From Silvanigrellaceae bacterium (GTDB lineage: Bacteria > Bdellovibrionota_B > Oligoflexia > Silvanigrellales > Silvanigrellaceae), in the NCBI GenBank assembly GCA_049423385.1, contig JBMSQQ010000046.1, positions 1 through 27,020 of the forward strand: DNA of 27,020 nucleotides, given 5' to 3'. Below the pieces are notes generated by a model. The model saw only the letters and a program-made list of their open reading frames with translations. It was not told the DNA's origin and ran no database searches. Below, piece after piece: positions 1 through 27,020 of the stretch (the stretch's first letter is position 1; each line of letters starts with the position of its first letter). Position numbers and translations under genes: made by a program.

Positions 1-2
1 CA

Positions 3-239
3 TACGAAGCTGCAAGAACGCAACGAACCGCGGCTGCAGCAGAACTTTTCAAGCGTGCCTGTTTGATGGATCAATCTGCTGCCCAGTGTTCATCGGCAGG
101 CAGTGATTCGCGAGGATCCGCGCGTTCCTGTCTCGAGTTGTCTTCCCTTTTGCAACAACTGGGGCAGTTGGAAGAAGCGCGCAGATTCAGGGCATGTGCC
201 TGCGAGCGCAGTTACAAGCCGGCCTGTGTTGTATTGTAA
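3..239 (+). CDS. 3' end of a Sel1/TPR-like Cys-rich helical repeat protein (partial, starts upstream of window)
   Basis: Own translation of frame 3: YEAARTQRTAAAAELFKRACLMD...RSCLELSSLLQQLGQLEEARRFRACACERSYKPACVVL, stop TAA at 237-239. 'A.ELF.RAC' and 'AC...Y..AC' resemble Sel1-like repeats. Confidence 0.6.
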   Translation, partial: YEAARTQRTAAAAELFKRACLMDQSAAQCSSAGSDSRGSARSCLELSSLLQQLGQLEEARRFRACACERSYKPACVVL

Positions 240-249
240 GGAAATAATT

Positions 250-1410
250 TCAAGCTTCCTTGGATTCGGCATTTTCGGTGGAAGTTTCGCTCTCTCCGCC
301 CACAACTGCGGTTGGTGGTTGAGAAGAGTCGAACGAGGTGTCGGTTGCTGCCGTGAACGTTTCCCCTCGATAGTTGATGATGGTTCCTTGCAGGAGACGT
401 TCGATGCGCGTTGTTCGTGCTTCATCTCCGCCGAGGAGCACGATTTTTGTTCGTTGACCGTTTTCACTGCCGACCTTGTTTGCACGCAAGCCGCCATAGA
501 TTTGAATCGTTGACCCCAGAATGGCTCCCGGATTGGACGTGCAGGTCATGTCACCTCCAATGCGAAGTTCTGAAAGCTGGACCGAGTTTTCAACAGTCAG
601 ATTGCCCAAAACTCCCACCTGGCTCACTTGAATGTAGGTCGTCTGGCAATTCCTCCAGAAGCGAAGCGTACCAATCATGTTGGTCTGAATTCCGCCCTTG
701 GCCTGCACATCGCCAAACACTTCAATGTCGGAAGCCTGCCAATGCCCTTCAACCTCCAGATTGCCAAAGACTCGCCATTTCATGGTGCCAATCAGGTCGC
801 TCAGGACGTGCACATTCGAATGGAATTCGCAAACCGAGTATTCGGGGGCGTGGGCTTTTTCGATGACGTAAACCAACTCCAAAGCGACGTTTTGACCATC
901 GACTTTCACCTGGCCCGACGCGAGCGCCATGATTCGTCCGTCCGGCTGAAGCTCGAGTCCGGGTGGAAGGTTCAGGACAATCGGTTCGGGGGTTGGCTCT
1001 TCCTTGGCAGCAATTTCTTCTCCCAGAAGACTGACCCCGGGTTGAGGAGCTGCCGGGGGCACGATACGGATGATGGGTTCATCCTTGACGGCATGGTCGG
1101 CTGGCCGTCGCAACGATTCAACCCATTCCCATCGTCCGGGCTCTGCCTTTCGGGGTGGCTCTCCGCAACAAACCTCGAAATCATCTCCTGCATGAGAGCC
1201 TGTGCGGGCAGCCTCACGGATCACCGTCACCGTGTTCTTGTGTGGAGCAGCCTTGATTTTCATTTGGGTGAGGGTTTCTGCAAGCTCGGAGTGTTTGAGC
1301 TTTGCGAGTGTTGGTGGCACCTTCGCACCCTTCTTGATGACAAGCATCACCTTGTCATCCGAGAGGGTCAGAACGCTGAGCAGTGTGTTGCTGGTTGCCG
1401 ACATCTGCAA
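250..1410 (-). CDS. FapA/DUF342 family beta-solenoid protein (divergent)
   Basis: DGRIMALASGQV, GNLEVEG..ASDIEVFGDVQAKGGI and GAILGSTIQIYGGLRANKVGSENGQRTKI follow the DUF342 pattern. Start is TTG 1410 or ATG 1404, with AAGGA upstream. Confidence 0.75.
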   Translation of the reverse strand: MQMSATSNTLLSVLTLSDDKVMLVIKKGAKVPPTLAKLKHSELAETLTQMKIKAAPHKNTVTVIREAARTGSHAGDDFEVCCGEPPRKAEPGRWEWVESLRRPADHAVKDEPIIRIVPPAAPQPGVSLLGEEIAAKEEPTPEPIVLNLPPGLELQPDGRIMALASGQVKVDGQNVALELVYVIEKAHAPEYSVCEFHSNVHVLSDLIGTMKWRVFGNLEVEGHWQASDIEVFGDVQAKGGIQTNMIGTLRFWRNCQTTYIQVSQVGVLGNLTVENSVQLSELRIGGDMTCTSNPGAILGSTIQIYGGLRANKVGSENGQRTKIVLLGGDEARTTRIERLLQGTIINYRGETFTAATDTSFDSSQPPTAVVGGESETSTENAESKEA

Positions 1411-1420
1411 GGCATCCTTC

Positions 1421-3187
1421 TCAGTTCAAGGGCAGCAAATGTAAAAGAGTTCCCTGGCCTGCGTCGCACAAGGTAAAGATGCCATATTCGGAATCAATGT
1501 TCCAATTTGCGGCGCGACAAAGTTCTGATGCGCTCGACGGAACGAGCAACATTGATTGAGGTTCGTTTTCCATGAAAGAAGCTCCTTCAAACAAAACCAC
1601 CAATTTGTTTTTGTCTGTCACACGGGGCATCAGCCGAACCATTGGTTCCAGTTTTGGAAGGTAGAGCAATTGGCTGCGCTCAGGGATTCGATCGAGTGCC
1701 CAGCCCAATTGTTCCCATAAAAAAAAAGAGCGCAATTCGGTTGCCCCAATCATCGCCAGCAAGGCAAGGAGCATCGCGTTTTGGCGTTTCGGCATCAGAT
1801 CGGAGGCAGGAGACTTGAAAACGCCAACAAGCAGCGCGGCTGCGGCGGCCAGGAGCGTCAGTGATGTCAGCAGGACATGCTTCTTGCAAACCATCAGTAC
1901 CCCGGCAAATGTCGCTGCCAGATCCTTCACAACGGAGGTGGCAGGTGAAAGGATCAGAATCACACCAGCCAAACAGGAAAAGCCAATCACAAGGAACCCT
2001 ATCTTCAACAATGCATCAATCGATTTCGTTGCCTGCGGACGCCTTGCCGCAATTGTTTCCTGCCCTGATTGATTTCCTTGAGCCGAAATGAACGTGAGCG
2101 TGCCCAACAACGCGACGTCAGCCATGAGAATGTTTTTTTGATACAGCAGCAGGTGCAGTCCGGAAAAAATCACAAGCAGGGCTGCAAACAGCTTTTTGTT
2201 GTCTTGTTCCGGCGAATGCTGCCGTGCAACTGGAATCAGGTGCACCGTGCATCGACTTGCCACAAGCAGAAGTGTGAATGAAATTATCTTGAGAACAAGG
2301 TCTGGTCCTGACCATGGCAATGCTGCATAACGTGGTTCATTGACGTACAGCCAACGCTGCGTGAGATGGCTGACAAGGGTTTCAAATGAAGCGTTCGATA
2401 AAAACAACAGAATGAAAATCAGCACCGCCATTGACGAGGCCAGAACAATCCTTCTCAGGTTTGCCATCTTGCTTTTCTGCAGACAGCTCCATGCCAGGGC
2501 CGTCGGCAGCAGCGAATAGGTCCATGTTCTTGAATTTGCAAGTGCAAGGGCAATTGCAAAAATACTCAAATACAAAAATGCACGCCGCTGTTCGGAGTCA
2601 AGTTTGGCATCCACTCCGGGAGCCATGTTGAGGGATGCAATTCCGACCAGGACAAAAAGCTGTTCCAATCCGCCCCAGCGGGTCAAAAGAAGTGCCACGG
2701 TCAGGACCAATGCCGGATGACACGAGAGACTGATCCTGTCGGATTTGCTCAATTTGGAAAACAATAACTGTCGAGTGGGAGACACTGCCCGTGATGCATT
2801 TTTGAACATGAAAAATACGAGGAATGCCAGGGCAAGGCAGAGCAGTCGATGGACAACAAGTTCATCCTGGCCCACGATGGATGCAAACCCGCCGGAGGAG
2901 AGTCTTCGCATGGACGACGCGAGAAAACTGCACAGTTCGCTGAGCCACGGCGGAAGATAGGGTGATTTGTGGATCGTCAATCCTGAATCCGAAAGCCCCT
3001 GGAGCACATCTGTGGTTGTTGGATTGATTGAAAGCAGGCTTGTTTTAAATGACGCGAGAAAGTAAATTTCGTTCCACGTCACAGGTGGCCGCAAGAAAAT
3101 GAACACCGAACAAAATAGCGCGACAAAGCTGATTCTGCGAAGCCAGGGGCTCGAACCGGGCAGGGTCTTGTCGAATTCTGTGTTCAC
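1421..3187 (-). CDS. Polytopic membrane protein, possible degenerate ArnT/GT-C glycosyltransferase-like
   Basis: 588-aa ORF with about a dozen hydrophobic segments and a soluble C-terminus. WNEIYF, KSPYLPPWL, VHRLL and LPWS lie in the order of the ArnT DE..Y / KPPL / ARL / PW motifs. GTG start. Confidence 0.6.
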   Translation of the reverse strand: MNTEFDKTLPGSSPWLRRISFVALFCSVFIFLRPPVTWNEIYFLASFKTSLLSINPTTTDVLQGLSDSGLTIHKSPYLPPWLSELCSFLASSMRRLSSGGFASIVGQDELVVHRLLCLALAFLVFFMFKNASRAVSPTRQLLFSKLSKSDRISLSCHPALVLTVALLLTRWGGLEQLFVLVGIASLNMAPGVDAKLDSEQRRAFLYLSIFAIALALANSRTWTYSLLPTALAWSCLQKSKMANLRRIVLASSMAVLIFILLFLSNASFETLVSHLTQRWLYVNEPRYAALPWSGPDLVLKIISFTLLLVASRCTVHLIPVARQHSPEQDNKKLFAALLVIFSGLHLLLYQKNILMADVALLGTLTFISAQGNQSGQETIAARRPQATKSIDALLKIGFLVIGFSCLAGVILILSPATSVVKDLAATFAGVLMVCKKHVLLTSLTLLAAAAALLVGVFKSPASDLMPKRQNAMLLALLAMIGATELRSFFLWEQLGWALDRIPERSQLLYLPKLEPMVRLMPRVTDKNKLVVLFEGASFMENEPQSMLLVPSSASELCRAANWNIDSEYGIFTLCDAGQGTLLHLLPLN

Positions 3188-4757
3188 GCGCTGGACTCTT
3201 CTCAGTTTCTGGTTTCTGTTTTTGCCATTTCATCAGTCTAACGCAGATGCCGCTGAAAAAGCCAATGCAACCATGTTGCAGGGCAAGCGCGGAGGCGGCG
3301 ATCTTTCTGCAGTGAACGTAGGCGAACCTTCGCTGATGGTGTTGAATTGGGCTGAAGTCAGTCGTTCCGGAGAAGAGCCTCGAACGCGTCCCTTGTTCAA
3401 CCTGCGTGGGCTGTTGGCATTGGCGCAACCATCGTCTGCCGAAGCCCAGCTGAGTGGCGTCAATATAGGTGATTATCTTTATAACCCTGATTCGTATGTT
3501 TCAGTGGAACCGCGCTTGAGTCGGCTTTTGAATCGTTCGGGTCTCGTTTTGCTTCCCGAAAAAAATCTCCGTGCCTATTTTGGACTTTTGCATTCACACA
3601 CGTTTTCCTCCGACGGAATCGGTGATGCCCGCGATGCTTTTCGCATAGCGCGGGACGTTGCCGGTCTGGATTTCTTTGCTGTCACCGATCACGCTGAATA
3701 TTGGTGGAAGAAGGCGTCCAGGGATTGGTCCCGATTGCTGGAACTCGAGAAATCGGAAAGCCGACCCGGTTTTGTTGCACTGGCTGGATTTGAGTACAGT
3801 CATCCCGTTCAGGGACACGTTGTTGTGCTCAATTCTTCGCATTGGACGAGTTTTCTCCAAACACCCACACTGGCCAAGTTTTATGACTGGCTGGCCTCGG
3901 ACAATCAGGCTGGCTCCATTTCGATTTTCGCGCACCCAGGATTTCACAAATATCGAAACTTTTTTGATCTCGGGCATTTCAAGTTTGATTCACGCCTGAA
4001 GTCCAGGTTCGTCGGCGTCGAGACCACCCACAAGAACGTCTGGAGTCGCTCCTTGAAGGGCTACAGTGGGCGAAAGTCTCATCTTGATGAGGCCAGCGAA
4101 CTAGGGTGGTGGCTGGCACCCATGGCCTCCCAGGACAATCACACTCCTTTTTGGGGAGTCAGCGACCAGAGCCGGATTGCAGTGCTGATGGAAGAAGAAC
4201 TGTCACGGGATGCGCTGATGCGCGCACTTGCGCGTCGACATGTCTACTCCACTCAAAGTCCTCAATTGCAGCTGGTGTTGGCGCTTTACAACAAGAGTGA
4301 ACTGGTCGCCGTGATGGGCGACATCAGGAGTCGGGCAAGTGTTTCAGACGAAGGCAACTTTTTGCGTCTGCGGATGATTGAGCCGAATCCCATGCTCAAG
4401 CCGCAAAAAATTGAATTTTTGATTGATGGGCGTGTCGTGCGCTCACTGACTTTTCTGGACAAGCCGTCTTCGCAAGCGGTCATGTATGAAGATTCCGAAG
4501 GTGAGCGGACTCCCTGGTGGGAACGCTTGTTGAACAATGGTTTGGTCACAGAAAAACCATACGACTGGCTGCTCGAGCCATTCGCGCAACTTGAGCCCGA
4601 AATTTTCGAGGTGAACGTTCCACTGTCTTTTCCGCCATGCCCGGTCAAATCAAAATCAGGCAAAAGCAAAGCCTGGACTTTTGGATTGCGCTTTTATCAG
4701 GGCCATAATTTGGACTATCTCACGACCACCGCGCCGATTGTGGTGAAATGCGATTAG
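3180..4757 (+). CDS. Exported PHP-domain metallohydrolase (CehA/McbA-like)
   Basis: YFGLLHSHTFSSDG, DFFAVTDH, GFEYS, GHVVV, FAHPG and SQDNH are PHP metal-binding motifs. The ORF is open from 3099, but GTG 3180 gives a signal-peptide-like N-terminus (FTRWTLLSFWFLFLPFHQSNADA). Start uncertain. Confidence 0.8.
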   Translation: MFTRWTLLSFWFLFLPFHQSNADAAEKANATMLQGKRGGGDLSAVNVGEPSLMVLNWAEVSRSGEEPRTRPLFNLRGLLALAQPSSAEAQLSGVNIGDYLYNPDSYVSVEPRLSRLLNRSGLVLLPEKNLRAYFGLLHSHTFSSDGIGDARDAFRIARDVAGLDFFAVTDHAEYWWKKASRDWSRLLELEKSESRPGFVALAGFEYSHPVQGHVVVLNSSHWTSFLQTPTLAKFYDWLASDNQAGSISIFAHPGFHKYRNFFDLGHFKFDSRLKSRFVGVETTHKNVWSRSLKGYSGRKSHLDEASELGWWLAPMASQDNHTPFWGVSDQSRIAVLMEEELSRDALMRALARRHVYSTQSPQLQLVLALYNKSELVAVMGDIRSRASVSDEGNFLRLRMIEPNPMLKPQKIEFLIDGRVVRSLTFLDKPSSQAVMYEDSEGERTPWWERLLNNGLVTEKPYDWLLEPFAQLEPEIFEVNVPLSFPPCPVKSKSGKSKAWTFGLRFYQGHNLDYLTTTAPIVVKCD

Positions 4758-4809
4758 GCCAGGTCGGCCAGGTCCTGCATTGACTTTCTGAAATGCCCGA
4801 GGCGATTTT

Positions 4810-6504
4810 TCAGCGTGAACGGAATTGTGGGCGAGAGAGGAAAAGTTGCCAGGCAAAAGCGATGGTACCCAAAAGCAGAAGTGGAAAGTCGCCCCACTCT
4901 CCGTAGAGGGTGCGTTCCTCAATCACTGGCAATGCTGCAACGGAATATCCACGCGTCATGAGTCCCAAGGGTTCCGACATGGGTTCGCCGGTTGGGGAAA
5001 GTGCGACGCTCGGACCCGTATTGGCTGCGAGGACGAAGCTTCGTCCGGTTTCGATGGCGCGGAATCGACCCAGTTCAAGAAACTCATAACCGGCGTTGCT
5101 TTTCCACATCCAAAGAAAGTTTGCTTGATTCACAAACAAGGACGCATTCCCTTGAGTGGACTGCGCGCGGGTCAAGTCGGATGAAATCGCATCAAAACAG
5201 ATCAGCGGGGCCACTGCGTCGGTAGGACTGTAGGCCAATCCATCGACACTTTGTCCGCGCCCAACCTTCGAGACATTGTTGACGTTGTCGCGAACCAGGT
5301 CTCCAAGCCAAGGGAACTTGTCTTCAAGAGGAACAGTCTCGCCGAACGGCATGGGCACCCACTTCTTGAAGCTGGGGCTTCTGGAACCATCGGGGCGGAG
5401 CAGGAATGAAATCGAGTACATCGTTGCTTTTCTGGGGCCGAGGATGTCGAGTTCCTGCTTGTCGAATTCGGACGCCTGAACCAGGAGAGGTGCATTCCAT
5501 TCCTTGATTTTTTTCTTGACGATTTCCTGGTCGTCCTTGGACCACGCAAAGTCGAATGGGGCCGTGCTTTCGGGCCAGACAATGAGATCGAATTGAGGAG
5601 CGTCCTTGCGGCTTGCAACCATTTCGTCGGTCAGCTCAATGATCGACGTGAGCGACTGCAGCACGGCGTCCTTGCCAAGTTCCACCTTGCGCGGAAGACC
5701 GGGAAAGCGAAAGTTGGGTTGGACAAATCCAACAGTTGTCTTGCGGGCCAGCTCTTGTCGCTCGCGCATCGACTTCAGGCGCAAATTTCCGGCTCCGAAA
5801 ATCGCAAGCCAACATCCGGCGGTTGCTGCAACGGTGATACCAATCCGGCCCGGATTCCTCGCGGGATCTGAAAAAGCACGCGCGAGAACAAGGTTGCTGC
5901 CGATGACAAGAGCGGTCAGGCCGGATGAGCCAAACCATGCAGCCCATTGCGAGACCGACAAAGAACCATGCATGAGATTGCCGAATGTCCAGTGGAAAAA
6001 ACGTGGGATGACCAATTCGAGGAGCGTGACCGAGAAAACAAGCGTCCATAAAGGGAAAGCAGCGGTCCCGCGCTTTGCGCAGCGAGATGCATTCCAGATG
6101 ACCGGGAACAAGACGAACGGAAAATACAAGCCCGCCAGTATGCAATAAACACCAAACAAAATGCGGGTCACGTTGGGAGACAGTTCGCCAAACAGGACGG
6201 CTGGAACAGTCACCCAGTTGAACGCAAATGCAATCAGGACGGCACCGGTGATCCAACACAAAACAAACGCCTCAAGTCCCCGGGAAAAGGTGGTCACCTG
6301 TCGCAGTGTTGTTGCGTGCGCCCGTTGAGGCGACTGGTAGGTTGTCGGAAGCTTTTCGATGGCAATGAGGAGCGGAACAAGAGCAACCGGTATGACCCAT
6401 GCCCAGGGCGAATTGACAGCAAAGAACCTCGGAAATCCGACAGACGTCAAAAGTCCGCTGACGATCGCTGCCAAAATACTCCAAAACTTGTGGGATCTGA
6501 ACAT
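4810..6504 (-). CDS. lnt: Apolipoprotein N-acyltransferase
   Basis: N-terminal TM helices, VQPN, nitrilase triad in IVWPES / KKWVPMPFGE / PLICFD, RAIETGR..V.AANTG.S, and C-terminal TLYGEWGD. Confidence 0.95.
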   Translation of the reverse strand: MFRSHKFWSILAAIVSGLLTSVGFPRFFAVNSPWAWVIPVALVPLLIAIEKLPTTYQSPQRAHATTLRQVTTFSRGLEAFVLCWITGAVLIAFAFNWVTVPAVLFGELSPNVTRILFGVYCILAGLYFPFVLFPVIWNASRCAKRGTAAFPLWTLVFSVTLLELVIPRFFHWTFGNLMHGSLSVSQWAAWFGSSGLTALVIGSNLVLARAFSDPARNPGRIGITVAATAGCWLAIFGAGNLRLKSMRERQELARKTTVGFVQPNFRFPGLPRKVELGKDAVLQSLTSIIELTDEMVASRKDAPQFDLIVWPESTAPFDFAWSKDDQEIVKKKIKEWNAPLLVQASEFDKQELDILGPRKATMYSISFLLRPDGSRSPSFKKWVPMPFGETVPLEDKFPWLGDLVRDNVNNVSKVGRGQSVDGLAYSPTDAVAPLICFDAISSDLTRAQSTQGNASLFVNQANFLWMWKSNAGYEFLELGRFRAIETGRSFVLAANTGPSVALSPTGEPMSEPLGLMTRGYSVAALPVIEERTLYGEWGDFPLLLLGTIAFAWQLFLSRPQFRSR

Positions 6505-6575
6505 GGTCGGCTTTCAAGTTGAGGGTTTGAGAAAATTCTCCCTATATGTAACATGGTGGGATTGGAGGTCACAAC

Positions 6576-7844
6576 ATGGTGATTTGCAAATTCTCATCGC
6601 ACAATCCTCGTGCACGATCGGTTTCGTTCCTGACGTCTGCAGTGTTGGCGTCATTCGCAGCATCCATGGTGAGTCTGGCAGCAGAACCCAATGCGAAATC
6701 GGAAGCAATCAACAAAGCCACCGAAGCTCAAGCCGCTGAAGCGGAAAAGGGATCGCTCGTTGAAAATCTTCAAGGGCAGAAGCCGCAAATCGACTTTGCC
6801 TCCATGCGCTATGATTTTGGCGAGATTACCCGTGGACAGAAGGTTTCCTACGCATTTGAATTCAAGAATGTTGGCAGCGGTGCATTGCAGATCCGTTCGA
6901 TCCACTCGGCCTGCGGATGCGTCAACACACGGGTCGAACCAAAGGATATCCTCATGCCTGGCGAGAAAGGCAAAATCTCGTTCGAATTCGATTCGTCTCA
7001 TTTCGCCGGCAATATCGTCCGCACTCTGACGGTGGACACCAACCAGACGCGAAACTCGACCCTGACTCTTTCGTTTTCGGCAAACATCCGTGAGGAAATC
7101 AAGGCGACTCCAGCCCTCCTCGGCGTTGGAGAAATTTTGCCGGAATACAACAAGGCGTGGTTGATTCCTTTGCCAACCGGATTGCGCGCGACCGGCAGCG
7201 AATCCGAAACGATTCCTGCCGCTGCTGAAAAAGCCGGTTTGCCTGCAAGTGTGCTCTCGCAACTGAAGGACAGCGGCGAAGTGAAGCCTGTGTCGGTGAC
7301 GACAAGTCATCCATCGATTGCCGCGGAGATCATCCCGCCTGCCGCAAAAGGCAAGGACTACCAGCTGAAAGTCATCTTCAAGGGAGGTCTGCCGATTGGT
7401 CCTCTCCGCGAAAAGGTGAGTGTCTGGAATTCATCCCGGCATTTGAAAGAGCTCATCGTTCCGATCTACGGCGACGTGGTCGGGCATGTGAAGCAAAGCG
7501 CCAAATACATCGAGTTTGGCGTCGTCACACGTCCGGAGGCCGTGCAGAGAACTTTGACCCTCAGTTCCGATCGCAAGGACTTCCTGGTTGAGAGCGTCAC
7601 GGCGGAACTTCGCAGGACCGACTCGCTCGAAGGAGTTGGAATTGCTGATGTCCTGAAATATTCCACTTCGCGCACGGCCACAGGCACCGTCCTCAGTTTT
7701 GAACTGCGCTATCCCGAGAACATTTCCTCGGGCAGCATGCCAGTCAATGCGTCCGGCTTTTTCATCGTCAAGACCAACGACCCCGACTACAAGGAAATGA
7801 AAGTTCCATTTTTTGGGGTTCTCCGCAGGGATACCACCCGATGA
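6576..7844 (+). CDS. DUF1573 (Ig-like) domain exported protein
   Basis: YDFGEI, FEFKNVG..LQI..I.SACGC and PGEKGKI.F.FDS..F.G...RTLTV.TN. Signal-peptide-like N-terminus; GGAGG at 6564-6568. Confidence 0.85.
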   Translation: MVICKFSSHNPRARSVSFLTSAVLASFAASMVSLAAEPNAKSEAINKATEAQAAEAEKGSLVENLQGQKPQIDFASMRYDFGEITRGQKVSYAFEFKNVGSGALQIRSIHSACGCVNTRVEPKDILMPGEKGKISFEFDSSHFAGNIVRTLTVDTNQTRNSTLTLSFSANIREEIKATPALLGVGEILPEYNKAWLIPLPTGLRATGSESETIPAAAEKAGLPASVLSQLKDSGEVKPVSVTTSHPSIAAEIIPPAAKGKDYQLKVIFKGGLPIGPLREKVSVWNSSRHLKELIVPIYGDVVGHVKQSAKYIEFGVVTRPEAVQRTLTLSSDRKDFLVESVTAELRRTDSLEGVGIADVLKYSTSRTATGTVLSFELRYPENISSGSMPVNASGFFIVKTNDPDYKEMKVPFFGVLRRDTTR

Positions 7845-8059
7845 ACGAAACAACACCCGAGTCACCCGTGCCAACTCCAATTGCTCAAGTGCTCACCAGA
7901 GTGCACAAGCTCGATGCAATTCCGGAGCGAACTTTTTGGATTGGCCATATTTCTTTTGGAATCCTTGCTGTTGTTGGTTTGCTGATTATCATATTGGTCC
8001 GCGGGCCCCGTCGTCGGGATGCCCTCATCAGCACCAGCAGTTCCGAAGGAAAGGATTGA
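7841..8059 (+). CDS. Small single-pass membrane protein, hypothetical
   Basis: ATGA overlap with upstream stop; one TM (ISFGILAVVGLLIIILV) followed by RGPRRR; ends 3 nt before the next gene. Confidence 0.65.
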   Translation: MNETTPESPVPTPIAQVLTRVHKLDAIPERTFWIGHISFGILAVVGLLIIILVRGPRRRDALISTSSSEGKD

Positions 8060-8062
8060 GTC

Positions 8063-8746
8063 GTGGGAATTCTCGACGCCTGGCGTGGTTATCGTGCCAA
8101 TCAAAGAAGCAAGTCTTTTGAGAAGATGGGAGATTTGCTCAAAAATCAGGTGACCACAAAAGAGCAGCGCTGGGAAGCCATCGAGGGGCTTGCTTCTGGT
8201 GGGGATTTTTCCCTGGCAGCGCCGCAATTGATGAAAAGGTTTGAATTGGTTGTCGATCATGGAATTGTCGACAAGCGCGAGAAAGACCGTGTGATGGAAA
8301 TCCTCATCGAGCAGGCCGAAATCTCACGGCCGCTCGTGTGTGATGCAGTGCGCAAGCAAAAAAGAATCTCATGGCCTGTGAAGCTGGCCGAGAAAATGCT
8401 TTCGACGGAAGATTACCTCAAGCTGCTTCTCGAGAGTCTGAACACTGAAAACGTGTTGTTCGACGAGACGCTTCATGAGCGCAACATTGAAATTCTTCTG
8501 GCCCTCAAGGAGCTGTCCGATGTTCGTATTGTCGAGCGGACTCGTCTGCTTGTGAAAAGCCGTGATGAGCAGGTCCGAATGGCGGCTTTGGAATGCCTCG
8601 AGGCGCAAGCCCGTGAACACAAAGAAGCCCGCGACTGTCTGTTGGCTCTCTTGGCAGAGCCCCTGACCGATGATAATTCCCGCTTTGTTGGTCTGGTGAA
8701 AACCATCGTTGCCCGGAATAAATGGGAGACGGCCAGTCCACAGTAA
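8063..8746 (+). CDS. HEAT-repeat helical protein
   Basis: GTG start after AAGGA; HEAT-like segments (RWEAIEGL; LVKSRDEQVRMAALECL); operon-like spacing. Confidence 0.7.
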   Translation: MGILDAWRGYRANQRSKSFEKMGDLLKNQVTTKEQRWEAIEGLASGGDFSLAAPQLMKRFELVVDHGIVDKREKDRVMEILIEQAEISRPLVCDAVRKQKRISWPVKLAEKMLSTEDYLKLLLESLNTENVLFDETLHERNIEILLALKELSDVRIVERTRLLVKSRDEQVRMAALECLEAQAREHKEARDCLLALLAEPLTDDNSRFVGLVKTIVARNKWETASPQ

Positions 8747-8758
8747 GGACGAGCCGAT

Positions 8759-9169
8759 ATGCAGCGAGCCCACAAGAGTCCGTTTTTAAGGGGGCTGGGA
8801 CACCTGGCCCTGGTCGTGGACGACCTCGAGAAAGCCAAATGGTTTTATGGAGAGGTCCTGGGTGCCGACGTTGAGGTTTGGCGTGGGACCCAGCTGTTGA
8901 TCCACGTGGGCCCCGACCTCATTGTTGCCAAGCTTTCGAGCGATGCCATCGATCAGGAACGCCAGTCTGGTCCATTCGGACGACAAGTCCTCGATCATTT
9001 CGGGTTCATGGCTGACAGCCCCTCGCAGGTGGATGCCTTGGCAAAGCGATTGAGCGAATCCGGCCTGCAGATTGTCAAAGGGCCATATGACCGCTCGGAT
9101 GGTCGCAGTGTCTATTTCCGGGATCCCTTCGGAAACCTTGTCGAGTATTTGTATTACAAGCCGCGCTGA
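8759..9169 (+). CDS. VOC (glyoxalase/bleomycin resistance) family protein
   Basis: GLGHLALVVDDLEKAKWFYGEVLG, LDHFGF, GRSVYFRDPFGNLVE. Confidence 0.92.
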   Translation: MQRAHKSPFLRGLGHLALVVDDLEKAKWFYGEVLGADVEVWRGTQLLIHVGPDLIVAKLSSDAIDQERQSGPFGRQVLDHFGFMADSPSQVDALAKRLSESGLQIVKGPYDRSDGRSVYFRDPFGNLVEYLYYKPR

Positions 9170-9230
9170 GTCGTGTTCAGCCCGGGACTGAAATTGAATT
9201 TTAAATTGTTTTGATGGTGAATTGGTTCAA

Positions 9231-10481
9231 ATGACGAACGAGCAAATTTTAATACTGGTCCTTGTGGCATTGATTGTTGGTGCTGGCGCTTTCCTGCTCG
9301 GCAAACGGAGCGGCAACAGGTCACTGCCAACCGCGAAAGAGCAACGAATTCCTGGTCAAGCCGGGGTATCACAAGCACAAGAACGAGAAAATCTTGATGA
9401 GCAACGAGAACGCCAGGTTGCTGCTCCTCTGGAGGTGCAGGCCGCGACTCGGCCAGGCGTCGAGGAAGCTGTGGCTGCGACGAGTTGGTTGAGCCGCTTG
9501 TCCACCGGCCTGAGCAAAACCCAACAGCACCTGGTCAGACAACTGGATTCGTTGTTCACAAGCACCGCAGATAAAGCATCCCGTGAGGCCATACTCGATG
9601 GAATGCTCGAGATCCTCGTGCGTGCAGATGTCGGCATTCGCACAGCAGAGTCTCTGATCGAAAAAGTTCGACACGAGCTTCCCGGTGATGATCTTTCCGA
9701 TGCGCAAGCCGTGAAAGGTGTTCTGCGCAAGGAAATTCTGAGAATGTTGAGCGTCGATAAACAATGGAGTCTTGTCCCGGAAGGAAACACGGGAACACCA
9801 ACCGTGGTCTTGATGGTCGGCGTCAATGGTGTTGGCAAAACGACAACAACAGGCAAGCTGGCTTTCAAGGAACGTCAGGCCGGCAAAAGCGTGATTGTTG
9901 GTGCGGCCGACACTTTTCGTGCAGCGGCAGTGGATCAATTGGAAGAGTGGGCCAAACGCGCGGGCGCCGAGTGTGTGCGTCTGACGGAAGGAGCCGACCC
10001 TGCCTCGGTTGCATTTGAATGTGTGAAGCGGGCTGTAACTCAACAAACCCAGCTCTGCCTCATCGACACTGCAGGACGTCTGCACAACCGCCAGGACTTG
10101 ATGCAGGAGTTGGGTAAAATTCGTCGGGTGGCAAGCAAAGACGTGCCAGGAGCACCCCATGAAGTGCTGTTGGTTCTTGATGCCACAACGGGACAAAATG
10201 CGCTTCAGCAGGCCAAATCATTCCGCGAAGTCGCTGGCGTCACTGGGCTCGTGTTGACCAAGCTCGACGGCACCGCCAAAGGTGGCGTGGCGATCGCCTT
10301 GGCCAGCGAATTGGGCTTGCCAATCCGCTACATTGGTGTTGGAGAAAGCGTCGACGATTTGCAGCTCTTCAAGGCCGACGAGTTTGTTGACGCACTCTTC
10401 ACTCCGGGCCATTCCGCGACGCAGGAGCAGACGATGCTGAGAGGTTTGCCGGGCAAAGAACAGCCCAAAGGATTCAGTTGA
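9231..10481 (+). CDS. ftsY: Signal recognition particle receptor FtsY with N-terminal TM anchor
   Basis: GVNGVGKTTT (G1), DTFRAAA, DTAGRLH (G3), TKLDGTAKGG (G4), IGVGE..DDL. ATG 9231 is preferred over TTG 9222. Confidence 0.97.
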   Translation: MTNEQILILVLVALIVGAGAFLLGKRSGNRSLPTAKEQRIPGQAGVSQAQERENLDEQRERQVAAPLEVQAATRPGVEEAVAATSWLSRLSTGLSKTQQHLVRQLDSLFTSTADKASREAILDGMLEILVRADVGIRTAESLIEKVRHELPGDDLSDAQAVKGVLRKEILRMLSVDKQWSLVPEGNTGTPTVVLMVGVNGVGKTTTTGKLAFKERQAGKSVIVGAADTFRAAAVDQLEEWAKRAGAECVRLTEGADPASVAFECVKRAVTQQTQLCLIDTAGRLHNRQDLMQELGKIRRVASKDVPGAPHEVLLVLDATTGQNALQQAKSFREVAGVTGLVLTKLDGTAKGGVAIALASELGLPIRYIGVGESVDDLQLFKADEFVDALFTPGHSATQEQTMLRGLPGKEQPKGFS

Positions 10482-11139
10482 CTTTGTCGTTTTCAATGGT
10501 CAAGGTTTGGCCTTCTTTGAGAACGACAGGAATGTGTTTGTAATCCATTCCGGTGGGAGTTGCCTGGCCACACAGTCCCACTTTCTGAACGCTCACGGGA
10601 AAGTCGATTTCGATTGGCAATGAGCCTGTTTCATTTGTGATGAACTTGGGATTTCCGCCAACACAAGCAGCCTCATCTTTCTCAATTCCAATGACCCGGG
10701 CAAGTTTGGCCACGGATGTGCTTTTCACAAGCACACGTGCAAATCCAGGAGCAATGGGTGCCACGGCCACATCGTTCTTGATGACGAGCTTTTGGTCCTT
10801 CTTCAGTTTCACTGGAACAAGCTTGTAGTCCATGCCCGTGGGAGTGGCTTGTCCACACAAGCCAATCTGAGTGACCGTCAGTGGGACTTCCATCACGATT
10901 TTTTCCGAGGGTTTTACAAACACAACGTGCTTGGGATTGCCACCCAAGCAATGTGCTTCATCTTTTTCAATGCCGATGACTCGCACAAGCTGTCGAACCG
11001 AGGTGCTTTCAACCACGACTGTTGCCTGATCGCCTTTTTCGGTGACTTCCTTGCTGCTGAGTGTGTTGTAGTTTCGATTGATGCAGCCAAATGCAACGAG
11101 CATTGGAATCGTCAGGGCAAGAGGAGTGATGATTTTCAT
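10474..11139 (-). CDS. Orphan lipoprotein (221 aa) with two tandem 85-aa domains
   Basis: True start is ATG 11139 (MKIITPLALTIPMLVAFG-C, lipobox-like). The longer ORF to 11484 runs antisense into the ftsY remnant. Internal duplication. Confidence 0.8.
   Translation of the reverse strand: MKIITPLALTIPMLVAFGCINRNYNTLSSKEVTEKGDQATVVVESTSVRQLVRVIGIEKDEAHCLGGNPKHVVFVKPSEKIVMEVPLTVTQIGLCGQATPTGMDYKLVPVKLKKDQKLVIKNDVAVAPIAPGFARVLVKSTSVAKLARVIGIEKDEAACVGGNPKFITNETGSLPIEIDFPVSVQKVGLCGQATPTGMDYKHIPVVLKEGQTLTIENDKVN
10486..11025 (-). repeat. Intragenic tandem duplication (units 11025-10771 and 10740-10486)
   Basis: Gapless manual alignment gives 51/85 identical aa, including RVIGIEKDEAxCxGGNPK and an invariant GLCGQATPTGMDYK. 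Confidence 0.95.
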
Positions 11140-11279
11140 GAGTGATGTGTCCCGCTGTTGTATTGTTGAGCTGAAGAATCTTCCATCAAGAATATCATTT
11201 TGAAACAACAATAACCCCTTGATTGAGGCATTTTTGGCGTTTTGATTGTCTCGAGGTGTTTTTACGCAAACGAGCTTGC

Positions 11280-11864
11280 CTCGATGGAATGCTCGAGATT
11301 CTCGTGCGGGCAGACGTCGGGATTCGCACAGCAGAGTCGCTAATCGAAAAAGTTCGACACGAACTTCCCGGTGAAGATCTTTCTGATGCGCAAGCCGTGA
11401 AAGGCGTTCTGCGCAAGGAAATTCTGAGAATGTTGAGCGTCGACAAACAATGGAGCCTTGTCCCGCAGTCAAACACGGGAACACCGACCGTGGTTTTGAT
11501 GGCGGGCGTCAATTGTGTTGGCACGGCCGTGGATCAATTGGAAGAGTGGGCCAAACGCGCGGGCGCCGAGTGTGAGCGTCTGATGGAAGGAGCCGACCCG
11601 GCCTCGGTTGATTTTGACTGTGTGAAGCGGGCTGTTTTTTAACAAACCCAGCTCTGCCTCATCGACACCGCCAAAGGTGGCGTGGCGATCGCCTTGGCCA
11701 GCGAATTGGGCTTGCCGATTCGTTACATTGGCGTGGGCGAAAGCGTCGATGATTTGCAGCTCTTCAAGGCCGATGAGTTTGTTGATGCGTTGTTCTCGTC
11801 TGAACGTTCGGCGATGATAAACAACCCTCAGCAGTCTGCAGGATTCAAGGAAGTGCAGTCTTGA
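11280..11864 (+). pseudogene. ftsY: Truncated, internally deleted second copy of the ftsY 3' region
   Basis: 11280-11523 aligns to 9594-9837, 11524-11668 to 9925-10069, and 11669-11795 to 10274-10400. No 5' part; deletions of 87 and 204 nt; CAA>TAA stop at 11640-11642; different C-terminal tail ending at TGA 11864. Confidence 0.93.
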
Positions 11865-12044
11865 GCATATGGTGAATGGCAGAACCTGAACGAGCGTAAT
11901 CGAAGCTTGACTCAGCTGTGTTCAAGAATTGAGTTTGGCTGCGACTTAAGCAGGTTTTTCGCGCATCAAATGCAACTTCTCAAGTTTATCCAATGAATGC
12001 CGTCCACTTATAGAATAAATGTCGACGACCCCGCGGAGGTGTCT

Positions 12045-13337
12045 GTGCGGCCAATATCGCGTCAAAAGCGACTTTTTTGGTTAAAAATCGTTTTGGCTCG
12101 TAGAACCCTGCTGTTCATCCATATTTTATTGGGCTGTTCATCCGCAATGAGCTTTTTGTCGGGCCGTTTGGGCAATCCAGGTGCGGGCGCAGAGAACGTT
12201 GCCAACAAAACAACCGGTGGTGAAATAGCCAATCAGCCCACCCCAGCCGGAACGGTCGCATCGAGCAACGATGAAAAAGAATTGCCCACGATTGAAGTTG
12301 CTGGTGTGAATCTCACCTCTGAATGTGTGGATCTCCAATTGTCCGGGAAAAATTCCGACAGCAAAGTGCTGCGTTGCGAGATTAAAACCGATTCAGATTC
12401 AGAATCATCGATGAAAGTTGGCAGGTTCACACTCAAAAATCTCAGGAGCAACAATATTGTTTCTGCCTCGGGAGTGGCCGGAGTCAAAGCTGCGCCTCCA
12501 GAAACCTGGCGCGTTTCAAGGAAATTGAGCATCGATGTGGAATTTGATGTTCCGGTGTTGGAAATTCAAGAGATGCGCAGTTTGCCCGCGAGTTTGATCC
12601 TGGAAAACGTGGTCTTGAACGGAGCACCTGTTGTTGAACCGGTCGTTTTCAAACCACTGGCCAGGGATTTCAGCATCCCGGATCCCCTTTGCGGGAGTGG
12701 AGTAGCTTCCATTGACTTCCAATCAACATTCAGGAGACAGACTGGCGAAACTCTGGATGGTACGGATTTCACGAGTGAGGTAAACATACCCGCTGCCAAG
12801 ACAGCGCTCGGCAATGCGACAATCTGTTCGGTCGAATTTCTCAACAACATTGTTTTGGATTTCGACGGAATCACGGTTTCAGAGTACCGTTTTGAAATGA
12901 CACTCGGAGGAGTCGACAATCTTCTCTTGACCAACATAGAAAACGTTGAAACCATTTTTGGCTTTCCTGCAATTTTCAATATGGGAAAGATTAAAAATCT
13001 GCCCACAAGAACGTCGCCCAATACAGAGTTGAAATATGGGGCTGACCTGACTCAATTGAGGAGTCAGATTGGGGGAGTGAAGCAATGGTGTGCTTTTGGC
13101 GTTCAGGATTGCTTTCTGACCGACCCTGGCAACCCAAGCCGGCTGACAATCAACTTGATGAATTTGCCGTCTTCGTATCTCGTCAAATTTGCCCGTTCAT
13201 TTCTGGGACTCGATGTTGCTGGAAGCCCTCTGACGCTTCAATTGCAGAAGGTTCCCCAGAACATTTCAGGCCGCGTAGCCGTCCTCAGCGCAGATCAGGT
13301 TTTGGATATCCGAGTCACTTATGTTCCCGCCCTCTGA
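12045..13337 (+). CDS. Hypothetical exported protein, possible lipoprotein
   Basis: ORF open from 11997, but GGAGG (12035-12039) precedes GTG 12045. Basic then hydrophobic N-terminus ending LLG-C, low-complexity linker, beta-rich body with several Cys. No family recognised. Confidence 0.65.
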   Translation: MRPISRQKRLFWLKIVLARRTLLFIHILLGCSSAMSFLSGRLGNPGAGAENVANKTTGGEIANQPTPAGTVASSNDEKELPTIEVAGVNLTSECVDLQLSGKNSDSKVLRCEIKTDSDSESSMKVGRFTLKNLRSNNIVSASGVAGVKAAPPETWRVSRKLSIDVEFDVPVLEIQEMRSLPASLILENVVLNGAPVVEPVVFKPLARDFSIPDPLCGSGVASIDFQSTFRRQTGETLDGTDFTSEVNIPAAKTALGNATICSVEFLNNIVLDFDGITVSEYRFEMTLGGVDNLLLTNIENVETIFGFPAIFNMGKIKNLPTRTSPNTELKYGADLTQLRSQIGGVKQWCAFGVQDCFLTDPGNPSRLTINLMNLPSSYLVKFARSFLGLDVAGSPLTLQLQKVPQNISGRVAVLSADQVLDIRVTYVPAL

Positions 13338-13516
13338 TGCCGCATGTAGTTGAATGTTTTTTTCAACATTTTGAATGGTTAATGGGGGATGGGCGGTGCC
13401 TGACCATTCCGTATCCAGAATGAGTTATTTTTTCGCGATGTTTTGCCGAACATGCAGAAAAAGAGGGAAGAGCCTCAGTCTCGTGGTCGGGGAGCGTTGT
13501 AGAGGATAACCAAGCC

Positions 13517-14848
13517 GTGAAGACCGAATGGGACAATCGGATTCTGGTGGTTTGCGACATCGGCGAAACGGCTGATGCGTTGCTGCGTGGCGTTGATTCG
13601 CTTCTTGGTTCCGCTGAAGGGCTTGCGCCGGAACTTCTCAAAGAGGCACCGCTCAAGGTCGTCGCCTCAGCTGACGTTGCGAAACTCAAATATCGCTTCC
13701 AGAATGGAAAATGTCCTGTTGGTATTTTGCTGGTTTCAGAAAACAAGGATTCAACCGTTGAACAAACCAAGGGCCTAACAAACGATTCCTCAAACTCGCG
13801 CAGTCTGGAAGGACTGATATGCGAACTTGACGGGACGTTCTCCAAATCCATATTCCAGCGCACGTTGGTGATGACCAACCGTCTGGATCATTCGTCACTG
13901 CGCTTTCTGGGTGAGTTTGGAATCAAAACCGCGCAGTTGGTGAATGACCTTCGTTCACCCGCAGAACCTGAATGCCGCAAGCTTTTTGGCAAATTGTTGT
14001 CTGTCATCGGCAGTTGTTCATTTGCCGAATATCAGAACCTCTGGCTTGATGATGAAAAACTCGCATTCAAATTGGAAAATTGGCAGACCCTTGCAGAAAA
14101 CGAAAAATCGGTCTTGGAAAAATCATTGCGCGGAACGTTGGGCAGCGAGCTGTTTGGGAAATTCAAGGACCTGCGCGAATCACTTCGGGACGACTCGAAA
14201 AACACCTTTCTCAAGGCAGTGCTCGAACTTCTGGGCGGTCGTCCTGATCATTTCAATGCCCAATGTCTATTGGCCGCTGTGCGCATCCGGCAAGGGGATT
14301 GTGGCGATGCAGTGCAGACACTTTTGCGTTTGAACACTCTGAGCCCCAGGAACCCGCTGCGACACACACAGCTGGGTCGTTGCTACATTCAGTTGAACCG
14401 TATGGAACTTGCAGAGCATGCTTTTGTCGACGCACTTTCTTTGGATCGTCATCAGAAAGAAGCGCGTATGGAATTGTGCCGCATGAAGCTTGCCAGCCGC
14501 GATTTGCAGGCCGTAGACCAGTTGATTCGCAAGACTGATGACCCGATTTTGCTTGCGAAATTCTACAACTCAATGGGAATTGTCAGTGTCCGTGAAGGCA
14601 GGATGGGCGAAGCCGTAGGTTATTATCTTATGGCCCATGATGCAGTTCTGAATTCAGAAGAACAATTCAAGATTCTTGTGAACATGGGTATTGCCTACGC
14701 AAAGTGGGGTAAATTTGCGGAGGCAAATTATTACGCCGGAATTGCGGCCGCGTTGAACCCTTCCTCGCAGACACTGGCGCGTTTGAAATCAATACTTGAG
14801 CTGCGCGAGGAGAATATTTTCCGACAGGATTCCACATATGAAATATGA
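13517..14848 (+). CDS. Tetratricopeptide repeat protein with a possible degenerate receiver-like N-terminus
   Basis: TPR-like segments (SPRNPLRHTQLGRCYIQL, FYNSMGIVSVREGRMGEAVGYY, ILVNMGIAYAKWGKFAEA); GTG start with AGAGGA upstream. Confidence 0.8.
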   Translation: MKTEWDNRILVVCDIGETADALLRGVDSLLGSAEGLAPELLKEAPLKVVASADVAKLKYRFQNGKCPVGILLVSENKDSTVEQTKGLTNDSSNSRSLEGLICELDGTFSKSIFQRTLVMTNRLDHSSLRFLGEFGIKTAQLVNDLRSPAEPECRKLFGKLLSVIGSCSFAEYQNLWLDDEKLAFKLENWQTLAENEKSVLEKSLRGTLGSELFGKFKDLRESLRDDSKNTFLKAVLELLGGRPDHFNAQCLLAAVRIRQGDCGDAVQTLLRLNTLSPRNPLRHTQLGRCYIQLNRMELAEHAFVDALSLDRHQKEARMELCRMKLASRDLQAVDQLIRKTDDPILLAKFYNSMGIVSVREGRMGEAVGYYLMAHDAVLNSEEQFKILVNMGIAYAKWGKFAEANYYAGIAAALNPSSQTLARLKSILELREENIFRQDSTYEI

Positions 14849-16340
14849 CAAGACGAACAGCGAACCTGCGCGCCATCGCGCGGAACGAGGGCCGGGAACC
14901 CTGGCTGGAATTGACGTGTGGCTGGTGGAAGCAGAGCAATCAACGCTTGAATTGTATCGCCGGTTGTTGGTTCAAGCGGGTGCAAGTGTCACATGTTTTG
15001 AAAGTGCATCTGCATTTTTGCGCCCGTTTGCTGAAGCTCCTGTGGGTGTGGATGAAATGGCAAAAAGGCCCGACGTTGTGCTGGTGGATCTCGTTCTTCC
15101 GGATGACTCCGGGGTGGCGGTGATTGAATTCTGCCGACAACACTGGCCCATGGTTCCCACATTGGCTTTCAGCACGTTTGCAAGTGTGGAGGACGCTGTG
15201 TCGGCCATGCAGGCGGGCGCATGCAATTATATACGCAAGCCCGTGCACCTTGAAGATCTTGTTGTCGAGACAGGAAAAGCGCTCAGGCACGCCGAGTTTT
15301 TGGGGCGGCATCAAAGCCTTCAAGACTCCTTCAGGATCCTCAATATTGCCCGTTCTTTGGCTGTTGTTCCCGACCGAAAAGAGTTGCTCAAGGCTTTCAT
15401 CCGCTCGCTTTCCAAAGAAATCAAACTGAGCGAGGGTTTTGCTTTTCTTTATGACGCCAATCTCACTTTCCCGGAGTTTTTGCTCGACTTGCGGCAGGGA
15501 GGCGTGTCACGCAGAGAGCCCTTTGAATTCGTGCAAAAGTTTATAGTCCCTGTGCTTGCCGACAAGAAAAACACTTCTCATGCATTGGTCACGGGGAATC
15601 TTGCGGAGGTGATTCATCCTGCGATTTCCGTCACGCCTGATCAACGCTTCATCATTGTCGAGTTTGGCACCCATTCCGGAAACCGCGGAATTGTCGTTTT
15701 CTCGCCCTCTGATCTCAATTCAAGCGCAGTGCTGGCCCGGCTCGGTGAACTCGACCCGATGCTTGACCAGACAGGCCGTTCCTTCCAAAACCTGGACACC
15801 GTCGCGTCAATGCTGTTGGTCGACGAGTTGACGGGTCTTTATAACCAAAGGTTCATGAAAGTCGCACTGAATCAGGAGGTGGCCCGTTGCCAACGTTACG
15901 GCGGGCACGTTTCGTTGATGTTCATCGACCTCGACAAGTTCAAGTCGATCAATGACACGCATGGTCACATTGTGGGATCGGAGATGATCAAGAGGGCAGC
16001 CCGTATCTTGCGTGATTCCGTTCGTGATTCCGACTCCCTCCTTCGTTATGGTGGAGACGAGTTTTGTGCGATTTTGCCGAACACCAACCTGGAAGGAGCA
16101 TTCACCCTTGCGGAGCGCATCCGCAGCTCATTCGAAAAGTCGGTGCTCGATTTGAGTTCCGTTTCCGGAGTTGCTTCGGCGCGACAATTGAACGTCACGG
16201 CAAGCATCGGCGTGGCCAGTTTTCCCCAATGTGCAGAATCGGCAATTGAGCTCGTCAACGCTGCCGACGCTGCAATGTATGATTCCAAGCGTTCGGGCAG
16301 GAATCGAGTCAGTGTATTCAACAGGAAGAATGCAGCTTGA
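14838..16340 (+). CDS. Response-regulator diguanylate cyclase (REC - linker/GAF-like - GGDEF)
   Basis: REC: DVVLVDLVLPDDSG, AMQAGACNYIRKP. GGDEF: DELTGLYNQR, DLDKFKSINDTHGHIVG, RYGGDEF with RDSD I-site, VTASIGVA. ATG 14838 overlaps the TPR gene stop. Confidence 0.95.
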   Translation: MKYDKTNSEPARHRAERGPGTLAGIDVWLVEAEQSTLELYRRLLVQAGASVTCFESASAFLRPFAEAPVGVDEMAKRPDVVLVDLVLPDDSGVAVIEFCRQHWPMVPTLAFSTFASVEDAVSAMQAGACNYIRKPVHLEDLVVETGKALRHAEFLGRHQSLQDSFRILNIARSLAVVPDRKELLKAFIRSLSKEIKLSEGFAFLYDANLTFPEFLLDLRQGGVSRREPFEFVQKFIVPVLADKKNTSHALVTGNLAEVIHPAISVTPDQRFIIVEFGTHSGNRGIVVFSPSDLNSSAVLARLGELDPMLDQTGRSFQNLDTVASMLLVDELTGLYNQRFMKVALNQEVARCQRYGGHVSLMFIDLDKFKSINDTHGHIVGSEMIKRAARILRDSVRDSDSLLRYGGDEFCAILPNTNLEGAFTLAERIRSSFEKSVLDLSSVSGVASARQLNVTASIGVASFPQCAESAIELVNAADAAMYDSKRSGRNRVSVFNRKNAA

Positions 16341-16487
16341 TTAAAAAAGGTGCATGTAAAAGCTTTTTTTCAGCCGGCTTCCCCTCAACACTTTTCTTCA
16401 ATCAATTAAATCTTTCCTGTGAAGAGGAATTCAATTAGAGCTTTCATTGTGCAGCAGATGTACCTGTGAATGAAAGGTCGTGTCGCA

Positions 16488-17500
16488 TGAACTCAAGTTG
16501 GGCAACGCTTCCGCTCCCGAACGGCTCGCTCTCCACCATGATTGCTGCACGACTCTCGGCGAAACACGTGCTGCCGATGATGTCGACTCCATTCAAGGTT
16601 TCTCTGGGGGATGGGAGCATTCTCACCGGAGAAATAGATTGCCTTAGCAATTCCAATCCCAAGGCCAACATTATTTTGGTGCATGGGCTTGGCAGTTCCT
16701 GCCATGACCCATCCATTGTCAGGCAAGCTCGTTTTCTGGCCCAAAGAAACTTCAAGGTCTTTCGCCTGAATCACCGCAACATCGGTTCGGGCAAGGGGAA
16801 GGCATTGGGTTTTTACCATGGATTTCGGGGGCCAGACATCAAGGAAGCTCTGGCGGATCTGCATAAAAGAGAACCCGGTGCCCGGTGGATTCTGGTCGGT
16901 CACTCCATGTCGGGCAACATGGTTTTGAAGATTGCCGGGGTGAAGGAGCATGCCGATGAATTGAAAAGCATGGGGTGTGTGGGTGTTTCGGCGATCAGTC
17001 CGGTGGTGGATTTGCGCAGGTCAAGCCGCTCGATGCACAAGCCGATGTTTGGCCTGTTCAACACGCTGTTTCTGAAAAAAATCAACGCTTATATCCGTCG
17101 CCTCGACAATGTTGACGAGTCCTTGAAGACTGCGGCAAGGGGAGCGAAAAAACTGTTCGAGTTCGATGAACTGTTCTTGGCCCCAGCCTTGGGTTTGCCC
17201 GGCGCGCAAGCATATTACGACTTGGCATCAAGCAAAGACGTTCTCGATGAAATCCAAATCCAAACCGAGATCTTTTTGGCGAAAGACGACCCGATTGCTC
17301 CCGGCACCTACAAAATTCTTCAACAAACAAAAAACCCGAATCTGCGCATTCATGCGTCTCGATTCGGGGGGCATCTGGGCTTTCTTCGCTTCGACTTCAA
17401 AGCGCGGAAATTCAACTTCTTCATTGATGAGTTGCTGGGAAAGACTTGTGACCAGATGATCGCCAATGTCCCGGTTCCGGGCGAAATTCCCCCGCAGTGA
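16488..17500 (+). CDS. YheT-like alpha/beta hydrolase
   Basis: LVHGLGSS, FRLNHR, GHSMSG nucleophile elbow, LFEFDE...AP..G...A.AYY..AS, AKDDP, GGHLGF. ORF open from GTG 16466; ATG 16488 follows GAAAGG. Confidence 0.9.
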
Positions 17501-17563
17501 AAAAACTGCACGGTTGGCAGAGTCAATCTCGCTGGAATTCCGGCCGGGAAAACCTTCAAGCGA

Positions 17564-18712
17564 TCACAGTTCCAAGACAGCCGAGAGAATTTCCCGGTCC
17601 TCTTTCACCGGCAAAGAAACACTTTCAAGCCAATCACTGCGGCTCTGGTTCCAGCCAAATTCGTTGACCATGAACTCGAAGGCACGCAGTTGGGTCAGCA
17701 CCCGACGCACTGCCATGTTTGTTCCACGCAAACCTTCGCGCGCGCTCAAATCGCAGTAATCCGAAATGTGCAGCGGTGCTTCCTGAGTGCAGTCGAAAGG
17801 CATCATCAAACAAATTTCCGCATCGGCATCCGAGTCCAACACTCCGTTGTTCCATTCCCGGAATCCGTTGTGCACGCGAATTTTCAGGCGTTGGTTGGAA
17901 ACCTGTTCGCGGTGTTGAACGATTGTGCATGCCAAAAGAACATCTGCTTCGAGTTGCGGAGACAGGCGCCAGCATTTGAGTGGTTTCTTTTCGAGCGCAA
18001 GAGTCTCGGGTGCAACGGGGCGCCACTGTGCGCTCGTCCGTTGCGTGTAAAGCAGACGGTACCAAAGCAAATCGACGGTGGAGACGTAGGGAAGGGTGCG
18101 CCACCAATTGTTTTCCTGGGCCTGAAGAGTGTCGCCTGCAATGGATGCGGGTCTGAGGGCTTCGCCTTCGGAATCGAGGATTTCGCACATGGCCGCAGCG
18201 GGTGGCAGTCCGGCAAGCTGACAGAGTTCCATAACCGCTTCCGTGTGTCCTGTTCGGGCAAGAAGTCCACCATCTTGTGCACGCACCGGGAACACATGCC
18301 CCGGGCTCAAAAAGTCGTGGTGCGTGGTTGTGGCTTCGCCCATCAGGCGAATGGTGTGCGATCTGTCACTGGCAGAGATGCCACTCGTGATGTTGTTTCG
18401 GGCGTCAATGGAGAGCGTGAAGCCAGTGTGTGACATGCCACCCGGCCACTTGGGTGCCGAAGCAATTCCGAGTCTGTCGGCGAGCTCGTGCGAAACGGAG
18501 ACGCACAAAAGCCCACAGGCTTTGCGGATAGCCAGATTCACAAGTTCCGGTGTCGCAAATGAGGCGTGAAAAACAAGGTCTGCCTCGTTTTCACGGCGTC
18601 CATCGTCACCCACGAGAATAGCCTGCCCTTGCGAAAATGCCTGAACAGCCCGGCTGACCCGGTTTCTCATGGCTCCCAGTTCGCGGGAATGGCTGTTGGC
18701 TGTGGCCCTCAT
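17564..18712 (-). CDS. ribB: 3,4-dihydroxy-2-butanone-4-phosphate synthase with C-terminal extension (RibBX-like)
   Basis: DD.RRENEADL, GLLCV, FTLSIDA, TSGISASDR, PGHVFP, GGLLARTGHTEA and CEI motifs; about 160 extra C-terminal aa. Confidence 0.9.
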   Translation of the reverse strand: MRATANSHSRELGAMRNRVSRAVQAFSQGQAILVGDDGRRENEADLVFHASFATPELVNLAIRKACGLLCVSVSHELADRLGIASAPKWPGGMSHTGFTLSIDARNNITSGISASDRSHTIRLMGEATTTHHDFLSPGHVFPVRAQDGGLLARTGHTEAVMELCQLAGLPPAAAMCEILDSEGEALRPASIAGDTLQAQENNWWRTLPYVSTVDLLWYRLLYTQRTSAQWRPVAPETLALEKKPLKCWRLSPQLEADVLLACTIVQHREQVSNQRLKIRVHNGFREWNNGVLDSDADAEICLMMPFDCTQEAPLHISDYCDLSAREGLRGTNMAVRRVLTQLRAFEFMVNEFGWNQSRSDWLESVSLPVKEDREILSAVLEL

Positions 18713-18872
18713 TTATCCCTCACTTGAATCTTTAAGACCCTGAAAAGTCGCAACTTTCACATTTTTTCGGAACTTTTGGGTCAAGCCCCGCCGGCGAACC
18801 TCCGAAGCAACCACGTCCAAGTTTTGACGCTGTTTTCAGAGGTCGTAATCCAACTCTCGGGCAGGGAATATT

Positions 18873-20939
18873 ATGGAACGTCAAAAAACGAAATGGCGTT
18901 TTCAAAATATCGCAACTCTGGGGTCGCTTGCCTCTGTTTTGGCGGTTTGCCCGGGGGTTACGCAGGCCGATCTTGTCGACAGGTCCCAGGACAATCCAGA
19001 ACAGCCATTGGTGAGACTAGCAGCCCGGGCGCCGCATCTTTCGGCAGGTGCCCCGCCGCTCCCCGGCCTGAAGGGGTCCTTCAGCGATTTCAGGATGCCG
19101 GATGAAGAGCGGTTTTGGGAAATTCACGGGGTCAAGACCAGCCCCGAGCTCAAGCGAGCCGTACAAAGACTTTCAGAGCACCTCGTCGGGACCTCGCGAG
19201 AAAAGACTGCGGCGTTCAAATACTGCGAAGCGCGCAAGGAAACCGCGGGCAAACTCGACAAGTTCATCCTCACGCCAGAGGGGATCTCGTGCTTGTATTG
19301 GCGTTGGCAAAACCTTCTCAAGGAGCGCAAAGCGGAAGAGGCTGCAAACAAGCCCAAGGAGGCCCGGGCCACCTCACATGCCTCCGCAGGCAAAAAGAAA
19401 TCCGGACGCAAAAAACAAGTGATTGCGACCGTGAGCTTGAGATCGACGACCGAATTGATGGCATTTTCCGGTGTGCCATACGATGTGGTACTCAAAAAAA
19501 TCGAGTTCAAAAGTGAAGCGGAAGCTCTGAAGGCAGCGCGCATCGCACAGGAGTCTCCCAAGGACTGTCGCTTGACGTCCGTTCGTTCGGCAGTGATGCG
19601 TGATTTGGAAAATTTTCTGCCCAGCGAGTCCATCTGGTCTGCCATGAATCAAGTTTACGGGGTGTTGGCTCCTTGCCTCGACCCGGGACACGAGGCCTTC
19701 GAGTTGGTCAACGGAAGGTTGGCTTTGCTGAGTCTCGATCGAAACCAAATCGATCGTTCAGCGTCGTTGCTCGAGGTCACGCTTCAAGGGAAGAGCCTCA
19801 AGGATGAACACACTTATCTTTTCTGGCGCGGGTTTATTGATTCGCTTCAGGCCGCCCCGGTGGCTGCGTCCGCATCACCGGCTCAAGCCTCGCAGGCTGG
19901 AGGCAGCTCAACTTCGGCCCCGATCAGCGGAATGGTCAAGCCCAGAAACACATATTGGGACAGATTGATTGAGCGCTATCCACTGACACTGCATGCTCTG
20001 GTTGCAGACCAAATCAATGGCAACGACGCCTATGAACGCTATGCCCAGCGTCCGCAGCCCAACGTCAGTGCATACGAAGGACAGGAATGGAATCTTGAAA
20101 ATGTGTCCCACCTGATGTCGGGCATCTACATGGTGAAAGGCAAGAAGGCAGAGCTCGACAGAATCGCACGTTTGCTCGAAGACGGCGTGGGTCTGTTGTC
20201 TTTCGAGTCGGCAATGTTCAGGGTCAAGATGTTCGAAGCCGCGGGTCATCAGCGTTCCGTTATCAAGACGGTCTCCCAAAGCGTGAAAACCTTCGGTTCA
20301 GCAAATCTGAGTGTGCCGCTCTTGTCATTGTTGTATCCGGTCAAGTTCAGGAATGAAATTGCCCAGCAGGCTTCCTACATCGATCCTGCTCTGATTTTTT
20401 CGCTCATTCGTCAGGAAAGCTCATTCAATCCAAAGGCAACCAGTCCCGTGGGTGCACGAGGATTGATGCAGGTGATGCCCAACACCGCGCGCAGGATTGA
20501 GCGCAAACGCAATCTCGATCTCTACGATCCCAACACCAACATTCGTTTGGGCTCAAAATATTTGAACATCCTCTGGAAGAAGCATGGTGGGGATTATTCC
20601 CGATTGATTGCGTCCTACAATGCGGGTCCGAACAATACGCTCAAATGGGACAACCGCTACCGTGGCCATGTTCCTTTGCTGTTTGCGGACCTGGTTCCGT
20701 TTCCGGAAACACGCCATTACGTGAGTGGCCTGATGAGGCACATGTACTGGTACAGGGCCTTGGTTTCGCACATCAAGGAAAATTCGGGAGCAGCAAAGAT
20801 CAATTGGTCGTGGGCATTGATGGATGTGGTGCCACGAGGTGAGCAATTCGGGATTGCCAGAGACAAGGTCGCTCAAGTCAAACTGGAAACCCTGCCTTGG
20901 ATGACTCCCCAGATGGGCAAGTCGGCCGCCGAGCGCTGA
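18873..20939 (+). CDS. Soluble lytic transglycosylase (SLT domain) with helical N-terminal region
   Basis: LIRQESSFNPKATSPVGARGLMQVMP.TA, NIRLGSKYL, ASYNAGP and PFPETRHYV; signal-peptide-like N-terminus. Confidence 0.93.
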   Translation: MERQKTKWRFQNIATLGSLASVLAVCPGVTQADLVDRSQDNPEQPLVRLAARAPHLSAGAPPLPGLKGSFSDFRMPDEERFWEIHGVKTSPELKRAVQRLSEHLVGTSREKTAAFKYCEARKETAGKLDKFILTPEGISCLYWRWQNLLKERKAEEAANKPKEARATSHASAGKKKSGRKKQVIATVSLRSTTELMAFSGVPYDVVLKKIEFKSEAEALKAARIAQESPKDCRLTSVRSAVMRDLENFLPSESIWSAMNQVYGVLAPCLDPGHEAFELVNGRLALLSLDRNQIDRSASLLEVTLQGKSLKDEHTYLFWRGFIDSLQAAPVAASASPAQASQAGGSSTSAPISGMVKPRNTYWDRLIERYPLTLHALVADQINGNDAYERYAQRPQPNVSAYEGQEWNLENVSHLMSGIYMVKGKKAELDRIARLLEDGVGLLSFESAMFRVKMFEAAGHQRSVIKTVSQSVKTFGSANLSVPLLSLLYPVKFRNEIAQQASYIDPALIFSLIRQESSFNPKATSPVGARGLMQVMPNTARRIERKRNLDLYDPNTNIRLGSKYLNILWKKHGGDYSRLIASYNAGPNNTLKWDNRYRGHVPLLFADLVPFPETRHYVSGLMRHMYWYRALVSHIKENSGAAKINWSWALMDVVPRGEQFGIARDKVAQVKLETLPWMTPQMGKSAAER

Positions 20940-20945
20940 AGGACC

Positions 20946-21677
20946 TCAGCGTGCGTCAATGGAGTCGATTGATGCAACAGGATCGTGGGTCGGCAAAATA
21001 AAAACCCAGTCGGGCATGGCTTTTTTGGAATCATCGAGGATCCTGGCGAGACAGACACGCTGATTGAGTTCGAGCGGAATGGCCTCGTTCATCACATACG
21101 AGACCGCCGTTTGCCCGATAACGAGACCTTCATAGGAAATCTCGAATTGGTTTTGCTTCTCGAGGCATTTGACGAAACCCTGGTTGGAGGGAGGAAAGCT
21201 CGAATCACCGGCCGGACTGTTGATCAGAATGCGGATGCGTTCGCCCCGGACAAATGCTTCCCGTCCACCCAAATTCAGATTGTTTGTGCCATTGGGATGA
21301 ATTTCAAGGCGACAAAGTCCGGATTGTGCGCTGCCCTTCACAACGAACGGGCGCGCATAGTTGGACCAGCTGCCATCGAGCCACATTTCTTGTCCATTTG
21401 CGGTCGTCAATTTGCGGGGCGGCAACGATGCACAAGGAATGAGGTCTTCGCGCAAGAGAATCAACGAGGCAGCTGCGAGTTTGGCCGAAGCTGACTGTGC
21501 GAAGCGATCTTCATCGAGGGAATGGGGGTGCTGTCTGCCGTTGGCTGGTACACGTGTTGCCAGCGCGCGATAAGAATCCAGGCGTGCCTTGTATGTTGGT
21601 CCGCACGATCCCACGAGTTGCGTCGAAAGCAACGCAACAGCGAAAGTGGAATAGGATATCAAGCGCAGAACGTTCAA
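20946..21677 (-). CDS. Hypothetical lipoprotein
   Basis: TTG start 5 nt after GGAGG; hydrophobic N-terminus ending VGS-C; no family recognised. Confidence 0.7.
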   Translation of the reverse strand: MNVLRLISYSTFAVALLSTQLVGSCGPTYKARLDSYRALATRVPANGRQHPHSLDEDRFAQSASAKLAAASLILLREDLIPCASLPPRKLTTANGQEMWLDGSWSNYARPFVVKGSAQSGLCRLEIHPNGTNNLNLGGREAFVRGERIRILINSPAGDSSFPPSNQGFVKCLEKQNQFEISYEGLVIGQTAVSYVMNEAIPLELNQRVCLARILDDSKKAMPDWVFILPTHDPVASIDSIDAR

Positions 21678-21696
21678 CGGAACCTCCCCGTTCTGG

Positions 21697-21723
21697 GTAT
21701 CGGATGGAACACGTTGAAATGAA
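21697..21723 (-). promoter_or_regulatory. Possible sigma-28-type promoter (good -10, weak -35)
   Basis: Minus strand TTCATTTC-N11-TCCGATAC, 20 nt before the start. Shares TCCGATACCC with the site at 24089-24115. Confidence 0.35.
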
Positions 21724-21728
21724 GGGCG

Positions 21729-23207
21729 TCAAAGACCCGCGATTGCGAGCCAATTCGCATAGAGAGCTTCGGACCTGTCGGCAAGAATCGAACGCTTCAG
21801 GCCTTTGTCCAGCTTTTTGCCAGGTTTTAAATTTTCTAGTTCTGGATATTTTGCCTTGCTCTTTTCAAGATCTTCGGTGCTGACTTCACTGAAGAGTCCC
21901 CAGTGAATATTCATCGGGCAGTAGTGTTCGGGCAAACTGTCGCGCAGGTGCGCCACCAGGCTGCCCATCGCGGTGTCCTTGGGAGGCAAAACAAATTCCC
22001 TGTTTCGCACTGCCGTTTGTCCGACGAGGTGGCCAATCAGAAGGCCCGTCGCTGCGCTTTCCACGTAACCTTCAACCCCGCTGATTTGCCCAGCCAGCCA
22101 CACGCTGGAATTGAATTTCAAGGACAAATCATTTCTGTTCAAAAGTCGTGGTGCATTCAGATAGGTGTTCCGATGCATGCTGCCCATGCGATGAAACTCC
22201 GCGTTGGCAAGACCAGGCAACATTCGAAAGATCCGCTTCTGCTCGGGCCATTTCAAGCGCGTTTGAAAGCCAACCATGTTGAATGAGCCATCGCCGAGTT
22301 TCTCGCGGCGCAGTTGCACGGCTGCATAGGGCCGTCGACCCGTGCGCGGATCATCAAGACCCATCGGCTTCATGGGCCCAAATGCAAGTGTCATGGGCCC
22401 ACTGTCCGCCAGCACCTCAATTGGCTGACAACCGTTGAAAAACCGCGGCTCCTCGAAATCATGATAGGGAACTTTTTCACCATTCTTGAGAGCTTCAACG
22501 AAGGCGAAATATTCTTCCTTGTTGAGAGGCAGGTTGAGATAATGACCCGTTTCGCCATCGTTGACGTGGCCACCCGAGGGGTCGACTCCTGCCTGCAGTT
22601 CTTTCAGTTTTGCATCGCGTGACGCGGTTCTGGTCTTGCGGTTGGCAAAAAAGGCAATCGCATGATCGATGGTATCGCCATCGATGATGGGAGCGATCGC
22701 ATCATAAAAATAGAGACCCTGGGAATCGGTTCGGGCACGCAAGTCATCTGCAAGCCCGTTCGCAGTCAGTGGTCCTGTGGCTATGATGACCTTTTCAACA
22801 CCATAACCGAAGACCTCATCAACACTTTGCACCTGTTGTTCATGGACAGTGATCCCTGGATGATTCCGCAATGAGTGGGTGATGAAACCGGAAAACAACT
22901 CACGGTCCACAGCCAGAGCTTCTCCAGCAGGAACTTCGCTTTGTTGGGATGCAAGGATCATCAGGCTTCCCAACGCCTGCATTTCACTTTTCAACAGCCC
23001 GGCAGGGTTGAGTCGACTTTTGCTTTTAAGGCTGTTCGAACAGACAAGTTCCGCAAAATGATGCGGCTCGGATTGAGCAGGTGTGGGCGAGTGCGACTTC
23101 ATCTCGAAGAGCAGGACTTCGGCATCATAAGTGTTGGCCAAGACCCAGGCAGCTTCACTGCCTGCTAGTCCTGCTCCAACCACTGCAATTCTTTTTTTCA
23201 AGGACAA
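21729..23207 (-). CDS. trmFO: Folate/FAD-dependent tRNA m5U54 methyltransferase TrmFO (Gid)
   Basis: GAGLAGSEAA, AELVCSNS, LYFYDAIAP, GCQPIE, FGPMKPMGL, VGFQTRLKWPEQKRIFR, MHRNTY, AGQISGVEGYVESAA. Start is TTG 23207 or 23201 (TTGA overlap with upstream stop). Confidence 0.97.
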   Translation of the reverse strand: MSLKKRIAVVGAGLAGSEAAWVLANTYDAEVLLFEMKSHSPTPAQSEPHHFAELVCSNSLKSKSRLNPAGLLKSEMQALGSLMILASQQSEVPAGEALAVDRELFSGFITHSLRNHPGITVHEQQVQSVDEVFGYGVEKVIIATGPLTANGLADDLRARTDSQGLYFYDAIAPIIDGDTIDHAIAFFANRKTRTASRDAKLKELQAGVDPSGGHVNDGETGHYLNLPLNKEEYFAFVEALKNGEKVPYHDFEEPRFFNGCQPIEVLADSGPMTLAFGPMKPMGLDDPRTGRRPYAAVQLRREKLGDGSFNMVGFQTRLKWPEQKRIFRMLPGLANAEFHRMGSMHRNTYLNAPRLLNRNDLSLKFNSSVWLAGQISGVEGYVESAATGLLIGHLVGQTAVRNREFVLPPKDTAMGSLVAHLRDSLPEHYCPMNIHWGLFSEVSTEDLEKSKAKYPELENLKPGKKLDKGLKRSILADRSEALYANWLAIAGL

Positions 23208-24052
23208 TCCAAATTCGTGGTTTCAACGTAACACATGAGTTCGGGTGACCAGCGCATCAGCGCGGGGCGATGCATGAAGAATGGTCCCCAGGCAACCCGA
23301 ATGGTTTCGGGCTTGGCGTAACATGCTGTCTGGCCTGTCGTCACGAGGGTGAGGTCATCATCTACAACAGGCATGCCGTTGTAGACGCGATCTGGAACTT
23401 TAAGCCAACAGTTCTGGTTGCTTTTGTTGACTTTGCAGGCAACAGTGTCCTTGAATTTACTGCAATCGCGAGAAATGCCTGTTCCTGCGACAGGTGTCTT
23501 GGCCGGGACAGGAGCATTTCCGGGGCGAGCCACCAGGAATTGTCGGCTCATATAACCAACCTTTCCTTTGTATCTGACTTTTGTCCAATCCGGGCCCGAG
23601 TTTCCAAGGCTGCACACTTCGTCGCCCTCATTTGCGCAATCAATCATGGCGGCCGATGTGTTGGGTTGTTCACGCTGCTTGAGGCAGCTTGTGGTGCCTG
23701 TGACAAACATCGAAATGCACTCGCCACTGTCACCGGACGCAACGGAATTGTTGAGCTCGTTGTAGAGCTCCATCGGCCACGTGGGTTGCAGGCAAATCGA
23801 AGGGTCGCCCTTGTCGTATTTCATCTTGCAGGCTTCAACCAAGGTCTGCGGAAATCCGCCTTGCGGTGCACACTTGGTCTTCACTTCGTCGCACACTGGG
23901 GCTGCGGCTGCCGGGCTTTGAAGCGGGGCTGGCGCAACAGGTGCGGGCTCATCGGTTTGCTCGATGGGCTGGCAAGCGTTGAGGTTTGCAATCAGCACAG
24001 TGGCGGCTCCTGCCGCAACCAGCATCAGATAATTATTGACCCGACGAGCCAT
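23198..24052 (-). CDS. Cys-rich lipoprotein with bacterial SH3 (SH3b)-like domain
   Basis: AAGGAGG RBS; LNA-C lipobox; Pro/Ala linkers; LKQREQPNTSA..I.....GDEV...DWTKVRYKGKVGYMSRQFL matches the SH3b pattern. Confidence 0.8.
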   Translation of the reverse strand: MARRVNNYLMLVAAGAATVLIANLNACQPIEQTDEPAPVAPAPLQSPAAAAPVCDEVKTKCAPQGGFPQTLVEACKMKYDKGDPSICLQPTWPMELYNELNNSVASGDSGECISMFVTGTTSCLKQREQPNTSAAMIDCANEGDEVCSLGNSGPDWTKVRYKGKVGYMSRQFLVARPGNAPVPAKTPVAGTGISRDCSKFKDTVACKVNKSNQNCWLKVPDRVYNGMPVVDDDLTLVTTGQTACYAKPETIRVAWGPFFMHRPALMRWSPELMCYVETTNLDCP

Positions 24053-24088
24053 GGCTCAGTCCTCCTTGGACAGATACATACGCTCGGG

Positions 24089-24115
24089 GTATCGGAGGCG
24101 TTGGGTACAACTTGA
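24089..24115 (-). promoter_or_regulatory. Sigma-28 (FliA)-like promoter
   Basis: Minus strand TCAAGTTG-N11-TCCGATAC versus consensus TAAAGTTT-N11-GCCGATAA; 37 nt upstream of ATG 24052. Confidence 0.55.
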
Positions 24116-24147
24116 GCAAAAAGCTCGGTGGTGGCGAAGATTTGACG

Positions 24148-24181
24148 AAAAAAAAAGTACCACTTCGTCACGAAGTGGTAC
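24148..24181 (-). terminator. Intrinsic terminator
   Basis: Perfect inverted repeat GTACCACTTCGT-C-ACGAAGTGGTAC (24157-24181) directly followed on the minus strand by nine U residues (A-tract 24148-24156). Confidence 0.85.
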
Positions 24182-24300
24182 GCAAGGAAGAACAGACCAT
24201 GTCCGACAACGTAATCTTTCGATCACCTTGCCCTTTGGGCATGCGGAAATTTGTTCCGCTGCGGCCGCCGGGTCAAGTTTCGCGAAGCGTATTGCTTCAA
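24148..24300 (-). ncRNA. Candidate structured non-coding RNA (unassigned family; 5' end uncertain)
   Basis: Four-way junction at 24203-24271 with a C-GAAA-G tetraloop and G.U pairs that work only on the minus strand, followed by the terminator. Confidence 0.5.
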
Positions 24301-24377
24301 TTTCACAATTTGATGTTTTAATGCAATTGTCGAAAGGTTACTTTGTGTTGGACCAAGCCGCAGACAAGGAGCCCAGG

Positions 24378-25508
24378 GTGGAACAGCGAGCCTACGTGGT
24401 TGTGACTGGCGCACATGGATTTATCGGAAACCATATCCTCGAAAAAATTCTCACCGCCGAAATTTCGGACCTCAAAAAAGCCCCGGAGGATTTGACCGGG
24501 GAAGAGCAAAAGCCGCGAACGGCCCAAGTGCGGTTTTCACAGCAATTGAATGTTCCGCAAAGTTCGCTGGATGTTTGGGCCGTGGATTTGCCCGAGTCGA
24601 CAAGTCGTCCGACGGCGCATCGTTTTGCCCAGTCCAGTCGGGTGAAGATGGTTTTCCTCAAGGACCTCATGAGTGAACTGAGGGCTGCCAGCCATCCACC
24701 GCTGGCAGTCATCCACAACGGTGCCTGTTCTTCCACGGTTGAAACCAACCCTGCAGTTTTTTCCGAATTGAACGTCGGCTCTTCGCAGGACCTTTGGAAT
24801 TACTGTGCCGAAAAAAATATCCCCTTCATTTATGCTTCAAGTGCCGCAGTGTATGGCGACGGACTGAAAGGTTTTTCAGATGCCGGTGCATCTGCATCGG
24901 GATTCACTCCCCTCAATCTTTATGGTCATTCAAAGCTCGACTTCGACCTTTGGGCACAGTCCCAAAGCAAGGCGCCACCGTACTGGTTTGGTCTGCGTTA
25001 CTTCAACGTCTACGGTCCATTTGAAGGTCACAAGGGGGGGCAGGCAAGCATGGTTTTCCATGGCTACCAGCAGGCCACCCGAACCGGTTCGATTCGCCTC
25101 TTCAAAAGCAACACGGCCCGTTATGGCGATGGAGATCAGCTCCGGGACTTTGTTTACGTGAAAGACATTGTCCGCGTGACGATGCATCTGTTGAAAATTT
25201 CCCTTTCGCAGAGCCTTCCGCAAACGGCGCAAAACCTGTTGTCCGGCCCCGGGCGTGGTTGCTTTGTGAATGTTGGCACAGGCGAGGCCAGAAGCTGGAA
25301 CCATCTTGCCGCTGCCGTTTTTGATGCAATCGCACTGCCGCGCAAGATCGAATATATTGAGATACCGGGAAATATTGCAGGTCAGTATCAGAACTACACG
25401 TGTGCCGACATTTCAAACCTGAGAGCTTTGGGTTTCAAGGCGAAGTTCACAACTCTCGAGGACGGTGTTCGCGAGTATGTCCAGCGATATCTGATGCGCG
25501 GTCTTTGA
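24378..25508 (+). CDS. hldD: ADP-L-glycero-D-manno-heptose 6-epimerase
   Basis: VVTGAHGFIG, HNGACSST.E, YASSAAVYG, PLNLYGHSK, GLRYFNVYGP.E.HKG..ASMV, RDFVYVKD, QYQNYT.AD. Start reassigned to GTG 24378 after AAGGAG (24366-24371). Confidence 0.93.
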   Translation: MEQRAYVVVTGAHGFIGNHILEKILTAEISDLKKAPEDLTGEEQKPRTAQVRFSQQLNVPQSSLDVWAVDLPESTSRPTAHRFAQSSRVKMVFLKDLMSELRAASHPPLAVIHNGACSSTVETNPAVFSELNVGSSQDLWNYCAEKNIPFIYASSAAVYGDGLKGFSDAGASASGFTPLNLYGHSKLDFDLWAQSQSKAPPYWFGLRYFNVYGPFEGHKGGQASMVFHGYQQATRTGSIRLFKSNTARYGDGDQLRDFVYVKDIVRVTMHLLKISLSQSLPQTAQNLLSGPGRGCFVNVGTGEARSWNHLAAAVFDAIALPRKIEYIEIPGNIAGQYQNYTCADISNLRALGFKAKFTTLEDGVREYVQRYLMRGL

Positions 25509-25517
25509 GGAGCAGAA

Positions 25518-27020
25518 ATGAGTGTTGCAGGCGAACTGACAAGGAAAGTCTATTGGTCCCCTTACGGCGGCGAACTCGGGGCCCTTTTGAAGCAATCAAC
25601 ATATTTTTGGTTGATTTTGGCCGTTGCGGTCATGGCATGGGGAGTCTGGCGCAGGGTTCAAATCTGGCGCATCGGCAAGCCCGAGGCAGCATTCGACAGA
25701 CCTCTTGAGCGCTTGCTGCGCATGCTGAAAGGCACGCTCGGTCAGGCAAAGGTTTTGCGCGCGCGACGCATGCGCGATCCCAAACCGCGTTCATACTTTG
25801 CAGCGTGGATGCACGGACTCATCTTCTATGGATTCATGGCTCTGGTGTTTGCGACGACCATTGTTGCGCTCAAGGAATACAACATCGTCGATATTTATCA
25901 TGGCTCGTTCTATGCCTTCGTTGTTGTCGTGTCTGAGTTGGGCGGACTTGCACTGACCATTGGTCTTGGGATGGGTGTGTTCCGTCGTTCCACACGCCGC
26001 GATGAATTCAAGCATGCCCTCGATTATTCCGTTCTCTACGCTCTTCTTTTTGTACTTTGCGTTCAGGGATTCCTGCTCGAAGGATTCCGCCTGGCCATGG
26101 ACAAAAACGCCGCCGATTCAGGTTTGAGTTTTGTAGGGCAGTTTTTCGCATTGATCTTTCCGGCCGACATGGAGCAACAGACTGCGCAAAATACCTATTC
26201 TGGCTTGTGGTACTTCCACATGCTCACGACCATGGGCTTCATTGCGCTCATTCCCTACACGCGCGCGATGCACATCGTCACCGCCTCGCTCAATCTCTAC
26301 ACGCAACGTTTTGAGCCGAATGTTTTGTTGCCCAAGGTCGATTTCGAAAATGCTGAGTCAGAGTATTTTGGTCAGCGCTCGGTCATGGACTTCAGCTGGA
26401 AAGACATGTTGAGTTTCGACAGCTGCACCGAATGTCGCCGTTGTACCGATATTTGTCCGGCGAATGCCGTTGGCAAGGCGCTTGATCCACGCCAGGTGAT
26501 GCTCAAGCTGCGCGACAGCATGTTGGTTGAAGCGCAGTTGCCGGCCGACAAGCGCAACGCCGAAGAAAATTATCTTTATGAGTCCGGCCGCATCACCAAT
26601 GAAGAAATTTGGGCTTGCACCAACTGTGGCGGATGCGTCAACGAATGTCCTGTGGGCATCGATCAATTGCGCGGGATCATGCAATTGCGCCGCTATCAGA
26701 CGCTCACTCTGGGCGAAATTCCGCCGACCGCCGGCAAGGCGATCGAGAACATCAAGCAGCACAAGAATCCATGGGGTGTTTCGCATGCCGATCGCTTCAA
26801 GTGGGCTGAAGGTCTGGACGTCCCGGTCATCACCGGCGAGTCGCCCGAGGTTGAGTATCTGTATTACGTCGGTTGTGCCGGTTCATATGATGCAGGAAAC
26901 CAGAAAGTGGCGCGTTCGGTTGTGAAAATTCTCAAAGCCTGCGGCGTGGATTTTGCAGTGTTGGGCAAGGCAGAGCAGTGCAATGGTGAACCCGTGAAGC
27001 GGCTGGGCGACGAATACAGC
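25518..27020 (+). CDS. FadF/EtfD-like membrane Fe-S oxidoreductase (partial, runs off window)
   Basis: Not in the ORF track. Own translation from ATG 25518 (GAGGAG RBS): TM region with MHGLIFYGF and FHML..MHI, two ferredoxin motifs CTECRRCTDICP and CTNCGGCVNECP, NPWG, and a CCG domain start YVGCAGSYD...EQCNGE. Confidence 0.9.
   Translation, partial: MSVAGELTRKVYWSPYGGELGALLKQSTYFWLILAVAVMAWGVWRRVQIWRIGKPEAAFDRPLERLLRMLKGTLGQAKVLRARRMRDPKPRSYFAAWMHGLIFYGFMALVFATTIVALKEYNIVDIYHGSFYAFVVVVSELGGLALTIGLGMGVFRRSTRRDEFKHALDYSVLYALLFVLCVQGFLLEGFRLAMDKNAADSGLSFVGQFFALIFPADMEQQTAQNTYSGLWYFHMLTTMGFIALIPYTRAMHIVTASLNLYTQRFEPNVLLPKVDFENAESEYFGQRSVMDFSWKDMLSFDSCTECRRCTDICPANAVGKALDPRQVMLKLRDSMLVEAQLPADKRNAEENYLYESGRITNEEIWACTNCGGCVNECPVGIDQLRGIMQLRRYQTLTLGEIPPTAGKAIENIKQHKNPWGVSHADRFKWAEGLDVPVITGESPEVEYLYYVGCAGSYDAGNQKVARSVVKILKACGVDFAVLGKAEQCNGEPVKRLGDEYS

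What the first reader, a model, noticed from the sequence alone, without database searches (positions are those of the whole stretch)
9594..13337. ftsY 3' end as a recombinational cargo-capture site: ftsY - orphan gene - displaced ftsY allele - orphan gene
Seen: a second ftsY 3' segment starts abruptly at 11280, 1.69 kb after its match. Manual codon comparison: block 1 (81 codons) has 13 synonymous vs 5 non-synonymous changed codons, and block 3 (43 codons) has 11 synonymous vs 0. The tails differ (TPGHSAT...QPKGFS vs SSERSAM...QSAGFKEVQS), and each copy is followed by a different orphan exported-protein gene. Known: a fresh duplicate decaying neutrally would not show this synonymous bias. Inference: both were once functional alleles in different lineages. 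Incoming DNA carrying an ftsY 3' part plus lipoprotein cargo recombined into the resident gene, kept it intact and pushed the old 3' end and its neighbour downstream. No integrase is visible, so this may be an integrase-free cassette-stacking hotspot anchored on an essential gene.
Basis: partly seen in the sequence, partly recalled or inferred. Interest (0 to 1): 0.75.

Follow-up and report, generated by a model that had tools for sequence, protein, structure and literature searches.

The report
Stranded old ftsY end beside cargo
Behind the essential ftsY gene of an uncultured freshwater bacterium lies a dead second copy of the gene's end, a scar of recombination with a related lineage that added a lipoprotein gene; the scar is real and clean, but of a known kind.

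Summary
A 5'-truncated ftsY copy (R, 11280-11864) lies 1.69 kb behind its match in the intact gene (W, 9222-10481). It is 90-92% identical in three in-register blocks. It has in-frame deletions of 87 and 204 nt that remove the GTPase motifs, plus one TAA.

R is not a fresh duplicate. W/R dN/dS is 0.13, and 0.02-0.03 in the two outer blocks. R's last 203 nt are 98.5% identical to the ftsY end of another species (G012, about 80% identical elsewhere), while W's end differs.

Contigs from runs of two studies bridge every junction at even depth.

The ftsY-ribB gap is variable across the family (37 nt to 7 kb), and no recombinase is present.

Best reading: 3'-end displacement. Recombination anchored in ftsY homology, with crossovers at the conserved GTPase-motif stretches, inserted a 1.7-kb piece carrying an allelic ftsY end and a lipoprotein gene.

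Three limits apply:
- Polarity is unresolved: displaced resident end versus passenger fragment.
- The "orphans" have homologues.
- None of 12 relatives' loci holds a remnant, so stacking is not shown.

This matches Rhs and T6SS displacement models. This scan has already noted the same kind of scar at lysS, ligA, atpG, fusA, mnmG, ilvE and mltG in other genomes.

The parts
9222..10481 (+). Intact ftsY (W), 419 aa, mosaic. Up to about 9929 it shows species-level divergence from G012. 9930-10321 is 97.7% identical to G012. From 10322 it carries a third allele type plus a novel 26-aa tail.
   Evidence: Pfam SRP54 3.5e-72 and SRP54_N 4.9e-09; identity table; difference map.
10474..11139 (-). Cargo gene lipo221: a 221-aa predicted lipoprotein with two internal repeats, convergent with ftsY, overlapping its stop by 8 nt. 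Function unknown.
   Evidence: ORF; internal 80-nt repeat at 285-nt spacing; no Pfam family above cut-off; homologues of 61-71% at other loci in relatives; no named Atlas cluster.
11140..11279 (.). Spacer upstream of lipo221. Its right end (11279/11280) is the non-homologous joint to the ftsY remnant.
   Evidence: Homology to ftsY begins at 11280. A 1144-nt contig covering 10292-11435 crosses the joint with 0 differences in runs X1 and X2.
11280..11864 (+). ftsY remnant (R). It starts at codon ~125 and has three blocks in one frame: 11280-11523, 11524-11665 and 11666-11797. A canonical 22-aa tail follows, with the stop at 11862-11864. It lacks 87 nt (P-loop) and 204 nt (G3-G4 motifs) and has a TAA at 11640-11642.
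   Evidence: 11663-11865 is 98.5% identical to the G012 ftsY end.
11997..13337 (+). P446, a predicted lipoprotein of a lineage-specific paralogue family. G012 lacks it through a 1233-nt in-frame deletion.
   Evidence: (no Pfam).
13517..16340 (+). TPR protein (13517-14848) and response-regulator diguanylate cyclase (14796-16340). 13243-15703 is 95.6% identical to G012, against a background of about 80%.
   Evidence: Pfam; DNA comparison; a TPR443 orthologue only in G012 among 12 genus genomes.
16466..17500 (+). Alpha/beta hydrolase, the last gene of the 7.1-kb variable stretch. It shows baseline identity (82%) to G012.
   Evidence: Pfam.
17564..18712 (-). ribB-like gene (DHBP synthase), the conserved right border. 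In most relatives it lies directly behind ftsY, convergent with it.
   Evidence: Pfam 1.5e-55; synteny.

Best explanation
R is the stranded 3' part of a once-functional ftsY allele that evolved separately from the end now attached to the working gene. The two were brought together by the host's own recombination between DNA of related lineages. The anchor was ftsY homology, not an integrase, a transposon or an in-situ duplication.

My favoured course (inferred):
1. The earlier locus read ftsY (tail SSERSAM...QS) - P446 - TPR - GGDEF - hydrolase - ribB.
2. A 1686-bp unit from a lineage about 6-10% diverged then arrived. It carried an ftsY fragment from codon ~125, a different tail, the convergent lipoprotein gene and 140 nt of its upstream DNA.
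3. The unit recombined into ftsY. One route is a single crossover with a circular form, as in the Rhs C-terminal-displacement model. The other is one homologous plus one illegitimate joint (HFIR).
4. The gene stayed intact with a new end, and the old end was shunted 1.7 kb downstream.
5. The stranded copy then lost its GTPase motifs through two microhomology deletions, and gained a stop and a cluster of missense changes.

Crossovers in this gene fall at the stretches that encode the conserved P-loop and TKLDGTAKGG motifs. These supply the only long exact matches (46-51 nt) between diverged alleles.
For: Shown:
- Anatomy: an intact gene, 0.8 kb of non-homologous cargo, then a co-oriented 5'-truncated copy.
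- W/R dN/dS is 0.13. It is 0.027 in block 1 and 0.02 in block 5. This rejects omega 0.5, the value expected for a duplicate of which one copy decays neutrally, with P = 7.6e-5 for the core and 2e-7 for the outer blocks.
- R's last block and tail are 98.4% and 100% identical to G012 ftsY, and the tail has the length and pattern of all 12 relatives' tails. W's last block is 89% identical and its tail is new.
- Trees: (W,R) in blocks 1-3 with support 81/49; (R,G012) in block 5 with support 84/70.
- W 9930-10321, R from 11663, and 11934-12009 plus 13243-15703 are all 95-100% identical to G012, against a background of 79-82%. Removing the 1686-bp unit would therefore restore one continuous tract.
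- TPR-GGDEF-hydrolase-ribB are shared with G012, whereas lipo221 sits next to ftsY only here. lipo221 is therefore the newcomer.
- No recombinase, no tRNA, no inverted terminal repeats.
- Junctions and even depth in contigs from two studies.
- This is the only such repeat in the 3.47-Mb genome.
- dprA (6.6e-60) and a weak ComEC match (32.8 bits) are present.

Precedent: the circle-plus-single-crossover model in Jackson 2009 (passages) and HFIR displacement in Kirchberger 2017 (passages).
Against: - No donor genome carrying ftsY with the new tail next to lipo221 was found, and no same-species genome with the empty arrangement.
- Every model needs extra mosaicism. R's middle block is as G012-like at synonymous sites (dS 0.047) as W's (0.059), so the crossover cannot be placed from it.
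- R-specific changes are unevenly spread: 6 in block 1 (all at third codon positions), 13 in blocks 3-4 (mostly missense) and 0 in 207 nt of block 5 plus tail. Chi-square P = 0.002. Uniform decay of one displaced piece does not predict this.
- G012 is a fragmentary genome (75% complete, 4% contamination, 450 contigs). Its near-identical tracts could come from a second population in its sample.
- Tree supports are moderate because the blocks are short.
- ComEC and DprA are common in bacteria (10 of 14 control genomes), so they say little about competence.
Confidence: 0.5

Rival explanations
1. Reverse polarity: R is a passenger. The resident locus already read ftsY(new tail)-lipo221. An incoming linear piece from a G012-like lineage then arrived, running from ftsY codon ~125 through tail, P446, TPR and the first half of GGDEF. 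It recombined homologously on the right, inside the GGDEF gene, and joined illegitimately on the left at 11279/11280. W's G012-like middle (9930-10321) would then be a later gene conversion from R.
For: The G012-like tract runs without interruption from R's middle block to 15703 and ends inside the GGDEF gene, where identity falls from 96% to 82%. R's middle and last blocks are both G012-like at synonymous sites. Gene conversion between nearby repeats is ordinary (established knowledge).
Against: The incoming piece would have had 0.6-0.9 kb of 90% homology to ftsY on its left and yet joined illegitimately 140 nt from lipo221. A separate clean insertion of lipo221 and a conversion event are both needed. 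The tail attached to the working gene is the atypical one: 26 aa, against 17-22 aa in 12 relatives.
Confidence: 0.27
2. In-situ tandem duplication of the ftsY 3' part with its downstream DNA, followed by divergence and loss of the second cargo copy.
For: The repeats are direct and co-oriented, 1.7 kb apart.
Against: The synonymous bias rejects neutral decay of one copy. The two ends have different nearest relatives. The sequences after the two copies are unrelated.
Confidence: 0.05
3. Footprint of a site-specific element that targets the ftsY 3' end and has lost its recombinase. Candidates are an integrase-driven island carrying a replacement gene end, or a Tn7-like element inserted behind a conserved gene.
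For: The cargo junctions sit at or just after the ftsY stop, both here and in G012, where identity to R ends at 11865, one base after the stop. The gap is variable across the family.
Against: No integrase or transposase was found in 20 window ORFs scanned or in 6 G012 cargo ORFs. There is no tRNA and there are no terminal inverted repeats. The repeat is 0.6-0.9 kb of 90-92% identity with at most 51 exact bases, unlike a short identical att core. The cargoes of relatives share no end sequences.
Confidence: 0.06
4. Assembly artefact: a strain-chimeric contig that joins two populations' ftsY regions.
For: The window is a contig of a 183-contig metagenome-assembled genome. Short-read contigs break at the shared stretches, and one low-depth contig in run X3 takes another path through the 51-nt shared stretch.
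Against: The joint 11279/11280 and both deletion joints are crossed by contigs with 0 differences in runs of two studies. Depth is even (about 10-13) over W's middle, the unit, R's middle and the flanks in X1, and doubles (27) only on the shared 51 nt. R is truncated and deleted, so it cannot be another strain's working gene. The longest exact W/R match is 51 nt, shorter than ordinary reads.
Confidence: 0.03

Closest known systems
C-terminal displacement at rhs loci (Jackson et al. 2009, PMC2935791; passages read)
   Same: An intact gene is followed by a co-oriented fragment that keeps part of the conserved region plus the old, different end. The authors explain this by homologous recombination of the chromosomal gene with a circular piece carrying a conserved fragment plus a new end, which shunts the old end downstream. 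No dedicated recombinase is involved.
   Different: Rhs ends are toxin domains with immunity genes and are under diversifying selection. Here the gene is the essential SRP receptor, its end has no known variable function, and the passenger is a lipoprotein gene. There is one displaced end only, not a string of them.
Sequential displacement of T6SS effector-immunity modules in Vibrio cholerae by homology-facilitated illegitimate recombination (Kirchberger et al. 2017, PMC5361080; passages read)
   Same: A conserved upstream stretch serves as an anchor and the non-homologous end joins illegitimately. The old 3' end and its neighbour are pushed downstream. No integrase is found, and the finished arrays later move between strains by ordinary homologous recombination.
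   Different: In Vibrio, retention is explained by selection for the old immunity gene. Here nothing suggests that the stranded piece is useful.
Homology-facilitated illegitimate recombination in transformable bacteria (de Vries & Wackernagel 2002; Prudhomme et al. 2002; Meier & Wackernagel 2003). I saw these only as entries in the reference list of PMC5361080. PMC122324 is not held, so the details are recalled.
   Same: One-sided homology lets foreign DNA enter. The second joint uses microhomology.
   Different: The experimental events mostly delete recipient DNA next to the anchor (recalled). Here recipient or donor homology is duplicated, which fits a circular intermediate or two sister chromosomes better.
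Integrase-driven islands that insert into the 3' end of a gene and bring a replacement end (tRNA, tmRNA and some protein genes; recalled, not searched beyond)
   Same: The target gene stays intact, and a partial second copy of its end marks the far side of the insert.
   Different: Such islands carry an integrase and short, near-identical att repeats. Neither is present here.

Membership tests
3'-end (C-terminal) displacement scar made by host recombination | Intact gene followed by a co-oriented, 5'-truncated copy of its 3' part, with non-homologous DNA between them | tested here: met
   W 9222-10481, cargo 10482-11279, R 11280-11864.
3'-end (C-terminal) displacement scar made by host recombination | The two ends are separately evolved alleles, not a fresh duplicate | tested here: met
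   dN/dS 0.13; binomial tests; different nearest relatives per block; R's tail identical to another species' tail.
3'-end (C-terminal) displacement scar made by host recombination | No recombinase or transposase of its own | tested here: met
   Pfam on 20 window ORFs and 6 G012 cargo ORFs found none. Intergenic gaps in the island are under 200 nt.
3'-end (C-terminal) displacement scar made by host recombination | The stranded copy is the former resident end (polarity) | tested here: inconclusive
   The canonical tail and continuity of the G012-like tract favour it. A passenger model fits the same identities.
3'-end (C-terminal) displacement scar made by host recombination | Repeated events at the same gene (strings of displaced ends) | tested here: not met
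   One remnant here. None in the loci of 12 relatives at E <= 1e-3, and only distant paralogues genome-wide at E <= 1e-30.
Integrase-driven island at a gene's 3' end | Integrase gene, and short identical att repeats at both ends | tested here: not met
   No integrase. The repeat is 0.6 kb at 90-92% identity with at most 51 exact bases.
Tn7-like insertion behind a conserved gene | Transposase genes and terminal inverted repeats | tested here: not met
Tandem segmental duplication | Both copies followed by the same sequence; divergence neutral in the spare copy | tested here: not met
   The downstream sequences are unrelated; synonymous bias.
FtsY (SRP receptor GTPase), applied to the remnant as a possible working gene | Complete NG domain with P-loop and G3-G4 motifs in an open frame with a start | tested here: not met
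   The alignment shows loss of GKTTT...AADTFRAA and of GRLHN...TKLDG, a G-to-C change in the P-loop and a TAA.

The most novel reading that the evidence does not exclude
The ftsY end may be a standing exchange point. The exact-match stretches that encode its GTPase motifs would let related Silvanigrellaceae lineages pass lipoprotein-gene cargo to each other without any mobile-element machinery. The retained remnant would keep the unit mobile: recombination between W and R would pop out a 1.4-1.7-kb circle (ftsY fragment plus lipoprotein gene) that can re-enter another genome by a single crossover. One contig in run X3 has the junction such a circle would have. This fits the recurring 3'-end scars at other housekeeping genes that this scan has noted, and it would make core-gene-anchored cassette exchange a general route of gene gain.
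Probability: 0.12. Interest if true: 0.6.

Novelty: new member of a known kind. Interest (0 to 1): 0.3.

Why it matters
It is a well-resolved natural example of gene gain without mobile-element machinery, at an essential housekeeping gene. The allele that matches the stranded end is still found intact in another species. The breakpoints map to the stretches that encode conserved GTPase motifs. That illustrates how the most conserved parts of core genes can serve as landing pads for recombination between diverged lineages. Taken alone it adds one case to a known mechanism. Together with the similar scars noted elsewhere in this scan, it argues that the mechanism is not confined to toxin loci.

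Tried and rejected
- Closer relatives: the metagenome scan with FtsY gave 41 loci but only two of the genus (77% and 69% identity). It gave no same-species genome, no donor and no empty site.
- The genome-contig scan added only taxonomic labels: relatives are titled Oligoflexia or Silvanigrellaceae.
- L121, which seemed to match the new tail, is an unrelated ftsY-ftsE locus.
- The native flanks of lipo221 homologues share nothing with 10403-10476 or 11140-11279, so the origin of the unit's ends stayed open.
- Promoter/terminator scan of 10300-12100: 0 promoter-like and 5 terminator-like sites, against 2.7 expected; uninformative.
- Rfam and tRNA scans of the window found nothing.
- Atlas look-ups gave no function for lipo221 or P446.
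- No earlier notes exist for this genome.
- I could not place the crossover or fix the polarity from site patterns, because all three alleles are near-identical in 9930-10321.
- The X3 contig that links R's middle to W's end passes through a 51-nt shared stretch, longer than the 31-mers used to build it. It is no evidence for a circle or a variant.
- Loose ends at 10255-10290 in X2 and X5 are other organisms' ftsY genes sharing the conserved motif.
- A paper search for ftsY as an integration site found nothing relevant among 5 papers.


Full report
WHAT IS THERE

The window is a whole 27-kb contig (C46) of a metagenome-assembled genome of 3.47 Mb in 183 contigs, 90.6% complete. Record titles of its relatives read Oligoflexia and Silvanigrellaceae.

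ftsY (W, 9222-10481, 419 aa) has SRP54 and SRP54_N domains. A convergent 221-aa predicted lipoprotein gene (lipo221, 10474-11139, minus strand) overlaps its stop by 8 nt.

After a 140-nt spacer, homology to ftsY resumes abruptly at 11280. The copy (R) aligns in three blocks:
- 9594-9837 with 11280-11523, 91.4% identical;
- 9925-10066 with 11524-11665, 92.3%;
- 10271-10402 with 11666-11797, 90.2%.

All three blocks lie in one reading frame. A 22-codon tail follows, with the stop at 11862-11864.

R lacks 87 nt (P-loop to AADTFRAA) and 204 nt (from DTAG to TKLDG). Both deletions are flanked by short direct repeats in the full gene (read). R also carries a G-to-C change in the P-loop and a TAA at 11640-11642, so it is dead.

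Genome-wide tblastn finds no other ftsY piece, only two distant paralogues. A self-comparison of the whole genome finds no other dispersed direct repeat above 90% identity within 20 kb.

IS THE ASSEMBLY REAL?

I laid contigs of four public runs from two studies on 8800-13400.
- A 1144-nt contig covering 10292-11435, with 0 differences, occurs in X1 and in X2. It crosses the W end, lipo221, the spacer and 155 nt of R.
- X1 contigs 11414-11558 and 11545-11695 cross both deletion joints.
- A 12.5-kb contig covers 11687-13400.
- Depth in X1 is even (about 10-13) over W's middle, the unit, R's middle and both flanks. It doubles (27) only on the 51 nt that W and R share.

The contigs break where W and R share words. 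The longest exact match is 51 nt, which ordinary reads span.

One low-depth X3 contig runs from R's second deletion joint into W's end through that 51-nt stretch. Because it was built from 31-mers, it proves nothing either way.

No long reads were available. A strain-chimeric artefact is very unlikely.

NOT A FRESH DUPLICATE

Nei-Gojobori counts over 171 shared codons give 29.5 synonymous and 14.5 non-synonymous differences, so dS is 0.29, dN is 0.038 and omega is 0.13.

A duplicate of which one copy decays neutrally should give omega near 0.5 or above. That is rejected, with P = 7.6e-5 for the whole core. For the outer blocks, where 2 of 23 differences are non-synonymous, P = 2e-7.

The middle is different. 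Blocks 3-4 have omega 0.4-0.6. R-specific changes number 6 in block 1 (all at third codon positions), 13 in blocks 3-4 and 0 in the 207 nt of block 5 plus tail. This spread gives chi-square P = 0.002 (my Fisher test there used rounded site numbers). Decay is therefore concentrated around the two deletions, and I cannot explain why.

TWO ORIGINS

The closest species representative, G012, is 79-82% identical to this genome over the flanks.

| Region | W vs G012 | R vs G012 | W vs R |
|---|---|---|---|
| ftsY 5' part | 62% | - | - |
| Block 1 | 81% | 79% | 93.6% |
| Block 4 | 97.9% | 93.8% | 91.7% |
| Part deleted in R (del2) | 97.1% | - | - |
| Block 5 | 89.1% | 98.4% | 90.7% |
| Tail (78 nt) | not comparable (39%) | 100% | not comparable (39%) |

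Other genus members are 57-84% identical throughout.

By blastn, 11663-11865 is 98.5% identical to the G012 gene end, and the match stops one base after the stop codon.

R's tail has the length and pattern of all 12 relatives' tails. W's 26-residue tail is the odd one, though its first 11 residues resemble other tails.

Trees agree with moderate support: (W,R) in blocks 1-3 at 81/49, (R,G012) in block 5 at 84/70, and block 4 unresolved.

W/G012 differences are dense up to 9818. There are 9 in 9930-10321 (2.3%), and they are dense again from 10322. The switches therefore sit at the stretches that encode the P-loop and TKLDGTAKGG. These are also where W and R share their longest exact runs, 46 and 51 nt.

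Downstream of R, 11934-12009 (95%) and 13243-15703 (95.6%) are also near-identical to G012. From 15966 on, identity is back at 81-82%. G012 lacks P446 through a 1233-nt in-frame deletion.

THE NEIGHBOURHOOD

Upstream, DUF1573-HEAT-glyoxalase-ftsY is conserved. All four genes are seen in 7 of 12 genus loci, and every gene that the shorter loci reach is present in the others.

Downstream, the ancestral state is ftsY convergent with a ribB-like gene, then an SLT transglycosylase.

| State of the ftsY-ribB gap | Genomes |
|---|---|
| ribB directly follows ftsY | 5 of 12 genus representatives, plus one metagenome contig |
| A ~560-aa gene lies between | 5 of 12 |
| A 420-aa lipase-like gene follows (contig then ends) | 1 of 12 (G008) |
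| At least 6.2 kb of other genes follow, to the contig end | 1 of 12 (G012) |
| 7.1 kb lies between | this genome |

In other genera of the family the gap runs from 37 nt to about 3 kb. Those loci carry only 1.5-kb flanks unless fetched wider.

None of the 12 relatives' loci holds a second ftsY piece at E <= 1e-3.

No integrase or transposase appears in 20 window ORFs scanned or in 6 G012 cargo ORFs. There is no tRNA or Rfam family, and no terminal inverted repeats.

The neighbour genes are not orphans:
- lipo221 has homologues in 9 of 12 genus genomes (best 61-71% identical) and in 0 of 20 genomes of other genera. They always lie on contigs other than the ftsY contig, and their flanks map to different places of this genome.
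- P446 has three paralogues in this genome and homologues in 5 of 12 genus genomes.
- The TPR gene has an orthologue only in G012.

HOW IT MOST LIKELY AROSE

TPR-GGDEF-hydrolase-ribB is shared with G012, and lipo221 sits next to ftsY only here. lipo221 is therefore the newcomer.

Removing the 1686-bp period (W's end, lipo221, spacer and R's front) would leave one ftsY. Its 3' 550 nt, its tail and its downstream DNA would then form a single G012-like tract. That is what a single crossover between the resident gene and a circular piece would produce. This is the model proposed for rhs C-terminal displacement (Jackson 2009, passages). A linear piece with one homologous and one illegitimate joint (HFIR, as invoked by Kirchberger 2017, passages) gives the same picture.

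I rate this family of events at 0.5.

The main rival (0.27) reverses the polarity. In it, R rode in on the front of an incoming G012-like tract that was anchored on the right inside the GGDEF gene. It joined illegitimately behind lipo221, and later gene conversion made W's middle G012-like.

The identities cannot separate the two, because W, R and G012 are all alike in 9930-10321.

The remaining rivals are rated low, for the reasons given under rival explanations:
- in-situ duplication, 0.05;
- a decayed site-specific element, 0.06;
- an assembly chimera, 0.03.

A caveat on G012: it is fragmentary (75% complete, 4% contamination). Even if its near-identical tracts came from a second population, they still show the intact form of the allele whose end R holds.

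KNOWN OR NEW

The anatomy and the inferred mechanism match C-terminal displacement at rhs loci and sequential displacement at T6SS loci. The difference is the gene, an essential housekeeping GTPase, and the absence of any visible benefit of the stranded end.

This scan's earlier AI notes, which are unchecked, report the same kind of scar at lysS, ligA, atpG, fusA, mnmG, ilvE and mltG in other genomes. The kind is thus neither new in print nor new to the scan.

A paper search for ftsY as an integration site gave nothing relevant among 5 papers. I did not search further, so I make no claim that ftsY cases are unpublished.

VERDICT

This is a real and unusually well-documented recombination scar, a new member of a known kind. 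Interest 0.3.

Noticed in passing
window 10477-11139, 11997-13334; L036 (G012 cargo ORFs); L042 and L047 cargo ORFs: Most cargo genes in the ftsY-ribB gap begin with a signal peptide ending in a lipobox-like ...[AG]C motif. This holds for lipo221, P446, the ~560-aa gene of five relatives, the lipase-like 420-aa gene and four G012 ORFs. I read this from the translations, and the lipobox pattern is recalled, not tested. The variable genes behind the SRP-receptor gene thus seem to be mostly lipoproteins.
   Followed up: no
window 12010-13242 versus L073 (G012:C294): G012 lacks P446 through a 1233-nt deletion (411 codons, in frame). It leaves the first 4 and last 32 codons joined.
   Followed up: partly
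window 9946-10606 (run X3, record 19): A 457-nt, depth-4.9 contig joins R's middle block and second deletion joint to W's end and lipo221. An excised circle or a W/R recombinant would have this junction. The join passes through 51 nt identical in both copies, so it may be a graph path error.
   Followed up: partly
window 9959-10070 and 11744-12100: The population in study P2 (runs X2, X5) differs from the window at 6 sites within 112 nt of W's middle. It differs at 6 more sites in 11744-12100. It is identical over 8800-9749 and 10292-11435. Such patchy differences suggest further small recombination tracts in ftsY.
   Followed up: no
window 12720, 12727, 12732, 12738: All three runs that cover these places (X1, X2, X3) read four other letters within 19 nt of P446. 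The window's consensus differs there from every run laid.
   Followed up: no
window 10645-10724 and 10930-11009: lipo221 is an internal duplication: two ~95-residue repeats, seen as an 80-nt repeat at 285-nt spacing with 71% identity.
   Followed up: no
window 18713-18872: No FMN riboswitch, nor any other Rfam family, is found upstream of the ribB-like gene at gathering thresholds.
   Followed up: no
G000 contig C135, 808-990 and 5968-6150: A 183-nt inverted repeat pair, 85.8% identical and 5 kb apart, might bracket a mobile or invertible segment.
   Followed up: no
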